From: Candidatus Nomurabacteria bacterium
GTDB lineage: Bacteria > Patescibacteriota > Saccharimonadia > Saccharimonadales > VXPC01
Length of the DNA: 64,000 nucleotides
Direction of reading: 5' to 3'
NCBI GenBank assembly: GCA_020631905.1
Contig: JACKGQ010000001.1
Coordinates: 485,854 to 549,853, forward strand
Part shown: piece after piece, positions 1-64,000 of the stretch
How positions within the stretch are numbered: position 1 is the stretch's first letter
Layout: every line of letters starts with the position of its first letter
The notes under the pieces: generated by a model
Database searches by the model: none
Told to the model about the DNA's origin: nothing
The model's input: the letters and a program-made list of their open reading frames with translations, nothing else
Made by a program: the position numbers and the translations under genes

Positions 1-1
1 C

Positions 2-514
2 AACTTAAATCAGGCAATACTAGAGATTATGCCGGAATTAGCTGAAAAATCTCAGATAGTCCTGCTAACTGGCAAGAAATACTATCAGCCAACCTTGGCC
101 GATGCGAGCAATCTAGAGAGTAAACTCAGACAACGCTTAATTATCGTAGAATTTAGCCATGATATGCCGAACCTTCTGCGGGGAGCACAAATTATTGTTA
201 GCCGAGCCGGCGCGACCGCACTTGCAGAAATAGCCGCCGCTGGTAAACCGAGCATAATTGTCCCGAACGATCTGTTGCCGGGTGGTCACCAGACCCAAAA
301 CGCCAACAGTTTCATAAAAGCTGATGCTACTATGATAGTCAAAGACTACGGCAGAATGCTTGATGCGCGTGACTTACTAACAAAATTGAACCTAATCTTA
401 ACCGATCACGAACTTCGGCAACGGTTAGCCGACAATGCTCGGCAATTAGCGGTGTTTGATTCGACCCACAGAACCGTCGAAGCAGTGTTTGAGGTACTAG
501 ATGAAAAAGCCTAA
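2..514 (+). CDS. murG: MurG glycosyltransferase, C-terminal part (5' end outside window)
   Basis: The frame is open to the window edge. SRAGATALAEIAAAGKPSIIVP and GGHQTQNA are motifs of the MurG C-domain. An ftsQ-like gene follows, as in dcw clusters. Confidence 0.8.
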   Translation, partial: NLNQAILEIMPELAEKSQIVLLTGKKYYQPTLADASNLESKLRQRLIIVEFSHDMPNLLRGAQIIVSRAGATALAEIAAAGKPSIIVPNDLLPGGHQTQNANSFIKADATMIVKDYGRMLDARDLLTKLNLILTDHELRQRLADNARQLAVFDSTHRTVEAVFEVLDEKA

Positions 515-1373
515 AGCGCGGAGAGCCTTTGCAATTAAGCCGGTGGCATTCAATGTTAATTGGCAGTCTGGACTTGATGCTGTTAAAAAGCGTCAGCGTT
601 CTTTAAAGCGTCATCAGCTAACTGTACGTTTTGAGGCCGGTGTGCTTCTTATCATGATTGTCGTGGCGTTAATTATTGGCCTAAGATTATCGACAAATCC
701 TGTTGTGTCTGTCGAGTCGAGTCAATTTAGTCAAGCGACAATACAAACTGTCAGCAAGAATGTTCGCAGTATCGCGACTGAAGTGCTCGAGTCGAAGCTA
801 CAATACCGGCTCAAGCCATTCGCGCCAAGAACAGAGTTGATTAACAAGCTAAAAACTCTACCAGAAGTTGAGGATGCAAGGCTGGCGATAAGTCCATATG
901 GCGCTCGGCCAGAGATTGTGGTTGATCTGATAAAAATTGTAGCCATCTACAAGCAAGCAAGTAACCGATACTTTTTAACATCAGCAGGGAAGGCGGTAGA
1001 GCTAAGAGGGGACGTTTTAATTGACCAGGCTAGTTTACCTCTGATTGAGGATACTCTATATAAAGTCGATCAGCTCGAAAACGACCAGTCGATATTCAGC
1101 CTGGATGAGCTAAATAGGCTTATGCAGCTAAATAAATTTCTGGAAGAGCAGGGGAGTGAGCTCGAAAGTGTTATGCCGGCGAAATATCAGATAAACCAGA
1201 ATCCTACGGAAGTAGTCATGATAAGTCAAACTGGCACCAAGTATGTATTTGTAAATGACGATAGTCTTTTGCAGCAAGCAGCTGGAGCGATAGTATTTGA
1301 AAGAGATAAAGAGCTAGGTGGTAAATACCGTACAGTAGATGCAAGAATCGTAGGCCGAGTCGTATATCGATAG
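501..1373 (+). CDS. FtsQ/DivIB-like cell-division protein
   Basis: Overlaps the murG stop. Has a basic N-terminus and one TM helix (VLLIMIVVALIIGL), and sits directly after murG. Confidence 0.45.
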   Translation: MKKPKARRAFAIKPVAFNVNWQSGLDAVKKRQRSLKRHQLTVRFEAGVLLIMIVVALIIGLRLSTNPVVSVESSQFSQATIQTVSKNVRSIATEVLESKLQYRLKPFAPRTELINKLKTLPEVEDARLAISPYGARPEIVVDLIKIVAIYKQASNRYFLTSAGKAVELRGDVLIDQASLPLIEDTLYKVDQLENDQSIFSLDELNRLMQLNKFLEEQGSELESVMPAKYQINQNPTEVVMISQTGTKYVFVNDDSLLQQAAGAIVFERDKELGGKYRTVDARIVGRVVYR

Positions 1374-1868
1374 GTAGCCACTCCACCTTCTCTTTCGCCA
1401 TGAAGTAGTCATATGTTCGCTTTTTGTACAGGTGAATAATATATTCAAAAAAACATAAAATAATATCAAACTGTGGAAAAGTCAAAACATCAAAAAAGGG
1501 GGAATAGGGCAGAAATACTTAAAATTGTCAAATATGGTGATTAAATATACAACGGTATGAAATGTTTCACGCAGGCTCTACGTTTGGTTCTGAATATGCC
1601 GAACAGTACTTAAATCAAGATCCTAGTGGACGATAGCAGCATATTATTAACGTGACGAACAAAAAGGAATCATACATGGCTAATATGCCAAAACTCCCCT
1701 GTTAGAGGATGTATAGTTAATCATCTATTATGTACAATATTAAGTCGTAAAATATACATTGTGCGACGTAAATACAATTTGTGAATATTGTCCCCTATGC
1801 ATTTTTACCGCTTTGGTTTTGTTACTATTGTTGCGTGTAAAATTTAAAATTTTTCGACCGCCCTGCTG

Positions 1869-4517
1869 CTAGCGTATGCTTATTTCCTGATTTTCTTGGA
1901 GCACGTCGTTTTTTTGATTTTTTTGGGCATTATTATTAATTTGTTGATGTTCGCTATTTGTACGGTTAATCGATGATTCGGTTTTCTTGTTTTTTGAACG
2001 GCTGCGCTTGCGTTTTCTTTTTGGTTTTACTACCCTAGCATCGTCGTTGCCATTGACTGCTTTAGAATCACCTAGACCTAGACCCAGAACGTTATTAATC
2101 GCCAGTTTTGCTGTACTAAGTTTGCCGTTGTTTGGTTGATCGGTTTTTGGAGTAATGTGCTTCGTATTGGTGTTCGTGTTCGTATTTTGTACAGGTTTTG
2201 AATCGTCTGTTGTGGCCGCCTGTTGGCTCTGTGTGACCATTTCTTCGACTTCTGATACCGGCTTAGCGTATGTCTGCCTAGAGTGTTCGATAATCGCACT
2301 ACTAAAATCATTTTGAGTCTCGGGGATTACTAATGTTCGTCCACTAAACGCTGGTGCTTTTTCGCCGCCAATAGTCATGGTTGTAACAAAACTACGATTC
2401 GCCAGCTGGATAATGTCTTGGGCTGTAAATTGTGGCGTGTAATACTTTTCTAGGAAAGGAGCATCGTCTGGGCTGACTCGAAATGAGACCATCGTACCAA
2501 CGTTTCCAAAAACTGCTCCGCGTACAACATCACTCATCTGAGATATATACTGGTTTGCCACGGTCAGGTTGAGGCCGTATTTGCGAGCTTCGCTTAAGAT
2601 TACCGCAAAGCTATCGGTGGCAAAGTTCTGAAATTCGTCGACGTATAAGTAGAATGGGCGTCGGTCTTCGATGCGAGGAATATCGGCACGGCTCATGGCT
2701 GCTAACTGGACTTTAGTAACCATCATTGCTCCTAAAATGGCGGCGTTATCTTCACCGATCAGGCCGCGAGATAGGTTCATAATCAGTATCTTGCCTTCAT
2801 CCATAATTTTACGGATGTTAAAGCTACCTTTCGGCTGTCCAATTATATTGCGGATCATTGGATTGGCTGTGAATGCGCCAACTTTGTTTAAGACTGGGGC
2901 GACCGCCTCGGTCGCATATTTTTCGTTCCAACTCGCAAACTCTGTTACCCAGAAATTCTTAACCACTATATCTTGAATATGATCAATAACATCTCTTCTA
3001 AAGAATTTGTCTGTCAACATGCGTGTAATATCGAGCATGGTCGAATTGGGATAATCGAGCAAAGCGAGTAATGTATAGCGCAATATATACTCAAGTCGTG
3101 GTCCCCAGGAGTCGAACATACGCTTCATAACTCCTACAAGCTCTGAGCTGATCATCCCTTTCTGGGTATTATCGTAAACCTCTAATGGGTTGAACCCGAT
3201 CGGATAGCTCGCATCGGCGGGGTTAAAGTAAACAACATCTTTAATACGGTGCTCAGGGATAAACCGCATATTATTAACGGCAAAATCGCCATGGGGATCG
3301 ATAATCGCGTAACCCTGATCGTAAAACACATCACTCAGCGCTAGTAGCTCAAGTAGTCCACTCTTGCCTGTACCGGTTTGGCCTAAGATGTAGATATGTC
3401 GTCCTCGGTCAGATCTGAGGGCGCCAAAAATCTCGTTGTGCCCGCGAAAATTAGTGACACCAAACAAGCTAATCGCACTATCGTGGTGTTTGCCCTGAGA
3501 TGGTAGATTTGCCGGTGGCTCGGCGGTTTTACTGTTTGCCCAATCAATATTGGGTGTTTCGACACTTGTGTGCGGTAAATGATATAAACTAGCGACTTCC
3601 TCGATATTTAAGATGTAGCCGTTATCTTTAAATTCGCGAGCGGCATAACTTTGTACGACCTCAGGATCGTAGCTAGTGCGTTTACTCGTAAACCCGTTTA
3701 AGTTGGTGGTATTAAACTGCTTAAACGTGCCAACCATCGCTTGTAAGCGTAAACGAGCTGTAATTTCGTTATTGCCAGCATAGATAATCCTAACCTTAAC
3801 CTGATAGCCAAGCTTTGTGCTCTTTGTCTCGATAGCACTAACTCGGCCGCGATCACGCTCGCTAAGTTGCTTCTCGCCGCCGGGCTTTTGGCTATATTCA
3901 GGAACCTTCATTGGCGCGCCTAGTATCTGGGCAATATTTGTACCAAACCCAGAGCCTCCCCCACCCTTGATTTTCTCAATCATTTTAGCGCCACGTTTAT
4001 GCCAATCATCCTGGATCGGCCTTGCGATAATCTGGATCCACATTTCTTCGTTGGGGTCGTCGAGCTTGGCTAGAGTGGCAGTCATTGCTGCCAACGGATC
4101 GACTTCGAAACTCGGAAAGGTTTTAATTGGAATAGTTTCGTTATCGGTTAAGACGAGTTCAGTACTATGAACTACGGTTTGCTGTAGTTGACGACCCGCA
4201 TAGTCTTGCTCTAGTTCTTGGATCTGAACAGATGGATACTGCGCATAAATTTGGCCTTCGACAAAACTCTGGAGTGACCGAGGTGTCCAGACATAAAAGC
4301 GAATCCGTTTATCGATTGCGGCAATCTCGAAACTGATGTGCTCTTGTTCTTCTGCCCCACCCCAGCGTTTGCGCGGACGTAAGATTCCATGTAGGGCTGC
4401 AAACATCTGTTCGGCAGCTAACTCTTTTTTATCGTTGGCTCGTGGTACCTCGAGTAACAGTAGTACACCCTCTTCCATCACAAAGACTTCCCTGCACTTT
4501 TTTGAAGGTGTAAACAC
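1869..4517 (-). CDS. Large P-loop ATPase of the TraD/VirD4/DUF87 type (type IV secretion coupling-protein-like) with a disordered basic C-terminal tail
   Basis: Walker A GQTGTGKSG, IIDPHGDF, and Walker-B-like FYLYVDEFQNF. The tail contains NTNTNTNTK and KPKRKRKRSRSKNKK. Confidence 0.6.
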   Translation of the reverse strand: MFTPSKKCREVFVMEEGVLLLLEVPRANDKKELAAEQMFAALHGILRPRKRWGGAEEQEHISFEIAAIDKRIRFYVWTPRSLQSFVEGQIYAQYPSVQIQELEQDYAGRQLQQTVVHSTELVLTDNETIPIKTFPSFEVDPLAAMTATLAKLDDPNEEMWIQIIARPIQDDWHKRGAKMIEKIKGGGGSGFGTNIAQILGAPMKVPEYSQKPGGEKQLSERDRGRVSAIETKSTKLGYQVKVRIIYAGNNEITARLRLQAMVGTFKQFNTTNLNGFTSKRTSYDPEVVQSYAAREFKDNGYILNIEEVASLYHLPHTSVETPNIDWANSKTAEPPANLPSQGKHHDSAISLFGVTNFRGHNEIFGALRSDRGRHIYILGQTGTGKSGLLELLALSDVFYDQGYAIIDPHGDFAVNNMRFIPEHRIKDVVYFNPADASYPIGFNPLEVYDNTQKGMISSELVGVMKRMFDSWGPRLEYILRYTLLALLDYPNSTMLDITRMLTDKFFRRDVIDHIQDIVVKNFWVTEFASWNEKYATEAVAPVLNKVGAFTANPMIRNIIGQPKGSFNIRKIMDEGKILIMNLSRGLIGEDNAAILGAMMVTKVQLAAMSRADIPRIEDRRPFYLYVDEFQNFATDSFAVILSEARKYGLNLTVANQYISQMSDVVRGAVFGNVGTMVSFRVSPDDAPFLEKYYTPQFTAQDIIQLANRSFVTTMTIGGEKAPAFSGRTLVIPETQNDFSSAIIEHSRQTYAKPVSEVEEMVTQSQQAATTDDSKPVQNTNTNTNTKHITPKTDQPNNGKLSTAKLAINNVLGLGLGDSKAVNGNDDARVVKPKRKRKRSRSKNKKTESSINRTNSEHQQINNNAQKNQKNDVLQENQEISIR

Positions 4518-4589
4518 ATAAGCATATTATAACTCAAGAATCAGCATGTTAGAAGCTGTCTACTAGTTTCTGCCTAAAGCAGTTTTTGT

Positions 4590-5669
4590 CTAGGCTTTTT
4601 CGGCTAAAGTATAGGTGGCTTTAGCGACTCGTTTGAACTGTGGTTTGCCCTGCAAGTTCAAGAGAATAGTCGTTTCTTTTACCTGGCGCTGTTTAAGTAC
4701 CTGCTTGATAATTTCATCACGGTGCATAGGTTCGCCATTTTTACGCAAAATCTTAGTAATTACATCGGCTACAGTACCCTTGTTGTAACCCCACTCGCTT
4801 AATGCGTAGATACCTCGGCCGATCAACACGAACCGTTTATCCTTGATTAATTCGTTGTGGATCGCTTGGGTAGTTACATCTTTACGCTTGAAGTCGCTAG
4901 ACTTGATTGCTTTGCTGATTTCCGAGAAGTGCATCGGTTTTCCGTCTTCCTGAAGAATCAGATAAATTTTGTCGCGAATATTCTTTGGGTTTACAGTTGG
5001 CCATTTGGTTAAGCCCCATAAACCATTGAGGGTTGAAAGCTGCTTACTTAGCGATGCGAGGCCAGCTACGTGATCTTCGTGCGAAAGTTTCGAGTTGTAC
5101 TTTGCGTGAATCGTCTTCGAATCTGTTGGTTCACCATGTTCTTTGATGGTCTTTACTAGTTCTGCAATATGGCCTTTCATGGCTTTTTCGTCGTGGTGTT
5201 CAAGTAAGCCGGCGCCTAGATAGTGGTTATCATCTTCGTCTACCACTGCTAATTCTGGAGTTAACTTTGCCAAGAAAGCGACTCTGGCTTGGTCTATCTT
5301 GGAGTTATCTTTGGTTAACTTAGCTGTTAAGTCGCTAATCTTACTTGCATTGCCCAAGTCTTTTATAAAGTGTGTTAATGTCTGACTGATTTCTGACATG
5401 TGTGGCAGATTGTTCTCGGCAGCTTTTAGTTTTGCAACCACTGCCTTTTCGAGCTGGCGGACGCGTTCGCGAGTTATACCTAATAATTCGCCAATTTGCT
5501 CTAAAGTTTCTTTACGGTCAAATAGCCCGAAACGGCGAGCGATAATCTCGCGTTCGCGTTCGCGTTCGATAGTGCCTAAAATATCCTTAACTACTGCTTC
5601 GATGTTAAGTTGTTGAGGGGTGGCTGCTGGGCTGGTTTCTTCCATAAAACTCCTAATAATGGCAGTCAT
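4590..5669 (-). CDS. Sigma-70 region-4-like HTH protein with C-terminal HARE-HTH-like repeats
   Basis: IIARRFGL...TLEQIGELLGITRERVRQLEKAVVAKLK is a sigma region 4 signature. No region 2 is visible. Two similar C-terminal modules are present (MHFSEISKAI.., MHRDEIIKQV..). Confidence 0.5.
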   Translation of the reverse strand: MTAIIRSFMEETSPAATPQQLNIEAVVKDILGTIEREREREIIARRFGLFDRKETLEQIGELLGITRERVRQLEKAVVAKLKAAENNLPHMSEISQTLTHFIKDLGNASKISDLTAKLTKDNSKIDQARVAFLAKLTPELAVVDEDDNHYLGAGLLEHHDEKAMKGHIAELVKTIKEHGEPTDSKTIHAKYNSKLSHEDHVAGLASLSKQLSTLNGLWGLTKWPTVNPKNIRDKIYLILQEDGKPMHFSEISKAIKSSDFKRKDVTTQAIHNELIKDKRFVLIGRGIYALSEWGYNKGTVADVITKILRKNGEPMHRDEIIKQVLKQRQVKETTILLNLQGKPQFKRVAKATYTLAEKA

Positions 5670-5824
5670 TTAATAAATAATACCATATTATAAAACTAGT
5701 TTGTTAATAAATCAATACATTTCGTAATAATATCTATTTTACCACACATTGGCAGTCAACACATAATTGTATTTAGCCTAACAACACTTTAGACACATTG
5801 TAAAAAACACATGGTCGACAAATA

Positions 5825-8104
5825 TTATTTTTTCTTGATTGGGCGTCGTTTGCGGCCAGGTTTGGCCTCGGCAAGTAGTTTGGTGGCTTCGGTTTCGGAA
5901 ATATCTTCGGGTTTCTTGTCTTTAGCAATCCGAGCGTTCTTCTTGCCGTCAGTGATATACGGTCCGTATGGCCCACGAAGAATCTTAACTTTACCCCAGT
6001 CGGCAATCACCTTCTTGGCTTCGGCTGCTAGTTTGTCGGCAATTAACTGTTTGGCTTCCTCCAAGCTGATCGTGTGAGGGTCGTGACCTTTGATACTTGC
6101 ATATAACTTGCCAGCTTGGACATAGGGTCCGAAACGACCGATGTTGGCCTTAATCTCTTCGCCATTATCGTCTTGGCCAAGGATGCGTGGCAGCTTGAAC
6201 ATCTCTAGGGCTTGCTCGAGTGTAATGGTGGTTATCTGGGCTTCCTTAGGCATAGGTGCGAATTCGGGCTTTTCTTCTTGGTCTTCGGCCCTGCCCTTTT
6301 GCAACATTGGTCCAAACCGGCCCATTCGGGCAAAGATTTTTTTGCCGTCTTTGGGATCGACACCTAGTTCACGCATGTTACTAACTTCGGCCCGACTAAC
6401 GTCCTGGGCTTTTAAAATGCTTGGGTGGAAGTCTTGATAAAAATCTTTTAGGTAGTTGTTCCAGATGAGTTTGCCGTCGGCAATTTCATCGAAATGTGCT
6501 TCGACACTAGACGTAAATGAATAGTCCATGATCTGAGAAAAATGATCGCTCAGAAAAGTCGTTACCATATTTGCCAGTGGTGTCGGTAGTAGTTTATTGC
6601 TGTCTCCAGCGTAATTCTCCGATTCCTCAGTTTCGGTGATCATGTTATTTTCTAACCGGATTAACTCGACTTGCCTTTGTTTCGGCGCAATATCGGCTTT
6701 TTCGATATAGCCGCGGTCTTGAATTGTGCTGATAGTTGGGGCGTAGGTGCTCGGTCGACCGATCCCTAACTCTTCTAGCTTCCTGACCAAACTTGCTTCA
6801 GAATATCTTGCTGGCGGTTTTGCATATGTTTGGCGAGCTTCGACCCAGTTTAGGGCTAGCGAGTCGCCTTCGCTAATATGCGGCAAAATTACGTCGTCTT
6901 TGGCGCCACCGTAGGCACGCATAAATCCGTCGAACACCAAGACCTCGCCTTTTGCCACAAAGTACTCTGGCCTAGTTTCTACTGGTATGGTCAGCTCTGT
7001 GCGAATTGTTTTGGCTTTGGCCATCTGACTGGCCAGCGCCCGGCGCCAGATAAGGTTATAAATTTTCTTTTGCTGTTCGTCGGCACCGGCTACTTCGTTG
7101 GTAAAGTTAGTCGGCCTAATTGCTTCGTGTGCTTCCTGAGCGCTGCTATTCTTGGTTTTAAAATTTTTTACATCGACATAGTCTTTACCGTATGTTTGCT
7201 CGATATAGCTCGCGGCGGCTGCCATAGCCTGCTTACTTAAATTTGTACTATCGGTGCGCATATAGGTGATATGGCCGGCTTCGTATAGTCTCTGGGCGAG
7301 TTGCATAGTCTGGCGAACGCTATAGCCTAAACGACGTGAAGCCTCTTGCTGGAGCGTACTGGTAGTAAATGGAGCCCCAGGGTTTTTGGAGCCAGGTTTC
7401 TCAGATATTTGGCCAACTTTAAAGCTTCGATTTTGGCACGCCAGCAGAAACTCTCGAGCACTAGTATGATTTGGGAGTTTTTTGTTTAACTCGGCTGGCA
7501 AGCTCGCATCACCTGCACTAAACTCGGCAACAAGTCTAAAATTGGAATCGGCCTCGAAGGCCTCTATTTCTTGTTCGCGCTCAACAATCAGTTTGACAGC
7601 TACCGATTGAACACGTCCAGCGCTCAACCCGGTCTGGACCTTTTTCCAGAGAATCGGGCTAAGCTCGTAACCGACTACCCTATCGAGTACACGGCGAGCT
7701 TGTTGGGCGTCAACCAGTTTTTGATCAACCGTACGCGGGCTGGCAATTGCTGCTTCGATGGCCGGCTTGGTGATCTCATGAAAGACGATTCGTTTGGTAG
7801 TGGCTGGCTGCAAACCCAATGCGTGGCATAAATGCCAGGCGATTGCCTCACCTTCACGGTCTTCGTCGCTGGCTAGAATAACTTCGTCGGCAGACTTAAC
7901 TGCCTTTTTGAGTTCGGCAACCACTTTCTTTTTATCGGGGTTGATTTCGTATTTGGGGGTAAAATCGCCTTCGATATCGATATTCATGCCTTTACTAGGC
8001 AAGTCGCGAATATGCCCGACAGAGCTCATAACTTTATAGCCTGCACCAAGATACTTCTCGATTGTTTTGGCCTTGGCCGGCGACTCGACGATAACTAACT
8101 TCAC
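5825..8104 (-). CDS. topA: DNA topoisomerase I
   Basis: N-terminal Toprim MKLVIVESPAKAKTIEKYLG, the EGEAIAWH motif, active-site region YITYMRTDS, and C-terminal GRFGPY/GPYGPY repeats. Confidence 0.95.
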   Translation of the reverse strand: MKLVIVESPAKAKTIEKYLGAGYKVMSSVGHIRDLPSKGMNIDIEGDFTPKYEINPDKKKVVAELKKAVKSADEVILASDEDREGEAIAWHLCHALGLQPATTKRIVFHEITKPAIEAAIASPRTVDQKLVDAQQARRVLDRVVGYELSPILWKKVQTGLSAGRVQSVAVKLIVEREQEIEAFEADSNFRLVAEFSAGDASLPAELNKKLPNHTSAREFLLACQNRSFKVGQISEKPGSKNPGAPFTTSTLQQEASRRLGYSVRQTMQLAQRLYEAGHITYMRTDSTNLSKQAMAAAASYIEQTYGKDYVDVKNFKTKNSSAQEAHEAIRPTNFTNEVAGADEQQKKIYNLIWRRALASQMAKAKTIRTELTIPVETRPEYFVAKGEVLVFDGFMRAYGGAKDDVILPHISEGDSLALNWVEARQTYAKPPARYSEASLVRKLEELGIGRPSTYAPTISTIQDRGYIEKADIAPKQRQVELIRLENNMITETEESENYAGDSNKLLPTPLANMVTTFLSDHFSQIMDYSFTSSVEAHFDEIADGKLIWNNYLKDFYQDFHPSILKAQDVSRAEVSNMRELGVDPKDGKKIFARMGRFGPMLQKGRAEDQEEKPEFAPMPKEAQITTITLEQALEMFKLPRILGQDDNGEEIKANIGRFGPYVQAGKLYASIKGHDPHTISLEEAKQLIADKLAAEAKKVIADWGKVKILRGPYGPYITDGKKNARIAKDKKPEDISETEATKLLAEAKPGRKRRPIKKK

Positions 8105-8203
8105 GAGTTCGCCTCTGTTAACTTGTTGCTTATGTTAAAAATCATTCGCTGGCTATACTAGCACCGAACACTCGATTGTCAAAACTAGCAGCCAGGCAAT
8201 GGC

Positions 8204-9049
8204 CTACCTAAGGCTCCAAATACCGGCGACGCATACTATTTCGCCGCGGATCTCCATGAGCGTCAGGGCTTGCTGTAGAGCGATGGGTTCTAGGTTTGTA
8301 TTTAGCTGAAGGTTTTCGGTTGCAAGTGGCTGTGCACTCAAGGCTTTATAAATCTTTTCTTCTTCGGGACTTTCAAAGACTAGTCTCGGCTGTTGTTTCT
8401 GCCGAGGCGAGATCTTGAGTGCATCGAGTATATCTGCGCCCGAGGTAATCATACGAGCACCTTGTTTTATCAGCATATTGGTTCCAACAGATAACTGGCT
8501 ATTTATCGGACCAGGTACGGCTAAAACCTCGGTGCCAAGATCGAGTGCAAAACTAGCGGTGTGCAGACTCCCGCTATTAGCCGCCGCCTCAACAATCAAC
8601 ACGGCATCGGCCAGTGCGGCCACAATCCGATTACGTGCGATAAACTGATATTTTTGAGGCAGTGTAGTGCCTGGGTACTCACTAATAAGTATGCCGTTGC
8701 TGCTAATAATGTTTTCGCCTAGCTTCTGATTTGTGCGTGGGTAAATTGTTTCGATACCGCATGGTAGCACTGCCCCAACAGCCAGGCCAACATCAAGACC
8801 GGCCCGACAAGCAAGCCCGTCGACCCCGAGGGCTAGGCCGCTAATGATATTGATTTCGTAACCTCTGATCGAACTGATAAGTTGCTCGGTGACAGTTTTT
8901 CCATAGGTCGATGGACTACGGCTGCCGATGACTGCAAGGGTTGGCTTGGTAAAATCGAATTGACCACGCGCGTATAGCAGTTCTGGTGGATCTGCCAGCT
9001 GGCTGAGCCTTTTGGGAAAATCTGCAAGCGTAAGCTTTTTGACAATCAT
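8204..9049 (-). CDS. dprA: DNA processing protein DprA
   Basis: Rossmann-like core IISGLALGVDGLACRAGL, IVEAAANSGSLHTA, and a C-terminal winged-helix region. Confidence 0.85.
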   Translation of the reverse strand: MIVKKLTLADFPKRLSQLADPPELLYARGQFDFTKPTLAVIGSRSPSTYGKTVTEQLISSIRGYEINIISGLALGVDGLACRAGLDVGLAVGAVLPCGIETIYPRTNQKLGENIISSNGILISEYPGTTLPQKYQFIARNRIVAALADAVLIVEAAANSGSLHTASFALDLGTEVLAVPGPINSQLSVGTNMLIKQGARMITSGADILDALKISPRQKQQPRLVFESPEEEKIYKALSAQPLATENLQLNTNLEPIALQQALTLMEIRGEIVCVAGIWSLR

Positions 9050-9069
9050 AATATTTTATTTAATAAGGC

Positions 9070-9098
9070 TTGACTATAACGCAACTATGTGCTAAACT
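9070..9098 (+). promoter_or_regulatory. Sigma-70-type promoter TTGACT-17-TAAACT
   Basis: -35 TTGACT at 9070-9075, a 17-nt spacer, and -10 TAAACT at 9093-9098. No ORF with an RBS follows. Confidence 0.45.
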
Positions 9099-9104
9099 AG
9101 CGCG

Positions 9105-9448
9105 GTAAATAGTTAATTTACTATTTATAGTACCTTATACCCCCATTCTAACATTTGTTAGGTTGATTTAGAGCGTGCCATTATGTTGCTACCCTCCACA
9201 TACTTGGCTTCTGGTTTGACCAGGAGCGTTCTAAGTCAAACTAATCCCTTTAACCACGCTTCCCCACTCGTTTTGATTGAGTTTGGTGGAAACGTACAAG
9301 CCTTCTGGTGGGCCCTTTGTTACTCTTGCGAGAAAGTAACAACCGTAGGAGCCTTCAAGGTGGGTTGAAGGGTGTATAGATTGGCCCGAAGCTTTCGGGT
9401 CATGTAAAGAGCCTGCAGCGGTGCCCACCCCCTCTGCAGGCTCTTTTT
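9105..9448 (+). ncRNA. Candidate ~340-nt structured RNA of unknown class
   Basis: Bounded by its own promoter and an intrinsic terminator. Contains at least 7 consecutive perfect hairpins of 6-8 bp (e.g. GTTTGAC/GTCAAAC, TTGTTACT/AGTAACAA, CCTTCAA/TTGAAGG, GCCCGAA/TTCGGGT). The only ORF (61 aa, 9183-9368) has no RBS and its composition does not look protein-like. Confidence 0.35.
9408..9448 (+). terminator. Intrinsic terminator
   Basis: 11-bp stem AGAGCCTGCAG/CTGCAGGCTCT, 15-nt loop, followed by TTTTT. Confidence 0.75.
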
Positions 9449-9688
9449 ATGTTTAATCTAACTCTAGCAACAGGTTTCTGATATTTACCAGAGTAATTGA
9501 TAATTATGTGCAATTTGATAACCAATAGTTACTACTAACCAGTTTTGCTTTCTATGCCATCGGCTAAACCTTAAAACATTTGTAATCATGCAACAATATG
9601 GTACAATATGTGGGCTATTCTCAATTCACGTTGAGACTCCTGATGGGAAAGCCTCATTGGAGTATTTGGTAGCAAGGGAGGGTCAGTA

Positions 9689-10279
9689 ATGACCCAGAAT
9701 CTTTCGGATCTACAAGTTGATCCGCGGTTGTTAAGCACGCTGGCAGAGATGCTCAAGCGGATTGGCAACGGCGGTCTCGACTCGCGTGTTGCGGCTGTGC
9801 ATCTTCAGGCCTTGCTCGAAGGCAAGCCTTCGAGTGAATCTTCGTTGGCCGATAGCGCGGTCGGCAAGTGGGAGGGAGTTGTCGTGACTGAGAGCTTTCT
9901 GAGCCAGACGATGGTTTATAAGGGCCAGCTGCTCAAGCGCCACCGAAATGGTGGTGGCTGGGTGCCGGCCGAGCAGTCGGAGGGCGATGAGTCGAAGCCT
10001 TATGTGGACGAAACGGCCTATGTCGGCCCGTTTGCGATGGTCTTCGGCAACGCTCGAGTCTTCGGCAACGCTTTGGTCTGCGGCAACGCTCGAGTCTTCG
10101 GCAACGCTCGAGTCTTCGGCAACGCTTTGGTCTGCGGCAACGCTGAGGTCTCCGGTGAAGCTCGAGTCTCCGGCAACGCTCGAATCTCCGACAACGCTCG
10201 AGTCTGCGGCAACGCTCGAGTCTTCGGCAACGCTGGGGTCTCCGGTGGAACTAGTCTCGAAACTGGCTCTCACGGCTAG
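9689..10279 (+). CDS. Left-handed beta-helix (hexapeptide-repeat) protein, YdcK-like
   Basis: RBS AGGGAGG. Eleven consecutive hexapeptides of the GNARVF/GNALVC type follow a GGGWV...YVDETAYV lead-in. About 60% GC against a ~45% backbone. Confidence 0.6.
   Translation: MTQNLSDLQVDPRLLSTLAEMLKRIGNGGLDSRVAAVHLQALLEGKPSSESSLADSAVGKWEGVVVTESFLSQTMVYKGQLLKRHRNGGGWVPAEQSEGDESKPYVDETAYVGPFAMVFGNARVFGNALVCGNARVFGNARVFGNALVCGNAEVSGEARVSGNARISDNARVCGNARVFGNAGVSGGTSLETGSHG
10046..10243. repeat. Tandem array of 11 x 18 bp (in-frame hexapeptide units), with a near-perfect higher-order duplication
   Basis: Unit GGCAACGCTCGAGTCTTC. Several units are identical at the DNA level, and the block cttcggcaacgctcgagtcttcggcaacgctttggtctgcggcaacgct occurs twice. 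Confidence 0.9.
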
Positions 10280-10353
10280 GGCGGTATGCCGCCGCCACCC
10301 CCCCGCCACATCGATGATGGCGGGGGTTTTGCTTTGTAAAATTTTTACTGGTT

Positions 10354-11586
10354 GTGCTTGCGTTAATGTTACGGTTTGTCCAGAATAGTTCCGATATGGG
10401 CGAAAGATACAAACCAGTTCCGAAAACCGACTCTGACAAGGATTTAATCCTCCCAGGTGTTTATCCAAGTACAAATCGCAAGATTTCGCCACTGTGCAAT
10501 TACCGGACCTTTACTAGACGTGGACGCGAAGAAGCAGAAAGGTTTGACATTGACCGTCTCGGTGCGGCGTTTGGACTGGCGTCTGGGCCCGAACATAGTT
10601 GCTCTGGGGCAACAGAATTTTGTGCAAACGACTGCTATTCAATCGAAGCCGAACGCACTTTCAGCGGAACTGGCAACAGCATGCGCCGTAATTACGAGCA
10701 ACTTAAGGCCGCCAGTTTCGAACAGATGCGCGCGACTTGCTCGGCTATCCTCAATGGCTACAATCTTCGATGCGAGCGAATGGGCGTGCCAGCAGACAAG
10801 CGAATCTTCCGCTGGCATTGGGCTGGCGATATTTTTAGCCGCGACTACGCCCGGGCAATTGCCGCTGCCTTTAATGAGAACCCAACGGTTATGGGGGCGA
10901 TCTATACGAGAGTATATCAACCCGACTTAAATGTTGTGCCTGAGCTAATAAAAGCCCCTAATTTACGCGTTTTTTTAAGTGTCGACCCCGATAACCTCGA
11001 GCGGGCAGCCGAGGTATATCGAGAATATCATCGATCTGTCAGGTTGGCATTTTTAGGCCAAGATTATCACCACGGGCGCACACTAGCCGAGAAGATGGCA
11101 GGTTTGGGCGTTCCAGACCTAGACGTTACCCAGCTTGTCGAAGCCAGCATCGACAGCGATGGCCATATGCCATATTCGTATCCAGATTTATTGTACTGCC
11201 CTGAGCTATACCCGTACGGCAAAAAAAGGCGCGATGGCAGTCGAAGTTTTCTGAGCCTAACAGTTCCTGACTATGTTGAACTCAAAATTGAACAAGCAAA
11301 TGCAAGAGCAGAAGCACGAGAAGTCGACATTAGTCGAGTTAAGCATCGTGGAGCATGTTCGGCTTGTATGGCATGTTACAGCCATTCGGCACTCCACACT
11401 CGTCATGTAATCTTCGTTAAGAATAAAGAGATGCATAGTCAAAAAGGAACTCCTGGTGGTTTGTATCAAGCGGCTATGAGTGAAGTACTTGATGTGCCGG
11501 TGGAGATTGCCAGACGGCGACGACCAGCCAGCTTGGCGGTGGCCAATCAGGTAAGCCTCGAAGACCACCCTAGCCTGTTCGACTGA
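10354..11586 (+). CDS. Hypothetical protein, possibly a phage GP88 / Gp37-Gp68-like Cys-motif protein; start codon uncertain
   Basis: CSGATEFCANDCYS near the N-terminus and CSACMACYS near the C-terminus. GC-rich like its upstream neighbour. The family assignment is from memory only. Confidence 0.3.
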   Translation: MLALMLRFVQNSSDMGERYKPVPKTDSDKDLILPGVYPSTNRKISPLCNYRTFTRRGREEAERFDIDRLGAAFGLASGPEHSCSGATEFCANDCYSIEAERTFSGTGNSMRRNYEQLKAASFEQMRATCSAILNGYNLRCERMGVPADKRIFRWHWAGDIFSRDYARAIAAAFNENPTVMGAIYTRVYQPDLNVVPELIKAPNLRVFLSVDPDNLERAAEVYREYHRSVRLAFLGQDYHHGRTLAEKMAGLGVPDLDVTQLVEASIDSDGHMPYSYPDLLYCPELYPYGKKRRDGSRSFLSLTVPDYVELKIEQANARAEAREVDISRVKHRGACSACMACYSHSALHTRHVIFVKNKEMHSQKGTPGGLYQAAMSEVLDVPVEIARRRRPASLAVANQVSLEDHPSLFD

Positions 11587-11673
11587 GGTCATACCGGCTA
11601 ACTAACCAAAGCTTTTAGTGTTATTCCTAGCTCCGTTGTCTGGGTTGCATAAGGGTGTTAAGATGAACCTATC

Positions 11674-12528
11674 TTGAGTCATCATAGAATATACGTCGTT
11701 ATGCTTGGCATATTTTTGGTCGGCACCGCTGCCGCTGCAGGCTTATATTTGAGTGCAGACGATTCCACTGCCCTACAACAAACAGCCATAAATAGCGATC
11801 AGCAAACGCCGAGCAAGACTAGCCAGACGGTTCAGTCGGCACAGACAGATAACAAAGAAGCCGAATCAACCTACCCAGAGGTCGACAAGGTGGTATACAA
11901 TACAGACCTAGGCGTGTTCAAATGTAAACCTTCATGCTTCTTAGCTGCGGTCGATAAACAACATTCCCTGCCAGAAAGTTATCAGCCAGAAGTCCAAGTA
12001 ATTGCCAGCTATGGCTCGAGCAGATTAGTCAAAGATGCGGCCGATGCACTGCTCGAACTGATCGACTTTCTAGAGGCAGAAGGTGTAAAAGTCGAACTGA
12101 CCTCTAGCTATCGTTCTTTTGCAAACCAGCAGTCAACTTTCAACCGCTGGGTCAAAATACTTATGGAACGAGATGGCCTGAGTCAGGCAGAGGCACGTAT
12201 CCAGGCAAATACTTTTTCGGCCCTACCAGGCCATTCCGAGCATCAACTTGGCACAACTGTTGATATCAACACCGTAGGAGCCGAGCCATTTAATATCGAT
12301 GACAATCGGCTACTCTATGGCTTACTCGAAAAATATGCGTATCGGTACGGATTTGTTATCAGCTATCCAGAAGCAAAAGAAGATCTAACTGGTTATGTGC
12401 ACGAGCCCTGGCATATACGTTACTTAGGTATCGATTTGGCTACAAAAATCTACAAAACTGCTTACCTCGATCCTAGCTCGACTATGTTCTCGACAAAGTA
12501 TTTACGCGATTACGGATTTAGCGACTAG
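11674..12528 (+). CDS. VanY/M15-family D-Ala-D-Ala carboxypeptidase (membrane-anchored)
   Basis: SYRSFANQQSTF, LPGHSEHQLGTTVDI and EPWHIRYLG form the zinc-peptidase M15 signature. An N-terminal TM helix is present. Confidence 0.8.
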   Translation: MSHHRIYVVMLGIFLVGTAAAAGLYLSADDSTALQQTAINSDQQTPSKTSQTVQSAQTDNKEAESTYPEVDKVVYNTDLGVFKCKPSCFLAAVDKQHSLPESYQPEVQVIASYGSSRLVKDAADALLELIDFLEAEGVKVELTSSYRSFANQQSTFNRWVKILMERDGLSQAEARIQANTFSALPGHSEHQLGTTVDINTVGAEPFNIDDNRLLYGLLEKYAYRYGFVISYPEAKEDLTGYVHEPWHIRYLGIDLATKIYKTAYLDPSSTMFSTKYLRDYGFSD

Positions 12529-13157
12529 GCTACACTAATTGTCTGCGGGCTTAGGTTGGTGGCCGTTGCCTCGCCCAAGATGCTGGCTGCCTCGTTGATA
12601 ATCATCTTAAGCTTTTCTAGTTGATCGGTAGCAAAGTTTTGGAGCACAAAATCGGCTAAATCGATTTGAGCTGGGGTTTTTGGGCCAATGCCCACACGGA
12701 TGCGTGTAAAGCTGTCCTGGTTGTGCTGGAGTAACGATTTAAGCCCATTGTGGCCGGCAGCTCCCCCGGCTTGCTTAATCTGGAGTTTACCAAAATTGAT
12801 GTCGACTTCGTCGTAGACGACAACCATTTCCTCGGGGTTAAGCTTAAAAAAGTTAAGTACCGCATGCACAGCCTCTCCACTATTGTTCATGTAAGTTGTT
12901 GGTTTGACTAAGATTGTTCGAGTGCCACCAATGTCACCACTGGCTAATACACATTTTAGATCTTTCTTTTCGGTCCACTGTAGATTGCTGCTGGCAGCGA
13001 ACCTATCGAGGACCATAAAACCGACATTGTGCCGATTGCCAGAATGTTCTGCGCCTGGGTTGCCAAGGCCAACAAAAACTCGCGTGCGCCCAAAACCAGT
13101 GGTGTAGATCATTGCCACTTCTGTTTCTTCTTCGGTCTTTTTTACAAATAGTGCCAT
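12525..13157 (-). CDS. pth: Peptidyl-tRNA hydrolase
   Basis: VGLGNPGAEHSGNRHNVGFMVLD and GHNGLKS motifs. The start may be the internal Met at MIYTTG. Confidence 0.9.
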   Translation of the reverse strand: MALFVKKTEEETEVAMIYTTGFGRTRVFVGLGNPGAEHSGNRHNVGFMVLDRFAASSNLQWTEKKDLKCVLASGDIGGTRTILVKPTTYMNNSGEAVHAVLNFFKLNPEEMVVVYDEVDINFGKLQIKQAGGAAGHNGLKSLLQHNQDSFTRIRVGIGPKTPAQIDLADFVLQNFATDQLEKLKMIINEAASILGEATATNLSPQTISVA

Positions 13158-13198
13158 AGGTAGCTTAGTATAGCGTAAATTATCCGCTCTGGCTTAGA

Positions 13199-13218
13199 TT
13201 ATATAATCGATTATATAA
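13199..13218. repeat. Perfect 20-bp AT palindrome TTATATAATCGATTATATAA (a second copy lies at 43281-43306)
   Basis: Read directly from the sequence. Intergenic, upstream of pth. Confidence 0.8.
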
Positions 13219-13230
13219 CTATACTCCAAC

Positions 13231-13440
13231 TCATTGGTGCTCGAGTTCATGCCGGAATTCACGGTTTTCTTCGATGAGTTCGTTGATTTCGCGGTTAAAA
13301 GCTTGCATATCACGCCGTAGCTCATCCTCGACTGGATCGGGCATTGGCTCGTGCTTGTAGCGCTCTAGTGCTCGTCGAAGTTCGTCGAACTTACGCATAA
13401 CTCGGGCGTGTTGGTCTCGATATTGTTGCTGGTCGCTCAT
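13231..13440 (-). CDS. Small charged coiled-coil protein, hypothetical
   Basis: 69-aa ORF with heptad-like, Glu/Arg-rich composition. No clear RBS. Confidence 0.4.
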   Translation of the reverse strand: MSDQQQYRDQHARVMRKFDELRRALERYKHEPMPDPVEDELRRDMQAFNREINELIEENREFRHELEHQ

Positions 13441-13591
13441 AGGCTTATCTTACATCGGTTTATCTGCCAAGGCTAGACAGTCCGCCGAAAATCGAATTAC
13501 CTAGCCCTGCCTTACCTGAGCCAGTTCTCACCAAGTTTAAAGTGATTCGTAAATATTTCTGATGCGACTCAAGCGAAGTGACTTATGTGCT

Positions 13592-13620
13592 TTGCACAGA
13601 AGCTATATATATAGTATAAT
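13592..13620 (+). promoter_or_regulatory. Promoter TTGCAC-17-TATAAT lying 7 nt before the ATG (leaderless type)
   Basis: -35 at 13592-13597, -10 at 13615-13620, ATG at 13628. Confidence 0.55.
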
Positions 13621-13627
13621 ATTGCTA

Positions 13628-14878
13628 ATGAATAGGACTGAAAAACTAATCAGGTACGAAGAGGTAGTACCTGAGAATTTACGTGAAAGGACTGCTCGAA
13701 GACGGGCATTATTAAATGATGCCGTAGAGGTTGATGGGCGTGGCGACATAGGTGGCCAAGGTACGCCTAATCAAGTCAGAGGTAGCAGATTCGGAGCTTT
13801 AATTGATATTGAGGGAGTTTTCTGTGATCTCGAAGCCGTCAAGGCGCGCAGGCGTTTGGTGGAAATTCTGACATGCGACAGCGGTAAATTTCCACATGTC
13901 GACGATGTTGCAGAAGATGTACGTGATTTAACCTGGACCAACTATCGTGTTGAAGCTCAACAAACCAACCAAGACAGAAGAGTTGGCCTAATCAAACATT
14001 TCGACAACAATAGCCTTGTTGCCTGGGTTGATCTACCAAAGAAAAGACGAGCTCGCAAACAATTATTAGACCAAGACTTTGGAACAAGTCAGATTCATTT
14101 TGGTTTAGCGTATGATTCGCTCGACAGTGGTAGAAAAGTATTCTTGCCGCTACTAACGAGCATTAAGGGTGGACAAGAAGGTGCGTGCCATATCGTTGCT
14201 GCATCTGAGGCAGTCATGGATATGGCTAGCTATTCCACACGAGAGCTAGCTGGCCTTCTATATTCTGTCATCGATGACCTGGAAAATCTGAGTATTGATC
14301 AGATCATCGATTTAATAGAAATCATTTCCAAGATTTTAGAAAAGATTCCTGCACAAGTTGGTCAACAGAATTTGCTCGCAGAAGCGTTACGCAGGATCAA
14401 TTCTGATCCGTCTGGCCAAGACCGAGTTGCCAAGTTCAAGGACTTAAAACTTAAGCAAATGTTGAGGGTGCCAACAAGACGACAAGTATTACGTCATGTT
14501 GGTCAGCAAGCGAGCGAAGTCGAAGTTCTAGATGTTGTCTATCGCAAAGAAGAAGCTTTACCTAATGGCAGCAGTGTGTCGGTTGCAAACTATATAGTAA
14601 ATGAAGGTGTTTTTATGGCCGATAATGGTATTTGTTTTTGCCGGATGACAGTTTATAAAACTATCGACCCAGAACAATATGGAGTTGAACGAAGTCAATT
14701 ACGACCATGGATTCATATCGACTATTCTGAGATTGGTGGTTGCGAAATTTCGGCTTTGTCTGAAAATGGCTATGGGTATCGTGATCTCGACGGTGAAGAC
14801 TCAAGATTACTTGAAGCGTTGAACCAGATTATCCGCGGAAAACTCATGGAAATCCAAACTAGAAAGTTAAGGATCTAA
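13628..14878 (+). CDS. Hypothetical cytoplasmic protein (orphan)
   Basis: Long ORF. The start was moved to the Met that follows the promoter. No motif recognised. Confidence 0.6.
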   Translation: MNRTEKLIRYEEVVPENLRERTARRRALLNDAVEVDGRGDIGGQGTPNQVRGSRFGALIDIEGVFCDLEAVKARRRLVEILTCDSGKFPHVDDVAEDVRDLTWTNYRVEAQQTNQDRRVGLIKHFDNNSLVAWVDLPKKRRARKQLLDQDFGTSQIHFGLAYDSLDSGRKVFLPLLTSIKGGQEGACHIVAASEAVMDMASYSTRELAGLLYSVIDDLENLSIDQIIDLIEIISKILEKIPAQVGQQNLLAEALRRINSDPSGQDRVAKFKDLKLKQMLRVPTRRQVLRHVGQQASEVEVLDVVYRKEEALPNGSSVSVANYIVNEGVFMADNGICFCRMTVYKTIDPEQYGVERSQLRPWIHIDYSEIGGCEISALSENGYGYRDLDGEDSRLLEALNQIIRGKLMEIQTRKLRI

Positions 14879-14880
14879 AA

Positions 14881-16218
14881 CTACTTATTTATGTAGGGGT
14901 TTTCGGAAGTCTTTTCGACGAAAAGTAGCTTGACCGATGTACCATCGAAACCAAATTCTTCGCGCATCGACTTCTCGAGGTAGCGTTTGTAGCTCCAGTG
15001 CAAGAATTTCATGTCTTTACCAAAGAACTTAAATGCCGGCGGCAAGCCCTCTAACTGGGTGACGTAATTTAGTTTGGGATGAGTATTTTTGAGTCCGGCT
15101 GGTGGGTGCTTGAGCTTAACGCGGGTTAACCACTGGTTGAGCTGGCTGGTTTTGAGTCGCTGTTTGCGGTGTTGGTCGATTTCCAAGACAAGCTCAAATA
15201 TTTTACTGACATTTTGACCAGTTACACTACTAGTGAAAATTAGCCCAGCCCAGGGTACGAAGTCGAATATTCCGCGAACTTGGCCACTTATCTGGCCATG
15301 AGTATGGGTATCTTTTTCGGCGAGATCCCATTTACTAACAACTAAAACTAGCCCTTTGCCGGCCTCTTTAATCAGTCCGGCAATTTTTTGATCGAGCACT
15401 ACGCCGACCTCATTGATATCAGTCAGTAGTAAGCAGATATCAGCCTCCTCGATAGCCGCCAGACTACGGAGAACACTAAACTGTTCAATCCCCTTCTCGA
15501 TCTTCCCGCTGCGGCGGATACCGGCAGTATCCAGTAGTTCGATATTTTTCTGCATGAATTTTACTTGGTGTCGGTTGACATCTCGAGTGGTACCGGCTCG
15601 AGCACTCACTACAGCTTGTTGCTTTTTTATGAGGGCGTTAAACAAAGCACTTTTGCCAACATTTGGTCGACCCAAAAGAGCTACCCTAATCTGGTGTGGG
15701 TCGTAAGCGATTGTGCTTTTAGGGAGTGATCGGTACAGGTATTCCTCTAATTCGAAAATACCCGACTTTGTTGTAGCGCTAGTTAAGAAAATATCTTTTA
15801 TGCCTAATCTCTGGTAATCGGCACTTTGCCCGCGTCGGAATTTATCGTGCTTGTTGACGAGTAGGCATACAGGCTTTTTGCTCTTGAGCGCTTGGGTGGC
15901 CACCCGGCGGTCTTCTTCGGTGATACCGGTTTGGGCCTCGATAACTACCATAATCAGGTCGGCTGCTAGGACGGCTTCTTCGATTTGTTCCTGAATGGTG
16001 GCTTCGAAATCATCTTCGGCACGCTTGAGTCCGGCAGTGTCGACTAGCCAAAAATCTTTGTCGGCGATGCTTAATTTGGCCGTAACAGAATCACGTGTTG
16101 TACCGGCTTCGCGGGCAACGATGGCCTCTTTACGTCGAATAAGCACATTAAACAACGAGCTCTTACCTACATTGGCTCGACCGACTATCGCGACGATGGG
16201 TGTTTTTTTCTTAGACAT
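14881..16218 (-). CDS. der: Ribosome-associated GTPase Der/EngA
   Basis: Two GTPase domains (GRANVGKSSLFN and GRPNVGKSALFN, each with DTAG) plus a KH-like C-terminus. Confidence 0.95.
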   Translation of the reverse strand: MSKKKTPIVAIVGRANVGKSSLFNVLIRRKEAIVAREAGTTRDSVTAKLSIADKDFWLVDTAGLKRAEDDFEATIQEQIEEAVLAADLIMVVIEAQTGITEEDRRVATQALKSKKPVCLLVNKHDKFRRGQSADYQRLGIKDIFLTSATTKSGIFELEEYLYRSLPKSTIAYDPHQIRVALLGRPNVGKSALFNALIKKQQAVVSARAGTTRDVNRHQVKFMQKNIELLDTAGIRRSGKIEKGIEQFSVLRSLAAIEEADICLLLTDINEVGVVLDQKIAGLIKEAGKGLVLVVSKWDLAEKDTHTHGQISGQVRGIFDFVPWAGLIFTSSVTGQNVSKIFELVLEIDQHRKQRLKTSQLNQWLTRVKLKHPPAGLKNTHPKLNYVTQLEGLPPAFKFFGKDMKFLHWSYKRYLEKSMREEFGFDGTSVKLLFVEKTSENPYINK

Positions 16219-16251
16219 AACTGACCAATAGTATAACAGAGGTGGTATTTA

Positions 16252-16280
16252 TTGTAAATCAATTAACATGATTGTATAAT
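16252..16280 (+). promoter_or_regulatory. Promoter TTGTAA-17-TATAAT lying 6 nt before the ATG (leaderless type)
   Basis: -35 at 16252-16257, -10 at 16275-16280, ATG at 16287. Confidence 0.55.
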
Positions 16281-16286
16281 ATTGAA

Positions 16287-18173
16287 ATGTCTAAAGATGA
16301 GTTAAGTTCTGCCGAAGGTGTTGCACCGAGTTTTCAGAGCTTGTTTGATGTAGCGGTAGGTTTGTGCATCTCGGATACAGATAGTTTGGCCGATAAAATC
16401 GCCAAAGCACAAGATCGACCAATCGAGCCAATACCAGTCTGGAACTTAAGAGCGATTTTAGATACCACGCGAGCAGACGAGCTTTATCGTTTTGGGGGCA
16501 GATTGATATACGACGGTACAAACTATACTGACTTAGCTAAAGAGCCGAACACGCAGCTTGGTGAAAGCCAGCCAGCTATACAGGCTGCAATCGAAGCATT
16601 TGGTCAACAACTACTCGAAGAAATGTTTGATTGTCTTGGTGATGACGCGTCCGAAAAAGCCGAAAGATTTGCGAGTACAGACTCTCTTGCAGAGCAACTC
16701 GAGATCATCACTTGGCTTGAAAATAGAGTTAACTCGATACACGACACCCGCAGAGATGAAGAAATCGGTAGTCTTGTAGTTGAGCTTAGTGAGGCGGTTG
16801 AGCGCGAAAGTAACAACTATCTTGCCGATGTTGGCATTCAGATTGTTGACCTACCTGAAATTACTTTGTCTGAACCAGTTACAATTACTCAAGAACCTGG
16901 CGACCAACCACAAATCGAATATGTCAGGCTAGGCGATTTAATCGATGATGGCTGGGAAGTTGATTGCGAAGAAGATGGCGATATTCAACCTTATCACCCG
17001 ATCAAGATTAGCCCTAAGTTCATCGGAAAATATCCAGATAATATGCAAATACCGACCTGTCTGGGTAAATCAATCTTGGTAACCGCCTTCTTCGATAAAG
17101 CCGGTGCACCTGTTATGCACGCAGGTGTTATGCGGACTGCTCTGGAATTTGCTAGGTTGAACCATATGAAGATTGTCGATCAAATTAAGGCCGCATCGGC
17201 CGAAGGACAAATAGTTGTATCGGCAGATTTACGCGAAAGATTGGACACTATAGCAAGCGACTACGCAAAAAAACTCGAATCTGCAGCTGGGCGCGGTTAT
17301 CATGCGGCGGCGATTGTTCGATTAAAAAACGGGAGATGGGTGCAGGTTGATCCGAATTATCGTATGGGACTAATAGTAGGTGCATCAAGCCGATTTCTTG
17401 ATGAGCAGTACGGTGTTTTGTCTTATGCTAACAAATATCTCAAAGGTCTAGAGTCAAGCTTCTTAGGAATCGAAACTTCTGCGTCGCTCCAACTAACATA
17501 TTTAGTAAGTGAACTCCTCCAGGCCTTACCAGACGATCAGACCTTAAAACGTGTTCTCAATGATGCCAAAGTAATGCAAGACCCGCGGGATGCGACCAGG
17601 GGCTTTGTTATTGATTTAGTCACGTCTACATTAGAAAAAAGCCAGTTCGCTTGTCGTCAGGATGGCGGCTACTTCTTGGATGATCTAATTGACACACTTT
17701 TACTGGAGTTTCGGTCACCACAAGTGCATAAAAAAGAAGGCCTGATCGATACTACACTAGATGAACTGATTAGAGATTATATGTTTTCTCAAAGCAGTGC
17801 AGACAATGTTTTTGAAAACCTTAGGATTCTGCCGATATTATTTGTGCTAAAGCTCAACGGTTTAGTTATAAATAAGCTCATTACCAATATAGCGAACGGC
17901 AAGAGATATTTACATACCGCTATGGAGTTTGGTATGCCAGCCTTTAGGATTGGCGCCTGCGCACTTAGTGACATTGAGCTTCATACAGATACAAAACTAC
18001 CGTTTAAGTTTTGGGCGAGTAATTGGGCTAGTGCTGTTACCTTTGGGAATAATCCTCCCTCTGCAGATGACTCCGACGATAACGCGTGTTACCGCAGTTT
18101 AGTTACCAGAGCTTATTGCCCAGACTTGGCATATGAAGGAGCTGATGTTATAGTATCTTATAGCCTAGGATAG
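16287..18173 (+). CDS. Large orphan protein with a transglutaminase-like (papain-fold) Cys-His-Asp core
   Basis: PTCLGKSILVTAFFDKAGAPVMHAGV ... GYHAAAIVRLKNGRWVQVDPNY matches the order and spacing of the TGase-core C...H...D signature. Confidence 0.45.
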   Translation: MSKDELSSAEGVAPSFQSLFDVAVGLCISDTDSLADKIAKAQDRPIEPIPVWNLRAILDTTRADELYRFGGRLIYDGTNYTDLAKEPNTQLGESQPAIQAAIEAFGQQLLEEMFDCLGDDASEKAERFASTDSLAEQLEIITWLENRVNSIHDTRRDEEIGSLVVELSEAVERESNNYLADVGIQIVDLPEITLSEPVTITQEPGDQPQIEYVRLGDLIDDGWEVDCEEDGDIQPYHPIKISPKFIGKYPDNMQIPTCLGKSILVTAFFDKAGAPVMHAGVMRTALEFARLNHMKIVDQIKAASAEGQIVVSADLRERLDTIASDYAKKLESAAGRGYHAAAIVRLKNGRWVQVDPNYRMGLIVGASSRFLDEQYGVLSYANKYLKGLESSFLGIETSASLQLTYLVSELLQALPDDQTLKRVLNDAKVMQDPRDATRGFVIDLVTSTLEKSQFACRQDGGYFLDDLIDTLLLEFRSPQVHKKEGLIDTTLDELIRDYMFSQSSADNVFENLRILPILFVLKLNGLVINKLITNIANGKRYLHTAMEFGMPAFRIGACALSDIELHTDTKLPFKFWASNWASAVTFGNNPPSADDSDDNACYRSLVTRAYCPDLAYEGADVIVSYSLG

Positions 18174-18189
18174 TAGGAGGTGAATCAGA

Positions 18190-18357
18190 GTGAGAAGGAG
18201 TAAGCTGGAGGCCGAGCTGATAAGGCTCGGTGTCGATCGAGACACCCAGAGGACGGTGCTGGCAGCGCACGATCAGGCCACCAAGCCTGCGTCGCGCGGG
18301 CGGTCGTTCGGCCACGGAGCACCCGAGATGGATCTGTCGCCGACGCCATCCATCTGA
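18190..18357 (+). CDS. GC-rich 55-aa mini-ORF (MRRSKLEAELIRLGVDRDTQRTVLAAHDQ...)
   Basis: AGGAGGTGA RBS at 18175-18183, immediately after the stop of the upstream gene. GTG start. About 80% GC at third codon positions, unlike the backbone. Below the cutoff of the ORF track. Confidence 0.4.
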   Translation: MRRSKLEAELIRLGVDRDTQRTVLAAHDQATKPASRGRSFGHGAPEMDLSPTPSI

Positions 18358-18362
18358 CCAAC

Positions 18363-18400
18363 TGTGGTGCCCGTCTCGCCAACGCGTTACGGGCACCACA
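18363..18400 (+). terminator. 12-bp perfect GC-rich hairpin after the mini-ORF (no T-run)
   Basis: TGTGGTGCCCGT / ACGGGCACCACA with a 14-nt loop. Confidence 0.4.
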
Positions 18401-18751
18401 GCGGCCATTCCCTCTCACTTCTTCTAAATTGTCTGACTTTGGGTAGTCAAACACTTTAATAATCCTAGGCCTTTTCTATACGAACATATTGATATGATTT
18501 ATCTCCGAGAAAAGTCAAAAGATCTATACGCTGGTGCAGTCAACTTCTTGCCCGAGCGAGTATGGCTGGCACAGACCCAGCTAGATTTGCTATAAAACGT
18601 TTTATAGAATCCACGACCCCTGAAGACATAATACTGCTAGTTGCTGCCTATTTGCTTGAGTCGACGATACTTCATATTGAATTCCCCAAACAAATGCACG
18701 CTTTTGATTGTCACGATCCGATTAATCAACAGATACTTGACTGTAGCGACG

Positions 18752-19405
18752 TTAGTCCGTAAGTATTTTCCAGCCGGCCAGCGGAATCTCGACCAGGTTA
18801 TAGCCTGCTAACTGAGTTCGATGCAGCGAGACTACGGTGTAACCAAGTTTATCAAAAGTACGCCGAATCTGGCGGTTGCGGCCTTCGCTAAGCTTAACCT
18901 CCCATGCCCTTCCCTTGCCTGTAATTATCATTCTGCTTAGACGTGAATCTCCGATATCAACCCCCAGTTTTACTTGGGCTTCGGCCTGCTTACTTAGCGG
19001 TTTATCGAGTTCTACTTGATAGATCTTTTGACCGCCCTTGCTAGGGTGGCTGAGTTTCTGAATTAGATCACCATTGTTACTCAATACCACTAAGCCAGAG
19101 CTATCTTTGTCGAGTCGACCAGCAATCTTTAGGTGACGGTAAGTTTCGGGCAACAGATCATAAACGGTCTGACTTCCCTGCCCGTCGCGGCTGCATACAT
19201 AACCCATTGGCTTATTAAGTAAGATTGTTGGAGCTTTTTGGTCTAACTTTTTGTAACCATCGACTTCGACAATGTCTAGGTCTGTTACGTCTTGACCGAC
19301 TCGTACTCTCGAGCCGTTTACCATCACTCGCTCTTGTTCGACTAAACTATCGGCAGTACGCCGAGACACGCCAAAATTAAGTGCAATATACTTGTTAACT
19401 CGCAT
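18752..19405 (-). CDS. RsuA/RluB-family pseudouridine synthase
   Basis: N-terminal S4 domain (MRVNKYIALNFGVSRRTADSLV) and catalytic GRLDKDSSGLVVLSNNG. Confidence 0.85.
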   Translation of the reverse strand: MRVNKYIALNFGVSRRTADSLVEQERVMVNGSRVRVGQDVTDLDIVEVDGYKKLDQKAPTILLNKPMGYVCSRDGQGSQTVYDLLPETYRHLKIAGRLDKDSSGLVVLSNNGDLIQKLSHPSKGGQKIYQVELDKPLSKQAEAQVKLGVDIGDSRLSRMIITGKGRAWEVKLSEGRNRQIRRTFDKLGYTVVSLHRTQLAGYNLVEIPLAGWKILTD

Positions 19406-19439
19406 TATGATTTAGTTTATTGGTAATTCTAGGTAATTA

Positions 19440-20630
19440 CTAGAGGGCAATTGCGTTTGGATCGGTCTCTTCGGCTTCTTCTTCTGGCTCGGGGAGTGTG
19501 TATTTATCCGGTTGGGTGGGTGCTTGTGGAACATTGGTTGGCTCGGCCGGATCGCTGACTGGTATATTAACCGCAGTTGAAACTTCAGGGGTTGGCGGTT
19601 CGGCTGGTTCCTCTACCACAGCCACTTCGGGCATGACTGGTATCTGAGTTGCAACTGGCGTAGCTTGAGCGGCAGCTTCTTTTTCTGCTTCTGCTGCCAC
19701 CAATTGGTTGATGTCTGGCGTGCTACTCTGGAGTGGTTCGATTACCCTTTTTATACTTGAATTGGCTGGTTCAGAGGGTGATTCTTCGGGGTCTCTAGAA
19801 GTGCTAACAACTTCAATTGTTGTGGCCACTGGGGCTTCGTGTGGGGCCGTAGTCAGGTCTGTCTGGATAGCTTGCTCTACCTGAGCGCCCATTTCCTGAC
19901 GTTCCTGATCGCTAGTAATTGCCTGGGTTTCAGTTTCGGCGGCAACCATATCGTTATCTAGGTTTGTAGACGGCAAGTCTGGAGATGGTTCCTCGGCAGC
20001 TTGGGTGGGCTCGACGGCGACTTCTACAGGCTGTGCATCTGATATCTGACTGTCATCGCTAGTAGTGGCTGGGGCGATAGCTGGTAACTGATCTTCTACG
20101 GCTGGAGCAACTTGACTGTCGTCTGTTTGATCGGTCGCCTGAGTATTATCATCTGGTATCTGAGCATCGTCATTGACAGTTGTAGTAGCTGTAGAGTTGT
20201 CATCGGATCCTGAATCGTCGCTAGTCGTAGCCGTAGGCTGAGTAGTGGCTGGTTCGTCGCCAAGTAATTCGTGAACCACACGTGCTACGTCTTCTAGGGT
20301 TACCTGCGACTTAACTAGGTACTTGTCTGCTCCGAGTTCGCTAGCTCGCGACTTGTCCTCGGCTTGGCTCAGCGCTGTCATCATAATCACCTTGGTATCT
20401 TTCGTTTCAGGGGTTGAGCGCAGGATATCGAGCATATCGAAACCACTAATTTTAGGCATCATAACATCACTAATAATCAGATCAGGCTTTTCTTTGACGG
20501 CCATTGCAAGTGCCGCCTCACCGTCTTGAGCGGCAACAATCTCGTAACCTTCGGCCATTAGACGTGCGCCATAAATCTCTCTCAAATTTGTGTCGTCTTC
20601 AACGAGCATAATCTTCTTGCTCATAGGCAA
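19440..20630 (-). CDS. Response regulator: receiver domain plus a ~270-aa acidic Pro/Thr/Ala-rich tail, with no output domain
   Basis: REC signature LVEDD...DLIISDVMMPKISGFD...KVIMMTAL...KYLVK. The remainder is low complexity. Confidence 0.8.
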   Translation of the reverse strand: MPMSKKIMLVEDDTNLREIYGARLMAEGYEIVAAQDGEAALAMAVKEKPDLIISDVMMPKISGFDMLDILRSTPETKDTKVIMMTALSQAEDKSRASELGADKYLVKSQVTLEDVARVVHELLGDEPATTQPTATTSDDSGSDDNSTATTTVNDDAQIPDDNTQATDQTDDSQVAPAVEDQLPAIAPATTSDDSQISDAQPVEVAVEPTQAAEEPSPDLPSTNLDNDMVAAETETQAITSDQERQEMGAQVEQAIQTDLTTAPHEAPVATTIEVVSTSRDPEESPSEPANSSIKRVIEPLQSSTPDINQLVAAEAEKEAAAQATPVATQIPVMPEVAVVEEPAEPPTPEVSTAVNIPVSDPAEPTNVPQAPTQPDKYTLPEPEEEAEETDPNAIAL

Positions 20631-20690
20631 CCCCCTGTGTGTTGACGTGATTTCATTAGCATAAAGTATACCATAAGCGTAAAAATCAAA

Positions 20691-21926
20691 TTATATATTA
20701 CCAGTCTTTGGCTGGGTTGCTGTCTTCGAGAGTTGCCGTTGGGCTTCTTGAGTGCTGAGTCTGGGTAGATTGATATAAAATGTACTGCCGGCTCCAAGCT
20801 GACTCTCTGCCCAAATGCGGCCACCATAAAGTTCCACAATCTTTCGACTAATAAATAATCCTAGCCCTGTCCCACCAATTGTTCGGGTGGATGAGTTGTC
20901 TACTCTATAAAACTTCTGGAATAGGTGCGGTAGATCTTCTGCCGGTATACCTGGTCCGGTGTCGCGGACACTAATCTGGACAACTTTTTCGTTACCAGTT
21001 AGCGCCAGAGTTATTTTGCCGTTCTCGGTGTACTTGACGGCGTTATCGAAGATATTAGTAATCACCTCGCGCATCCTATCTGGGTCGACCAGCGCATAAT
21101 ACAACGGACTGACTACTTTGGTGCCGCCTTCTGGTGTGTCGGCTGAAGGGGCCGCATGACTGCCATTGCCGAGTAAAAATTCGGTGACGAGGCTTTTCTT
21201 TTCGGCGGAGAACTTAAAACTGTCTGCCAGCTCTTGTAAGAAAGCGCCCATATCAGTGACACTAGGATGATTGGTTAGACGGCCATCTTCGCTTTTGGCT
21301 GCGGTAAGTAGGTCTTGGAAGAGCTTGCCAAGATGTTCGGTACTGGAGTGCGCTTTGTCGAGATATTCGCGAGCCTTACTATCGATCTTGCAGACTGCAT
21401 CGTTCATGGCGAGGGCCAAATAGCCTTCGATCGCAGCAACTGGCGTACGCATTTCGTGACTAGCAGTGCTAATAAACTCGGCTCGTTGCGATTCTTCTGA
21501 ACGCTCTTTAGAGACATCTCTAAAAACCGCGACTGCGCCCTCGACTTGACCACTCTGGTTCATCAGTGGCGAACAACTAATGAATATAGCAATATGTTTC
21601 TGACTGCTGGTGCGTAGAGCCACTTGGTTATCTCGGACTACCTTGGCTTCTTTAAAGACTCGCAAAACTGGATTATTGACTTCTGGGTAAGCTTGACCAT
21701 CTTTATCGACGAACTGGAGGACGGTTGCAAAATTTAGGCTCGTGGCATCTTTGGCGCTCCAGCCAGTTATATTCTCGGCACCAGGGTTTAGGGTTAAGAT
21801 TGTGCCTTGGGAATCAATCAGAACAACTCCATCTTCTATAGAGTTTAAAATGATATCGCTCTTTAGTTTTTCGTTTTGTAAACTACTTGCCGATACCGAA
21901 CCAGGTTTAGATTTCTTAAAAAACAT
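20691..21926 (-). CDS. PAS-domain sensor histidine kinase
   Basis: H-box FISTASHEMRTPVAAIEGY and the HATPase N/G boxes (NAVKYT, DTGPGI, GGTGLGL). Confidence 0.85.
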   Translation of the reverse strand: MFFKKSKPGSVSASSLQNEKLKSDIILNSIEDGVVLIDSQGTILTLNPGAENITGWSAKDATSLNFATVLQFVDKDGQAYPEVNNPVLRVFKEAKVVRDNQVALRTSSQKHIAIFISCSPLMNQSGQVEGAVAVFRDVSKERSEESQRAEFISTASHEMRTPVAAIEGYLALAMNDAVCKIDSKAREYLDKAHSSTEHLGKLFQDLLTAAKSEDGRLTNHPSVTDMGAFLQELADSFKFSAEKKSLVTEFLLGNGSHAAPSADTPEGGTKVVSPLYYALVDPDRMREVITNIFDNAVKYTENGKITLALTGNEKVVQISVRDTGPGIPAEDLPHLFQKFYRVDNSSTRTIGGTGLGLFISRKIVELYGGRIWAESQLGAGSTFYINLPRLSTQEAQRQLSKTATQPKTGNI

Positions 21927-22009
21927 CCCCTAACCCACCAATACTACAGCTGATCTTCATAAGCATTTTCAGGCTCTATTATGGGCGAAGTAGGTGTCGA
22001 ATGCAACAT

Positions 22010-22990
22010 CTAGAGCTTACGGATTTCAGCTCTTTGGGCACGAGCCTCTGAAACCATGCGTTCAGTGTAACGTTGCATTGCCAGTAAGCTACAAGCGTTG
22101 GTATCAAACAGAACTTGACGAGCTTCCCCTTTATCGGCCTGGCCTTGACTATAGGCTATCGCACCTGCCCCGATCCGACCATAACGATAATGATTCTCGC
22201 CGGATACCTCGTCTCTGGCTTGGCGATATGTCATGTTGCCTTCTAGGATATAAGCGTTTATCGTGTGTTCAAGAATGCCTGGGTGATCCCAGTAGCGAAT
22301 AGCATCTGGCTCTGGCTTGACCGGGTCGTTACCGCGACTTTCATCTTGGTGCCGACGTTCGACTAATTCGTGGACTTTCGCGACTATATATTCTTCCTTC
22401 GCGTCTTCATCGAGGGTTGGCAAACCTTTATCTTCGAGCTCTGCAAGATGTCTCGCTAGTTCTCGGTTGGCGGCTTCGTTGTCACTACAAACAAAAAAGG
22501 TACGTTGAATTATTTCTAGACCCTCAACCTGACGAGCTACGGCGGCCAAGTTTCGGCCATCGAGTATAACCATCGAAATACCATCGTCGGCAACCATTCT
22601 AGTTAAGTCGTCCCTAAACCTGGATTTAACACCTTCACGAACCGCCACCAATGGAGATACTTTGCCGACAAGTCCAGCTACGTCTCGATCGTATAAGACA
22701 CTTTCTCCATGTACGTTGACGACCCTCTCCATATCGAACGCCATATCTTCGGTCTGTTCTGCAGTTAAACTACTTAAGTTTGTGGCCACATCCGATTCAG
22801 TCATCCCGGGTTCGATCAAGCCAGTCCGTAATGCCAAAAACGTAATGGCTCGATACAACTTGCCTGTTTCGGCAGTTCGAGTTCTTGGGAAAACACGTTC
22901 GAGATGCTTGGCACTAGTACCTTTTCCCGAACGAGGACTCCCATCAAATTCAACTGCGATTAGGCCAGTTTCGGTGGTAGTTTGTCTCAT
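22010..22990 (-). CDS. Divergent cytidylate-kinase-like P-loop protein with a C-terminal extension
   Basis: FDGSPRSGKGTSAKHL...GKLYRA and ILDGRN resemble CMK motifs. About 55% GC. Confidence 0.45.
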   Translation of the reverse strand: MRQTTTETGLIAVEFDGSPRSGKGTSAKHLERVFPRTRTAETGKLYRAITFLALRTGLIEPGMTESDVATNLSSLTAEQTEDMAFDMERVVNVHGESVLYDRDVAGLVGKVSPLVAVREGVKSRFRDDLTRMVADDGISMVILDGRNLAAVARQVEGLEIIQRTFFVCSDNEAANRELARHLAELEDKGLPTLDEDAKEEYIVAKVHELVERRHQDESRGNDPVKPEPDAIRYWDHPGILEHTINAYILEGNMTYRQARDEVSGENHYRYGRIGAGAIAYSQGQADKGEARQVLFDTNACSLLAMQRYTERMVSEARAQRAEIRKL

Positions 22991-23101
22991 TACACATATT
23001 TAAGACTAGCTTTTAAAACTTCGCAAGCATAGGCGTTACAGTTTTTAGTGAAAAAGTCTTCACTGATTTAAGCAAATCCTAATCTTAAAGTAGGGTTTAC
23101 T

Positions 23102-23827
23102 ATGAGTACAACATTTTTCAAACATTTTGATTTACCAGTTAAACATCTCGACGAAGGCTACGATTACGTTCCACCAAAAGCTCGAGATTTAGCCGAGATC
23201 GAACGCCGACGAGCCTTACCGGCTGGTTCGGTGCTGGCCGAGGCGCAGCTGCGCGGTATCGAGACCGCCGCAAGAGTGATTGACTACTGTGCCGAGCACG
23301 ACGACGGTGAGTTCTCGGCACGAGTTTTGGCAGCCACAGCAATGAATACAGCTTGGTACAACTTAGCTCGCGATGCCGAGCGGGTTATGCGTCGGCGACT
23401 GTATTTGCCAATTCACGGCCGCACAGAGCCAATTACAAGAGTTACGTTGTTGACTCGGTCCAGTGAACGGATGCAGTTTGCCCGCGAGATGGCCGCCAGA
23501 CACAAGATATCTGTCGAAGGTAAACATTGTACAGCTCTCAAGCATCAGCGAGAACTTGGACTTCGGCTTGGCAACACTTCTCTATTTTTGGCGGCTGTAG
23601 AAATGGCCCCAGAAATCGAGATGGCTCGTGGCGAAACAGCCTTAGCGCAACGGATTACCCGCAGTGCTGCGCTAGAGGCGCTCGAGCAATCACGCAACTT
23701 GTATGCCGAGATTGGCGCCAACCCTACCCTCGCTCAACTGGCCGATGTTGATAGCCCGTTAAGTGTTTACTGGCGCCGCAACGGTAGCAACGAAGCCGTC
23801 AATGCCCTCGAGAACGCCATATCCTAG
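23102..23827 (+). CDS. Hypothetical protein (orphan, Arg/Ala-rich helical)
   Basis: ORF only. Divergent to the CMK-like gene, with elevated GC. Confidence 0.5.
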   Translation: MSTTFFKHFDLPVKHLDEGYDYVPPKARDLAEIERRRALPAGSVLAEAQLRGIETAARVIDYCAEHDDGEFSARVLAATAMNTAWYNLARDAERVMRRRLYLPIHGRTEPITRVTLLTRSSERMQFAREMAARHKISVEGKHCTALKHQRELGLRLGNTSLFLAAVEMAPEIEMARGETALAQRITRSAALEALEQSRNLYAEIGANPTLAQLADVDSPLSVYWRRNGSNEAVNALENAIS

Positions 23828-23836
23828 TCAATCAGA

Positions 23837-24496
23837 CTAGAGGTTGAAAGTTTTTTGAATAAAGAAGAGTTGGTTATCTGCAAGTTTGTCGACCAAAACT
23901 GGCATGTTTGGCAGCATGTCGGGTGAGTTAAAATCCGGACCTTCTGCCCAAAAGTATTCTGCATGTGAATGACTTGGTTGCAGCTGCCCGCTAATATCTT
24001 GGCTATAGAGCAGCACAAAGTGCGTAAAACTCTCTAGGTTTTCCCTCGACCACATCTCAAAGATGCCACTACCTTTTACTGCAAAGTCGGCTGTTAATCC
24101 GGTTTTGGACAGTAGCTCTTGGCTAGCAGCCGTCTCTAGGCTATTGCCGATCACTGGCGATGCGTGCATAAAACCAATTCGGTCTTTTAATGGATGCACG
24201 AGTCGTTTGTAAAGTAGCCAAGGTCCATTAGCTCCAGCGCGAACTGCTAGGAACAAAATAGTATGAGCTTGCGGCCCAGATTTGGCGACGGTTAAATTAC
24301 GTATACCTACTTGCCTACCGACAGCAGTTAAAGTGTAATTACCGGTTTGGTCTTTCTCGACCAATTTATCTCGTAGCAACTGCTTTAGATGGTAGTCGAA
24401 CAACTTATTCTCGTATTCGTCTGGTTTGAGCTCGCTAAAGCGCAGGCTATCGTTAAAAGCCAGACGCATAAGTATCTTCTGCTGAATATGATGCAT
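23837..24496 (-). CDS. Winged-helix N-terminal domain protein, possibly with a NUDIX-like C-terminus
   Basis: IQQKILMRLAFNDSLRFSELKP...YHLKQLLRDKLVEK looks like a wHTH. The C-terminal assignment is weak. Confidence 0.35.
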   Translation of the reverse strand: MHHIQQKILMRLAFNDSLRFSELKPDEYENKLFDYHLKQLLRDKLVEKDQTGNYTLTAVGRQVGIRNLTVAKSGPQAHTILFLAVRAGANGPWLLYKRLVHPLKDRIGFMHASPVIGNSLETAASQELLSKTGLTADFAVKGSGIFEMWSRENLESFTHFVLLYSQDISGQLQPSHSHAEYFWAEGPDFNSPDMLPNMPVLVDKLADNQLFFIQKTFNL

Positions 24497-24598
24497 AGCC
24501 TATTCTATGCTCTTTACATGGGTTTCCTCAACCTTGTATTTAGAATAATTGCTACCTCTACATTACTCGTCTTTGTAGATGCTATAATCTAGGCTCTT

Positions 24599-25564
24599 GT
24601 GAATCACCTTGTTATTTTCTCTTTATCAACTGTCTTAATCGGACTATCGGCAATCTGCTCTGGTCTGAATGTCGCACTGATGGCTCTAGACTTAAGCGAC
24701 TTGCGTCGCCAGGCAAAGCTCGGCAACAGAGACGCTCGCAAGGCATTAAGTTTACGCGAAAAGACTCATTTAAGCTTGGCGAGCATTCTACTCACAAATG
24801 TTGCAGTTATCTCGGCTTCGTCGTTAGTTTTATCAAGTGTTTTAAATGGCTTTGTAGCCGGCATCACCAGTACTCTGCTAATTGTTATTTTTGGAGAAAT
24901 CTTACCGCAAGCTTTTGCAATTAAGCACTCACTCAAGGCGATAGCACTTTTTGCCCCTGTGTTGCGAGTTATGACAATCTTCGCATACCCTGTCGCAAAG
25001 CCGTTGCAGCTACTCCTAGATAAGTTAATCGGTCCAATCGAGCCGGATCTACATTCGCGCCACGAGCTTGGCTTGATAATCGCCGAGCATCTTGATCATG
25101 ATGCATCGGAGCTGGACGACGACGAAGTTGAGATTGTTCAGAACGCCCTTCAGCTTAGTGAACGCCGCGTCCGTGAAGTTATGACCCCTGTCGACGAAGT
25201 CTATTACCTATTAGAGACAGATGTAATCGATGCTCACAAAATCGATGAAATGAAAGCCGAGAACTACTCTAGAGTCCCGATTTTTAATAGCAGTAAGACA
25301 GAGTGTAAGCGACTACTCGTCTTAAAAGACTTAGTCGATATAGATTTTGATGCACGGAGCTATAGTCTCGACGAGCTAATTACATATCCGGTTAAGACCA
25401 TTGGCTCGATGACCGCCCTCGACACAATGATACGCAGGTTTATTTCCACACGGACTCATCTGATGGCAGTTGAGCGCCACCAGGCAATAATTGGGATTAT
25501 TACCATCGAAGATCTGATCGAGTCTATTATTGGCCACGAAATCGAAGACGAAACCGACAAATAG
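24599..25564 (+). CDS. CNNM/DUF21 transmembrane domain plus CBS-pair protein (CorC/TlyC-like)
   Basis: FGEILPQAF motif, 3-4 TM helices, then a CBS-pair region (VREVMTP...). Confidence 0.8.
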   Translation: MNHLVIFSLSTVLIGLSAICSGLNVALMALDLSDLRRQAKLGNRDARKALSLREKTHLSLASILLTNVAVISASSLVLSSVLNGFVAGITSTLLIVIFGEILPQAFAIKHSLKAIALFAPVLRVMTIFAYPVAKPLQLLLDKLIGPIEPDLHSRHELGLIIAEHLDHDASELDDDEVEIVQNALQLSERRVREVMTPVDEVYYLLETDVIDAHKIDEMKAENYSRVPIFNSSKTECKRLLVLKDLVDIDFDARSYSLDELITYPVKTIGSMTALDTMIRRFISTRTHLMAVERHQAIIGIITIEDLIESIIGHEIEDETDK

Positions 25565-25694
25565 CTGGCGAAAATTCAGGCCAATGCTGATTGAGTCTGC
25601 TTTTTTGTTGAATAAGCACAACCAATATTATAATTGTATATTTACAAAATAACAAAAATAATGTATGGTGCTTGAGTAAATCAAAATGTGTGTT

Positions 25695-27077
25695 TTAAAA
25701 ATAAGCATTTTTTAACCCAACAGAAGGAGAGATTGATGTCGGGAAATAACGAAATAACAGTAGTCGGTGGTGCATGTACAGGTGCAGGCGCAGTTTGCCT
25801 ACCTGCAACAGCTGGTTCTTCAGTTCTACATGATCGAGCCAAATATTGCTTGGACTGTTACCTTGCACGAGCGCACTAGTATTGCTGGGGGTCGAGTTGG
25901 CGGTAATCTTTACGTTTCTGAGCAGTACATTGCTGGCTACCAGGTAAAGATAATTACCGTTGCTGAGGTTGATGTTGTAGTTTTCGACGACGGTCCAGGT
26001 TTTACCGTTTATTTGTTCGGTGTGCGTTGGTACCGAATCCGATCGATAGCTAGAAGATGGCCAAGCTGTGAGGCTTACACCAGCTTCGATGCCCGTGGTG
26101 TAAGCGGTTGGAAACTCTTGGGTGCTGCCACCTGTTCCGGGATCGGTTGTACCTGTATCACCTCCGCCTGTACTGCCACTTGTTCCGGGATCGGTTGTAC
26201 CTGTGTCACCTCCGCCTGTACTACCAGAACCGTCCCCTTGGTCGCTAGGTGTGGTTGCATCGGGGTTATCAATAATTACGCTTAGCGTGGCTTCGGCTTT
26301 ATTACCAGCAGCATCTTTTGCTCGGACAATTATCGTTGCTGGTCCGTTAGGCTGAGTGGTCGTGTCGAGCAGTCCCACCCAGTTGGTCGTACCGGTAGCA
26401 ATTTGCCCGGCGCCACCTGCAAATCGGTAAGTTACACTACTAACCTTCTTGTTATCGTAGGCCTTGCCACTAATTGTAGCGTCGCCCTCTAGCACCTCGC
26501 CACTTTTTGGCATAGTAATACTGATTGTCGGAGCTTCTGTGTCACTTGATGTTTCTGCGTTGGCTGTCGGGTACTCAATTTCAAAGGTATAGCGGGTTCC
26601 TCGCCGACTTAAGCTTTCGACTGCACTTAGCTCGAGATAGTAGTCTCCAGGGGTCACTTTCGATTCGATTGTTACAGGCTCACCCTTTCGTGTGGCTTGA
26701 TAGCTCTCAAGTTCTTCTGCCTCTGAATCCAGTAAACGTAACTTAAAGCGGACCGAATCGGATCGCCGGCCACCGCTGTCTTTAACGGTCACTTTTAGCC
26801 GACCACTAGCGTCTATATGAATTGAATGTGTTCTGATTGGATTTTTCTTATTTAAGCTACCGGATATCGATGTGCCAGCCACAATTCGAAAAGACACAAA
26901 ACCCGCACCTAAAATAACAAGCACTACTATCCCGAAAGTCGTAGGACTATGAAATATCTTATTTAACCACGACTTAAACTTTAAAACGAAAGAGTTCGGT
27001 CCGATTGTTAAATTCTCGATTGATGCTTGATTGTAATCCACACTTGCCCTTACCAAATAATACGTATTATATCTCAT
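25695..27077 (-). CDS. Membrane-anchored surface protein (Ig-like region, Gly/Thr repeats, beginning of a right-handed beta-helix); probably truncated at the 3' end
   Basis: N-terminal TM helix. The beta-helix-like segment NVLLRNVKITAN...IWLDHVEL breaks off into a tail that does not look protein-like (HLYMHHRLLLFRYF). Confidence 0.5.
   Translation of the reverse strand: MRYNTYYLVRASVDYNQASIENLTIGPNSFVLKFKSWLNKIFHSPTTFGIVVLVILGAGFVSFRIVAGTSISGSLNKKNPIRTHSIHIDASGRLKVTVKDSGGRRSDSVRFKLRLLDSEAEELESYQATRKGEPVTIESKVTPGDYYLELSAVESLSRRGTRYTFEIEYPTANAETSSDTEAPTISITMPKSGEVLEGDATISGKAYDNKKVSSVTYRFAGGAGQIATGTTNWVGLLDTTTQPNGPATIIVRAKDAAGNKAEATLSVIIDNPDATTPSDQGDGSGSTGGGDTGTTDPGTSGSTGGGDTGTTDPGTGGSTQEFPTAYTTGIEAGVSLTAWPSSSYRSDSVPTHTEQINGKTWTVVENYNINLSNGNYLYLVASNVLLRNVKITANSTPSNTSALVQGNSPSNIWLDHVELKNQLLQVGKLRLHLYMHHRLLLFRYFPTSISPSVGLKNAYF
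26127..26222. repeat. 2 x 48-bp tandem repeat encoding GSTGGGDTGTTDPGT(S/G)
   Basis: The copies at 26127-26174 and 26175-26222 differ at about 3 positions. Confidence 0.85.
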
Positions 27078-27101
27078 AATGTTTATGCTGGCGAAGAGTA
27101 T

Positions 27102-27365
27102 TTATTCCTGTGACGACGAATGATCAACAATCAGATTATCACCGAATACTTTTCTGTATGTAAATAGTCCATAAACCAAGCTTGCCTGTCCCATAGTAAC
27201 CCACAAGATGGTCATTCGGAACCTATGACCGCTCTCCATAAAGTACAGCTCTGGCAACCGCCAGACAAGCTGATCTGATAGAGCATGCTTGTGGCTAATG
27301 ATTGCTCGTAAGGCGCGTACCATATGAAGATTTGCAAGCTCATCATCTGCTAATACAGCCTGCAA
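27102..27365 (-). CDS. Possible small protein (87 aa, TTG start); doubtful
   Basis: ORF only, with no RBS and no motif. Confidence 0.25.
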   Translation of the reverse strand: MQAVLADDELANLHMVRALRAIISHKHALSDQLVWRLPELYFMESGHRFRMTILWVTMGQASLVYGLFTYRKVFGDNLIVDHSSSQE

Positions 27366-27415
27366 TACGCCAACTTTACAGGAAGGAAAAATGGTGTTTT
27401 CTTCAAGTTAAGTTA

Positions 27416-27444
27416 TTGCTATTTGTGTAGAGTTATTCTATAAT
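27416..27444 (+). promoter_or_regulatory. Promoter TTGCTA-17-TATAAT lying 6 nt before the ATG (leaderless type)
   Basis: -35 at 27416-27421, -10 at 27439-27444, ATG at 27451. Confidence 0.55.
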
Positions 27445-27450
27445 ATAGTA

Positions 27451-27867
27451 ATGATTGCAAGATATTCTGCAGCTGAGATGTTTGGAGCTCCTATAGATAA
27501 CGTTGCGAACGTTAATCTCGAAGATGGTTCACTGATAAGGTTAATGGAGTCTTATGATATCCAGCCGCGCGAGATACCTACTGATCCAACAGACATAACA
27601 CCTTATTACTGGAAGCGTCCCGCATTCCGTTACTTTCTCGCCCTTGCGCATCCAGAGGGTCCGGCCACTGTAGATATGTTGCCTGTGGATGAGGACAGTG
27701 AGAATTATTTACTTCTTGGAGCAGAAGGCTTGGGAGCTGCTGTACAAGCTAGAGTTCGACATATTGAAGTGCCAACTGATCAGCAAGTAGTCGCTATTAT
27801 TGGGCCTGGACCGAGATTTCCAGATAAGCTTAGCGTCCATGAACTAATAGTGAGCGACGAATACTAG
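27451..27867 (+). CDS. Hypothetical protein (138 aa), first gene of an orphan pair
   Basis: Its stop lies 2 nt before the next start. Confidence 0.55.
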   Translation: MIARYSAAEMFGAPIDNVANVNLEDGSLIRLMESYDIQPREIPTDPTDITPYYWKRPAFRYFLALAHPEGPATVDMLPVDEDSENYLLLGAEGLGAAVQARVRHIEVPTDQQVVAIIGPGPRFPDKLSVHELIVSDEY

Positions 27868-27869
27868 TC

Positions 27870-30569
27870 ATGCGTTTTTCCCGTCATCAGCAACCAGAAA
27901 TCGGTATTGAACCACTCAGCCAATCAGATAGAGAGTCGTTTCCGGCTGTTATATATGAGCAACAAGCAACTTCGATAAATGACGCTACGTTACTAATTGA
28001 AGCGGTTGGAGTAGCTAGAGCCCTGAATCTGCCTTTCGCTATTGATGTCGATACCAGCGATGAAGGGTTAATCCAAGCTGTGGTTAGAAGCTCAGCTAAA
28101 GATAGGTTTGAGGCTCGTATACACAGTGCATTATTTCACGGTACATCAGCTATGATATGTGAGCATATGCCTGACCCGCAAACTCGTGATGAGATAGGTG
28201 CCACATTAGTACGGAGTATTGCTCAAAGCGCAATCGAGCAGATAGTCCGAGATGAAGATCTAGAAAAAGGTTTCGGGATTTTTTACTCAGGTCTGCGATG
28301 GCATACTGATCAGGAAAAGTTTGTATCAACGCTTTTTAAAAGTGCGGCTGAACTTGATTTTGAACGACTAGACCAGATGGTTACCACTGGTGAACATATA
28401 CTCGCCATTTCATACGGCATCGAGCATGGCGTGTCTTGGGATACTACCAGAGAATGGCGTAAAATGACCGCCGAACAAGTATTGGAGGCGCATCCGGAAT
28501 TTGACTACCGCAAACTTCAAGATCCAGAGTTTAGAGCTACTGATGAAGGAAAAGCTTTAGAAAAAGCTTATAATGACCATGTTGGGGAAGAGTTGGTACG
28601 ACGCTATAGAACCACTAGAGCCAATATCGATAGCGAAGGAAAAGTAATACCAAAGCCAATACTACCATTGGCTCGATTCCCATTAATTGAATCACTGATC
28701 GTAGATGAAATTCGGATGATAAGTCCTAAGACTAAATATAACTTTGGGCCGAGTGATGTATCTGGTTTAATTCTAGACTCGGACAGCTTAAAGGCTCAGC
28801 AGGCACTTGTGGCAGCTGTAACAACGAGGATTGCTCCCGAGCAACGACATGTGATTGACGGTCCTGATGAGCTTCAACAGAAACGAGGCATTATCATCGA
28901 CATTCTGCGCACATATCAAGACGAGACAGACCCAAAAAGAAAAGCGCAATTCAAAGATCAGATTATCAAAGTAATTGAAGCATATACTAGGGACGGAAGA
29001 GTCGCTGCTGACGTACGCGCCGAATACTACACAAGCAGCACCGACCGATACGTTTATGGACAGGATGTCCGTGCCGTAAGAAATATTTTGGGCGATATTT
29101 TGAAAGCTGGTCTTGCCTCACCGCACGCACAAGAAATAGTCGGTCGCTTGATGCAGGTCACAACTGGAGAATTAACTAAAGAGGTTGATCCAATTTCTCT
29201 AGGTTACGAAGAATTTGAAGAAGCGATATTGGAATCGGTATGGTTAGTTGATGAGCAATCTGACCCAGACTTTATAGAAAGTATAGCGGCTAGAATGTTC
29301 GGTCGCGATTTGGCGGCTAAGATTCGTTACGTTATTTGTATGCGAGCTGAGGCAAAAATGAAATCTAGCCAGCCCGAAGTAGTATTAGCACATAAGAAAT
29401 GGGCAAACAACTTTGCTCCTTTTGATAGTCAAGAAGCCAAAGATTTGAAGCAAGCATATCTTAGCGCCGACTCCGAAGGCCAAGCTTTACGCGATAAAGC
29501 CGATGCCGCTATGAATGAAGTTCTGCTTACACTGATAGAGAGACTTGCTTTTGATCCTGATTCTATTAATGCAGAAAATAGAATACGAAGCTTAATACAA
29601 AAGCTTCGTCTGGGCAACTCATCTGATATGGAGCAGCTACCAGATACATACTACATGCTTATGGAGTTTGCCCGAGATCCAAGAGTAACGAGCTCTACTA
29701 GAGCGAGTATTCTGTGGAGATTTGCGGAACATTACAAATACGCAGCTGACGGGTTAGCCGCAAGACAAGTAACCAAGATTATCATTGATGGCTATCATTT
29801 AATGCTAGGTGACCCCAACCTGCCGTTAAGTGTTCCTGATCACGGTGTTAGCGATGGGCTATATGCCATCAATCAACTAGCGTCTCATAACGTTTTCAAG
29901 CAAGCAGATGAGACACAGTTGTTGGAGCTTTCCCGATATCGTTTCGCTCTATTGGATCTTATTCAAAGATTCACCGGCAGACAACTAACTTCTGGAAGAC
30001 TTGAGGATATTGATTTGAGTGCGGAAAAAGCAGCAGAAGCCGAAGACAACCGCACCACTTATCATATTGAATCTGTTGTGCGCAGTTTTCAAAAACTTGA
30101 AAAGCAATACGAAGAATTCCTGTACCTAGAAGAAGTAAGGCGAGTGCCTCACGTCTACTATCCTTGGGTGTTAAGACAGTTAGTCCCGTTCTGGCAGAAG
30201 ATGCAATGGGAAGTTAGTCCAGGCAACAGACCAAGTTATGACATAACAAGATTGCACAAAACAATTGAAGACTTAATATCAAGTAGACTAGTTGTTGAGC
30301 CAGGACATGAGTTCGACACAAGCTTTGACCCGATGGACGATGGGCATATTGATGAGCTGCTTGTCGCTTGCTATGAGCAGATGGTTGTCCCACACGATAT
30401 CAAAAACAAGCAGACAGTCTGGACAGAAGGAATGTCTTTCATGAATTTGGCTACTACTCTGATGCCTGTAAAGTTGCTCGAAAGGCTCAAAGCAAAATAT
30501 GGCGAAAATCACGGCTTAGTTAAACTAGTGATTAACGAACAAAAAAGATTCAGTCAAGATGAAGAGTAG
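27870..30569 (+). CDS. Large hypothetical protein (899 aa), helical, with no TM helix or signal peptide
   Basis: Uninterrupted 2.7-kb ORF with no recognised motif. Confidence 0.65.
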   Translation: MRFSRHQQPEIGIEPLSQSDRESFPAVIYEQQATSINDATLLIEAVGVARALNLPFAIDVDTSDEGLIQAVVRSSAKDRFEARIHSALFHGTSAMICEHMPDPQTRDEIGATLVRSIAQSAIEQIVRDEDLEKGFGIFYSGLRWHTDQEKFVSTLFKSAAELDFERLDQMVTTGEHILAISYGIEHGVSWDTTREWRKMTAEQVLEAHPEFDYRKLQDPEFRATDEGKALEKAYNDHVGEELVRRYRTTRANIDSEGKVIPKPILPLARFPLIESLIVDEIRMISPKTKYNFGPSDVSGLILDSDSLKAQQALVAAVTTRIAPEQRHVIDGPDELQQKRGIIIDILRTYQDETDPKRKAQFKDQIIKVIEAYTRDGRVAADVRAEYYTSSTDRYVYGQDVRAVRNILGDILKAGLASPHAQEIVGRLMQVTTGELTKEVDPISLGYEEFEEAILESVWLVDEQSDPDFIESIAARMFGRDLAAKIRYVICMRAEAKMKSSQPEVVLAHKKWANNFAPFDSQEAKDLKQAYLSADSEGQALRDKADAAMNEVLLTLIERLAFDPDSINAENRIRSLIQKLRLGNSSDMEQLPDTYYMLMEFARDPRVTSSTRASILWRFAEHYKYAADGLAARQVTKIIIDGYHLMLGDPNLPLSVPDHGVSDGLYAINQLASHNVFKQADETQLLELSRYRFALLDLIQRFTGRQLTSGRLEDIDLSAEKAAEAEDNRTTYHIESVVRSFQKLEKQYEEFLYLEEVRRVPHVYYPWVLRQLVPFWQKMQWEVSPGNRPSYDITRLHKTIEDLISSRLVVEPGHEFDTSFDPMDDGHIDELLVACYEQMVVPHDIKNKQTVWTEGMSFMNLATTLMPVKLLERLKAKYGENHGLVKLVINEQKRFSQDEE

Positions 30570-30602
30570 CTAGCTTTTATCTTACATCTAAAGTCACTAG
30601 TA

Positions 30603-30622
30603 TTGGTGACTCCACGGAGAAT
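30603..30622 (-). repeat. 20-bp copy of the tRNA-Glu 3' end (T-loop to CCA): an att-like footprint
   Basis: TTGGTGACTCCACGGAGAAT is identical to 30743-30762. It sits in the loop of an 8-bp inverted repeat (CTAGTATT/AATACTAG). Confidence 0.8.
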
Positions 30623-30709
30623 ACTAGGGTATATTGCGCCTTAGCAAAGTAAACTTTGCCGGGCAATAGCGAACTCTCGTCGGAGCTCGGAGTTTCTGCG
30701 AAACCAACC

Positions 30710-30737
30710 AAGCAAAAAGCCCACCTTAGGTGAGCTT
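30710..30737 (-). terminator. Intrinsic terminator downstream of tRNA-Glu
   Basis: On the minus strand: AAGCTCACC-TAA-GGTGGGCTT followed by TTTTGCTT. It contains a G.U pair that is valid only on the minus strand. Confidence 0.65.
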
Positions 30738-30743
30738 CTTCCT

Positions 30744-30818
30744 TGGTGACTCCACGGAGAATCGAACTCCGATTGCAAGATTGAGAATCTTGTGTCCTAA
30801 CCGTTAGACGATGGAGCC
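30744..30818 (-). tRNA. tRNA-Glu (anticodon CUC), with CCA encoded
   Basis: Cloverleaf read by hand: acceptor GGCTCCA/TGGAGTC, D-arm GTCT..GGAC, anticodon stem CAAGA/TCTTG with loop TTCTCAA, T-arm CGGAG-TTCGATT-CTCCG. Confidence 0.9.
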
Positions 30819-31004
30819 ATATTTGGCTTAGACTTAAAATGTACGCTAGTTTAATAAACCGTGCAAGATATCTAACGGTTAAGATGTCCTACCCATGGTC
30901 AGATTGACAAATTGTTGTCAATCAGCCGTCGGCACACCTCGTATCGGGCAATAATTTGCACCGGTACTCCGGTCTTGCAAAAAGCCACTGGCTTTTCTCA
31001 CATC

Positions 31005-31025
31005 AGACGATGGAGCCATATTTGG
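31005..31025 (-). repeat. 21-bp copy of the tRNA-Glu 5' end plus its upstream flank
   Basis: AGACGATGGAGCCATATTTGG is identical to 30806-30826. The downstream sequence does not fold as a tRNA and runs into a small terminator-like hairpin (AAAGCCA-GT-GGCTTT). Confidence 0.8.
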
Positions 31026-31232
31026 TTGCGGCCTATTATAACTTAATGTCTGGCAAAAAACACCTAACGCCTTCGATATATCTGCAAATGGATTAGTACC
31101 CTGCACTACCCAACTTGCTAAAAAGCTCATGTCGCATACTTGGATCGGGGTCTTTAGATTTATGTCTTTCAGATATACAAATTTACCAAGCATAATATTT
31201 TTGTTAGGTCTTGACATGGCTTGTCAACAATG

Positions 31233-31253
31233 CTACCTTGTAAAGCAAGGTAG
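31233..31253. promoter_or_regulatory. Perfect inverted repeat CTACCTTG-N5-CAAGGTAG just upstream of padR (candidate operator)
   Basis: Read directly. It ends 6 nt before the padR ATG. Confidence 0.5.
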
Positions 31254-31259
31254 TAATTT

Positions 31260-31622
31260 ATGAAAGATACTGAAACTAATCTTCAAAAATATATTCAACA
31301 GAATTCGCTCTCGATGCGTAAAGGCTTGATTGAATATTGTGTGATGCAAATTTGTAGTGGTAAGCCCGTTTATGTTGGTGAGATTGTCACAAAACTAAAA
31401 GATACGGATCTGATTGTGGTTGAGGGTACGCTGTATCCCCTACTCTCTCGCCTAGCCAGCGAAAAATTGGTCAGTTACGAATGGAAAGAGTCGAAAACAG
31501 GACCACCCCGCAAATATTATAAGTTGACTGTTGATGGCCATGGCGTGCTCGAAGCTTACAACAGCCAATGGAAAGAGCTAAAAAAAGCCGTCGATGGAAT
31601 AATTAAAGGAGTTAAGAAATGA
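31260..31622 (+). CDS. PadR-family transcriptional regulator
   Basis: GTLYPLLSRLASEKLV...PRKYYKLT signature. Confidence 0.85.
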   Translation: MKDTETNLQKYIQQNSLSMRKGLIEYCVMQICSGKPVYVGEIVTKLKDTDLIVVEGTLYPLLSRLASEKLVSYEWKESKTGPPRKYYKLTVDGHGVLEAYNSQWKELKKAVDGIIKGVKK

Positions 31623-33238
31623 AAAAGGCGCAAATAATTGAGTTAGCTAAACAGTCGTTTTATATCAATGAAAGCGCCTATAAAAAGCTAGATACATATC
31701 TGGCTAGTCTGAGCAAACACTATCAGGACAAAGAGGTTATCAAAGACATTGAGCTGAGCTTAGCCGATAAGTTTAAAGCGCGCCTCAAAGATGCAAATTC
31801 GGTGCTTGACGAAACTGACGTGAGCGCTGTGATCACCGAGCTAGGCACTGTCGAAGATATTACGGGCGAAGTCGAGACCGAGGCAAAACCGACTGGCTCT
31901 AAAAAACAGTTCTACAGGTCAAAACAAAATGCGATTGTCGGTGGAGTTGCCAGTGGGTTGGCGGGTTATTTTGGGATTGATCCGTTGTATGTCCGAATCG
32001 GCTTGGTGATATCGGTTCTAGTTTCATTCGGGACTACCTTAGTGCTCTACTTGGTATTATGGATGGTATTGCCAGAGGCCGAGACCGGTGCCGACGAGCG
32101 TTTAATGCTTGGTAAAACAGCTACACTAAAAGATATCGAGCAGACGCTAAAAACGAAAGTAAAAGAGGTTAAACAATCAGGAGCGAACGGATTTTTACGA
32201 ACAACTTTCGAAACTACGTTTAAAGTTTTCGGAATTATCTACAAGCTAGTACTTAAGCTTGTAGGAGCTGGGGTATTTTTGGCTTCTCTCGCAGCAATCG
32301 CCGGCCTAACTGCCGGTATGGCTAGTCTGGTGGCTGGAGATGTTAATGTCTATTATGCCGGCGCTTTGGTGGACTTCCCGTCTAGATTTGTAGATTATGG
32401 CTTGCTGGTATCGGTCTGGCTGCTAGCCGCAGTTGTAATCTGCTTAATGGCTTACATGGGCATGTCATTGCTTCGTTCGAAACAAGTGCTTCGTGGCGGT
32501 ATGGCGGCAATTTTGGTTGGGTTGTTCGTAATTGGCCTGTCGGCAGCGATTGCGTTTGGTAGCAACACCTATGATCGCTACCAGCGAGCCGTTGACACTT
32601 CGCCAACTATGCGCGAGGTGGCTTTAGATGAATTTGAGCATGTGTCAATCGCCAATCAAGTTGATGCTACCTTTATCGAGTCTGATGAGTATAAGGTTGT
32701 ACTGACGGCCAACAACTTCGTACTCGATAACCTAGATCTCAACATTCGGAATGGGTATTTATATCTGCATAATAATTCGAATAATTACTTGTGCTTGCTA
32801 GATTGTAACGATCAGCTACAGGCAACTGTTTATGTTCCCAAACTAGAGACACTGACGTTATCTGATCAGTCGTCGGCGTTGTTTAAGTCATATCTAACCG
32901 TTAAGAATCTCGTGATATCCGATCAGTCGCGAGTTGATGCTGCATTGGCCGATATCGACCAGATAGTTATCCAGGATCAATCTGTTCTGAATGCTACAGT
33001 CAAAGCTAGCGGCGTCAGTTTAACTCTAACCGACCAAAGCAAAGCTATCTTGAAGTGTGCCGATCTGCAGTGGCTCAAGCTTGTCGAGCGCGATCAAGCA
33101 AATGTTAATGCTGGTGAATGTCTGGCCGAAGAAATCCATCTAGATTTAGATAATCAATCGCACGCTGTCCTGAGTCCAACAGATAAACTTGAGGTTATAA
33201 ACACCGACAAAGATTCTACGTATAGCTTTGTACGTTAA
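31619..33238 (+). CDS. PspC-domain membrane protein with a long C-terminal extracytoplasmic region
   Basis: IVGGVASGLAGYFGIDPLYVRIGLVISVL is the PspC signature. Overlaps padR by 4 nt. Confidence 0.75.
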   Translation: MKKAQIIELAKQSFYINESAYKKLDTYLASLSKHYQDKEVIKDIELSLADKFKARLKDANSVLDETDVSAVITELGTVEDITGEVETEAKPTGSKKQFYRSKQNAIVGGVASGLAGYFGIDPLYVRIGLVISVLVSFGTTLVLYLVLWMVLPEAETGADERLMLGKTATLKDIEQTLKTKVKEVKQSGANGFLRTTFETTFKVFGIIYKLVLKLVGAGVFLASLAAIAGLTAGMASLVAGDVNVYYAGALVDFPSRFVDYGLLVSVWLLAAVVICLMAYMGMSLLRSKQVLRGGMAAILVGLFVIGLSAAIAFGSNTYDRYQRAVDTSPTMREVALDEFEHVSIANQVDATFIESDEYKVVLTANNFVLDNLDLNIRNGYLYLHNNSNNYLCLLDCNDQLQATVYVPKLETLTLSDQSSALFKSYLTVKNLVISDQSRVDAALADIDQIVIQDQSVLNATVKASGVSLTLTDQSKAILKCADLQWLKLVERDQANVNAGECLAEEIHLDLDNQSHAVLSPTDKLEVINTDKDSTYSFVR

Positions 33239-33240
33239 CC

Positions 33241-33807
33241 CTACAGTAGTTTACGCCAGAAGAACACGCTACTTCCCCAGCGGCTCGGGATACTAGCTAA
33301 ATTGTGTTCGAACACCGGTCCTGGTCCAAAGCGTGAGCGCACCCGACTCTCACCCAAGACAAAACCGAACTGGAGCGTTGCTTCGTGGCCATAAATTGGG
33401 TGTTCGCCGGTGTAAGCGACGATATCACCAGGAACAACTTTTGCAGGATCAACCAAGGTGAAACCCTTAGAGCGCAAGAAGTCGCGGGTATCGTTGTAAA
33501 GGTATTGACTGGCAGGGTAAGCTTGTCTGGGCACACACCAAGGTTCGCCTAAAATCCGCCCGAACACATATTCGCCGCAACGATCGAATAGATTATTGTC
33601 GTCGAGGCTGTGTGGCTCAAATATGGCGTATCCGGGTAACTCTACCAGACCCTCGAAAGCTTGGTCGGCGCGACGCATATCTGACATTAGTCTATGCGCT
33701 AGGGCTTCTTCCTGATGAACTTGGTCGAGCACTGCTTGGGCTGCTTGGCGTTCAGGGCTATCTGGTAACGCAAGTTGCAGGGCATTGTGGTTATCGAAAC
33801 CGATCAC
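33241..33807 (-). CDS. Hypothetical protein (188 aa), co-transcribed with the WhiB-like gene
   Basis: 4-nt overlap with the upstream gene. No motif. Confidence 0.5.
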   Translation of the reverse strand: MIGFDNHNALQLALPDSPERQAAQAVLDQVHQEEALAHRLMSDMRRADQAFEGLVELPGYAIFEPHSLDDNNLFDRCGEYVFGRILGEPWCVPRQAYPASQYLYNDTRDFLRSKGFTLVDPAKVVPGDIVAYTGEHPIYGHEATLQFGFVLGESRVRSRFGPGPVFEHNLASIPSRWGSSVFFWRKLL

Positions 33808-34151
33808 GGTCGATTGCCTACATGGACAGTTTGAGGTGTAAGGTCTTCTGTTCTAGAGGCTCGAATAGCTTTGGCTAGAGCCTTTGCGGTACTTAGATTG
33901 AGTCTAACAGCTTGCCATTGGCCGCGCTCATAGTTGGTTAGGCCTGCAACAATGCCTTCCGCTTGGCCATTAGCCTGGCTACCGACAAAATAGTCGATGC
34001 AATCAGCTAGGTTTGGGCACTTGCCACATACCAATCGGCCAAGACCTTTGGCTTTACCATCGGATCGGGTTGTTTCTAGCATAATCTGACCACTGTTGTG
34101 ACTGCGGCATGTACTCCGACTTCTTGCGAGCGGTGTAATTTGTTCGGACAT
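33804..34151 (-). CDS. WhiB-like (Wbl) Fe-S transcription factor candidate
   Basis: Cys pattern C-x26-C-x2-C-x5-C (STC...LVCGKCPNLADC), followed by GIVAGLTNYER, which parallels G[VI]WGG..ER of Wbl proteins. Confidence 0.5.
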   Translation of the reverse strand: MSEQITPLARSRSTCRSHNSGQIMLETTRSDGKAKGLGRLVCGKCPNLADCIDYFVGSQANGQAEGIVAGLTNYERGQWQAVRLNLSTAKALAKAIRASRTEDLTPQTVHVGNRP

Positions 34152-34194
34152 AAAAGTACAATAAGCTCTAGACGCCTACGAAGCAAGCACAGGC

Positions 34195-34572
34195 TTAATC
34201 GATCTTGATTTTGTCGATTATTTCGACTAACTGTTTGGGGGTAATCTCGGCTTTAATAATGTAACCATCGGCTTGTTGCTCGACTCGCTCGCGGTTGGCG
34301 TCGTCTTGGTCGAGGTTAGTCGTAATAATTATCTTGCTGTGGAGTGCCGGGCTGTGAGCTTTAATCTTATCGAGTACTTCAAAGCCGGTGATACCCGGAA
34401 TCATTAAATCTAACAGAATAATATCGTAGTGATCGGTCAAAGCAGCGTTTAGACCATCGTCGCCACTCATCATAAGAGTCACATCATATCCAGCTCGACG
34501 TAGTGCTCGAGCATACAACTCGCTTATAAAATATTCATCCTCGATACAGAGAATGGTTTTTGATCCAGCCAT
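34195..34572 (-). CDS. Single-domain response regulator (CheY-like receiver)
   Basis: ILCIEDE...DIILLDLMIPGITGFE...IIITTN...GYIIK. Confidence 0.85.
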   Translation of the reverse strand: MAGSKTILCIEDEYFISELYARALRRAGYDVTLMMSGDDGLNAALTDHYDIILLDLMIPGITGFEVLDKIKAHSPALHSKIIITTNLDQDDANRERVEQQADGYIIKAEITPKQLVEIIDKIKID

Positions 34573-36061
34573 GTGCCTCCCTTACAATTTCATTATCCTC
34601 CGAACCTAGCTTATCGGCAACCGAAGTAAATGTCGGTACATTAAACCCGAAGGTACTACCCACCCCTTCTTTACTTTTAGCCCAGATTTCTCCGCCTTGG
34701 GCGTTAACCAAAGATTTGCTGATATACAAGCCCAAGCCTGTGCCAATTGCCCCGGTTTTACTACGATACGATCTATAGAACTTCTTAAACAAGTACTTCA
34801 TTACGTTTTCTGGAATACCTACACCTTGGTCAGTAACGGTAGTCTGGACCCAGTTTTCGTCGAGCACACTCACCTCGATGTTTATCGGTTTGTCGTCGTG
34901 AGTATATTTGATCGCGTTGTCGATTAAGTTGTTCAAGACTTCATACATGCTAACCTTATCGACTGCCACAAGCGGCAAATTATCGGGTAGGCTGTAGTTA
35001 ATTTTGATACCTCTAACTCGTGCGCGCAACTCTAGTTCGGTAACGGTCTTGCGGATAATTTCTGCCCAGTCTTCCTTATGCATTTTGAGGTGGAGTTGGT
35101 TTTCTTCGACTCTGGCAACATTAAGGATATTGTTCACGAAATCTGCAAGTTGTTGTGCTTGGGCGTTCATGTTGGTTAGAAACTCTTGTTGCTCAGGGTT
35201 CAAGACCGCACCTAATTCATCATCGAATACTTCTAAATAACCACGCATGGCTGTAAGCGGAGTTCGAAGTTCGTGGACTGCCATGGCCACAAAACTGACA
35301 TCGTTATACTCTTGCATGTAGCGATCTGTATGATCAATTACAACCAATAGAATTTCATAGCCGTTGGGGTTGTCTTTGCTATAGTGAGCAACCATATCGA
35401 ACTGCCGGTTGCTGTCGTCACTGAGGGTGTGTTTGACGTGGTCCCAACTCTGACTAGCTGTGGCCTTATTGACTTTACAATAGTTAATCCAATCGTCTAA
35501 GGTTTGCTCACTGCCGGAAAAAGATAGATTAAAGATTGTATCAATATGGTTACCGATAACTTGCGTTTGATCAAAGTTAAAATAGGCACCAGCGGCTGCG
35601 TTGGCATAGACTATCTTGTCTTCGGCCGAAATAGCTACCGCCGGAACAGCGAGCTGGGCTAAACTGGGGATTGATCCCGATGCCGGTGTATCGTGATTCT
35701 GTTGACTGCTCGCCATGGCATAGACTTGGTGCGCGAGATCACCTAAAAACTCGAATTCTTTACGCAAGCCATTTGTATCTGGAGGGTTAATCTGACTAGT
35801 CTGACCACTTGCCGAAAGGATTGCTCTTGCTAAGAAATCTAGGCCAAAAATTGCCCGTTTCATTAGCCAGCTGGCGATAAAGATCGCCAAAGCGATTGTT
35901 ACCAATAAAGACAGTTCGAGACTCCATAACTCCGACCAGTTAAAGACTAAGATCATCAAGTAGAAGCATCCAAGCCCGACGATCAAAACCAGACATAAAC
36001 TGATAACTGTCCTTAGCCAGAGTTTTGACTGAATTTTGCGGATGTATTCAATCATTGCCAT
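34535..36061 (-). CDS. Membrane sensor histidine kinase (PAS, HisKA, HATPase)
   Basis: H-box VAMAVHELRTPLTAMRGY; NAIKYT, DQGVGI and GTGLGLYISK boxes; two N-terminal TM helices. Confidence 0.85.
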   Translation of the reverse strand: MAMIEYIRKIQSKLWLRTVISLCLVLIVGLGCFYLMILVFNWSELWSLELSLLVTIALAIFIASWLMKRAIFGLDFLARAILSASGQTSQINPPDTNGLRKEFEFLGDLAHQVYAMASSQQNHDTPASGSIPSLAQLAVPAVAISAEDKIVYANAAAGAYFNFDQTQVIGNHIDTIFNLSFSGSEQTLDDWINYCKVNKATASQSWDHVKHTLSDDSNRQFDMVAHYSKDNPNGYEILLVVIDHTDRYMQEYNDVSFVAMAVHELRTPLTAMRGYLEVFDDELGAVLNPEQQEFLTNMNAQAQQLADFVNNILNVARVEENQLHLKMHKEDWAEIIRKTVTELELRARVRGIKINYSLPDNLPLVAVDKVSMYEVLNNLIDNAIKYTHDDKPINIEVSVLDENWVQTTVTDQGVGIPENVMKYLFKKFYRSYRSKTGAIGTGLGLYISKSLVNAQGGEIWAKSKEGVGSTFGFNVPTFTSVADKLGSEDNEIVREAHGWIKNHSLYRG

Positions 36062-37200
36062 GCCACTTTACTAACGGCAGTTATCCAAGTTTGACCGCGA
36101 TTAAAGACAATCTCTGCCCCGTTACTGTCATTAAATAGGATTTGCTCAGACTCACTAGATTTTGACCAGCGTCCCTCAATAACTTGACCATCTTGGAAAA
36201 CCCAAACCTTACCGCTATCGACAGTAGTGTAATCAGTTCTTGGCCCATCTTTGGCGTTATAATATTGCTTGTCAACCTGCATGGCGATAACTACCTTGGG
36301 GTTTATTTGATCGCCCGTGCGCTCATCACTATGAGGCGTGTTACCGTAAAAGCGTAAGTAGCTGTTAGTTTTTTTGTCGTAAGTGTAGCTCGGGTTATAA
36401 GATGGTGAGGAGATTGTCATATCTATACTGCTAGCAGTTGACGTTTCGACAGGTTCTTCGTCTTTGCGAGGCCAAGGCTCAAAGTCGCTGGTTGCCTTGC
36501 CCTCGAGTTTGTCTAGGCGCGTAAAGTCTGTGTAAACATTGTGCGGAGCTATACGACTAGAGATACGGGAAAACGAGCTGCCATAAACATATTGGTCTAG
36601 ATTACGCCCAGACTGGATATACTTAGATATGGCAGCCTTACCAGCGATATCTCCACCGACGTGCACGTAGAAGGCATCAAATGGGGCTAACCACTCAACA
36701 TAGTATGGCCGAGCACTACGAACTGGCCCAATATAGTCTGGTTGGCCTTCCTGATAAAGTGCCAGCAATCGTGTTATTCCGCCCTCTGCGTCGGCTTCGA
36801 AGACTACACCGGCTTCGAGCAATCCACTCTGGGGTCGAACGCCAACTGAGTTCTCGATCATAATACCGGTAATCGGGCGCTTAGTGTCTGACTCGTTTTC
36901 GACGAGCATGCCGGTAAGTGGCGATTCGTAAAAAATTGGTTCTGGCTCGGGTTCGGCCTTGCTGACAACTTCTTGTTTAGCTTGAACTGGCTCTGGTGAC
37001 TTTTTATGCAAAAACACGTAGTAACCACCCAAGCCAACCGCCAGAATTAAGCCTAATCCACCTGGCAAGAGATACTTTTTTGGGATATTAATAAACGTCG
37101 TTAATAAACGCTTAAATTTTCGAGGTTGCTTTTGGGTGCTCTGCTCAAGACTAAAAGCTTCAAGATCGTCATTGATAGACGTAGGCGGCCGATTATCCAT
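36052..37200 (-). CDS. DUF3048-family membrane-anchored protein
   Basis: SPLTG...RPITGIMIENSVGVRPQSGL...EGGITRLLALY is the typical DUF3048 N-terminal domain pattern (from memory). Confidence 0.65.
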   Translation of the reverse strand: MDNRPPTSINDDLEAFSLEQSTQKQPRKFKRLLTTFINIPKKYLLPGGLGLILAVGLGGYYVFLHKKSPEPVQAKQEVVSKAEPEPEPIFYESPLTGMLVENESDTKRPITGIMIENSVGVRPQSGLLEAGVVFEADAEGGITRLLALYQEGQPDYIGPVRSARPYYVEWLAPFDAFYVHVGGDIAGKAAISKYIQSGRNLDQYVYGSSFSRISSRIAPHNVYTDFTRLDKLEGKATSDFEPWPRKDEEPVETSTASSIDMTISSPSYNPSYTYDKKTNSYLRFYGNTPHSDERTGDQINPKVVIAMQVDKQYYNAKDGPRTDYTTVDSGKVWVFQDGQVIEGRWSKSSESEQILFNDSNGAEIVFNRGQTWITAVSKVAWQ

Positions 37201-37234
37201 TACCAGTATATTTTAAAACGCTTAAGCTTTGGTA

Positions 37235-38656
37235 TCAAGTTTTTAGACGCTCTAGGACTTCGGCTTTGCCAAGAGTGTTGAGAGTTTCAAAAAGCCCTGG
37301 GCTAAATCTACTACCGGTTATCATTAGCCGTATCAGCATAAAATATTTGCCAACCTTAAGGTCGTTTTCTTTTGCATAGCCATAAAGACGATGTTCGAGA
37401 TCAGTTTCCGTGAAATCGGATGCTTGCAGCAAATCGATTGTGGCGACTAGCAGATTGGCTTGCTCTTCGGGCGTAAATTTGGTTTCTTGCTCAATTTCCT
37501 GAACATCGACAGCCATAGCCCTGGCAAAGAAAAAGCGACTGTACTCGGCTAAATCAGCAAATTTCTTTAGTCTTTCGTAGACCAGATCGAGGACTCTTTG
37601 CTTATAGGCCTTGTCTGACTGGACGGCTTCTTTAGGCCACCAGCTTTCAGCCAACTCTAGTCTTTTTGACGGATCCATATTACGTATGTGCATGCCGTTC
37701 ATCCAGTCTAGTCGAACTGGGTCAAATTTGGCGCCAGATTTCTGGATACGGCTAAGCTCGAAAACGCTCACAAGTTGATCGGGGCTAAATATTTCTTGGT
37801 CTGTGCCTGGGTTCCAGCCGAGCAAAGCCAAATAATTCATGACTGCCTCTGGCAGATAGCCTTCAGTGGCGTAGACGGCGGCGTCTTTCGCCCCATCACG
37901 CTTACTGAGTTTCTTTTTACCATCAGGCCCTAGGATTGGTGGCACATGAGCAAATTCTGGTCGTTGCCAACCAAAAGCGTCGTATAAGAATAAGTGCTTT
38001 GGTGTGCTGCTAAGCCACTCATCGGCGCGTATCACATGGGTAATTTCCATGAGGTGATCGTCGACAACATTGGCAAACTGGTATGTCGGGAAACCATCGC
38101 TTTTGATAGCTACAAAGTCGCCTATATCTTTGCCCCGCCAACTTTGCAGGCCTTTTACGTGATCGGTCCAGGTTATCACTGTCTGGTCGGGAATCGCTAT
38201 CCGAATTACTGCTTTGCCTGTCTCACCTTCTAGCGTTGCCATGTTTTTTCGGAAAACAAACGGTTGTTTATTTGCCTGTGCTTGGGCACGCAAACTTTCT
38301 AGCTGTTCTGGGCTTGTCCAGTCGTAGTAGGCTACGCCGCTATCTAGAAGGGCTTGGATGTAGCGTGTATAGTCGTCGTTACGCTCACTTTGGATGCAAG
38401 ACCCAAATTCTGGGCTCGGTTTATCTGGGCCGTAGTCCCAATCCATGCCTAACCAACCCATGCTAGATAAAATCTGCTCAGCTGCCCCTTCGACGATCCG
38501 AGCTTGGTCGGTGTCTTCGAGACGTACAATAAACTCACCATTATTTTTGCGAGCCCATAAATAGCTAAAAAGGGCAGTTCGGAGACTACCAATATGCAGC
38601 ATACCAGTCGGGCTGGGCGCAAACCTTGTTCGAATTCTCTGATTCATTGCTGTCAT
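37235..38656 (-). CDS. gltX: Glutamyl-tRNA synthetase
   Basis: RFAPSPTGMLHIGSLRTALF (HIGH region) and KLSKRDG (KMSKS). Confidence 0.95.
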   Translation of the reverse strand: MTAMNQRIRTRFAPSPTGMLHIGSLRTALFSYLWARKNNGEFIVRLEDTDQARIVEGAAEQILSSMGWLGMDWDYGPDKPSPEFGSCIQSERNDDYTRYIQALLDSGVAYYDWTSPEQLESLRAQAQANKQPFVFRKNMATLEGETGKAVIRIAIPDQTVITWTDHVKGLQSWRGKDIGDFVAIKSDGFPTYQFANVVDDHLMEITHVIRADEWLSSTPKHLFLYDAFGWQRPEFAHVPPILGPDGKKKLSKRDGAKDAAVYATEGYLPEAVMNYLALLGWNPGTDQEIFSPDQLVSVFELSRIQKSGAKFDPVRLDWMNGMHIRNMDPSKRLELAESWWPKEAVQSDKAYKQRVLDLVYERLKKFADLAEYSRFFFARAMAVDVQEIEQETKFTPEEQANLLVATIDLLQASDFTETDLEHRLYGYAKENDLKVGKYFMLIRLMITGSRFSPGLFETLNTLGKAEVLERLKT

Positions 38657-38671
38657 TATACCAAGGAGTAG

Positions 38672-39121
38672 TTAGAAACTGTTCATAATATCTCGAGTCT
38701 CGAGTGCGGTTGCGAGAGTGCAGGCTTGCTGTTCTTGACCTAGGCATGGGATAACTATTCGACAAACACTACCACCTAGTCCGAAATATAGGGCAACAAG
38801 ATCGGTACGATTAGCACTGCGGTCGATGAGACGATCGTAGATATCTGAAGGTACTTGATCGGCGGCGGTCATAGCCACGGGAATAATTTGTTGACCATGA
38901 GTTAGTGCGTCGTGAAAAGTTCCTTCGACACCGAGATGGGGGTGTATGAGTTTGAAATTTATGCGAAAACGCTCATCACCAAGCATATCAGGGATGGTCG
39001 TGTCAGTATTAGTGGCTATTAAGAAGGCGGCCCGAGCAATTTTTGCGACCGGCTCCTGGCTATTTGGTAACTCAAAGTCGATGCCCTCAAAAGTCTTGGC
39101 TGCAATAATTATGTTTTTCAT
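38672..39121 (-). CDS. Hypothetical protein (149 aa)
   Basis: ORF only. Confidence 0.5.
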   Translation of the reverse strand: MKNIIIAAKTFEGIDFELPNSQEPVAKIARAAFLIATNTDTTIPDMLGDERFRINFKLIHPHLGVEGTFHDALTHGQQIIPVAMTAADQVPSDIYDRLIDRSANRTDLVALYFGLGGSVCRIVIPCLGQEQQACTLATALETRDIMNSF

Positions 39122-39166
39122 AAGTTAATCATCAATCAGAATATCAGCTAAAGCCTAGCTATCAAA

Positions 39167-40138
39167 CTATAAGCTTTTAGCGATTTCGACAATCTGATCA
39201 CTACTCAGACCAGATTCGCCTTCGAGTTGATAGCGGATACCCTGACTTACCCAAATTGCACTATTACCATTATAGATATAGATGGTCTTCCCATTGACCT
39301 CGACAGTTTGATATGGGATATCTTTATTCGAGAAGTATCCACTTGCCAGACTGGCCGAATCTAAACTTGTTGGCTGCTGAACAATCTGTAGGTTGCGAGA
39401 GTCTGTATTTGAAGCCATCGAGATCGACACCTTGCCGGTTTCGTAGCGAATCGGACCATCAATACTAAACCCAGCAGGCGTGTCGGGCATATGTGCTGAA
39501 AAACCGGCTTGCCTGCTTGCGATACTCAGTGAAATCCGGGGCAGATTTAAATAGCCGATTACTCCGAGTCCGATCGCTAAAGCAGTTAGAGCGACAGCTA
39601 ACTTTGGTGACTTCTTGGATTTCTTTGCAGTTTGCAGATTATTTGGCGTAGTTTCCAGTGCTCGATCAATTATGCTAGCTGGTAAACGAACGGCTTCGTC
39701 TGGGACGTAGATTGGCGGCTCATGCACCAAAGAATCTTCTGGGGCTGGTCTTGGTTGCATGGCTGTTGGAGTCGCCCCAACCTTCTTGCTGGCCTGAAAC
39801 TTGCCTATATATTCACTCTGTTGTGTGCTGGCAGCTCTTTCGAGTCTGGCCTTGCCCGGGTTAAAAGTAGGTTTAACGATTCGACTTTCGGACTGAGGAC
39901 GTGGCTGGATGAGTGGTTTTGCCACGGCTTTTCGATGCAGAGTCTGCGAACGCATATTCGTATGTTTTTTTGTTCTGGCTGTTCGTTCAATGCGGACATT
40001 TTTTGGATGTCGCTGAGGCTCGCTACTTTGATGATGAACAGCCGGCGCAAGTCCATCAACACGCTTTGTTTGCGACCCAAGATCTGCCCCTAAGAGAGGG
40101 TATATCTTGCCGTTAATTACCACTTGCCCAGAGCTCAT
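39167..40138 (-). CDS. Hypothetical single-pass membrane protein (basic disordered N-terminal half, folded extracytoplasmic C-terminal domain)
   Basis: TM helix LAVALTALAIGLGVIGYL. No motif. Confidence 0.55.
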   Translation of the reverse strand: MSSGQVVINGKIYPLLGADLGSQTKRVDGLAPAVHHQSSEPQRHPKNVRIERTARTKKHTNMRSQTLHRKAVAKPLIQPRPQSESRIVKPTFNPGKARLERAASTQQSEYIGKFQASKKVGATPTAMQPRPAPEDSLVHEPPIYVPDEAVRLPASIIDRALETTPNNLQTAKKSKKSPKLAVALTALAIGLGVIGYLNLPRISLSIASRQAGFSAHMPDTPAGFSIDGPIRYETGKVSISMASNTDSRNLQIVQQPTSLDSASLASGYFSNKDIPYQTVEVNGKTIYIYNGNSAIWVSQGIRYQLEGESGLSSDQIVEIAKSL

Positions 40139-40224
40139 CGCTACCCCTTAATATCTGTATTTTCTATGTTAGAATATTGTATAGCAATCTACAGTTTAAG
40201 CAAACTAAATTGCTGTTGTTTTTT

Positions 40225-41685
40225 ATGGAATTTTTAGATCCAAACTATCGCAAACGCCACGACCGAATGCTAATCGTTGGTTACCTACTCCTAGGTTTCC
40301 TATTAGCCGGTTTAACGATTATCCTCGTTCTGGTTACTAGTGGGTATGACATTAGCCGTCGTGGTGAGGTAATCGTCAATTCGATTGCGTTTGTAAACTC
40401 AACTCCAAGCAATAGCCAGATATATTTAGACAAAACTCTACTCGGTAACAAAACGGACGCTCGACTAGTGGTTGAGTCGGGCGAATATCTGCTCGAGTTA
40501 AAGCAGGCAGGTTATTTCCCTTGGAGTAAAAACGTCTGGCTAAAACCGCAAAAGGTTGGTTTTTATCAATACCCTTTCCTTTTTCCCGAAAAACTCGATT
40601 TTGGACAGATAGCAATCTATAAATCTCGACAGCTAAGTAGTCAAAGTCCTGATAAAAAATGGCTGATTACCTACGATCCAAGTTCTGCTCAAGCCAATCT
40701 ATTTGATATTAGCCAACCAGACAATGCACCACTAGATCTAAGCCTAGAAGCCAGTAATCAGTCAACACCGGCTTCCGAGGAAACAAACCAACCTAGCCAG
40801 TACCGTATAGTAAGCTGGGCAGACGACAATCGGACTATGTTGGTTAAGAAAACATTAACCGATAAAACGACTAGTTATTCACTCGTCGACTCACGTGGTG
40901 AAAAACCTTCGATACCAATTAGCGTAGGCGAAGATCGACCGGTAAAAAGATTAAGTTTGGTAAACGATAAAACCGATAATCTATTAATTCTGTACGCTAA
41001 TGGCGAGCTGATTAAGCAGAACATCGATACTGGCGATGAAGTTGTGATAGCGCTTGAGGTGCTTGCCTACAATAGTTTTGGTAAAGACGTGGTTGTATAT
41101 ATTGCGGCTAATCATGCCAGTAATAAAGCCGATGTAATTATTAACGAGAATTTCGAAGAGTACAAACTAACCGAGCTTAATTACTCCGATACAGCCAGTT
41201 ACTCGCTTGCTTTGAGCCGATTTAATGGCAAAAATATTTACGCGGTTGGCTCTAATCTAGACGAACGATTTTACGTTTACAAAAATCCGCTCGAAGATCT
41301 TAAGAGTGGTCGCCCGCTAATCTTGCTAAGTTCACCGGTTGTCAATCAGCTTAAAGAACTAAAATTTAGCCAGAACTCTAGGTTTGTCGCCGCTTTGACG
41401 CCAGAAGATATCGTAGTCTACGATGCCGAACAAGCCGCTCCGTATCGGTTTCAGGTAGACAACTTAGCCGATGACTACCATCTGTCGTGGATGGATGGGC
41501 ATCGGTTGATGGCCAACATCAACCATGGTCTCAATATTTTTGAATTTGATGGAAAAAACATGGTTACATACCAAGATGTTGACCCTACCAATATCTATTT
41601 CAACAAAGACTACGATACTATCTACATAACCGACAATCAGACTGGGAAGACAATCCTCGAAAGCGCAAGTCTAAGGGTTAATTAG
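40225..41685 (+). CDS. PEGA-domain membrane-anchored protein with a beta-rich C-terminal region
   Basis: A TM helix, then IYLDKTLLGNKTDARLVVESGEYLLELKQAGYFPWSKNVWL (PEGA-like). Start set at MEFLDPNYRK. Confidence 0.55.
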   Translation: MEFLDPNYRKRHDRMLIVGYLLLGFLLAGLTIILVLVTSGYDISRRGEVIVNSIAFVNSTPSNSQIYLDKTLLGNKTDARLVVESGEYLLELKQAGYFPWSKNVWLKPQKVGFYQYPFLFPEKLDFGQIAIYKSRQLSSQSPDKKWLITYDPSSAQANLFDISQPDNAPLDLSLEASNQSTPASEETNQPSQYRIVSWADDNRTMLVKKTLTDKTTSYSLVDSRGEKPSIPISVGEDRPVKRLSLVNDKTDNLLILYANGELIKQNIDTGDEVVIALEVLAYNSFGKDVVVYIAANHASNKADVIINENFEEYKLTELNYSDTASYSLALSRFNGKNIYAVGSNLDERFYVYKNPLEDLKSGRPLILLSSPVVNQLKELKFSQNSRFVAALTPEDIVVYDAEQAAPYRFQVDNLADDYHLSWMDGHRLMANINHGLNIFEFDGKNMVTYQDVDPTNIYFNKDYDTIYITDNQTGKTILESASLRVN

Positions 41686-42965
41686 TCGCCGCTTACCCAG
41701 CCCCAGAATCGCTCCCACATAGTTTTTGGATTACTTGGAACGATTAGATTTTCTGGTGTTTCGGTTTGTTTATTGGTTAGGGTATTCTTTTTTGGACTTG
41801 GGCTAATTTGCTCACCAATAATCACCATCCGATTGATATTGAAGCCTGGTGGATCACAGGTAATTAATGTCGCCGAGTTGGGCCGGCTGGCCGGACCGAG
41901 CACGGTAACGTCTGTTGGTTTGACAACCTTCTTCTCGTACACCTTGTATACATATTGTTTCGAGTTGTAATTAAGCATGAAAGTATCACCCGGCTCGAGC
42001 TGACCAATCTGCATGAAGGCAAACTTATATTTTCCGCTGCTGAATAAGTTATTGCTGCTGTGGCCAACGATCGCTACATTACTGTTAAAACCCTTGCCTG
42101 TTTCCCCCGGTTTCTGGCTGGTTGGGTAATAGACTACGCCGTTTTCTAAGGCTTTTTGAACCCGAGATTCAAAGTCGGCTTCGGTTTCGCCGGTTTCGAT
42201 AAAAGGTACGTTATAAACGACCGGTGCTTCTACGTTGAGCTTCGGAATTATCACTTTCGGATCACTACTGACTGCTGCTCCAGGCACGGTTATGATTGGT
42301 GTAGAGGCCGAAATCTGGTTGGGTTTAACGAACGGTATGATGTAGCGCTCATTAAAAAACGTAAACATCAACAAAAACAACACAACTAAGCCGGCACCCA
42401 GGCCGAACATCAGCGATTTAATGTGTTGTTTTAAGGTGAGCTTGCGTTTGTTTCGAGTTTTAAGCTTATCCCAAGACGTAGCCTCATTTTGAACAAAATT
42501 ATCGGCTTGGGAGCTCGGTTTAGGGCTCTGCCGTTTTTTTCGACCACGTTTAACTTCTGGCAAGTTGATCGCTGGTGTCTCTGAGGCTAAACTGGCGAGA
42601 CGTTGATTGTGCCGATTTTGATTACTGTAAAATTCTTGCCAGACTTCGTGTTTTTGATGGTCGGGTAATCCTTGGTAGTATTCATGCCATTTTACCTGGA
42701 TATCCTCCATACTTAGGCCACTATTATGAAGTTCTAGTAAATACTGTTGGTGTTGACTGTGCGTACCTGGTTCCTCGGCTTCACTTATCTCGCTATTCGC
42801 ATTTGGTTCTTTTGAGTAAATATTGCTGATTTTTCCGCGGATTAATTCGGCGGCTTCGTTTCGACCGACTTCTTTGTTGCTCCCAGCCAACATAATCGTA
42901 GCACCGTTATCGTCGGGCTTTCCGGGTAATGGCAGAGCTGGAGTTGGACTACTCATATTTGTCAA
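41682..42965 (-). CDS. Sortase-family transpeptidase with a long N-terminal cytoplasmic region
   Basis: AIVGHSSN (His), TLITCDP (TLxTC Cys) and the downstream Arg. One TM helix. Confidence 0.75.
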   Translation of the reverse strand: MTNMSSPTPALPLPGKPDDNGATIMLAGSNKEVGRNEAAELIRGKISNIYSKEPNANSEISEAEEPGTHSQHQQYLLELHNSGLSMEDIQVKWHEYYQGLPDHQKHEVWQEFYSNQNRHNQRLASLASETPAINLPEVKRGRKKRQSPKPSSQADNFVQNEATSWDKLKTRNKRKLTLKQHIKSLMFGLGAGLVVLFLLMFTFFNERYIIPFVKPNQISASTPIITVPGAAVSSDPKVIIPKLNVEAPVVYNVPFIETGETEADFESRVQKALENGVVYYPTSQKPGETGKGFNSNVAIVGHSSNNLFSSGKYKFAFMQIGQLEPGDTFMLNYNSKQYVYKVYEKKVVKPTDVTVLGPASRPNSATLITCDPPGFNINRMVIIGEQISPSPKKNTLTNKQTETPENLIVPSNPKTMWERFWGWVSGD

Positions 42966-43107
42966 TATATTAACATAAACATAATCTGTTTACGATTGCC
43001 AGAACAGCTTAAAATGTGTATATTTCTATGGCGTTGAGAATTTGTTGAGCCGCAGTAGTGGAATTGCACAGAGTTTGAAAATTAACAAAATATCTAGTTT
43101 ATTTGGA

Positions 43108-43193
43108 GCCGTGGTGGCGGAATTGGTATACGCGCACGACTCAAAATCGTGTTCCTTTCAGGATTGAGGGTTCAAGTCCCTCCCGCGGCACCA
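43108..43193 (+). tRNA. tRNA-Leu (anticodon CAA), long variable arm, CCA encoded
   Basis: Acceptor GCCGTGG/CCGCGGC, anticodon stem CACGA/TCGTG with loop CTCAAAA, T-arm GAGGG-TTCAAGT-CCCTC. Confidence 0.9.
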
Positions 43194-43280
43194 AATGCAC
43201 TAGATCTAGAGCAACCCACAAAGCTACCTTGGTTAATAATATCTAGAACGGGTGTTAAATTTTTTAGAAATGGACTTACC

Positions 43281-43306
43281 AGTTTATATAATTGATTATA
43301 TAAACT
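43281..43306. repeat. AT palindrome AGTTTATATAAT-TG-ATTATATAAACT (related to 13199-13218)
   Basis: 12-bp arms. The core TTATATAAT-N2-ATTATATAA is shared with the other copy. Confidence 0.8.
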
Positions 43307-43342
43307 GAGACCTTAGTACCAATATAAATTTATCTCCAAGCT

Positions 43343-44125
43343 CTATTGCGTTTCTAGCAAAAATACAGAGCTGGTTATTGCTTTGAATGGTTCGTCAGGG
43401 TGCTGCAGCAAGAATGTAGATGTTCTGGCGGCTTGTTCGGCTTGCCAGAGTGTTTCGTTCTGAATATCGGGCCGACTTGTGGCGCTGATTTCATCGGCAC
43501 ATTTAACCCATAGATGACCACTATGCAAGACAACCATAGCGCACTCAAACTCTAGCTTATGGAATAGTTCGGCAAATGCATCGAGTGGCAAGGAACTCTT
43601 ATAGGCAACGATCGAGTTGGTTGCGCTAACTAGTTTTTGGAATTGCCCGGGATTGAGCACTACACATGTTTGGTGGTTATTTAAAAGCTCTAGGTTGTTT
43701 AACATTGCATCTACCCCATCTCCAGATAAGGTAATTTGACCATGTTGTTGTACAAATATTTCATCTATCAGTTGAGTCGTTTGGCTGCTTCTGCCAAAAT
43801 CACCGATTAACAACAACCCACCTGTATCATTGCTAGCTACAATAATCTCATTCAAACCAACTTTACTCAGACTGCCACTCGATGTGCTTGGTAAGAAAGT
43901 TATCCCGGGTTGATTACCAAGGTCGTGTTTTAATATATCAGGTACACAGAGTTGGATTTGTCCGACACCGGCGGCTTGAGCTGCCGTGTAGGCTTGCATC
44001 GGTGCCTTTAAGCTATCGCGATTACCGCCGACAATCAGGAGTTTGCCAGCCAAATCGGTCCGTTCTGGCCGGCTCCAAAAAATGTCGTCGAAAAGCGGTT
44101 TGGTTGTTTGCCTCTGGTAGCTCAT
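43343..44125 (-). CDS. YjeF C-terminal-like (NAD(P)HX dehydratase/carbohydrate-kinase fold) protein, degenerate
   Basis: GKLLIVGGNRDSLKAPMQAYTAAQAAGVG resembles the YjeF_C N-terminal motif. The C-terminal GxGD motif is not seen. Confidence 0.4.
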   Translation of the reverse strand: MSYQRQTTKPLFDDIFWSRPERTDLAGKLLIVGGNRDSLKAPMQAYTAAQAAGVGQIQLCVPDILKHDLGNQPGITFLPSTSSGSLSKVGLNEIIVASNDTGGLLLIGDFGRSSQTTQLIDEIFVQQHGQITLSGDGVDAMLNNLELLNNHQTCVVLNPGQFQKLVSATNSIVAYKSSLPLDAFAELFHKLEFECAMVVLHSGHLWVKCADEISATSRPDIQNETLWQAEQAARTSTFLLQHPDEPFKAITSSVFLLETQ

Positions 44126-44185
44126 AAAAATAGTATATACCTCTAGTCAAACTTATTATCGGGGGTAGTAGCATTAGCGGGCATA

Positions 44186-44251
44186 AAAAAACGAGAAAAC
44201 CCCGAGCCCTGCGAGAGGGCGCGGGGCTCTCGATCGCAGAAGCTCGGGGTT
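44186..44251 (-). terminator. GC-rich compound hairpin plus T-run after the GC-rich ORF
   Basis: On the minus strand: AACCCCGAGC...GCTCGGGGTT enclosing GCCCT-GCGAG-AGGGC, then TTTCTCGTTTTTTT. Confidence 0.65.
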
Positions 44252-44670
44252 CAGGTGGTGGCCAACGATTCTGGAAACGTCTTGAGGCCACCGAGCGCAA
44301 TTACGCTGCACGACCGGCGTCGGTAAACACCGGCGGACTCGCTACTTCCGGCCATGATGAAAACCATGAATTCGGGCACGTCATCGATTGCCACTCCCGT
44401 CTGTTCGAGGCAGGACGCGACCAACCCTTCCATCATCGGCAACGTGCTGAGCGCCCAGCGCTGATCACGCAACTCCTTGCCGAAGTCGAACCGAACGCAC
44501 AAGGGTGTGTGTTCGGGGTCCGGCAACTGCCACTCGAGCAGGGCGATACTGACTTGTTCACCCGGCGACACGTGCGTGCTGTTCGCCAACATGCCCGGGA
44601 GCTTCTCGAAAAGCTTTGCGAGCACGCCTTCATCCATCACGGCCGGCGTCATCGAAATGTACACTTCCAT
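44251..44670 (-). CDS. GC-rich hypothetical protein (139 aa, MEVYISMTPAVMDEG...)
   Basis: RBS AAAGAGGA. About 60% GC with GC3-rich codons. An AT-rich, backbone-type promoter (TTGCAA-18-TATAAT) lies upstream. Confidence 0.6.
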   Translation of the reverse strand: MEVYISMTPAVMDEGVLAKLFEKLPGMLANSTHVSPGEQVSIALLEWQLPDPEHTPLCVRFDFGKELRDQRWALSTLPMMEGLVASCLEQTGVAIDDVPEFMVFIMAGSSESAGVYRRRSCSVIALGGLKTFPESLATT

Positions 44671-44838
44671 GTTGTCCTCTTTCGGGTCGCAGGCATTTGC
44701 CCACACCTCCCACCATGAGAGATAACCATATTATACAATAATTGCTACAGTTATTGCAACTTGTTATTTCACTGTTTCGATCTTTAAAAATTGTTTGTGG
44801 TTATAAGTAGATGATTTCGAGGTAACGCATAGGCTGGG

Positions 44839-45552
44839 CTATTTTAGTTTAAAGACTCCAGCTTCGGGTGTCAGCTCGTAAATAACATCTTTGCGTTCGA
44901 TAACAATTTTCCAGCCGCGTTTACGGGCTTCGTCGTATAGTTCTTGGCTGGGGTTAAAACAGATTGGCTGCTCGACCATTTCGAGCATCTTAATATCACT
45001 CTTTGTATCGCCGACTGCAAGCGACTTTTCGGTACTTAGACCATGCTTGTCGATTAACTTAGTTAAGTAAATATGCTTGTTATGAACAATGTCGGTGGCG
45101 CTGCCTGTAAAGTAAAAACCGTCTTTATGAAAATCGGTGCCGATCCAATCGTCAAATCCATATTCTTTACAGAAGCGGCCGAGTAACTTCTCTTCGCTAC
45201 CGGAAACAGCTAAGATTAAATATCCATTAGTTTTGAGCTGCTTGATTAGGTTTTTGGTGTACAGATAGCTACGCTCGCCAAATTTGCGCATTACTTCGTC
45301 GATTATCGCTTCGTAAGCGCTCACCTTGGTGTTGGCGAGTTCTCGAAACAAAACTTCGATGGCCGTCGCCTCGTATTCGGCAAACGCCTGAGTGTGTTTA
45401 CGTTTAAGCCAGGCCTCGAGCAGTCGATGGATTTCATCAGTATCGGCTTTAGGTATCATGCTCCGGCGCATCATTTCGTGGACGGTGGCCAAAAAAAGGC
45501 TTGTCCGCGCCAATGTCCCATCGATATCAAAAACCGCAAAAGGTTTAGTCAT
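44839..45552 (-). CDS. HAD-superfamily (subfamily IB-like) phosphatase
   Basis: FAVFDIDGTLAR (motif I), SGS (motif II) and GDTKSDIKM (motif IV). The start could alternatively be at 45588. Confidence 0.75.
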   Translation of the reverse strand: MTKPFAVFDIDGTLARTSLFLATVHEMMRRSMIPKADTDEIHRLLEAWLKRKHTQAFAEYEATAIEVLFRELANTKVSAYEAIIDEVMRKFGERSYLYTKNLIKQLKTNGYLILAVSGSEEKLLGRFCKEYGFDDWIGTDFHKDGFYFTGSATDIVHNKHIYLTKLIDKHGLSTEKSLAVGDTKSDIKMLEMVEQPICFNPSQELYDEARKRGWKIVIERKDVIYELTPEAGVFKLK

Positions 45553-45619
45553 AAGACCTAGTATAAAACAATATTCTTTATCAACCACAAAACTTTAGAT
45601 ACTAAAATGCTCTGGTTAA

Positions 45620-45643
45620 TCCCGGGGTCTTGCGACCCCGGGG
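45620..45643 (-). terminator. 9-10 bp GC hairpin with a GCAA tetraloop after the beta-helix gene
   Basis: CCCGGGGTC-TTGC-GACCCCGGG on the plus strand (loop GCAA on the minus strand). The T-run is weak. Confidence 0.45.
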
Positions 45644-45653
45644 TATGACTGCA

Positions 45654-46496
45654 CTAGGCGGTCTTTTGCTCGACGTGCCAGATGCCCGGGCCACCTTGAG
45701 GAACGATTTCGACCAGCATTGTGTGCTGACGGACCGAAGCGTAGGGGTCGACGTTGGCCATGACAACGCAGCTCCTTTCGATGACAGCTGCCTTTCCGAC
45801 GACAACGCTTTCGGCAAGATAGACAACCTCGCCGATCTCAACATCGTCGTCCACTTTGACCCAGCGTCCAATCCGAGCATCTGCACGAATCACAACGGCG
45901 CAACCGACAGCTGCTTCATCACCAATGACTGTCGACACATCAATCTTGGTCTTTTTGCCAATCTCGACTTCGCGACCAAGCTTGGTGTCTGAGCCAATTT
46001 GGGCGAAGTCGCCTATCACGCAATTAGGTTCGATTTCGACATATCGATCAATCTCGACATTTGAGCCGATGAAGGAATCTTGGCCAATCTCAGCTGATTC
46101 ACCAATCTCGGTGTTGTTCCCAATCACGCCATTTTCTCCAATGCCAGCATGATTCCCAACATTGGTATGGTGGTCGATCTTGACAAGACTCCCAATCTCG
46201 ACATCATGCTCGAGAACACAGAACATCCCAATTTGGGCAGTACGCCCGATTCCGACTCGTTCGCCAATCTCGACATAACCGCCAATCGAGGCACTTTCGC
46301 CAATAGTGGTACGGTTGCCAATTGTGGCTCCACTGCCGATCAAAACTTGCGCTTCCAGCCGGACGCCTACACCAATCTGAACTCCTTCTTCGATGTATGT
46401 CGACTTCGGCACCTGAACCTTGGTCCCGTCGGGGTTGACATGCCACTTGTTGCCTGCTTTCAGCCGCACTCGCGGCTTATTGGCATTGTCCACCAT
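45654..46496 (-). CDS. Left-handed beta-helix (hexapeptide-repeat) protein, second one in the window
   Basis: RBS GGGAAGGTGA. About 35 imperfect hexapeptides of [IV]G..[AST].[IV]G type fill almost the whole protein. Elevated GC. Confidence 0.6.
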   Translation of the reverse strand: MVDNANKPRVRLKAGNKWHVNPDGTKVQVPKSTYIEEGVQIGVGVRLEAQVLIGSGATIGNRTTIGESASIGGYVEIGERVGIGRTAQIGMFCVLEHDVEIGSLVKIDHHTNVGNHAGIGENGVIGNNTEIGESAEIGQDSFIGSNVEIDRYVEIEPNCVIGDFAQIGSDTKLGREVEIGKKTKIDVSTVIGDEAAVGCAVVIRADARIGRWVKVDDDVEIGEVVYLAESVVVGKAAVIERSCVVMANVDPYASVRQHTMLVEIVPQGGPGIWHVEQKTA

Positions 46497-46556
46497 TACG
46501 ATCACCTTCCCTTCTCTAGAAACGTGGTGATTAGTCAGATAATACAATAAAATAGG

Positions 46557-47348
46557 CTATAACTCAATACTGACTGGACAGTGGTCACTACCCAAGACGT
46601 CTGGGTGGATTTGGGCATCAACCAGTTTTGGCATCAGTTGGTTACTAACAAGCCAATAATCAATCCGCCAACCAACATTATTAGCACGAGCGTTGCCCCA
46701 AGCAGTCCACCAAGTATATGCTTCGGTAGTATCGGGATAAAGAGTTCGAAAACTATCGCACAGACCGATTTCGAGTAACTTGGTAAAATCCTGGCGTTCT
46801 TCGTCGGTAAAGCCATGCTTGCCGACATTCTGTTTCGGCCTGGCAAGATCGATCTCGTTATGGGCTACATTAAAGTCGCCGCTAACCAGAACTGGTTTTT
46901 TGGCTTCCAAACTAGCCATATACTCTGTAAAGGCTGGACCCCAGGCGTCGGCGCGTAGCTTTAATCTGGTTAGGTCGTCTTTGCTGTTGGGGGTATAGAC
47001 AGTGGCCACGTAATAGTCGTCGAACTCTGCCACCAATACTCTGCCCTCTTGGTTGGTGTTGCCATACTTGTCGGCCAAAGCGTACTTACTGGCGATGTCT
47101 TCTGGTATATTGTCGAAAGTTCTGAGGGGTGAAATTTTAGAAAAGATGGCTGTTCCAAAATGTCCTCGGCGTTCTGCGCTATTGTATATTTCTTGATAGC
47201 CTTCAATATCGACTGGCGACTGATCTGGTTGAGCCTTGGTCTCTTGTAAGCATAAAATGTCGGGCTGGTGGGTCTCGGCAAACTCCTGGAACTTACCTTT
47301 GTTCCAGACCGCACGTATCCCGTTTACATTCCACGAATATAACTTCAT
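46557..47348 (-). CDS. xth: Exodeoxyribonuclease III
   Basis: MKLYSWNVNGIRA, LCLQETK, SGDFNVAH and SDHCPV motifs. Confidence 0.9.
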   Translation of the reverse strand: MKLYSWNVNGIRAVWNKGKFQEFAETHQPDILCLQETKAQPDQSPVDIEGYQEIYNSAERRGHFGTAIFSKISPLRTFDNIPEDIASKYALADKYGNTNQEGRVLVAEFDDYYVATVYTPNSKDDLTRLKLRADAWGPAFTEYMASLEAKKPVLVSGDFNVAHNEIDLARPKQNVGKHGFTDEERQDFTKLLEIGLCDSFRTLYPDTTEAYTWWTAWGNARANNVGWRIDYWLVSNQLMPKLVDAQIHPDVLGSDHCPVSIEL

Positions 47349-47420
47349 AACCTACATATTATCACTTACCAGTAGACTGTTGTTAAAAATATTAACGCTC
47401 ATGCTATAATGTTGCCCAAG

Positions 47421-48077
47421 ATGGATGGAGATATCAAGCGGGGTGTCAAGCCTATTCAGCGGCCAAAACAGCGCTCAGAGACGCTTGTTCGTAGAGCCGC
47501 TCAGGTGCAGAAGACCCGTCAAGCCATCGATGCCCTTCCCGCCCCAAAAAAGATTGCATCCAATAAGACTACGCGTGGTTTTCGAAACAAGATCAACCCA
47601 TTCGAGCCGCCGGCAGGATTCCGTAAACCCAGAAGACACCACATGTGGCGGGCTATCAGTGGGCTAGCGGCCCTGTTTACCTTCGGTGCGTTAACCTTTA
47701 TGCTTGGCTATACCTTTGACCACGACCATAATTCGATGATAGATGCCGACAACACCGAGACTACAAGTCAGAGTGGTTTACCCGAGTGTGAGGTCGTCTG
47801 GGACAAAACAAGCGCGAGCAACAGCCCTAACTTTGAGCTAACTTTCGACCGCGAGTTGCCAGTTAGCTTTAGCGTGCAATTTACTGTCGAAGATGTTGAT
47901 ACAGGTATCCGCTCAATAATTAGGCCGATCAACGGCAAATATACTTTAACTGCAACACATCCAAGTGCTTACATGATAACGGTCAAACAAGAAAGCGATG
48001 TTGCTACCAGGGCGGTGCTTTGCTCGTACGGACCAGTGCTACTGGGGTTTGGCAGCGCTTCTAGCCAGAAACCCTAA
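47421..48077 (+). CDS. Hypothetical single-pass membrane protein
   Basis: Basic N-terminus and TM helix AISGLAALFTFGALTFMLGY. Start set at MDGDIK, downstream of the TATAAT at 47405-47410. Confidence 0.5.
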   Translation: MDGDIKRGVKPIQRPKQRSETLVRRAAQVQKTRQAIDALPAPKKIASNKTTRGFRNKINPFEPPAGFRKPRRHHMWRAISGLAALFTFGALTFMLGYTFDHDHNSMIDADNTETTSQSGLPECEVVWDKTSASNSPNFELTFDRELPVSFSVQFTVEDVDTGIRSIIRPINGKYTLTATHPSAYMITVKQESDVATRAVLCSYGPVLLGFGSASSQKP

Positions 48078-48529
48078 AAGGCGCGCTTAATACTTTTGGC
48101 AGCTTCTCGGTTTTGCTGGCGAGCCTTGATGATTGCGCGTTTATCGTATTGTTTTTTACCTTTAGCAACGGCGATCTGAATCTTAATGTATCGCCCGGGT
48201 ATGAGTTTTGTCGGCACGATTGACAGATTGTTTTGTTTGGCGGCAATCAGTTCTTCAAGCTGGTTGCGTTTTAAAAGAAGTTTTCGTGGAGCTGAACGCT
48301 GATTTTCTGGTAAATATTTTGCATTACTTGGCATCGGACTAAGCTGGAGATTGTTTAACCAAGCTTCGCCGTCTCTAATTGTCACAAACGAGCCACGCAT
48401 ACTTAGCCTACCCGCCCGGATACTAGCTACTTCAGCGCCCAACAAAACAATGCCTGCTTCGTAGGTTTGTTGGAGTTCGTAATCAAAACGGGCTTTAGTA
48501 TTTACAAGTTTACTGTGTTTGGCGGCCAT
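48074..48529 (-). CDS. smpB: SsrA-binding protein SmpB
   Basis: NTKARFDYELQQTYEAGIVLLGAEV and the basic C-terminal tail. Start set at MAAKHSK. Confidence 0.9.
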   Translation of the reverse strand: MAAKHSKLVNTKARFDYELQQTYEAGIVLLGAEVASIRAGRLSMRGSFVTIRDGEAWLNNLQLSPMPSNAKYLPENQRSAPRKLLLKRNQLEELIAAKQNNLSIVPTKLIPGRYIKIQIAVAKGKKQYDKRAIIKARQQNREAAKSIKRAF

Positions 48530-48548
48530 GGGTGATATTTTACATGTT

Positions 48549-49562
48549 TTATTGAGCGTCCTGAAGTTTGTTGACACCTCTTTCAAAAATCGCAATTTTG
48601 TCGGCATCGGTTTCGTGGCTCTTTAAACTAAAAATTAGTAATGTATTCTTGTCGTAAAGCACTGTGTAAACAGTCTCTTTACCAGTCTCTTCGGCCTGTT
48701 GATTATAATTTTCGATATCGACTACTAGTTTATAGGCAGGTAAATTATCGATAGTCTGTCGTTCGGACGTACGTACTGTATATATCTCGCGCGTGGAGTC
48801 GTTGCTGGTCGAGTCTTGGCTATATGTTTTAACAAGCTCGTCGAGACGGTCGTAGAACATTGTTTCGTCAATGTCTTGATTGGTCTTTTCTACCAAGTAT
48901 TCAATTTTAGCCGCGTATTGTCCGACATCTGCTCCAGTTTCACTAAAAGTCGTTTTGTTGCTAGAGACTTGATCGACCTGCCAGTTCTCTGGGTAGCCAA
49001 AGCTGACAGCTGGGTCGCTAGCTTGGAAGGTCTGCAAACCTCCTAGATTACTCAGCAGCCGAAATGCCAAATAGCCAACCAGACATATAACAACAAAGAT
49101 TCCGGCAAACAGTCCAAAGATTTTTTTACGGTTCGACTGTTTGGGCGCCGACTGGATAGCTTGTGGCAAATTAGACTCTGGCCCCGGCAAGGCCCCAGTA
49201 TTCATAGTATTGGTATCTGTCTGTCGGATAAAATCTTGGGGGTTTAGCGGTGCCGGCTGAGGCTTGATTTCTGGCTCGGCTTCTGGGATTAAGGGTGGCG
49301 CAGGGCTAACCGCCGGTTGGCTTAAATCTACGATCCCAGTCGTGGTAGCTGGGTTCTCTGGCTGGGCTGTCATTTGAGCTGGTGTAGAGCCATCGTTGAT
49401 TACTGCCGCTAATGGTGGCGGACTAGATAGGGTTGTCTGGCCAGCCGGTAACGGCATGCCGACATCAACGTGTAGCTCGTCAGCTGACTGGCTGGGAGTA
49501 TCGTTATTAGGTTGAATTTCGGGTGGATTCTGAGAATTTGAATCTAACTGATTGTCTTCCAT
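48549..49562 (-). CDS. Hypothetical membrane-anchored protein with a Pro-rich N-terminal region
   Basis: Pro/Gln-rich 140 aa, a TM helix, then an extracytoplasmic domain. Confidence 0.5.
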   Translation of the reverse strand: MEDNQLDSNSQNPPEIQPNNDTPSQSADELHVDVGMPLPAGQTTLSSPPPLAAVINDGSTPAQMTAQPENPATTTGIVDLSQPAVSPAPPLIPEAEPEIKPQPAPLNPQDFIRQTDTNTMNTGALPGPESNLPQAIQSAPKQSNRKKIFGLFAGIFVVICLVGYLAFRLLSNLGGLQTFQASDPAVSFGYPENWQVDQVSSNKTTFSETGADVGQYAAKIEYLVEKTNQDIDETMFYDRLDELVKTYSQDSTSNDSTREIYTVRTSERQTIDNLPAYKLVVDIENYNQQAEETGKETVYTVLYDKNTLLIFSLKSHETDADKIAIFERGVNKLQDAQ

Positions 49563-49570
49563 ATCTCTCC

Positions 49571-50698
49571 TTACTTATATTTAGGCAGCTCTTGCTGAAT
49601 GGTTGTCCAGACAGACGAATCGTTCCAGTATGTTTTGCGCCAATAAAACCATTCTGCTCCCCATAAATCTATTGTACGCATTCCGGTTGCGTATGCATAA
49701 GATAATCTTTTTGAAAGCCGGTTTGCGTCCATCGATTGCTGTTGTTCTTGGTCGTTTAGGTCGGCTGTACTCACCGGCCCCCATGGCTCAACTTGAAGCT
49801 CGTGAATAAACGTGTCAACTCCCGTGGTTATTTTTGTGAGCCCGGCGATCCCTGCGTAAAACCAGACAGGATACGGATATTCGTAATAACCAACCGGATT
49901 ATGAACACGCTTGTAAATAGAAAATGCTGTTCTGTCTGCTCGGGGTTGGCCAATTGGCCATGATGGTAAGAAATTGTTGCTCCGGGTGATAACTATTGGC
50001 TTGCTCGTCAAAGATTTTACGAGGCTATACTCGTTTTCTAGGCGCTCGCGATCATGATCTGGGCATTCGCCAAAGAAGCCAGTAAAAAACTCATTCTCGA
50101 GTTGATACTCAACTACATTTGGGCTGGAATCGTAACGTTCAACAGTTGCTTGAAGATAGTTTTGCAGTTCTTTACGCCAGTCGTCAGCTGGTAATTGTTT
50201 GGCCCAGTCGGGCATATGACATTCTGGCCACCTTGGCTGGCGCAGACCGATTGCTAGGGATACTTGTTTATCGTACTTTTCGGCAATTGCAATCTGTTCG
50301 TCGAGCTCCTGCCAGTTATATTGACCCCTGGTTGCTTCGTGTACATCCCAGTAGCTCATTAAACGGAGTCGGCTGATTGGCAGTTCACTGGCTACCGCCT
50401 CTAAGCCGGCTTGCGGATCAACTCCCAGTTCGCGAGCAAATTTATACGACCAACTCACACCCCATGTTAGAGGCGTGGTGCTTGCCTGTCGGCGATACCA
50501 AACACCAGCAAAATAGACCAAACTACACAGCAATAAGAATGTTATCAGCAAGCTGTTCATAACATACGCCAGTCGACTTTTTGGTCGAATCTTTTGCCAG
50601 ATTGCTACCGCCCAAGCACGAAACTTCTCAAAATACATTAGTTTACCCATCGAATTCGCATATAATACTGAACTAGAGTTTATCATGAAAGATGCCAA
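49571..50698 (-). CDS. Membrane-anchored clan GH-A-like glycoside hydrolase (GH5-like) candidate
   Basis: YQLENEF (Asn-Glu acid/base) and HELQVEPWG (candidate nucleophile Glu), preceded by a TM helix. Confidence 0.45.
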   Translation of the reverse strand: MASFMINSSSVLYANSMGKLMYFEKFRAWAVAIWQKIRPKSRLAYVMNSLLITFLLLCSLVYFAGVWYRRQASTTPLTWGVSWSYKFARELGVDPQAGLEAVASELPISRLRLMSYWDVHEATRGQYNWQELDEQIAIAEKYDKQVSLAIGLRQPRWPECHMPDWAKQLPADDWRKELQNYLQATVERYDSSPNVVEYQLENEFFTGFFGECPDHDRERLENEYSLVKSLTSKPIVITRSNNFLPSWPIGQPRADRTAFSIYKRVHNPVGYYEYPYPVWFYAGIAGLTKITTGVDTFIHELQVEPWGPVSTADLNDQEQQQSMDANRLSKRLSYAYATGMRTIDLWGAEWFYWRKTYWNDSSVWTTIQQELPKYK

Positions 50699-51491
50699 TC
50701 TTAGTCTCGTAATCCCCTGTTATAACGAGCAAGCCTACTTACCAGCTTGCCTGTCGGCGATTATCCCCCAACTGTTGCCGGGCGACGAACTAATTGTGGT
50801 TGACAATAACTCGACAGACAAAACCTCCCAGCTAGCCACTAAATATGGTGCCAAAGTAATTCAAGAGCAGCGTCAGGGTCAAGTGTTTGCCCAAGATACG
50901 GGCTTTAAAACTGCTATAAATCAATTTCTAGTAAGGCTTGATGCCGACACGATTCTACCAGGTGACTGGCTAGCAAGGGTTCGCCAGCACTTTGCACAGG
51001 GTGCACTGGCAGTAAGCGGGCCAGCAAGACCGCGCGATGTTCAATTTCAGCGCTTATCACAGTTTATGGTACATCTGTCTTTCTATAGTTTTAGGCTGAT
51101 TATTGGTGGTTTTCCGATGTTTGGCTCGGCTTATGCAATCCGCAAAACTACCTGGCAGACTTGTCAGCCAGGTTTGCATCGTCTGCCAAACATTTGGGAG
51201 GACATGGAACTCGGGATAGTTTTGCATAAACTAGGGCTGCAAGTTGTATACGACAAGCAGTTAGTTGCCAGTGTATCGGCTCGTAATGTGGTTGGGGTAT
51301 CATACTGGCGGGCGGTCGGCTACCAACTGTATGCGCCGCGAACCCTAGCTGTAAATCGGATGTACTTTCGGGCTTGTATGAGTTTTATTGAACGTCTGCT
51401 AGTAGTTATTGTTGCTACCCCGATCATCTTGATCGAGCATCTACTAAACAAGACCAAACCTAGTCACAAGCAGACCAAAGGCCGACTCTAG
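50685..51491 (+). CDS. Family 2 glycosyltransferase
   Basis: LSLVIPCYNEQAYL, VVDNNSTD and RLDADT (DxD). Confidence 0.85.
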   Translation: MKDANLSLVIPCYNEQAYLPACLSAIIPQLLPGDELIVVDNNSTDKTSQLATKYGAKVIQEQRQGQVFAQDTGFKTAINQFLVRLDADTILPGDWLARVRQHFAQGALAVSGPARPRDVQFQRLSQFMVHLSFYSFRLIIGGFPMFGSAYAIRKTTWQTCQPGLHRLPNIWEDMELGIVLHKLGLQVVYDKQLVASVSARNVVGVSYWRAVGYQLYAPRTLAVNRMYFRACMSFIERLLVVIVATPIILIEHLLNKTKPSHKQTKGRL

Positions 51492-51996
51492 CCGCTTCGG
51501 CGCTTGCAGATGCATCCCTAAACTCTTGACTCCGACCATGCGGAAATACCAGGTACGCTTTGCTATAACCTTGGCGGATTAGCTCTAGATTGACATCTAG
51601 ATCGTCGCTGGCTCGAACCACATAACGCAATAGTCGGCCATAAATGTCTCGGTTGCTACTACTGGCGTCAGCTAGCAAGCGGACTCTTTGCCCAGTCAGT
51701 AAGCTAGTTGTAAAGTCACTGGCTTCCGGGCCGTAGCATTGGACGGGAGTATTAGGTTTGTGGGTTTCGGGCGTATCGACACCAATAAATCGAACTTTCT
51801 CGGGGGTACCATCCATTAATACCTCGATAGTATCGCCGTCGTAGATGTTCAGCACAAGGTATGTATCGCTGCTGGCAATGTCTTGACCTAGCGTCGCGCG
51901 GGAGACATGATCGACAACATAAGTCAGGCAGATAACCAGCAAAGCCAAGAGTAATTTATAGATTAGCTTTTTTAGCTGCTTGGTTGTTTTCACCAA
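51460..51996 (-). CDS. Thermonuclease (staphylococcal-nuclease fold), secreted or anchored
   Basis: An N-terminal TM/signal helix, then VRFIGVDTPET and YGRLLRYV motifs. Confidence 0.8.
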   Translation of the reverse strand: MVKTTKQLKKLIYKLLLALLVICLTYVVDHVSRATLGQDIASSDTYLVLNIYDGDTIEVLMDGTPEKVRFIGVDTPETHKPNTPVQCYGPEASDFTTSLLTGQRVRLLADASSSNRDIYGRLLRYVVRASDDLDVNLELIRQGYSKAYLVFPHGRSQEFRDASASAEAARVGLWSACD

Positions 51997-52126
51997 AGCA
52001 TATTATCAACAACCGCGAGCTAAAGCACGCGGCTTGTTGGAAATTAGCCCTTGCATACTGTAGTCTGCAATGTCGCCGCTTGGCGACAAATGCCAACGAC
52101 TTAGCGGTCGTTGGCGAGCGCGAATT

Positions 52127-52159
52127 ATAAACGAAAAGACCGCCCAATAAAGGACGGTC
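52127..52159 (-). terminator. Intrinsic terminator ending the GC-rich unit
   Basis: On the minus strand: GACCGTCC-TTTATT-GGGCGGTC followed by TTTTCGTTTAT. One pair is G.U on the minus strand only. Confidence 0.6.
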
Positions 52160-52423
52160 GAATGTTGTTCGTAGGGAGCGAGGCTCAACCGTACGAACTG
52201 CTCTAACTCGAGCAAACGGAGATCTAATTTAGATCAATCAACGTTCGCGAGGAGCGTTGCTAGCAACATTTTCGGGTTTCCCCCGAGGGCGGCTGGCTGG
52301 TCCGCCGGAGCAGACCAGCCAGCCGCAGGCACCACCTCGCAGGAGAGAGGTAGGTGTTAAAACGACGCGTGATTGGCCCCCCAGGCCCACACCAAACATC
52401 GTTAGTTGTGCCGCCCGACACAC

Positions 52424-52640
52424 TCAATTGGCTACCGCTATGGGTCGCCCGATACGGGTGGCAATTTGCCGGCACTTCTTGCGAAGTCCGGAGAGTTTGG
52501 GGAGCAAGTCGCCGGGCGGCATACTCCCCTCTAGAAAAATCTCTTGAGGGCTGTCGGTAAGTTTGTCCAGGCCGGCGATTATGCCAACCAACTGCGAATG
52601 GCGCAGGGTTCCTCCGATGCATTCTCCGTGAGCTTTTTTC
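52424..52640 (-). pseudogene. Protein-like reading frame without a start codon (…GGTLRHSQLVGIIAGLDKLTDSPQEIFLEGSMPPGDLLPKLSGLRKKCRQIATRIGRPIAVAN*), apparently frame-shifted at an A6 run
   Basis: The upstream frame reads TERRKRYDDLLEK and switches frame at GAAAAAAGC (about 52633-52640). There is no ATG, GTG or TTG in either frame upstream. Confidence 0.3.
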
Positions 52641-53163
52641 CAGAAGGTCGTCGTAGCGCTTCCGCCGTTCAGTCTGCAGGACGTCTGCTAGGTTCCGAGC
52701 TGGGCTCGAATCCTAGGTCTTAGACCCCGCAACCAGTGAACCTTGGTTTGCCTATTAGTCGACGACCCAGATCTGTCGGTTCTCGTGAAAGAACCGACGC
52801 GGGTCATTTCTCCCCGTGAATCGATCGGCGCGACCCAGTGGCATTGGGTGCGGTTGACAGCCGCATGCCACTGGGTCGACTTCAGATGTACGCCATCTGT
52901 CTCCATGCCGAGTTGCCTCGGTACAACTCTTGCGAGCTGCAGCGTCAGAGCCGTACGCCCTGTGCTTACGTTTTGGGTGTCAATCCAACTATAAGCGATT
53001 CGACTGGTTCGGAGTGCGCGTTCCCTTGGCTTAACCTAGCCAGTCGAATTGTCACGTCGGTGCCGCAGGATCGTATGTGCTGCGGGCCGTGCGTCGACGT
53101 ATCGGTACCAAGTTGCCTTGGCTACCGATCGTGGCCAACATTGCTGCTGGCCTTCTCGAGTTG

Positions 53164-53391
53164 CTACGTGTTGCCACGCAACCTCTCTATTGTGTGGAGC
53201 TTAGCCCCAGCGACCTTGCCCCCGAGCAGCCAACACGGCGTACTCGAGGGTTTGGGGAAGGTTCCCCGCGTCCGGCAGGATGCCGGTGAGCGGTTTGAGA
53301 CGGGAATGTTTTGGTACCTTCCTTGCAGGCGGAGCTGGCGAGGGTCCAACGCCCTCCGCTCCTTGGTGATGCGGGTGAACGCATCGTTCAC
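53164..53391 (-). pseudogene. Small ORF with a perfect RBS whose GC3 signal changes frame midway (frameshifted gene?)
   Basis: AAGGAGGTGAACG-ATG. It starts MNDAFTRITKERRALDPRQLRL in a GC3-rich frame. After a low-GC patch (ggaaggtaccaaaaca) the protein-like, GC3-rich frame is the next one (KPLTGILPDAGNLPQTLEYAVLAARGQGRWG*, stop at 53201-53203). Confidence 0.35.
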
Positions 53392-53416
53392 CTCCTTGCC
53401 TTTCGATCGTCGTCGG

Positions 53417-53566
53417 CTAGGAGGTGATGGTGGTGCCGCCGGCGGCGGCGTTCATCAGGGCCGGCTCGGTGTGCGTGGTGTCCGCACCACCGATGTCGAC
53501 GTCGGTGCGACATGCGACGATGTTCTGGCCCTGGAGGGCGGCCGTCTGGCCGCTCTTGGTTCGCAT
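53417..53566 (-). CDS. 49-aa GC-rich mini-ORF (MRTKSGQTAALQGQNIVACRTDVDIGGADTTHTEPALMNAAAGGTTITS)
   Basis: RBS GGAGAGAGGA lies about 8 nt upstream. 45 of 49 codons end in G or C, a strong coding signal of high-GC type. Confidence 0.45.
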   Translation of the reverse strand: MRTKSGQTAALQGQNIVACRTDVDIGGADTTHTEPALMNAAAGGTTITS

Positions 53567-54071
53567 CTGGTGTTTCCTCTCTCCCCCGGAGGGGGTTGGC
53601 GGAAGCCGGTGCTTCACCCATTGGGATGACCCGCAGGGTTCGACTTGGACTTACCTTTGCAGGTGTCCCCAAGTCTACCTCGACGTTTCTTACCTGAAGT
53701 GTACGCGTCGGGGTTGGGTTGCCTTTACGGCGGATACTACACACCAAGATGTGTACTATTCGCCGCAAAGACTTATTAGCCAAACGGCTAAAGATGTTGC
53801 TAGCTTGTTAAACAACATAAGTGTGGTCTGCTTAGTCTGCGTGATTAAATTTGAATTGTCTCGCAAGTTAAGTGATGTACTTCACACTTAAGTGGGTTAG
53901 AATTTACACAATCTTCAAATATTTGTCAACATTATTTTCATAAAATCAACATATGGTGTCATAAAACTGCTTGAAACGCTAGATGTGTTGATTTTTACAA
54001 TCTTTTATTGACGCAAGAACTTTCAACAAAATTTAGCTTAGTTTAAACTGTCTCCAATTTGGAGGGTAGCA

Positions 54072-55676
54072 ATGGCCGCACAAGAGGCTGATAATCAGGG
54101 TGTTCTTGATATTGAAGAGCGTTTAAGTCGCGAAGCTGCGCTCGAGCGGTTTATGACGCCTCAACCGCTCAGAAATCAGAATCGCCAAGTAAGATTAGTC
54201 AATGAACGCTTGATTAGCCTTGGCTCGGCAGGTTTAACTCTAGTCTACCGAGCTTCCTCGCCTTTTATGAACCGGCAGCTTCGCGAAGAGTACAGTGCAA
54301 CTCATGCATTGCGGATAGGTAGAGAGATTGCCGAATTTGGACAACTTCAAGAGTGCGGGATCGCTGTGTTTACTGATCGCACTACGCTTGCGAGATACAT
54401 CAGTGATTCGAACGAATTTTACGAAACAACAACCCATCAAAGAGATATTGCCGAGCACGCTCGCCTTGGTGGCTGGTTTGTGACTATCTATGGACATAAC
54501 CGCCAGCTCGGGGTAGCTGGGGTGAACTTGGCAAACAATGGACACCCAGACAGAGGTATTGCCCTGCGTGGCCGAATACATCGCGATCCGTCTTTTCGTG
54601 ATTTCTTGCGAATGCAAGCCATCGAGAATACTGGCCAAATGCCGCCTGCCTGGAATCGAGCTCGTTCGATGGCTAGAATGTATGAACTATCTGTTCGAGA
54701 TCAGCAAACCTTATCACTCAAAGAGATTGCCGAGTTCTATGGGGTCGATGAGGATCAAGTCTGGCGTTCGTTTAACTATATGGAGCTACCAAGTGAGTTT
54801 CGAGAGCTCGTTGAGGCAAGTGGCACGTTAAGCTACTCGAGTGCCATTGAGTTTCGTAGACTGCTCGGGATATACGCCGAGCAAGACATTTTCGAGCTAG
54901 CTAAGCTTTCGATTAAAGATGGTTGGTCAACTAAGCGGACTGCCGAAGAAGTTGCCAAGCGAGTTAAAATCCGCAGCTTACCAGCCGAAATTCAGGTACT
55001 AGTAAATGGAGAAAATATTTCGGCTAAACAAACGGAACTTGTTTATGACATGCATCTGGCTGGCGCTAGTGAGTACGAGCTTAGAGAGTTTGTTATCTGG
55101 ATTACAACTGCCGATCCAGCTCCCAGAATCGACGATATACGCGCAAAAGTTGCCGAACGTCGCCGAGGCTCACGCAGTGGTCAGCAGGATATATTCAGTG
55201 GTGGCTACGACGATGAAGAAATTGCCGAAAGAGAGCGTCGCAACATTGCACTCGCTAGCACACGGATGCACGTCGGTAGTACGGTTAGAAGAATTAATGA
55301 TGGCTTAGGCACCTTGCGTAGTTTATTAGACAACGGTTTCTTGGCTGGTGTTGTTGGTAATAAGCCAATCGATTCCGCTAAAGAAGGCTTGAACGGTACG
55401 TTGCAACGAAACCTTGCCGCCCTACTCGAAGAAATCTCTTCGTCAGACCAGGCGGGAGATAACCTTAGACAAGCTCTGAAGCTCTTACAATCCGCAGAAG
55501 CCGGACTAGATCCTTCTCTCAAGTCAGAAATTAGCCGCATTATTATTGGTTTTGAGGAACTTTTGATGGCCGAAGCCGATACTAGCGATCAAGACCAGCG
55601 CGAAAGATTAGCGGCCGCCAGAGCAAGAATACAAGCGTCTATCCCCGAACGAACTATCGAGCAATCACTATTTTAA
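54072..55676 (+). CDS. Divergent ParB/KorB-like HTH protein (orphan; no parA nearby)
   Basis: RBS GGAGGG. LSLKEIAEFYGVDEDQVWRSFNYMELPSEFRELVEASGTLSYSSAIEF parallels the ParB HTH plus the L.LP..V..L...G.LS.GHA segment. The N-terminal region is ParB-N-like but lacks the GERR box. Confidence 0.5.
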   Translation: MAAQEADNQGVLDIEERLSREAALERFMTPQPLRNQNRQVRLVNERLISLGSAGLTLVYRASSPFMNRQLREEYSATHALRIGREIAEFGQLQECGIAVFTDRTTLARYISDSNEFYETTTHQRDIAEHARLGGWFVTIYGHNRQLGVAGVNLANNGHPDRGIALRGRIHRDPSFRDFLRMQAIENTGQMPPAWNRARSMARMYELSVRDQQTLSLKEIAEFYGVDEDQVWRSFNYMELPSEFRELVEASGTLSYSSAIEFRRLLGIYAEQDIFELAKLSIKDGWSTKRTAEEVAKRVKIRSLPAEIQVLVNGENISAKQTELVYDMHLAGASEYELREFVIWITTADPAPRIDDIRAKVAERRRGSRSGQQDIFSGGYDDEEIAERERRNIALASTRMHVGSTVRRINDGLGTLRSLLDNGFLAGVVGNKPIDSAKEGLNGTLQRNLAALLEEISSSDQAGDNLRQALKLLQSAEAGLDPSLKSEISRIIIGFEELLMAEADTSDQDQRERLAAARARIQASIPERTIEQSLF

Positions 55677-55747
55677 AGAATAAGGCTGTCTTGCGAATAA
55701 ATGAGCTAGTCAGATATCTTTTAAGCGACCAGTAATTTACTAAGGTA

Positions 55748-56317
55748 TTAGTAGTCGATACCCTTATTGGCTAAAAATTTGTCGTCGAAGTGGTGTTTGA
55801 GCTTGGTCATATTGGTGGCAATATCAACCTTGCTCAGAAGTTTTTCTGGAAAGTTACGACCAGTTAGGCACAAACTAACTGCTTTGCCGCGCTTCTCGAT
55901 TAAATTTTGTAAATCTATTTCTTCTAGCAGACCATCGTGGACCGCATTGTTGATTTCGTCGCAAACTACTAAATCGAATTTGCCCGAGCAAGCAGCTTCT
56001 AGGGCAAATTCGTATGTATCGCGGGCAGCTTGCTTGTGTTCGGCCACCGAAACATTTTTGGCCGACATATCGCCAGCATTGTAAAAGCCTTTACCGCCTG
56101 TTTTGAAGACCAGCTTATCTTTAAAAACCGGAGTAATTTTCTCTAGAAAATCGTGCTCGCCTACCCGCCAGTGCTTAATAAATTGGACATAGGCGACTCG
56201 CCAATCACGGCCCAAGGCACGGGCGACTAAACCCAGGCTAGCGCTTGTTTTGCCCTTGCCTTCACCGGTGTAAACGACCACAACCGATTGTTTGGTCTGA
56301 AAATCTTCAAAACTCAT
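55748..56317 (-). CDS. cobO: Cob(I)yrinic acid a,c-diamide (corrinoid) adenosyltransferase, CobA/CobO type
   Basis: YTGEGKGKTSASLGLVARALG P-loop and VCDEINNAV. Confidence 0.8.
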   Translation of the reverse strand: MSFEDFQTKQSVVVVYTGEGKGKTSASLGLVARALGRDWRVAYVQFIKHWRVGEHDFLEKITPVFKDKLVFKTGGKGFYNAGDMSAKNVSVAEHKQAARDTYEFALEAACSGKFDLVVCDEINNAVHDGLLEEIDLQNLIEKRGKAVSLCLTGRNFPEKLLSKVDIATNMTKLKHHFDDKFLANKGIDY

Positions 56318-56334
56318 TGTGTATACTATAACCC

Positions 56335-57087
56335 ATGCAAATCGTGAATAAAATCGGTGTCATAGGTATGGGCAGCATGGGTAAGCTAATTGCCCGCTAT
56401 GCATCGCGTTGGGGGCAAGTAGAATATTTTGACAACCAGGTGATCGAATCAGACCACGCTAGCCCGGTCGAGCTTCGACAAGTCTGTCTAGCAGATATAG
56501 TTTTTTTGGTAGTACCACTTGGAGCATATACCAAGCTATTGCCACAAATTGCCAAGCATTTAAATCCTGAAGCAATTTTTGTTGATGTGGCTTCGGTAAA
56601 GCTTGAACCCGAGAGATTGATCAAACAGCATCTAGGTAGACATCAACATATCTTGTTGTCGCATCCGTTATTTGGCCCCGAATCGGCCAGTGCTAGTTTA
56701 GAGAACCATAAATTTATCGTGACTTTAGCAACCGGCAGAGCCCAACAGCTTGTTGATTTTCTAGACAAGAACCTCAACTTAGATGTTATTCGAAAAACTG
56801 CTCTAGAACATGACCAAGCGATGGCTCAGGTACAGGGCTTGACTTTCTTTTTGTCACGAGCACTCGATGTTTATGGCTTGAATGGCCAGTCGACTGGCCT
56901 GGAAACACCTAGTTTCTCTTGGGTTAAGGGTTTAGCCGAGCTAGACAAACATCATAGCCAGGAACTACTCGAGACCATACAGGTTTACAATCCAGAAGCG
57001 GTTAAGGCTCGCCAACAACTCTTAGATATATTGATTAAACTCAATCAAGACTACGCCAATCAACATGGCTCAGACCGCCTCAGCTAA
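56335..57087 (+). CDS. tyrA: Prephenate/arogenate dehydrogenase-like protein
   Basis: IGVIGMGSMGKLIA (Rossmann), DVASVK and HPLFGPE motifs. TATACT lies 7 nt before the ATG. Confidence 0.65.
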   Translation: MQIVNKIGVIGMGSMGKLIARYASRWGQVEYFDNQVIESDHASPVELRQVCLADIVFLVVPLGAYTKLLPQIAKHLNPEAIFVDVASVKLEPERLIKQHLGRHQHILLSHPLFGPESASASLENHKFIVTLATGRAQQLVDFLDKNLNLDVIRKTALEHDQAMAQVQGLTFFLSRALDVYGLNGQSTGLETPSFSWVKGLAELDKHHSQELLETIQVYNPEAVKARQQLLDILIKLNQDYANQHGSDRLS

Positions 57088-57477
57088 GGGCGGTTCCGGC
57101 GTTTCACTCAGTCGGAGATTTTCTTGATCGATAATTTGCTGGGCTACAACGAGAGTTCGGCGCAGTCGATAGGCGACGCGCTGTGTATCTTTGAGTTCAC
57201 TTGGTTTACCGAATGCTTGAATTAGCTTGTCGGCGGCGATAGCTTCTTCGACACCGGCAATATCGTCGTAAAACTCTGTATTGCCAGCCATTGCGATTGA
57301 AGCTTCGCTAAAACCTGTAATACCTTCATTGTGTTCCAGCCTACCTGCCACGCCGACTAACTCTTCTAGCCCCATTGCTCCAAGTACCAGAGTTGCTTTT
57401 AGCCAACCAGACTCAATGTTCCGAAGATTGTCGGAAATATGTTGAAAACTAATCTCTTGGACCTCGAGTACCTTCAT
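57070..57477 (-). CDS. Hypothetical protein (135 aa)
   Basis: ORF only. Confidence 0.5.
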   Translation of the reverse strand: MKVLEVQEISFQHISDNLRNIESGWLKATLVLGAMGLEELVGVAGRLEHNEGITGFSEASIAMAGNTEFYDDIAGVEEAIAADKLIQAFGKPSELKDTQRVAYRLRRTLVVAQQIIDQENLRLSETPEPPLAEAV

Positions 57478-57528
57478 ATCTAAAATTATCCAAGATTTTA
57501 ATATTTAGTACAGTGATGTATATCAACT

Positions 57529-57544
57529 ACGCTACATGTAGCGT
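57529..57544. repeat. Perfect 16-bp palindrome ACGCTACATGTAGCGT
   Basis: Intergenic, between the glutaredoxin-like gene stop and the next gene start. Confidence 0.8.
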
Positions 57545-57565
57545 ACACGCTAGATATAGTGCCGT

Positions 57566-57850
57566 TTAGGCTAAGTTGTGTTCGCGAATCATAATATCGA
57601 TCTGCGGTCGATCGAAACCATGAACAATGTCTTTACCATCGAACTGAATTACGGGTACACCGCGTAGGCCCTGATTCTCTAACCACATTGCTGCCGACTG
57701 ATCTTCTTCGATGTTAATTTCTTCGTAAGCAATACCCTTGCTCTCGAAATATGCTTTGGCCATTTTACAAAAGCCACACCAGTTGGTGCTGAATATTTTA
57801 ACTTTCGGCTTGCTAGCGTTTACGTTTGGTTTGGTTTGGTCGTCTGACAT
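57566..57850 (-). CDS. Glutaredoxin/NrdH-like small redoxin
   Basis: WCGFCKMAKAYF CxxC motif, ~90 aa, GVPVI motif. Confidence 0.8.
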   Translation of the reverse strand: MSDDQTKPNVNASKPKVKIFSTNWCGFCKMAKAYFESKGIAYEEINIEEDQSAAMWLENQGLRGVPVIQFDGKDIVHGFDRPQIDIMIREHNLA

Positions 57851-58187
57851 TATGCTTTGCTCCTTTTACTTCTTTGGTTTCGACTGCACTCAGGCCGAGC
57901 ATTACCGTCCAGAGGGTGATTGCAAACCCGACGCTCAAGACCATTGCCCCGAAGCCAGGTGATTTATCGAACAAAAATATGCCATAAATAAAGTTTAATA
58001 ATGCGAACCCAAAAAGTTTATTTGCTTTACTTAGTTTTTTGATAAATTTGGGGGCAATTACAAGCGCTACCACAGCAATCAGCACCCACACAAATAAAGC
58101 ATTCCATGAGCTACTTAACCAGTGGTCAATCGAGTCTGATGTGGACGCATGAACGGCGTCTGAGTGCGCCAAATAAGCTTTATACAT
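57813..58187 (-). CDS. Small integral membrane protein, hypothetical
   Basis: Three predicted TM helices. Overlaps the downstream redoxin gene by 38 nt. Confidence 0.45.
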   Translation of the reverse strand: MYKAYLAHSDAVHASTSDSIDHWLSSSWNALFVWVLIAVVALVIAPKFIKKLSKANKLFGFALLNFIYGIFLFDKSPGFGAMVLSVGFAITLWTVMLGLSAVETKEVKGAKHNVRRPNQTKRKR

Positions 58188-58240
58188 AAGTACATTATAT
58201 TACAATATCTCCGACCATTGAAGTCGTGTATAGTTAGCCT

Positions 58241-58849
58241 ATGGTTATAAACAAAAATCGTTTAATTTACTCAATCATTCTAGTAGTCGCGACAGCTTTC
58301 TGGCTGATTGGGATGAGATTACTACTGGTCGAGCCAGAATCGGTTCATTATCATGCAAATTTTGCGATTTATGTAGATGGCGTACGCGACCCGCTAGAGA
58401 GATTTAGTTTTTACGAAGAAATATCGGCTTGCAGCCCGGATAATTCTAATAATCCCCGTTCTCGAGTGCATCTGCACGACAATAATCCCTATACCGTGCA
58501 CGTCCATGATTCGGCAGTTACCTGGGGACACCTTTTTGCCAATCTGGGCTATGCCCTCAGCGATACCAGCCTAACAACTGATGCAGGCTTGCTGGTACCA
58601 AAAAAGTCTAAGCAATTACGCTTTGTGCTTAACGGTAAGCCAACTTTTTCGGTTGCCAATACAGTTATCAACGATGAGGATGTTTTACTGGTTGACTTTA
58701 GTGATAGTAACGAAGCCACGGTGTTGCAACGCTACAGTGAAATACCAAGAGACGCCCATGAATTTGATATCAAGCAAGATCCAGCGGCTTGCGCCGGCAG
58801 CCAAGCTGAAACATTTATGCAGCGTTTAGAGCGGACAATCGGCTGGTAG
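58241..58849 (+). CDS. Hypothetical membrane-anchored protein (His-rich HYHANF, HLHDNNPYTVHVHD)
   Basis: TATAGT lies 6 nt before the ATG. N-terminal TM helix. Confidence 0.55.
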   Translation: MVINKNRLIYSIILVVATAFWLIGMRLLLVEPESVHYHANFAIYVDGVRDPLERFSFYEEISACSPDNSNNPRSRVHLHDNNPYTVHVHDSAVTWGHLFANLGYALSDTSLTTDAGLLVPKKSKQLRFVLNGKPTFSVANTVINDEDVLLVDFSDSNEATVLQRYSEIPRDAHEFDIKQDPAACAGSQAETFMQRLERTIGW

Positions 58850-58922
58850 TTATCCACAACCAATTTGAATATTTGGCTGGTTCATCTTATAGTAAGTCCT
58901 AGAACTTATAGGAGGGTTCAAG

Positions 58923-59564
58923 ATGACAAATAAGCAAATCTCTGCATATGTTGTAGAGCTATTTGGCACATTTGTGCTAACTATGGTGGTGTTCATGGTT
59001 GGTGGGGTTTACGGTGTACTTGGCGCACTGTTGATCGGCCTAGTAATGGCTGTCTTGGTGGGGGCTTTTTTAGAAATGTCGGGGGCACATTTTAACCCGG
59101 CAATAACAGCTGGGATGTTGGCGCTTCGCAAGATCAAACTTGGCGATGCATTGGGCTATGTTGTGGCTCAAGGCCTTGGTGCTGTCGCTGCCTGGCAGCT
59201 AGTTGAGTATTTTTCTGGCACAGATGTAACCGCGGTTTCGGCCGATTACAGTGGCCGGTTACTAATCGCCGAATTGATCGGTACAGCAGTCTTTGCGATG
59301 GCCGTGGCATCTGTTAGCAAGCTGAAGCAGGCTGGCTGGCAAGTGCCCGTAACAATTGGACTTGGCTACATGATGGGTCTGATTGTCGCTTCGGTTTATT
59401 CGTTGGCCGATGGTGGTAGTGCAGCTCTTTCGGGGACAATTAACCCGGCAGTTGCCTTGGGTATGCGGACTTTTAGCATCGAAACAATGGTTGGTCCAAT
59501 TGTGGGCGCCGTAGTTGGTATGGCGCTTTATGTGTGGCTAGCCGACATGCAAACAAAAAAATAA
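58923..59564 (+). CDS. MIP/aquaporin-family channel
   Basis: Two NPA boxes (HFNPAIT, INPAVAL) and six TM segments. RBS AGGAGGG. Confidence 0.8.
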   Translation: MTNKQISAYVVELFGTFVLTMVVFMVGGVYGVLGALLIGLVMAVLVGAFLEMSGAHFNPAITAGMLALRKIKLGDALGYVVAQGLGAVAAWQLVEYFSGTDVTAVSADYSGRLLIAELIGTAVFAMAVASVSKLKQAGWQVPVTIGLGYMMGLIVASVYSLADGGSAALSGTINPAVALGMRTFSIETMVGPIVGAVVGMALYVWLADMQTKK

Positions 59565-59580
59565 TATATTTGTAAATACA

Positions 59581-59616
59581 AAAGCTCCCGTTTAAGCCAA
59601 GACGGGAGCTTTTTTG
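59581..59616 (+). terminator. Intrinsic terminator
   Basis: AGCTCCCGT-10 nt-ACGGGAGCT followed by TTTTT. Confidence 0.85.
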
Positions 59617-59634
59617 TGTATACTTTGGTCTACG

Positions 59635-60318
59635 ATGACAAAGCGTAACCTGATAATCCTTGGACTGGCCATATCCTTGCTGATAGGTTCGATATGGGGG
59701 GCGTTTCATCTTGCCGGGTGGATACTGGCTAGACGTTCAGATCCTTTGCCGGCCGAAACCGTTACAGTGAATCCCTATGCAAAGATATCGGCCGAAGGCT
59801 ATCCTTTGCCTAGCGAAGCCAAAGAGAGCTTGTATATCGAGCTAACTGATAGCTCGACTAACGCCGCATATTCGAAGGCGCGGATTTTGTACGACTATCA
59901 AACCGGAAATTACGAGATCGTAGCCAGTGATGTTTTTGGCGTCTTAGATATTATTCATCACGATAAGCAGTTTTTCGAAAACGATCCCGACACCAACGAA
60001 TGGTACGAAATCGGTGCCGCCGAGGCACAAAAATTATTTGATGTTTCGGCAGTTTACTTTACGCAAGACATGGTTGATGCATTTTTAAAGACTGCTATTT
60101 ATATGGGAGATTTCGAGTGCGACAAATATCGCTGCGCCTCTTGGCAAGGAATCTATGGCTACAACAGCGGAGTCGAAACACTGACCATACGAGTGAATAA
60201 CACCACTCGAAAAATCTATGATATTAACGGTGTTGGCGAGGATATTACTTATACAGTCAAGTATCGTTATCAGCCGGTCGATATAAAGCCTCCAGACTCG
60301 TATATAAAAATTGACTAA
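59635..60318 (+). CDS. Hypothetical secreted or anchored protein
   Basis: Signal-like MTKRNLIILGLAISLLIGSIWG. Start set at the internal ATG. Confidence 0.5.
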   Translation: MTKRNLIILGLAISLLIGSIWGAFHLAGWILARRSDPLPAETVTVNPYAKISAEGYPLPSEAKESLYIELTDSSTNAAYSKARILYDYQTGNYEIVASDVFGVLDIIHHDKQFFENDPDTNEWYEIGAAEAQKLFDVSAVYFTQDMVDAFLKTAIYMGDFECDKYRCASWQGIYGYNSGVETLTIRVNNTTRKIYDINGVGEDITYTVKYRYQPVDIKPPDSYIKID

Positions 60319-60376
60319 TATTTTGCCATAAGCATTATTTTGAGTTAGTCTTTTACCAGATAATCAGGAGATAATT

Positions 60377-61234
60377 ATGAACCCGGATCAAGGTCCAGAT
60401 AATCAGTCTAGTGGGTTAGGCCAACAACCAGCTCCGACAGCTATGCCGTCGCCAAATGTAGCCCAAACGACCCAGCCCAGCCAGTCCGCAACGGCCCCGA
60501 GTCCACAGCCGATGTCACCAGCCAATATGCCCCAACCTCCAACAGTTAATACTGGAGTTTCAATGGGAAGCAAGCTAAATAGAAAAGCGAAAATATATTT
60601 AATCTTTGCAGGTGTGATTGGCTTCATAGCTGCAGTTGGTGGCCTGAGCATCTTGATCCAAGGAATGGGTAACTTGGGCAAGCTCGAGAATCAAACGTTT
60701 GCTAGTGGTAAAGACTATGAATATAGCATGGATGTCTTTTCGAAAGCCGACCATCAAGAGGAATCTTCATTCCAGGAGTCATCGACTGTTCACGCCGATC
60801 TCCTGGCAACAACAAATACCAACGACGAAATAACTTCGGCTGTTATGGTGGTTGTCGAAGATGTTGAAAGTGTCATTAATACCGTCAAAGCTCAGGGTGT
60901 CGATATCACCGTCGACGACATATTCGATCTATATCTAAAGGGCGACACCAACACGACGATCGAGCTCGAAAAAGTACTTACTCAGGCGCTTTCGCTCAGC
61001 AATGTCAACATCAAGTCCGATTTTAAAGAAGTTAAAAATACCGATTTCTCTCGAGCAATTTCGTCTGAAGTAACGGGTAAATCTTCAACAGATGTTGGTT
61101 TAACCGGTAGGATTTATGTGTTCTATTCTGATAATGGCTACGCCTACACGGTCACAATGTTGGCTGTCGATAAAACCTGGACAAAGAATCTCGATTCATG
61201 GGATCAAATCGCCGCAAGCTTCGCAGTTAATTAG
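60377..61234 (+). CDS. Hypothetical single-pass membrane protein with a Pro/Gln-rich N-terminus
   Basis: RBS AGGAG. TM helix IYLIFAGVIGFIAAVGGLSILI. Confidence 0.55.
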   Translation: MNPDQGPDNQSSGLGQQPAPTAMPSPNVAQTTQPSQSATAPSPQPMSPANMPQPPTVNTGVSMGSKLNRKAKIYLIFAGVIGFIAAVGGLSILIQGMGNLGKLENQTFASGKDYEYSMDVFSKADHQEESSFQESSTVHADLLATTNTNDEITSAVMVVVEDVESVINTVKAQGVDITVDDIFDLYLKGDTNTTIELEKVLTQALSLSNVNIKSDFKEVKNTDFSRAISSEVTGKSSTDVGLTGRIYVFYSDNGYAYTVTMLAVDKTWTKNLDSWDQIAASFAVN

Positions 61235-61435
61235 TAATAAACATACGTTTTCTCGGGATGTTTAGGAAGGTACAAGATACGCTAGGCGGTATCTATGGCC
61301 ATAAACCAAACAATTAACATCCCGAAAATATGTTTGGTCTGTTTCCTTTAGGTTTGAATGTTTACGTTACCGATCCACGACATCTTTTGTCTTTGCTGGT
61401 ATGGGTACGCTAGCACTAGGCTAGAACTCAAACAT

Positions 61436-61755
61436 TTTGATCAGGCAAATAGCTGCTTATAGCTCGAGAACTGCCAACTCCCGCTATCCGGTTTAGTGGC
61501 TCCCCCAGGTTTCCCCAGGGGCTGCTTGAACCGTCAGGCTAAGAATCAACATTCTTACGAGATACGTTACCCTCCGCAGTACTCATTGAAATTTCAACCA
61601 ATACTGGGCAACATCACAAATAAAAGCTTTATCACTCTATGCTCCCAGGTTTTGGTTATTGCCAGAAAGCATTCCTACTCTCGTAGATTATCTGCGGCTT
61701 TAGTCCTGCGTAGCAACTTATTAAGCTACTATAAACAGCTGTTTGCCTATCAAAT
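61436..61755. repeat. ~320-bp noncoding element bounded by ~28-bp imperfect inverted repeats (MITE-like, or the closing stem of a structured RNA)
   Basis: TTTGATCAGGCAAATAGCTGCTTATAGCT (61436-61464) against the reverse complement of GCTACTATAAACAGCTGTTTGCCTATCAAAT (61725-61755): about 26 of 29 match. The internal 98-aa ORF does not look protein-like. Confidence 0.45.
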
Positions 61756-61857
61756 ATTTACTAATAAGAAAACGTTAGTATTTAGATACTAGCACAGTTA
61801 TAACGAAATGTCAAGTTCATTTTGCAAATACTACATGTACATATATAATATTACACA

Positions 61858-62595
61858 ATGAAAAACTACGAATTACCAGTTGGTATGGATAATCCGCGAG
61901 CTCGTCGGTTTGCACGTAGCTTGCGTAAGGTGACTAAAGGAAAATCGTTCGAAGATGTAGACAAAAACATTCATTATCACCAGGCAGACAGTGCTCAGCT
62001 TCGAGATACTCGGCGAAAAATACGCGAGAATGCGGCGCGGTCGTTTTTGGTTGACAATTACCATAGACACCCAGATGCGTTCACTTTAACTCATGGGCTC
62101 TTGCTCGGGTTAGAGGCTTCGCATCGCATACTACCTATGCTACTCCATCGAGATTATCTAAGAACAGTTAATCTCAGCCTATCGGGGGAACGTGGCTTAC
62201 TTGTATTTAACGAACCGTCACAAAACATCGAAGCTTATGCAATGAACTTACCTAGGTTTGATTGGGTACCAGTCCCTAGGAATATTAGTGAGTTACGCTT
62301 ACGCATGCTCTGGGGTGGCATTGGTGTAATGGCATTACTTTATGCAAACTACGTTGATTATTACAAAACATACGGAGTTCGCGAAGTCGTCCGGACCTCA
62401 CCTGCCTATCCGCATCCGATTGCCGATATGAAACGACGATTTAGCCAATTTGCTGGCTCAAATGGCTTAGGGATTGATCGGCTAGACTCACGATCTCCAG
62501 ATATGGCGATAGGTACTGCGAACATTCCAGCAACAACAGGTGATCTGCCGGAAGATATGCAGTTGCCTCCCCCAGAATCTCGCGATGAGCTTTAA
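61858..62595 (+). CDS. Hypothetical protein (245 aa, orphan)
   Basis: Promoter TTGCAA-16-TATAAT (61822-61849) lies 8 nt before the ATG. Confidence 0.55.
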   Translation: MKNYELPVGMDNPRARRFARSLRKVTKGKSFEDVDKNIHYHQADSAQLRDTRRKIRENAARSFLVDNYHRHPDAFTLTHGLLLGLEASHRILPMLLHRDYLRTVNLSLSGERGLLVFNEPSQNIEAYAMNLPRFDWVPVPRNISELRLRMLWGGIGVMALLYANYVDYYKTYGVREVVRTSPAYPHPIADMKRRFSQFAGSNGLGIDRLDSRSPDMAIGTANIPATTGDLPEDMQLPPPESRDEL

Positions 62596-62676
62596 GTCCG
62601 CTGATAGCAATCATTTAGCACAACAGCTTTTTTTACTACACTCAAACTGTATATTCACATTTATCCACAGGCAGTA

Positions 62677-62705
62677 TTGACATATTTTTGTCTGTAGACT
62701 AATCT
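62677..62705 (+). promoter_or_regulatory. Promoter TTGACA-17-TAATCT giving a ~160-nt 5' UTR for the LysM-CHAP gene
   Basis: Consensus -35 at 62677-62682 and -10 at 62700-62705. The ATG is at 62873, with AAAGGAGA upstream. Confidence 0.5.
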
Positions 62706-62872
62706 ATGGCCTTGTGTCTTTTCGTGTGAGGGAGAGGTACAACTCGTAGCAGTTGGTAAGTGCACATCTCGAGCTGCATGCCGAACTAAAACGAGCAAAC
62801 TGCGAGAATAACAACTAAAAAGTTATACATTCTCTTAAGTTTTGAGTATGTAAAAGGAGACAATTTATTTTT

Positions 62873-63616
62873 ATGCGTAAAGCCGTAATTACGGGTCTTT
62901 TAGCATGCGCCCTTGCCTTCTATCTTAATGGACAGCAGGTTAAGGCAGCCCCAATCGATTTACTAACTAAACCTGTCGTTGGCGATACAGGCATCGAACT
63001 GGCGCTATCAACCACGACCACAGGTGTATTGTTACCAGATACCAATAAGCAGGCCGACCCAACAGATCAGCCGGCGCCAATCGTACATACAGTCCAAGCT
63101 GGCGAAAGCCTTTCTAAAATAGCCGCTGAATATCAGACTACTTGGGTGTTGCTTTACTACAAGAATACCCAAATCGATAATCCAGATGTAATAAATGTTG
63201 GCCAAGAAATCATGATTCCAGCACCAGACGAGGAGCTCGCTCCTCGGGAAATGCCAGCGGTTGCTGTAGAGGAGTCTACCGCCAATACTGCGGAGCGCAG
63301 TTACTACGCGAGTGGTGATAGCAGCGGTAACTTGTATGTTCCCGGACAATGTACTTGGTATGCTAAGAGTCGTCGTCCAGATTTACCCAACAACCTTGGC
63401 AACGCCTCGACATGGGTATCACGAGCAGCTGCTCAAGGAATTCCAACTGGCTCAAAGCCACAAGTCGGTGCAATAGGCGCTAGTGGCAACCATGTTGTTT
63501 ACGTCGAAAGTGTCAATGCCGACGGAACGGTAACAGTTACTGATATGAACTGGAGCGGTCCATACCAGATTACCCGACGAACAGTTGTTGCAAGTTCGCT
63601 GTACTACATATATTAA
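62873..63616 (+). CDS. Secreted LysM plus CHAP peptidoglycan hydrolase
   Basis: Signal peptide. LysM: HTVQAGESLSKIAAEY...NVGQEIMIP. CHAP: GQCTWYAKSRRPDL...GNHVVYVESV. Confidence 0.85.
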   Translation: MRKAVITGLLACALAFYLNGQQVKAAPIDLLTKPVVGDTGIELALSTTTTGVLLPDTNKQADPTDQPAPIVHTVQAGESLSKIAAEYQTTWVLLYYKNTQIDNPDVINVGQEIMIPAPDEELAPREMPAVAVEESTANTAERSYYASGDSSGNLYVPGQCTWYAKSRRPDLPNNLGNASTWVSRAAAQGIPTGSKPQVGAIGASGNHVVYVESVNADGTVTVTDMNWSGPYQITRRTVVASSLYYIY

Positions 63617-63621
63617 TAAGC

Positions 63622-63657
63622 AAAAAGCATGCAACTATGTAAACGTGCATGCTTTTT
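63622..63657. terminator. Bidirectional intrinsic terminator
   Basis: AGCATGCA-12 nt-TGCATGCT, flanked by an A-run and a T-run. Lies between convergent genes. Confidence 0.75.
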
Positions 63658-63674
63658 GTGTTTTTTAGTTCTGG

Positions 63675-64000
63675 TTACTTTTTGCTGTTTTTGTACATAT
63701 CGTCGACAATTTTGCCGGCGACATCGCGTCCGCCTAAACCAAAAGCTAGCCCAAGAGCTAGCATAATCCCAGCCATAATAACGGTAAGATTATTGTTGAT
63801 TATAGTTAAATCTAAGCCGAGCTGAGCGATTGCTAGAGTCAAACCAAATACCAAGATCACAGCCTTTGCTGCAGATGCCAATGTACTGTAGTTGGCGACC
63901 TTAGCTTTTTGGGCAGATTCGGTAACAATATCTTTAACCACGTTACCAGCAATAATTGACAATCCAGCAACTACTGCAAACGCAAAGATGTTTGGCAAGA
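63675..64000 (-). CDS. C-terminal part of a multi-TM protein (TM-helix-repeat / small mechanosensitive-channel-like); 5' end outside window
   Basis: The ORF is open to the window edge. Repeated TM helices carry GLxLAxxQLG-type motifs. Confidence 0.45.
   Translation of the reverse strand, partial: LPNIFAFAVVAGLSIIAGNVVKDIVTESAQKAKVANYSTLASAAKAVILVFGLTLAIAQLGLDLTIINNNLTVIMAGIMLALGLAFGLGGRDVAGKIVDDMYKNSKK

Follow-up and report, generated by a model that had tools for sequence, protein, structure and literature searches.

Positions 9105-9448 on the plus strand of the window (the whole stretch of 64,000 nucleotides analysed here) constitute a stand-alone non-coding RNA gene with a probability that we put at about 0.9, and this gene belongs to an undescribed family of structured RNAs. 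The RNAs of the family are about 330-430 nt long and their hosts form a large environmental clade of Saccharibacteria. We found homologs in nine Saccharibacteria species genomes (L001-L009, reached through DprA), in at least 79 full-length metagenome copies, which were fished with the loop of hairpin P10 as bait, and in one IMG/VR contig (L212), which was reached with a different bait, making at least about 90 in all. The family is represented by a 78-sequence alignment (A2), a consensus structure and a covariance model of the 5' domain (CM R1). The sequence-only reading of this DNA had proposed a promoter-to-terminator, multi-hairpin RNA of unknown class, and the conservation, the covariation and the negative Rfam searches described below support that proposal.

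Extent and conservation of the RNA gene

The features of the locus in the window are as follows.

8204-9049, minus strand: dprA (Pfam DNA_processg_A, E = 2.3e-66), divergent from the RNA, with its start codon 21 nt from the RNA -35 element
9070-9075, plus strand: -35 hexamer TTGACT; homologs have TTGACA (74) or TTGACT (6) at the same place (80/80)
9090-9098, plus strand: extended -10 element TGcTAAACT, with TAAACT at 9093-9098, TG at 9090-9091 and a 17-nt spacer to the -35 hexamer
9102-9131, plus strand: P1, the 5' hairpin, variable in sequence and conserved as a hairpin; 5/5 tested pairs with double changes, for example columns 12/43 (AU 60, GC 9)
9105-9448, plus strand: predicted RNA gene of about 344 nt; start inferred about 7 nt past the -10 element, end placed at the end of the U tract
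9132-9136, plus strand: 5' strand of PA (ACCUU), proposed pseudoknot partner of AAGGU at 9357-9361; 90% of cells paired
9137-9145, plus strand: C-rich junction AUACCCCCA, which the model leaves unpaired; nearly invariant (conservation lines of alignments A1 and A2)
9147-9162, plus strand: P2 hairpin UCUAAC/GUUAGG; 98% paired, two pairs with double changes
9165-9175, plus strand: 5' strand of P3, GAUUUAGAGCG, pairing with 9227-9237; 8/9 pairs double-changed, 96.8% paired
9183-9201, plus strand: P4 hairpin, a 4-bp stem with the 11-nt loop UGCUACCCUCC (9187-9197); stem 96.8% paired, with AU to CG/UA changes
9209-9225, plus strand: P3b, a variable hairpin inside the P3 domain, from the MFE fold; a hairpin of variable sequence is seen here throughout A2/A3, as judged without a formal count
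9227-9237, plus strand: 3' strand of P3, CGUUCUAAGUC, partner of 9165-9175
9237-9245, plus strand: junction CAAACUAAU (consensus CAAACUAAC), nearly invariant
9246-9255, plus strand: 5' strand of P5, CCCUUUAACC, pairing with 9363-9372; 98.6% paired
9256-9356, plus strand: variable 3' domain of the window type, common to the window and 15 other copies
9357-9372, plus strand: G-rich block AAGGUGGGUUGAAGGG, comprising the 3' strand of PA (9357-9361) and then that of P5 (9363-9372)
9383-9403, plus strand: P9, an optional hairpin present in 55/78 copies; 9/10 pairs with double changes, 91% paired
9407-9446, plus strand: P10, the terminal (terminator) hairpin, with stem GAGCCUGCAG/CUGCAGGCUC (9409-9418/9434-9443) and a 15-nt loop (9419-9433)
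9444-9448, plus strand: U tract of the terminator (TTTTT); at least five T in the 9 nt past the stem in 68/80 copies
12525-13157, minus strand: pth, convergent with the RNA and directly downstream of it in most relatives

The gene is presumably transcribed, as the conservation of both its promoter and its terminator suggests. A σ70-type promoter was kept in all 80 copies, with TAnnnT at a 17-nt spacing in 78 and the TG extension in 79. The TTGACT-17-TAAACT promoter named in the sequence-only reading is thus present at 9070-9098, and the TG extension is an addition to it; the terminator, given there as an 11-bp stem plus T5, was about right, the stem listed here having 10 bp and being able to lengthen to 13 bp by A-U pairs before the TTTTT. 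Our own terminator scan overlooked P10 because its loop limit was 8 nt. Frequent G-U pairs (for example 357/583, UG 67; 494/559, GU 55) fit only the plus strand.

The family profile matched the window once, at 9105-9452 (nhmmer, E = 4.6e-59), and CM R1 matched at 9104-9260 with 125.5 bits. Nucleotide identity in the RNA region is about 70-75% with long invariant blocks, compared with an amino acid identity of 40-51% in the adjacent DprA protein, and about 48 columns are invariant and about 70 near-invariant over the 78 copies, whole loops and junctions among them. The objection that the region might be unconserved therefore fails, since it is more conserved than the DprA protein. With its own promoter and intrinsic terminator, conservation in relatives and no conserved ORF, the element qualifies as a stand-alone sRNA or ncRNA gene.

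Neither nhmmer nor CM R1 found more distant homologs near dprA in other Saccharibacteria or in other phyla. One further locus (L040) resembles the family by eye, yet it scored only 8.4 bits (E = 1.4). When IMG/VR was searched with a 16-mer of P4, 33 of the 34 matches came without the remainder of the RNA and only L212 was a true copy; the number of matches itself is about that expected by chance.

A covarying multi-domain fold

The MFE fold of the window RNA has about eight hairpins and a free energy of -128.9 kcal/mol (z = -5.85 against dinucleotide shuffles, with 0/100 shuffles as stable), in accordance with the multiple local hairpins seen earlier in the sequence; the fold of the reverse strand gave z = -4.08. 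Alignment of the syntenic intergenic regions, which had been suggested as a check, revealed strong covariation. The covariation model comprises 79 base pairs in 15 helices, with 93.2% of the cells paired against 37-50% in slid controls, and 54 of the 79 pairs show double compensatory changes. The covariation score was 0.323, compared with 0.05-0.08, and none of 500 shuffles attained the observed values. A chance arrangement of hairpins is excluded by this covariation.

The RNA has a multi-domain fold consisting of P1, a three-way domain of P2, P3 and P4, the long-range helix P5, which closes a lineage-variable 3' domain, the optional P9 and the terminal P10. The P2 loop carries insertions of 10-70 nt in relatives (alignment A2). 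P5 changes from C-G to G-C in 10 sequences and shows U-G to U-A/C-G changes and single full compensations in addition. The 62 copies without the window-type 3' domain have a different, covarying set of helices (H6-H10) in its place. In the P10 stem, 99.6% paired, 8 of the 10 pairs show 14-40 double changes. An alternative pairing of GUUAGAUUG with CAAnCUAAC would extend P3, and the support for it is ambiguous. The sequences further suggest that ACCUU of PA probably forms a pseudoknot with AAGGU adjoining P5; this pairing is consistent with the alignment but not proven, because the variation is one-sided only (U-G to U-A), with no double compensatory change.

Possible modes of action

The most conserved single-stranded parts of the RNA are rich in C. 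The P4 loop resembles the anti-Shine-Dalgarno sequence and has the family consensus UGUUACCCUCC, in which ACCCUCC is invariant but for one sequence. The P10 loop lies within GCGGUGCCCACCCCCUCU and shows no variation among L212 and the nine loci reached through DprA; for the metagenome set, where this loop served as the bait, an argument from its invariance would be circular. Both motifs are unpaired in hairpin loops in the covariation-supported model. We tentatively propose that invariant unpaired C-rich elements (the P4 loop, the P10 loop and the junction UACCCCC) enable the RNA to act in trans, although we would give this mode of action by itself clearly less than an even chance; the identity of the gene and this mode of action jointly make up what we consider the best explanation as a whole, and as a whole it falls somewhat short of even odds. 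The C-rich elements, shown on a rigid scaffold, would imitate the CCUCC tail of 16S rRNA and could base-pair with G-rich sequences of the Shine-Dalgarno type, thereby sequestering ribosome-binding sites, much as Staphylococcus RNAIII, RsaE and RoxS do with their C-rich loops. The strong, constitutive-type promoter would make the RNA abundant.

The display of ACCCUCC by a loop of 11 nt that caps a 4-bp stem is in line with pairing in trans, as is the C-richness of the other invariant single-stranded segments. CCUCC is likewise displayed by candidate RNAs that occupy the pth-dprA position in Moraniibacteria (L042) and Falkowbacteria (L010), in L042 by the loop UACUCCUCCUU on a 4-bp stem. The variant of the P4 loop in the window is complementary at 11/11 positions to the ribosome-binding site of ORF 54072. 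However, four homologs of this ORF carry just an ordinary GGAGG(G) Shine-Dalgarno sequence, so that the match may be due to chance (about 0.03 expected), and ORF 54072, the one candidate target examined for a conserved extended complementarity at its ribosome-binding site, was rejected as a conserved mRNA target. The degree of conservation also speaks against pairing in trans: the 11-nt and 18-nt loops are invariant over their whole length and about 120 positions are invariant or nearly so despite a DprA identity of only 40-50%, whereas Shine-Dalgarno pairing would constrain only about 5-6 nt. Protein contacts or tertiary structure more typically go with such invariance in an RNA. It is rare, moreover, for a base-pairing sRNA to be conserved throughout a class. 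That PA shows no double compensatory change counts against the proposal as well.

A search for complements of the loops in the flanks of about 130 loci matched only the RNA gene itself. Within the RNA, we considered whether the P10 loop (CCCACC) pairs with GGUGGG; this is unsupported, because four copies without GGUGGG keep the loop and because PA and P5 already engage GGUGGG.

The RNA resembles RNAIII and the RsaE/RoxS type in having a gene to itself, equipped with a promoter and a terminator, and in having multiple hairpins with unpaired C-rich apical loops that are able to pair with G-rich Shine-Dalgarno sequences. RNAIII has 514 nt and 14 hairpins and encodes hld. The Saccharibacteria RNA, in contrast, encodes no peptide and has no sequence or covariance-model similarity to these RNAs; its conservation spans a class-level clade and takes in whole invariant loops of 11-18 nt, which is far more than a seed. 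A long-range helix and a probable pseudoknot also set it apart, and no conserved target was found for it.

The invariant loops and junctions may instead bind a protein or make tertiary contacts in a compact pseudoknotted fold, in which case the RNA would be a housekeeping-type RNP or ribozyme-like RNA that serves as scaffold or catalyst together with a protein partner, and it would belong with OLE, raiA, ROOL and GOLLD or with RNase P RNA and tmRNA. We regard this as a possibility to be taken seriously, with odds of roughly one in three. The approximately 48 invariant and 70 near-invariant columns over 78 copies argue for it, together with the multi-helix architecture, the probable pseudoknot and the strong covariation, and so do the near-consensus promoter present in all copies and the single copy at a fixed site among housekeeping genes. 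The variable 3' domain and the optional P9 look like the periphery of a constant core of the kind that RNase P RNA has. RNAs this conserved and complex (RNase P RNA, tmRNA, OLE, raiA) have repeatedly proved to be ribozymes or central RNPs. Against it, there is no co-localised partner protein, the neighbouring pth, dprA and topA being syntenic in lineages without the RNA too, and the RNA is similar to no Rfam family. The RNA is absent from the pth-dprA locus in animal-associated or more distant Saccharibacteria, and is therefore not universally essential. Like the raiA motif, OLE, ROOL and GOLLD, it exceeds 300 nt, has an intricate covarying fold with many invariant nucleotides, is restricted to a lineage and is not a cis-regulator; it differs from them in its host clade (Saccharibacteria/Patescibacteria), in its context (pth-dprA-topA) and in having no Rfam match, and it is shorter than OLE, ROOL and GOLLD.

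It is improbable, but conceivable from the sequence of the loop, that the RNA is a decoy of the 3' tail of 16S rRNA, whose CCUCC-containing P4 loop would titrate a protein recognising the 16S 3' end (for example the KH domain of Era, a 3'-end maturation nuclease or a modification enzyme) and would thereby tie the RNA to the control of ribosome biogenesis. The P4 loop GUUACCCUCC resembles GAUCACCUCC, the Era-binding 3' end of 16S rRNA, and the positional analogue in L042 carries CCUCCUUA, which is identical to the canonical 16S 3' terminus. The argument is wholly one of resemblance, the 16S rRNA of this genome lying outside the window, and it leaves the P10 loop and the other invariant elements unexplained.

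Known RNA classes, gene context and implications

We searched Rfam 15 (4227 families) at the gathering threshold and at E <= 10 with 901 nt of the window, with sets of 7, 16 and 5 relatives and with positions 3150-3650 of L118. This search, which had been recommended with the sequence-only reading, assigned no family to the window or the relatives; on both strands it returned just terminator-like noise, such as Thr_leader with 19 bits. The covariance models of OLE, GOLLD, ROOL, raiA and HEARO in Rfam 15 gave no match. Full-text literature searches, motif strings included, found no description of this RNA, and neither Rfam 15 nor the searched literature holds a Saccharibacteria-specific structured RNA.

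That the RNA is a highly divergent universal RNA (RNase P RNA, tmRNA, SRP RNA or 6S RNA) missed by the standard models is very unlikely. Its size of 330-430 nt is close to that of RNase P RNA and tmRNA, the adjoining pth is related to ribosome rescue and might hint at tmRNA, and the RNase P RNAs of CPR bacteria have been reported to be diverged, at times below the Rfam thresholds (PMC8172020). However, there was no match to RNase P RNA, tmRNA, SRP RNA or 6S RNA at E <= 10 even in the small search spaces of the window and more than 20 relatives; for RF00010 and RF00011 this holds, at threshold as well, for the window, 16 small loci, 7 large loci and the L118 copy. With ARAGORN, neither the window nor any of 60 element-bearing loci gave a tmRNA, no Rfam tmRNA match was obtained, and no frame holds a conserved ORF that could serve as a tag-peptide reading frame.

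The absence of RNase P, tmRNA and SRP motifs, first noticed in the window, extends to the family: the hallmark motifs (GGAAAGUCC, ACAGAA..CGGCUUA, T-loop plus CCA, SRP domain IV) occur in 0-14 of the 78 copies, scattered and unaligned. For CR-I of RNase P RNA (GGAAAGUCC), exact GAAAGTC occurs in 0/78 copies and GGAAAGTCC with at most one mismatch in 2/78; the CR-V pattern (ACAGAAnnCGGCUUA) with at most three mismatches occurs in 3/78, none at a conserved column. T-loop-like sequences were seen in 7-14/78 copies at unaligned places, CCA at the 3' end of the aligned region in 0/78, and the SRP domain IV motif GGAAGCAGC with at most one mismatch in 1/78, with no Rfam SRP match. The RNA is like RNase P RNA in its length, its constant core with lineage-variable peripheral helices, its strong promoter and its single copy, but it lacks CR-I and CR-V, and each of its two ends folds into a local covarying hairpin (P1 and P10), whereas in RNase P RNA the ends are paired around a P4 pseudoknot core. 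It shares with 6S RNA a housekeeping-type promoter and the character of a probably abundant stand-alone RNA; in contrast to the rod with a central bubble of 6S RNA, it is multi-branched with local end hairpins, has twice the length and does not match RF00013.

The gene order at the locus is pth→ [RNA←] dprA→ topA→ in the great majority of the 78 loci whose sequence reaches far enough upstream, so that the earlier placement next to dprA can be refined to a conserved site on the opposite strand, flanked by pth and dprA. In the window, pth is separated from the RNA by a three-gene insertion (9689-12528); where genes are inserted downstream of the RNA, they differ between loci. The RNA 3' end was considered as an attachment site of a phage or integrative element and rejected, no direct repeat bracketing the insertion. 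A rod-like candidate RNA was observed at the pth-dprA position of L042, and diverged counterparts possibly occupy this position across Patescibacteria.

This arrangement leaves little credence for a cis-acting element, whether it served a downstream gene as leader or riboswitch, pth as a long 3' UTR or terminator, or dprA as a regulatory region. In many loci, 12-100 nt separate the P10 hairpin from the stop codon of pth, and the hairpin could double as the terminator of that gene; the promoters of dprA and the RNA must overlap, because the dprA start codon is about 20 nt from the RNA -35 element. However, the conserved promoter of the RNA points away from dprA, and the RNA is not a leader, because the downstream pth is convergent, on the opposite strand, in nearly all loci rather than co-oriented. 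The next co-oriented ORF in the window (9689) has its own promoter-like site and lies within the non-conserved insertion, and Rfam gave no riboswitch or leader match.

A small protein gene, for which a 61-aa ORF (9183-9368, plus strand) and a 65-aa ORF (9231-9428, minus strand) do exist in the window, can be dismissed together with chance hairpins as having practically no likelihood, since the start codon of the 61-aa ORF is kept in 1/78 homologs, its frame is free of internal stops in 3/78 and its length is a multiple of three in 22/78 (about the random third), neither ORF has a Pfam match, and the longest ORFs of the homologs (median 38 aa on the plus and 46.5 aa on the minus strand) share no common frame, in accordance with the earlier judgement that the stretch holds no credible ORF.

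The genomes of Saccharibacteria and other CPR/Patescibacteria are tiny and have little space for non-essential sequence, and the RNA gene is kept nonetheless. The family as defined here is sufficient for direct testing, would improve the annotation of CPR genomes and could mark a subclade of Saccharibacteria. A wider view, which we hold to be rather unlikely, is that of a hitherto unrecognised housekeeping-grade RNA of Saccharibacteria, of the compact pseudoknotted RNP or ribozyme class, whose anti-Shine-Dalgarno-like loops would engage the translation apparatus, either the Shine-Dalgarno sites of mRNAs or factors of the 16S tail such as Era. If true, this would represent a new RNA-based layer of the control of translation or ribosome biogenesis in ultra-small epibiotic bacteria.

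Conservation and expression signals of the element

The organism is a Saccharibacterium. One protein of the window shares 100% identity with NCBI KC878_04380 of 'Candidatus Saccharibacteria bacterium'. The closest relatives of DprA (51% identity or less) were from Saccharibacteria MAGs, and nhmmer detected the element immediately upstream of dprA, in divergent orientation, in L001-L006, L008 and L009 among the loci found through DprA; the copy in L007 was truncated. The E-values across L001-L009 ranged from 1e-16 to 1e-27. The features in the window are as follows.

8204-9049, - strand: dprA, upstream of the RNA on the opposite strand (Pfam E = 2.3e-66)
9070-9075, + strand: -35 hexamer TTGACT (sequence, promoter scan)
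9090-9098, + strand: extended -10 element TGcTAAACT, 17-nt spacer to TTGACT (promoter scan)
9105-9448, + strand: predicted RNA body, about 344 nt between the -10 element and the end of the U tract
9409-9448, + strand: terminator hairpin GAGCCUGCAG, 15-nt loop, CUGCAGGCUC, then TTTTT (sequence)

Our first alignment showed long invariant blocks despite DprA identities of only 43-51%, namely the promoter, ACCUUnUACCC, UUCUAAC..GUUAGAUUGUUUUAGAGCG, AGUUGUUACCCUCCAC, AGCGCUCUAAAACAAACUAACCCCUUUAAC, GGUGGGUUGAAGGGU and GCGGUGCCCACCCCCUCU. The comparison of syntenic regions proposed in the sequence-only reading revealed a conserved element, with strong covariation. When metagenomes were scanned with the 18-mer GYGGTGCCCACCCCCTCT, taken from the loop of the terminal hairpin P10, at least 120 stretches were retrieved, and at least 79 loci carried full-length copies (386-521 nt including the promoter). 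The IMG/VR scan, for which a different bait (a P4 16-mer) was used, gave 34 matches, roughly the chance expectation, and the only true full-length copy was that of contig L212, which has an identical P10 loop. The window contains one copy of the element.

Across the loci, tblastn placed dprA 41-230 nt upstream of the RNA on the other strand, pth usually 12-650 nt downstream, also on the other strand, and topA beyond dprA. Because this order (pth→ [RNA←] dprA→ topA→) is fixed and the RNA runs opposite to its neighbours, it is not the leader of any conserved gene. No copy was detectable beside dprA in more distant Saccharibacteria (DprA 32-37% identical), in which a gene of about 477 aa abuts dprA. 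One distant MAG (DprA 36% identical) has TTGACT-17-TGCTATAAT upstream of dprA (L040, 1-262, - strand), followed by a hairpin, GCACCU, UAUUACCUCC and AACCCCUAUAAC. It looks like a diverged copy cut by the contig end, although homology is not established (8.4 bits, E = 1.4, with R1, our covariance model of the 5' domain).

In the window, the RNA and pth are set apart by a three-gene insertion (9689-12528, + strand); at this site most relatives carry other genes or none. One gene of the insertion encodes a YdcK-type β-solenoid protein of 196 aa through 12 tandem repeats of 18 nt each, and the other two encode a GP88-like protein of a phage family and the D-Ala-D-Ala carboxypeptidase VanY. Part of the insertion has raised G+C (0.60-0.64 at 9800-10300), and neither flanking direct repeats nor an integrase was seen for the block, which has the look of a hotspot for insertions or of cargo gained by horizontal transfer.

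The promoter noted from the sequence, TTGACT-17-TAAACT, is present, and its layout was kept in all 80 copies examined: TTGAC[A/T] with TAnnnT in 80/80, a 17-nt spacer in 78 and the TG extension in 79. The strong terminator also stood; the scan that reported the promoter overlooked it only because of its loop limit of 8 nt, and at least five U within 9 nt after P10 were found in 68 of the 80 copies. The fold of the + strand (-128.9 kcal/mol, z = -5.85) was equalled in stability by none of 100 shuffles; the - strand gave z = -4.08. Read on the other strand, many of the conserved G-U pairs would turn into A·C mismatches. Judged from these sequence features, the RNA gene would be transcribed from the + strand.

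Only 21 nt separate the start codon of dprA (9049, - strand) from the -35 hexamer (window 9049-9075); in most relatives the start codon is about 49 nt from the end of the -10 element. Given this proximity, the dprA promoter must overlap the RNA promoter or sit within the gene of the RNA. Upstream of dprA no Shine-Dalgarno sequence was visible, which suggests that the dprA mRNA is leaderless or that the promoters interfere.

As the sequence-only reading had held, there is no credible ORF: the start codon of the 61-aa ORF was retained in one of 78 copies and its frame was stop-free in three. The 78 copies share no common reading frame, and the ORFs within the element had no Pfam match. The element is non-coding.

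Secondary structure

Helices were derived from a mutual-information scan, RNAalifold and inspection.

P1: 5' hairpin
PA: ACCUU with RRGGU; a probable pseudoknot, since it crosses P5
P2: UCUAAC/GUUAGA; the loop has variable insertions
P3: GUUUUAGAGCG/CGCUCUAAAAC
P4: 4-bp stem, loop UGUUACCCUCC
P3b: variable hairpin
P5: CCCUUUAAC(U)/(G)GUUGAAGGG
3' domain: exists in two architectures, window-type (16 copies) and majority-type (H6-H10, 62 copies)
P9: optional, in 55/78 copies
P10: terminal hairpin

Pairs were counted on the 78-copy MAFFT alignment, built without fitting to the structure; none of 500 shuffles attained the observed values.

Pair counts in the 78-copy alignment (slid: partner columns shifted by ±1-3)
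Cells paired: observed 93.2%; shuffled 81.6%; slid 37-50%
Pairs with double changes: observed 54/79; shuffled 36.4
Cells with double changes: observed 648; shuffled 181
Covariation score: observed 0.323; shuffled 0.136; slid 0.05-0.08

The multi-hairpin character claimed earlier is supported by covariation as well as by the fold. P10, P9, P3, P1 and the 3'-domain helices H8-H10 had the most support. Compensation is clear in P5, where C-G was exchanged for G-C in 10 sequences and full swaps occurred singly; PA and the greater part of P2 and P4 show little variation, being consistent but weakly tested. The model R1 (173 positions, 26 bp) gave 125.5 bits for the window copy and 139.3 bits for the independent L212 copy. 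The invariance of the P10 loop rests on the nine DprA-derived loci and L212, as it is circular in the metagenome set, where the loop was the bait.

The consensus 5' strand of P3, GUUUUAGAGC (GAUUUAGAGC in the window, 9165-9174), equals the first 10 nt of the CRISPR repeat of Streptococcus pyogenes Cas9. With no cas genes seen among the conserved neighbours or the flanking ORFs (6000-13000) and no variable guide-like segment, we regard this as a coincidence.

Relationship to known RNAs and possible function

The Rfam search was run on the window and on relatives. With Rfam 15 (4227 models) at the gathering threshold, the whole 64 kb gave two tRNAs and nothing else, and at E <= 10 a 901-nt region gave only terminator-like noise; the corresponding regions in 7 + 16 relatives, and that of L118, matched no family. 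CPR RNase P RNAs have diverged yet remain detectable with RF00010 (PMC8172020), and this model did not match the L118 copy. The genome of L118 is probably among the circularized Saccharimonadia genomes for which that study reports an RNase P RNA, and so very likely has a separate one. ARAGORN found no tmRNA in the window or in 60 loci carrying the element. The RNase P CR-I and CR-V hallmarks, tRNA-like motifs (T-loop, CCA) and the SRP domain IV motif were absent from the conserved positions of the 78 copies, in agreement with the earlier failure to see such motifs. Since the RNA failed all membership tests, whether by model or by feature, leaving the class as unassigned as first stated, and no description of the RNA or its motifs was found in the literature searched, we treat it as a new family. 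One locus, L004 (a Patescibacteria MAG), also has a cyclic-di-GMP-II riboswitch (3066-3148, + strand; 54 bits, gathering score 53.5) about 2.5 kb from its RNA copy.

A single G-rich block, occupied by PA and P5, stands against four conserved segments rich in C, so that the loops of P4 and P10 and the UACCCCC junction are left unpaired. All three are invariant, and the P4 loop ACCCUCC resembles an anti-Shine-Dalgarno sequence. The RNA might thus bind G-rich, Shine-Dalgarno-type RNA in trans, a tentative reading to which we give a probability of roughly 0.35. Its closest likeness in putative mechanism is to the C-rich-loop regulators RNAIII, RsaE and RoxS, of which it is not a member. Speaking for a role connected with Shine-Dalgarno or anti-Shine-Dalgarno sequences, the pth-dprA gaps of a Falkowbacteria and a Moraniibacteria MAG also hold RNA candidates with CCUCC in a hairpin loop.

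Both candidates run from promoter to terminator on the opposite strand (L010, Falkowbacteria, about 5450-5740, - strand, z = -4.7; L042, Moraniibacteria, about 5490-5750, - strand, z = -9.25), the latter as a 6S-like rod with the hairpin CGGU-UACUCCUCCUU-ACCG. Neither matched Rfam, nhmmer or the covariance model; they may be analogues of the Saccharibacteria RNA by position, or very remote relatives of it.

The window variant of P4, UGCUACCCUCC (9187-9197), is the exact 11-nt complement of one ribosome-binding site, with about 0.03 such matches expected by chance.

54061-54071, + strand: ribosome-binding site GGAGGGUAGCA / GGAGGGTAGCA, abutting the ATG at 54072

The ORF encodes 534 aa with a weak ParB-HTH match, and GGAGGG precedes only 3 of 81 ORFs. 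Its homologs on four other contigs have an ordinary Shine-Dalgarno sequence only, so this site, the one candidate examined, was rejected as a conserved target; the match is probably due to chance or strain-specific.

The invariance of whole loops and junctions at class-level divergence argues against a simple base-pairing sRNA and fits better an RNP or tertiary-contact role. A housekeeping RNA of RNP or ribozyme-like type, working with a partner, is a second reading of nearly the same probability as binding in trans. In character the RNA comes closest to raiA, OLE and ROOL, large structured RNAs of orphan status, although it belongs to none of them. It is improbable that the RNA acts as a protein-binding decoy of the 16S rRNA tail, and all remaining explanations combined carry little weight.

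In two near-identical IMG/VR phage contigs (L197, about 1900-2010; L211, about 9370-9480; both - strand), GGAGGGTAAC precedes GTTGTTACCCTCCAC by about 70 nt, and AAGGAG and an ATG come next. In a phage 5' UTR, this inverted repeat, unrelated to the remainder of the family, could mask a Shine-Dalgarno-like sequence.

The stand-alone multi-hairpin non-coding RNA first seen in the sequence is confirmed as an observation, and its interpretation is supported by conservation, covariation and the lack of a conserved ORF. It is a genuine ncRNA of Saccharibacteria, widespread, complex in structure and hitherto undescribed.

Follow-up and report, generated by a model that had tools for sequence, protein, structure and literature searches.

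Exact partial copies of both ends of a tRNA-Glu gene in a Patescibacteria genome: possible scars of separate insertions

A regenerated tRNA gene together with a displaced tRNA fragment marks the ends of genomic islands (PMC4383910, PMC9897764), and the Islander catalogue collects the scars that tyrosine-integrase elements (prophages, genomic islands and integrative elements) have left in tRNA genes (PMC4383910). Partial tRNA genes are pervasive as att remnants (PMC9897764), and the attB of Ms6 lies in the T-loop of a tRNA-Ala gene (PMC1762012). In the islands of Prochlorococcus treated in the tycheposon paper, degenerate partial tRNAs are the remains of old integrations (bioRxiv 10.1101/2020.12.28.424599). 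Phage T4 carries SegB, a free-standing homing endonuclease, in its tRNA cluster (PMC2330249).

The DNA studied here is a 64-kb window (the whole stretch that was analyzed) of a Candidatus Saccharibacteria/Patescibacteria metagenome-assembled genome that forms a single 770-kb contig. Within it, a tRNA-Glu gene lies in an intergenic region of 690 bp (30570-31259), which contains the following features, listed by their positions in the window.

30603-30622, minus strand: displaced 3' end, an exact 20-bp copy of tRNA positions ~58-76 plus 1 flanking nucleotide, matching 30743-30762
30623-30742, minus strand: insert Y, 120 nt between the 3' repeats, with the tRNA terminator hairpin (~30714-30740) and two further hairpins
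30744-30818, minus strand: intact tRNA-Glu(CUC) gene with CCA encoded (ARAGORN; Rfam RF00005, 61.3 bits with the gathering score at 29)
30827-31004, minus strand: insert X, 178 nt between the 5' repeats, with a candidate terminator-like hairpin and a candidate promoter, both read by eye
31005-31025, minus strand: displaced 5' stub, an exact 21-bp copy of an 8-nt leader (CCAAATAT) plus tRNA positions 1-13, matching 30806-30826
31035-31040, minus strand: perfect TATAAT box 17 nt upstream of the 5' stub, read from the sequence

A preliminary description of this DNA had reported an intact tRNA-Glu(CUC) gene with a copy of its 3' end downstream and of its 5' end upstream. ARAGORN and Rfam both confirmed the gene, and the two copies proved to be exact, far beyond chance and at the distances that it had given. 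Copies of the 20-bp repeat, TTGGTGACTCCACGGAGAAT, lie at 30603-30622 and 30743-30762; the repeat comprises the last three nucleotides of the T-loop, the 3' strands of the T-stem and of the acceptor stem, the discriminator (A), CCA and one flanking nucleotide; 121 nt separate the tRNA's 3' end from the distal copy, with a spacer of 120 nt between the two repeats. The two copies of the 21-bp repeat, AGACGATGGAGCCATATTTGG, are those at 30806-30826 and 31005-31025, with 186 nt from the 5' end of the tRNA to the upstream copy and a spacer of 178 nt between the repeats. Neither repeat has a further copy in the 64-kb window at up to three mismatches, and no match was obtained in 100 shuffles. A degenerate third copy of the 20-bp core was likewise sought in the window and not found, the best candidate matching at 15 of 20 positions compared with 14 of 20 in shuffles. 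The edges of both repeats are abrupt, and the sequence just outside each copy is unrelated. Read along the minus strand, the locus consists of the TATAAT box, a 17-nt spacer, the 5' stub, the terminator-like hairpin, small hairpins including a 9-bp one, D-arm scraps, the candidate promoter, the leader with the intact tRNA, a strong hairpin and two others, the 3' stub and a small hairpin.

The reading that we favor, at a probability of roughly 0.55, is that a functional tRNA-Glu(CUC) gene carries the scars of at least two separate insertions into an ancestral gene. Each insertion would have supplied a replacement for the gene end that it displaced, pushing the old end outward as a short exact repeat, and the gene would have stayed intact because a replacement copy arrived each time. 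Exact and nonrandom repeats, abrupt edges, unrelated flanks and a significant inverted scrap of the D-arm (described below) all speak for insertion; at 120 and 178 bp, the inserts are very small for relics of elements, which speaks against it. Insertion as the origin, the enzymes and the order of events are what we infer from this arrangement, and nothing mobile remains, so the locus would be a fossil rather than an active element.

On the 3' side, the repeat pair with its 120-bp insert has the geometry of a scar left by a tRNA-targeting integrase (attL/attR). Recombination within the 20-bp core, from T-loop to CCA, may have inserted DNA of which just 120 bp (Y) survives; Y would now supply the terminator, and the segment at 30603-30622 would be the old 3' end. 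The strong hairpin that follows the tRNA, GAAGCUCACC-UAA-GGUGGGCUUUUU (~30740-30714), lies in Y. Folding of the RNA from 30575-30743 on the minus strand gave -57.8 kcal/mol (z = -3.5 against shuffles), with the 3' stub paired with Y in the minimum-energy structure. Promoter and terminator assignments at this locus were made by eye and from RNA folds, a consensus scanner having called none. Neither the rest of the window nor phage and plasmid records nor viral contigs contained anything similar to Y.

The 5' side is less easily matched to an integrase. To our knowledge, a 5' duplication that includes a leader is no known product of integrases, and an upstream position is likewise atypical of them. 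The proposal in the preliminary description that the locus is the footprint of an integrative element is therefore supported in part: for the 3' copy, which has the position and extent of an att core, and not for the 5' copy, which carries an 8-nt leader, lies upstream and is not integrase-like. Here, an insertion at the boundary of the D-stem and D-loop, after position 13, would have brought the 178 bp of X and with it, apparently, a new promoter, a new leader and new positions 1-13. The old 5' stub (31005-31025) would then directly precede the terminator-like hairpin, which was read by eye as AAAAGCC-AGU-GGCUUUU at 30996-30979. A candidate for the present tRNA promoter, also identified by eye, consists of TTGCAC (30866-30861), a 17-nt spacer and TACATT (30843-30838); it agrees with the consensus at 8 of 12 positions, under the scan threshold. 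The TATAAT box at 31035-31040 is possibly the ancestral -10 box of the tRNA gene, judging from its sequence and position, although the -35 box is poor. The RNA of the X region also folded better than shuffles (z = -2.8). X resembles nothing elsewhere in the window, and in phage, plasmid and viral collections nothing but the tRNA itself matched; since both X and Y are unmatched in these collections, a foreign origin is not demonstrated.

Several smaller features lie within or across X.

30871-30884, plus strand: inverted D-arm fragment of 14 nt, matching tRNA 30795-30808 at 13 of 14 positions
30885-30896, minus strand: possible direct D-loop/D-stem scrap, ATGGGTAGGACA, adjoining the inverted piece and by itself not significant by estimate
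30902-30923, no strand assigned: perfect 9-bp hairpin, GATTGACAA/TTGTCAATC, with a 4-nt loop
30918-31217, minus strand: ORF99, 99 codons, passing through the 5' stub and judged spurious

An inverted D-arm fragment of 11 nt had been described previously; it is present and extends to 14 nt with one mismatch, and 200 shuffles of the flanks produced no comparable match. Also recovered was the 9-bp inverted repeat (30902-30923), which is near the level expected by chance for a 9-mer in 900 bp. The direct scrap matches positions 15-26 of the window tRNA at 10 of 12 nucleotides and the tRNA of a Patescibacteria locus (L020, below) at 11 of 12. These rearranged scraps would point to error-prone repair or template switching. 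With its leader, its apparent new promoter and these scraps, the 5' pair looks more like the result of a break in the D-arm region, which could have been repaired with filler DNA, or it could descend from a GIY-YIG-type cassette whose gene has been lost. No pseudo-tRNA was detected in X or Y, as Rfam searches at E values up to 10 returned the real tRNA only. ORF99 gave no Pfam match (E up to 10) and no PHROG match, and among 1.84 billion representative proteins it matched itself alone; it was treated as spurious because it has neither a homologue nor a domain.

The genes on either side of the intergenic region were also considered.

27451-27867, plus strand: ORF of 138 amino acids adjoining ORF899, with no Pfam or PHROG domain
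27870-30569, plus strand: ORF899, the left neighbor, convergent with tRNA-Glu
31260-31622: gene for PadR, the right neighbor of the intergenic region

A word-indexed search of 5.8 billion proteins returned no homologue of ORF899, nor did it match Pfam or PHROG, and by these searches ORF899 and its small neighbors are true orphans. To the right, PadR is followed by a PspC-domain protein, a WhiB-like protein, a two-component pair, a DUF3048 protein and GltX. The PadR-PspC gene pair is also present in distant relatives, making the right flank a conserved pair, and no tRNA was found at those distant loci with readable DNA (L024 and L025). The suggestion that orphan genes on both sides are leftover cargo is therefore unsupported: ORF899 is not enclosed by the repeat pair and sits past the distal 3' copy, with no core copy of an older island to its left, and the right flank is paired in relatives. 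In L024, the closest PadR-PspC locus with readable DNA, the contig ends in a region (L024:2-79, minus strand) that encodes the N terminus of a GIY-YIG protein (MAWFVYILRCADTSLYTGVTTDVLAR) divergent from PadR, in the place occupied in the window by the stub, X and the tRNA.

Other genes of the window were noted in passing. The WhiB-like protein (33804-34151, minus strand; Pfam Whib, E = 2e-5) is encoded in a genome of ~45% G+C, WhiB being a mainly actinobacterial and actinophage family. A TrwB/VirD4-like coupling protein of 882 amino acids is encoded at 1869-4517 (minus strand) and a phage GP88-family protein of 410 amino acids at 10354-11586 (plus strand), and short GACTCGAGCGTTGCCGAA-like repeats occur at 10079-10224 within or beside an ORF for a YdcK beta-solenoid. 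The other tRNA of the window, tRNA-Leu at 43108, has no tRNA fragments around it.

As had been noted before, no integrase is left at the locus: Pfam scans of every ORF of at least 150 amino acids in the 64-kb window identified no integrase, recombinase or transposase domain, and neither a nuclease gene nor a recognizable remnant of one was found in the window. A 19-nt core was used to scan genome, metagenome and viral collections from which the source genome is absent. The matches were tRNA-Glu genes of other phyla and a single viral contig, where the core falls in a 738-amino-acid ORF without any extension and was judged a chance match; no attP was identified in phages or plasmids. Close relatives were found in none of the genome, metagenome and protein collections searched. 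The PspC protein retrieved distant relatives only, at 26 to 32% identity, and a scan of genome contigs with it yielded no orthologous locus.

A parallel to the 3' side was found in Uhrbacteria, at loci unrelated to that of the window. One locus (L011) comprises a tRNA-Glu(CUC) gene, a terminator, a GC-rich insert of 135 nt, a copy of the tRNA 3' end with 26 nt exact (97% identity over 31 nt), and another terminator. In a second locus (L003), the same insert is present with its core decayed, and a third, orthologous one (L008) has the tRNA and the downstream gene common to the other two loci and no insert. Related Uhrbacteria thus differ in whether they carry this small insert between copies of the tRNA 3' end, as expected of an integration product. 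The insert corresponds to a three-hairpin RNA of 134 nt (L011:6925-7058, plus strand; L003:7542-7675, minus strand) in which all helix substitutions between the two loci are compensatory, four pairs having changed on both sides, and which matched no Rfam family. Homology of the window inserts to this element was considered and rejected for both. Covariance model R1 does not find Y, for which the sequence alignment was not significant. With default filters, R1 gave no match to X either, and the alignment scores of X were equalled in 43 to 75 of 500 shuffles; with filters off, the best match was to 30924-31003, in X, at 5.5 bits (E = 0.17).

For the 5' side, the nearest parallel found consists of five loci in which an intact tRNA-Glu gene is preceded by a 5' stub of tRNA-Glu, with a GIY-YIG ORF between the two.

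L006:2090-2215, minus strand: GIY-YIG cassette of a Kapaibacterium
L020:1272-1665, plus strand: GIY-YIG cassette of a member of the Patescibacteria
L028:2960-3312: GIY-YIG cassette on a metagenome contig
L029:880-1219: GIY-YIG cassette on a metagenome contig
L030:92-560: GIY-YIG cassette on a metagenome contig

The layout of these cassettes is a tRNA promoter, the 5' stub, a GC-rich palindromic module in the D-loop, the 3' strand of the D-stem, the GIY-YIG ORF and the intact tRNA-Glu. Where upstream DNA was read, the stub comprises tRNA positions 1-21 or 1-22, to which L029 adds a leader of 13 nt. The ORFs are ~85 to 100 amino acids long, with Pfam GIY-YIG E values of 5.5e-15 (L006) and 3.6e-10 (L020), and in four of the five loci (L006, L020, L028 and L029) their final codons, APSSNG-stop, coincide with nucleotides 1-21 of the tRNA; the ORF of L030 terminates shortly before the tRNA begins. 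Neither an Rfam family nor a published description of such a tRNA-Glu cassette was found. These cassettes show that another kind of insertion makes 5'-side duplications at tRNA-Glu, leader included. In the window, position 13 of the stub is followed by ~107 nt of hairpin-rich DNA and then by the 12-nt direct scrap. X has no sequence similarity to the palindromic modules of L006 and L020, and a search of the window for a GIY-YIG ORF or remnant gave nothing above tblastn noise, ORF99 scoring a probability of 0.2% against the GIY-YIG profile in hhalign.

Two observations on related loci were made alongside. At L020:1296-1385, the inner part of the palindromic module, flanked by the 9-bp inverted repeats TCCGGCTAC and GTAGCCGGA, has the opposite orientation to its counterpart in L006 and L030, suggesting that the module is an invertible or cruciform element at the level of DNA rather than a structure formed by RNA. 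Two metagenome contigs (L019:354-7477 and L023:2296-4223) contain dense arrays of tRNA-Leu and tRNA-Glu genes (13 tRNAs in 7.7 kb), together with a sequence that ends in the tRNA-Glu 3' core and is uncalled by ARAGORN.

The main rival to insertion, which we hold to be unlikely, is a local tandem duplication by slippage or unequal crossing-over of a unit made up of leader, gene and terminator, the outer copies of which were later trimmed by deletions. Such a segmental duplication would account for the 8-nt leader, which is not part of the tRNA, in the 5' repeat, and it fits the absence of mobile-element genes nearby. A similar hairpin end, GGCTTTTTGC, and later TATTGCCCG also follow both the stub and the gene in the same order (families D6 and D7). 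However, a duplication predicts homologous spacers, and X and Y are not significantly alike: their best local alignment is a 10-mer equalled in 36 of 1,000 shuffles, and their gapped score was equalled in 331 of 1,000, which argues against a simple tandem array. The repeats are moreover 100% identical while the sequence immediately outside them is unrelated, a pattern unlike that of old, decaying duplicates, and the DNA upstream of the stub does not resemble that upstream of the gene.

It is improbable that a single insertion of ~380 bp, bringing its own copy of tRNA-Glu, split an older gene whose halves are the outer fragments, as the preliminary description had suggested. The outer fragments do stand in the right order and orientation without overlapping (positions 1-13 and ~58-76), with a TATAAT box ahead of the 5' stub and a small hairpin after the 3' stub. 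Against this, the 42 central nucleotides of the old gene are missing, a layout that a simple insertion does not give, and the incoming copy would have had to share the 8-nt leader and the end sequences identically with the resident gene. In addition, the ends of the insert carry no inverted or direct terminal repeats.

We attach an equally small likelihood to the stubs having been kept as functional RNA, as decoys or as substrates for enzymes that process tRNA or add CCA. There are two candidates: a short RNA of leader plus stub that stops at the hairpin of 30979-30996, and an RNA from Y with a 3' end that could pair with an upstream GCUCC...GAG to form an acceptor-like helix with a free CACCA tail. 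Both stubs are identical to the gene despite lying in noncoding DNA, each of the two regions has a better fold than its shuffles, and the 3' stub is paired within the predicted structure of Y; in Uhrbacteria, the insert found at this position is indeed a structured RNA, with compensatory changes. Yet pairings of 5 to 6 bp in a minimum-energy fold arise easily by chance, Rfam at E values up to 10 finds nothing besides the tRNA, and no homologue of X or Y was found to lend comparative support. At the second Uhrbacteria locus (L003) the structured part is preserved and the tRNA-like tail is degraded, so selection there does not act on the tail.

An assembly artefact, by which a long-read consensus around the tRNA would be chimeric or mis-polished, has a negligible probability even though the genome is metagenome assembled and Logan contigs break within Y (30628/30657 and 30725), because short-read contigs obtained independently from two samples agree with the entire region at every base: L001 is identical to the window over 30725-31262 and L002 over 30628-31262, and L027 spans the DNA from ORF899 to ~30657 with the distal 3' copy included. 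The contig ends in Y fall at two 30-mers, 30628-30657 (where L027 ends and L002 starts) and 30725-30754 (where L001 starts). This is the pattern of branch points in a de Bruijn graph and hints at a strain variant or at a second, partial copy of Y elsewhere.

With separate insertions retained as the preferred origin, a broader picture can be sketched that we regard as rather doubtful: tRNA-Glu genes of CPR/Patescibacteria may be hotspots for miniature, protein-less insertions that have tRNA-end repeats, carry structured RNA as cargo and are mobilized in trans, and the 5' stub may be what is left of a GIY-YIG cassette, of a type not yet described, that captures the tRNA-Glu promoter and regenerates the gene. 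Y, perhaps X, and the three-hairpin RNA of Uhrbacteria would be candidate examples of such miniature insertions.

In itself, the locus is an ordinary, cargo-less example of a known phenomenon, unusual in that the gene is affected at both ends. Past integration of mobile DNA is commonly recognized by partial tRNA copies, and the locus adds little beyond this, other than that such scars occur even in a streamlined 770-kb genome of the symbiont type and that a single tRNA gene can be hit at its two ends. For annotation, the stubs are best labeled as attR-like fragments of a gene rather than as genes, and ORF99 is best left out of the gene calls. More promising than the locus are the side findings, namely, the structured RNA insert of Uhrbacteria and the GIY-YIG cassette that reads into tRNA-Glu across phyla.

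CIME-type elements are cis-mobilizable, lack an integrase and are flanked by att sites; known examples are kilobases long and are mobilized in trans. The window resembles them in that att-like direct repeats bound DNA without a recombinase of its own, whereas its inserts measure only 120 and 178 bp. With the tycheposon remnants of Prochlorococcus it shares partial tRNAs that lie beside a tRNA gene in a streamlined genome without an adjacent integrase; those fragments, in contrast, sit in variable islands of many kilobases, with element genes in other strains, and neither an island nor strain variation was seen at the window locus. The GIY-YIG cassettes, whose nearest known relative is T4 SegB, likewise have a tRNA-Glu 5' stub upstream of an intact gene, possibly with a leader, and hairpin-rich DNA after it, although their stubs end in the D-loop (position 21 or 22) and come with an ORF, whereas the stub in the window ends at position 13 with no ORF or remnant. 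Compared with the att scars of tyrosine integrases, the window differs in having only 120 bp and no element gene between the copies, and in its second, 5' repeat pair that includes a leader; it agrees with them in having, 3' of an intact tRNA gene, an exact and direct copy of the segment from T-loop to CCA, with the terminator between the copies.

Follow-up and report, generated by a model that had tools for sequence, protein, structure and literature searches.

WhiB-like (Wbl) proteins hold a [4Fe-4S] cluster as monomers and bind the primary sigma factor through its region 4, an interaction that depends on His516-Pro517, and in several of them a basic C-terminal segment makes contact with DNA. 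These proteins have been described as exclusive to Actinobacteria and actinobacteriophages (PMC13013590), and a whiB gene has been used as a marker for assigning a phage as an actinophage (bioRxiv 10.1101/2023.05.30.542503). The aromatic patch of the family (AP1-4) is represented in WhiB1 by W3, F17, F18 and W60, and 98.7% of 995 Wbls have aromatic residues at at least two patch positions, including one of AP2-3; non-aromatic patch residues are possible and can still be important, as is the case for L45 of WhiB4 (PMC13013590). A literature search yielded no paper linking WhiB with Saccharibacteria or the CPR, and none that refers to the sample or assembly accessions.

The 115-aa protein and the Wbl family

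The window analyzed here, a stretch of 64 kb, belongs to the chromosome of a Candidatus Saccharibacteria MAG (770-kb contig, GC ~46%), which confirms an earlier sequence-only reading in that the surroundings are not actinobacterial. An ORF with an ATG start on the minus strand (33804..34151) encodes a protein of 115 aa, P0001 (MCA9349082.1 / MCB9821416.1), and the gene is present in independent assemblies too. Since the NCBI pipeline has already named the protein "WhiB family transcriptional regulator", the bare WhiB annotation is not new; the label "regulator" is an assumption. The Wbl cysteine pattern pointed out in the sequence-only reading is present in this ORF: Cys15, Cys42, Cys45 and Cys51 are spaced C-x26-C-x2-C-x5-C, with the motif VCGKCPNLADC covering residues 41-51, and represent putative cluster ligands. 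The protein is basic (pI 9.55) and poor in aromatic residues (3.5%). Its C-terminal half appears basic as well, with six Lys and Arg versus two Asp and Glu in residues 77-115. This region contains neither an AT-hook nor a WhiB1-like KRR cluster; the conserved motif found there is TPQT[VL]H, which in its longer form, D[LI]TPQT[VL]H, is specific to the two-member family described below. Direct reading of the 115-aa sequence and of the 188-aa sequence encoded next to it revealed no signal peptide and no hydrophobic segment.

The segment GIVAGLTNYER (residues 66-76) had been proposed to correspond in position to the G[VI]WGG turn of Wbl proteins. This position is borne out by the alignment, in which the turn and its flanking glycines are retained, whereas the motif itself is kept only in part: the degenerate turn reads G66-I-V-A-G70, Val standing in place of the Trp and Ala in place of the fourth Gly. 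In P0004, the only homologue, the corresponding segment is A-(gap)-V-A-G. According to hhalign, AP2/AP3 correspond to M24/L25 in the 115-aa protein and to Y25/L26 in P0004, and AP4 corresponds to V68 and a Val, respectively; AP1 is unaligned (A9 region), the N-terminal alignment being uncertain. In this alignment, the 115-aa protein has no aromatic residue at any of the four patch positions, its first Trp, Phe or Tyr occurring no earlier than residue 54, and P0004 has one at a single position. With a turn devoid of Trp and an aliphatic sigma region 4 patch, the 115-aa protein is, as judged from the alignment, not a canonical Wbl. A gene for RpoD (rpoD) is absent from the 64-kb window.

The search with the Pfam Whib profile (PF02467) suggested in the sequence-only reading gave a match of 25.3 bits (E 2.2e-5) to profile positions 3-63 of 65, with all four cysteines inside the match; this score exceeds the gathering cut-off of 23.6 bits by only a marginal 1.7 bits. 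Four separate WhiB PHROGs also matched the protein (E 9.8e-6 to 7.5e-3), and no competing family was found in Pfam, NCBIfam or PHROG. An HMM of seven canonical Wbls, biased in so far as six of the seven sequences had been picked as tblastn matches of the 115-aa protein, scored the latter at 34.4 bits, a value reached by none of 2000 shuffles with fixed cysteines (mean 2.4, maximum 19.2). The score of P0004 against a Wbl HMM was equalled by 164 of 2000 cysteine-preserving shuffles, and P0004 alone had no Pfam match, even at E<=10. Comparison of the two-member family with canonical Wbls by hhalign resulted in a probability of 90% (E 1.4e-6, 63 columns). With an independently chosen, and thereby unbiased, set of canonical Wbls the probability was 49% (E 1.8e-4, 40 columns), the alignment spanning only C2-C4 and the turn segment.

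tblastn searches with the 115-aa protein against 50,697 phage records yielded 48 weak matches, all of them to actinophages or to one unannotated record, and among the 15 matches listed 14 fall on annotated WhiB genes. Of 14 weak matches to plasmids, 10 came from Streptomyces or Nocardia and were located for the most part in WhiB genes. No phage or actinobacterial sequence was closer to the 115-aa protein than E ~0.3. A search of the PDB sequences with the two-sequence profile (P0001+P0004) retrieved no WhiB chain. The AlphaFold2 model based on the two-sequence alignment was unusable (pLDDT 47) and not recognizably Wbl-like, and Foldseek against the PDB returned noise only (E at least 2.9). The Wbl identity proposed earlier is thus upheld by the Whib HMM but tempered by the missing Pfam match of P0004, the 49% obtained in the unbiased comparison and the absence of the Trp and the patch. 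By these comparisons the 115-aa protein is a remote, atypical relative of WhiB-like proteins, the match being beyond chance, and its gene is best regarded as a real, narrowly distributed and fast-evolving Wbl variant.

Homologues, partner gene and locus

When 1.84 billion representatives were searched exhaustively, one true relative was obtained, namely P0004 (111 aa, 37% identity, E 3.3e-10). Its cysteines (Cys16/43/46/52) have a spacing identical to that of the 115-aa protein, and it also keeps W79 and the C-terminal TPQT motif. Cysteine loss among homologues, which had been named beforehand as an argument against a Wbl protein, was therefore not observed in the only homologue detectable. 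P0003 and P0005, also returned by the exhaustive search, were rejected as relatives, since they are tandem-repeat translations in which weak stretches sum up. In word-index searches, only the two family members were retrieved, both when the single protein and when the profile served as query. A JGI metagenome scan with the alignment of the partner protein and a search with the back-translated FDRCGEYVFG pattern gave no match, and scans of IMG/VR viral contigs with both alignments gave no relative.

The partner of the 115-aa protein is an orphan of 188 aa (P0002), encoded by an ORF with a GTG start on the minus strand (33241..33807). Both genes overlap by 4 nt (GTGA, 33804..33807, minus strand), so that the Wbl-like gene ends with its TGA inside the start codon (GTG) of the partner gene, an arrangement expected for translational coupling. 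The two-gene unit suggested from the sequence alone is hence seen in the window, and it is conserved in the syntenic Saccharibacteria locus of P0004 (L005), where the P0004 gene overlaps a 189-aa partner gene by 4 nt (ATGA). The partner N-terminus M[IN]GF is conserved between the window and L005, and all coding indels between the pair genes of the two loci are multiples of 3. The identity amounts to 37% for the Wbl-like protein and 43% for the partner; for comparison, gltX and the response regulator reach 74-85%.

The window and L005 have a gltX-DUF3048-HK-RR neighborhood in common. In the window, the upstream context of the pair is formed by genes for a DUF3048 protein (36052-37200), a histidine kinase (HK, 34535-36061) and a receiver-only response regulator (RR, 34195-34572), all on the minus strand, with a promoter-like site ahead of this cluster (37238..37210, minus strand). 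In a third syntenic Saccharibacteria locus (L008) the DUF3048-HK-RR cluster is present and the pair is absent from the site. The synteny with L005 is therefore no proof of a functional link. The pair occupies a variable spot, the content of which differs among all three syntenic loci. The pair is not flanked by phage, integrase or mobile-element genes, and GC and GC3 of both of its genes lie within ~1.2 SD of the genes of the window. Elsewhere in the window, at about 52130-53895, there is a GC-rich element, which may be a candidate for a new large RNA.

Outside the pair's site, L008 encodes a 313-aa protein with a canonical Wbl domain (L008:1239-2180, CAYUOI010000007.1), which means that Wbl domains do occur in the Saccharibacteria phylum. 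For this protein, six alternative starts were considered and no exact match was found in the protein collection. The described restriction of the family to Actinobacteria and actinophages does not hold for the 115-aa gene and P0004 either, both being located in syntenic Saccharibacteria loci.

The 188-aa partner is acidic (pI 5.4) and rich in aromatic residues (12% W/F/Y). Conserved blocks are FDRCGEYVFG, YNDTR, GPVFEH and FFWRK, and Cys77, Cys91, His136 and His168 are kept in the 189-aa homologue. The protein had no match in Pfam, NCBIfam, PHROG or PADLOC, the two-sequence profile of the partner had none among the PDB sequences, and tblastn against phages yielded none. Two plasmid matches (E 5-9) were discarded as they are antisense to annotated genes, and the AlphaFold2 single-sequence model was unusable (pLDDT 42). 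The arrangement FDRCGEY...GD[IV]V.Y...H presumably resembles papain-like, NlpC/P60 or CHAP hydrolases; a hydrolase reading was rejected in view of the lack of any family HMM match and of the fact that the His of 'YGH' (H140) is an Asn in the homologue. Against PADLOC-DB at E<=10, the pair and its homologues remained unmatched, except for noise between the L005 partner and a cyclase model (0.054).

The 43 nt that separate the stop codon of the response-regulator gene from the start of the Wbl-like gene (34152..34194, minus strand) do not contain a Shine-Dalgarno motif. A -10-like TATTGT is located at positions -12..-7 (34163..34158, minus strand), with a weak TTGCTT 17 nt upstream of it (34186..34181, minus strand). 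A TANNNT peak at -12 was found before 10 of the 58 ORFs of the window. Since the Wbl-like gene shows the same geometry, it may be transcribed from a promoter of its own into a leaderless mRNA.

Candidate function and origin

In our opinion, there is about an even chance that the 115-aa protein is a fast-evolving Wbl [4Fe-4S] offshoot in one narrow Saccharibacteria lineage, which is coupled to the 188-aa protein and switches an altered interaction. The gene would then be a remote member of the Wbl superfamily that has become fixed in this lineage, with the pair placed at a variable spot directly downstream of the conserved DUF3048/histidine kinase/receiver-only regulator cluster. Transcription would probably start from the pair's own weak promoter, giving rise to a leaderless bicistron, and translation of the 115-aa protein would be coupled to that of the acidic, aromatic-rich 188-aa protein. 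Most likely, the four cysteines would bind, as those of Wbls do, an Fe-S cluster labile to O2 or NO, the state of which would switch a protein-protein interaction and in this way modulate gene expression. Since the protein has lost the turn Trp and the aromatic patch with which all Wbls characterized so far contact region 4 of the primary sigma factor, the docking partner is probably different from that used in Actinobacteria or is bound differently, and the best candidate for this partner would be the co-translated 188-aa protein.

Outside Actinobacteria, too, primary sigma factors widely retain the His-Pro pair (RHPSRS) of their region 4.2. This would be in accordance with an ordinary Wbl transcription factor, which carries a [4Fe-4S] cluster and docks on Saccharibacteria sigma region 4 via the aliphatic residues M24, L25 and V68 in place of the aromatic patch, the 188-aa gene being merely co-expressed. 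Such a factor is also compatible with the Whib score above the cut-off, the aligned cysteines and turn position, a C-terminal half that appears basic as in Wbls, and the importance of non-aromatic patch residues such as L45 of WhiB4 (PMC13013590). However, the count of aromatic patch positions (0/4, and 1/4 in P0004) lies below the at least two seen in 98.7% of 995 Wbls, and both family members have Val instead of the turn Trp (AP4), so that we consider an ordinary Wbl factor unlikely. The C-x2-C-x5-C spacing is also found in unrelated [4Fe-4S] modules, namely those of EndoIII/MutY, AddB and Cas4, and might have arisen by convergence in a small Cys4 metal-binding (Fe-S or zinc) protein that has no homology to Wbls. 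The marginal Pfam score, P0004 lacking a Pfam match, the PDB search with the two-sequence profile retrieving no WhiB, the 49% of the unbiased hhalign comparison and the AlphaFold2 model would be in line with such a protein. It appears distinctly unlikely nonetheless, given that similarity extends beyond the cysteines (A/G-[KR]-x-V-C-x-[KR]-C-P, the G-x-x-G-[IV]-x-x-G position and a later E-R), that cysteine-preserving shuffles never came near the real score, that WhiB genes, and not random ORFs, account for the overwhelming majority of the weak matches in two nucleotide collections, and that Pfam, NCBIfam and PHROG offer no rival family.

A variable spot differing in content in three syntenic loci, the overlapping two-gene architecture, the extremely narrow distribution and a divergence as fast as that of a surface protein (37% and 43% versus 74-85% for gltX and the RR) could also be explained by an accessory conflict module in place of a housekeeping regulator, such as a toxin-antitoxin or anti-phage pair, in which a small component binding DNA or protein would be combined with a 188-aa effector, or an epibiont factor acting against host sigma-A like actinophage WhiBs. 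PADLOC was negative for both proteins and their homologues, however, neither adjoining phage, integrase or mobile-element genes nor a signal peptide or hydrophobic segment were found, and the loss of the patch argues against canonical sigma-A4 binding, be it host or self, which renders a conflict module quite improbable. Finally, the lost family motifs, the marginal HMM score and the fast divergence might indicate that a transferred Wbl gene is decaying here and has no present function. This is highly improbable, as both lineages contain intact ORFs of similar length, in which the four cysteines, the overlap with an intact partner and the C-terminal motif have been kept, with in-frame indels only, despite 63% amino-acid divergence.

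For the favored Wbl offshoot, an actinobacterial host or an actinophage would probably have been the ultimate donor, by a horizontal transfer old enough for the composition to have equilibrated and for the donor to be no longer recognizable. The host or phage origin put forward in the sequence-only reading is thus plausible, but no donor closer than E ~0.3 was found, the viral scans were empty and the GC content is native-like. With native-like GC and GC3 and no identifiable donor, the transfer is argued from distribution alone. Saccharibacteria are obligate epibionts, and the cultured members live on Actinobacteria. Chromosomal Wbl-type genes would therefore trace host-to-epibiont or phage-mediated gene flow, and they would caution against whiB-based host assignment. 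It is also conceivable, if improbable, that Saccharibacteria repeatedly acquired Fe-S regulators of the host Wbl type and that the one described here became a sigma-independent sensor, an obligate heterodimer with a new protein of 188 aa, the aromatic surface of which replaces sigma region 4 as cluster shield. More speculatively, the pair might be directed against the sigma-A of the actinobacterial host. If either of these two readings were true, the pair would provide the first example of a Wbl-derived system that uses another docking partner, and also the first one studied outside Actinobacteria. The 115-aa protein would represent a natural experiment on the function of the Wbl scaffold without the aromatic sigma-docking patch.

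Comparison with known Wbl proteins

The closest solved protein is WhiB1 of Mycobacterium tuberculosis (PDB 5OAY, 6ONO), for which the PDB-wide E is only 0.12 and which gives the best PDB alignment, across C2-C4 and the turn. Its cysteines are arranged as C9-x27-C37-x2-C40-x5-C46, and the x26 found here is thus an ordinary spacing for the family. Both proteins are small and basic, and both have [KR]-x-V-C-x-[KR]-C-P around the second and third Cys and a Gly-flanked turn followed by E-R, ~15 residues past the fourth Cys. In contrast to GVWGG in WhiB1, the turn of the 115-aa protein is GIVAG and is preceded by a 3-residue insertion, and W3, F17/F18 and W60 of WhiB1 have as counterparts no aligned residue, M24/L25 and V68, respectively. 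The C-terminus is longer than that of WhiB1 and carries the TPQT[VL]H motif, which is not seen in Wbls. Unlike WhiB1, the 115-aa protein is encoded in Saccharibacteria, by a gene that is coupled to a partner gene.

Second to Pfam, the strongest profile matches are those to actinophage WhiBs (PHROG 472, 14459, 10071 and 9926), with an E of 9.8e-6 for PHROG 472. Actinophage WhiBs also provided the top tblastn matches, e.g., Mycobacterium phage prophi58-1 gp38 and Yuna gp57. They have the Cys motif in common with the 115-aa protein and are 31-34% identical to it over 57-58% of the query, the individual matches not being significant (E 0.3 or higher). Unlike the 115-aa protein, they retain the W, FF/FY and G[IV]WGG signatures.

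The Wbl protein of L008, which belongs to another Saccharibacteria MAG, is likewise encoded in a Saccharibacteria backbone and lies in the same gltX...DUF3048-HK-RR neighborhood as the 115-aa gene, at another insertion point. Its Wbl domain is canonical throughout, has the W, FF, GIWGG and all four Cys, matches Pfam with 85.5 bits (E 4.3e-25) and is ~65% identical to the WhiB of Streptomyces venezuelae (8DY7). It differs from the 115-aa protein by an N-terminal extension of ~220 aa and by being paired with a 798-aa multi-wHTH protein instead of the 188-aa partner. With a BLASTP E of 0.88, it is no closer to the 115-aa protein than actinobacterial Wbls are. For Wbl-type genes in Saccharibacteria, the gene in the window would represent the atypical case and the canonical Wbl domain of L008 the clean one.

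The gene pair and its genomic setting

The 115-aa WhiB-like (Wbl-like) protein is encoded at 33804..34151 on the minus strand with an ATG start, and its 188-aa partner, starting with GTG, at 33241..33807 on the same strand. Cysteines at positions 15, 42, 45 and 51 form the pattern C-x26-C-x2-C-x5-C, the segments VCGKCPNLADC and GIVAGLTNYER occupy residues 41-51 and 66-76, respectively, and the partner's GTG and the TGA stop of the Wbl-like gene overlap as GTGA (33804-33807). Re-reading the ORFs at these coordinates confirmed both ORFs, the cysteine pattern and the overlap as described in a sequence-only reading of this DNA. Its guess at a Saccharibacteria-like organism is borne out by the NCBI records and by the gene content of the window (GC ~46%), which includes typical Saccharibacteria surface and housekeeping genes (sortase, PEGA, DUF3048, gltX, PspC/PadR). 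The identical Wbl-like protein is already present at NCBI (MCA9349082.1, MCB9821416.1), where the partner is listed as hypothetical protein; the WhiB name is not new, as it had already been assigned by automatic annotation. The Wbl-like gene is found on contigs of up to 770 kb and also in the MAG GCA_020428525.1. Since several independent assemblies embed it in the same backbone, mis-binning is excluded.

A word-indexed protein search with the Wbl-like protein matched only the protein itself. An exhaustive phmmer search of 1.84 billion representatives yielded four matches, with one real relative among them, a 111-aa protein (P0004; E 3.3e-10, 37% identity). In P0004 all four cysteines are kept at identical spacing, as the sequence-only reading required of homologues, together with H18, the [GA]-x-V-A-G-L turn segment, W79-Q80 and the C-terminal motif D[LI]TPQT[VL]H. 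Two of the other matches, P0003 and P0005, were rejected as relatives, being tandem-repeat translations. P0003 (1419 aa) matched the 115-aa query in 13 stretches with an E-value of 5.8e-20, and P0005 (657 aa) in nine with 4.5e-4; these values arise because many weak repeat matches were summed, a pitfall of searches of this kind. A profile of the Wbl-like protein and P0004 recovered no further members, and JGI metagenomes and IMG/VR yielded nothing.

P0004 was found in three Logan assemblies with the gene order of the window, namely sortase, PEGA, DUF4367, gltX, DUF3048, histidine kinase (HK), receiver-only response regulator (RR), Wbl-like gene and a 189-aa partner. At this syntenic Saccharibacteria locus (L005) the pair likewise overlaps by 4 nt (ATGA), and the two partners, at 43% identity, share the N-terminus M[IN]GF, which upholds the earlier proposal of a two-gene unit. 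Identities between window and L005 were 85% for the RR, 74% for gltX, 66% for the sortase, 65% for the HK, 53% for DUF3048, 46% for DUF4367, 43% for the partner and 37% each for the Wbl-like protein and PEGA, implying that the pair evolves as fast as a surface protein. Given this fast divergence, there could be further homologues too distant to be detected. All indels in the coding sequence of the pair are multiples of three and both ORFs are intact, showing that selection maintains the pair.

A presence/absence scan, in which the kinase alignment was run against one genome per GTDB species, revealed one further Saccharibacteria locus (L008; HK 47%, RR 58% identity). The pair is absent there, and S24 LexA/UmuD-like, SRAP and Y-family polymerase genes lie 3' of the RR. 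The genes beyond the pair also differ, with PspC and PadR in the window vs three orphans in L005. This differing content marks a variable spot and the pair as a lineage-specific accessory unit outside the conserved two-component cluster. The cluster itself (DUF3048, PAS-histidine kinase and receiver-only RR; window 34195-37200, minus strand; L005:6954-9962; L008:4691-7893) is conserved with overlapping genes in all three Saccharibacteria loci. The DNA directly downstream of the RR is different in each of them, which gives this site the appearance of a local accessory-gene hotspot.

No Shine-Dalgarno motif was found in the 43-nt gap 5' of the Wbl-like gene, which contains TATTGT at -12..-7 (34163..34158) and a weak TTGCTT 17 nt upstream. 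The corresponding 38 nt of L005 contain TATAGT and TACAGT, the latter at -12..-7 of a second ATG. With ORF starts assigned mechanically, so that the figures are rough, an SD-like motif precedes only 22% of the 58 long ORFs of the window, and TANNNT hexamers peak sharply at -12 (10 ORFs vs a background of ~2-3 per position). Such a peak is a signature of leaderless mRNAs and suggests that many genes of this genome are transcribed in this form. A simple promoter scan called no site in the 43-nt gap and a 10/12 site before DUF3048, and no terminator was found between the RR and the Wbl-like gene. The pair may thus have its own weak promoter, or may be reached by read-through from upstream. The stop codons of the partner gene and of the convergent PspC gene are 2 nt apart.

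Probable kinship with Wbl proteins and possible origin

The Pfam Whib model, which the sequence-only reading had named as a check, matched the Wbl-like protein with 25.3 bits (E 2.2e-5), above the gathering score of 23.6, over positions 3-63 of 65 and hence across all four cysteines. Four separate WhiB PHROGs matched as well (E 9.8e-6 to 7.5e-3), and NCBIfam yielded no match. The closest solved relative is M. tuberculosis WhiB1 (E 0.12); the alignment, which includes an insertion of three residues, begins one residue before C2 and extends past C4 and the turn as far as E-R. In tblastn searches of 50,697 phage records, 48 weak matches (E 0.3-10) were obtained, all from Mycobacterium, Gordonia or Streptomyces phages except for one unannotated record; WhiB-annotated genes lie under 14 of the 15 matches listed. 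In PLSDB, 10 of 14 weak matches were from Streptomyces or Nocardia, mostly WhiB genes.

Against an HMM of seven canonical Wbls the protein scored 34.4 bits, compared with a mean of 2.4 and a maximum of 19.2 bits for 2000 shuffles with fixed cysteines, and a profile-profile comparison of the two-member family with the same set gave 90% probability (E 1.4e-6, 63 columns); this set is biased, as six of its seven sequences had been chosen as matches of the Wbl-like protein itself. An independently chosen set (a 73-residue stretch of S. venezuelae WhiB from a database match, a Saccharibacteria Wbl domain, phage Bernal13 WhiB and WhiB1) gave 49% (E 1.8e-4) over 40 columns, limited to C2-C4, the turn and the beginning of the last helix. 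The checkable stretch of the WhiB1 sequence used in both sets agrees with the PDB alignment. The two-sequence profile recovered no WhiB chain from the PDB sequences. Taken from these sequence comparisons, remote homology to the Wbl superfamily is likely, short of proof.

The sequence-only reading had further proposed that, if the organism were a Saccharibacteria-like epibiont of Actinobacteria, the regulator would be derived from host or phage. This is favored by distribution, as Wbls occur throughout Actinobacteria and their phages and only patchily in Saccharibacteria. On the other side, tblastn against phage records and PLSDB revealed no close actinobacterial or phage sequence, and the GC/GC3 values of the pair (0.50/0.39 and 0.52/0.51) lie within ~1.2 SD of those for genes across the window (0.47±0.04 and 0.46±0.06). 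With no close donor and native-like composition, a horizontal origin rests on distribution only. The argument gains weight from L008, an uncultured Ca. Saccharibacteria MAG locus (CAYUOI010000007.1), which carries a canonical Wbl domain. There, the gltX-DUF3048 interval holds a 3.4-kb insert vs a 34-nt gap in the window, with minus-strand genes for a 798-aa protein of repeated OmpR-type winged-helix (wHTH) units (L008:2201-4597) and a 313-aa protein with the Wbl domain at its C-terminus (L008:1239-2180). This domain reaches 85.5 bits with Pfam Whib, is roughly 65% identical to S. venezuelae WhiB (8DY7; E 4.3e-25) and 60-62% to mycobacteriophage WhiBs, and contains the W, FF, GIWGG and all four cysteines; its GC is 0.57 vs 0.48 for the locus. 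Wbl domains thus clearly do enter Saccharibacteria genomes. As an example of a Wbl outside Actinobacteria, L008 is clearer than the gene of the window, whose product is no closer to the L008 domain than to actinobacterial Wbls.

In the literature searched, no paper was found that ties WhiB/Wbl to Saccharibacteria, Patescibacteria, CPR or TM7, except for the host Schaalia or unrelated contexts. The family is described as exclusive to Actinobacteria and actinophages in a paper of 2026 (PMC13013590), and whiB was used to assign phages to Actinobacteria in a preprint of 2023 (bioRxiv 10.1101/2023.05.30.542503).

A GC-rich element and further ORFs of the window

Together with the canonical Wbl of L008, the most useful by-product is an unannotated GC-rich element of ~1.75 kb at ~52130-53895 on the minus strand (GC 0.57-0.68 vs a background of 0.46). 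It contains no credible ORF. Pfam and, even at E<=1, Rfam gave no match, blastn against phages and plasmids was likewise negative, and neither the rest of the window nor the loci contain a second copy. In segments of 200 nt the MFE z-scores range from -4 to -8, compared with ~0 in the flanks. The element is bracketed by a promoter-like site (TTGACA-17-TAAATT, 53929..53901, minus strand) and an intrinsic terminator (52159..52138, then TTTTCGTTT), and a 14-nt long-range inverted repeat (52259-52272/53791-53804; chance expectation ~0.4) could close it. It is strongly structured and apparently non-coding, and is a candidate for a large non-coding RNA with extensive structure or, alternatively, for DNA of foreign origin.

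By composition, a 151-aa ORF without a Pfam match at 44251-44706 (minus strand) stands out strongly (GC 0.59 and GC3 0.76 vs 0.47 and 0.46, respectively). No Pfam family was found either for ORFs of 138 aa and 899 aa (27451-30569, plus strand) and of 149 aa (38672-39121, minus strand); the 149-aa gene is missing from the syntenic L005 locus.

Comparison with canonical Wbl proteins

No family was found for the partner in Pfam, NCBIfam, PHROGs, PADLOC and PDB sequences, nor any phage or credible plasmid match. Its conserved residues (C77, C91, H136, H168) and blocks (FDRCGEYVFG, YNDTR, GPVFEH, FFWRK) suggest an enzyme or metal site. A papain/NlpC-P60-like reading failed every test.

In current work, four features define the Wbl family: four cysteines, a Gly-rich G[V/I]WGG turn, an aromatic patch (W3, F17, F18 and W60 in WhiB1) and docking of this patch onto His516-Pro517 in region 4 of sigma-A, with at least two patch residues being aromatic in 98.7% of 995 Wbls (PMC13013590). 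In contrast, the turn reads GIVAG in the Wbl-like protein and A-VAG in P0004, the W60 equivalent is Val in both, F17/F18 correspond to M24/L25 and Y25/L26, respectively, and the Wbl-like protein contains no aromatic residue before residue 54. The rpoD gene is absent from the 64-kb window, and AlphaFold2 models were too poor in quality for use. With a pI of 9.55 and 3.5% aromatic residues, the Wbl-like protein is basic and aromatic-poor; the partner, with a pI of 5.4 and 12% W/F/Y, is acidic and aromatic-rich. In view of the gene coupling, complementary charge and aromatic content, the partner might replace sigma region 4 as docking surface. The earlier reading of a WhiB-like protein outside Actinobacteria is essentially right and the feature real. 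Since two of the family-defining features, the G[V/I]WGG turn and the aromatic patch, are not present, the protein is filed as Wbl-derived or Wbl-like rather than as a canonical member, and would represent an atypical Wbl derivative of very narrow distribution and at the margin of detection.
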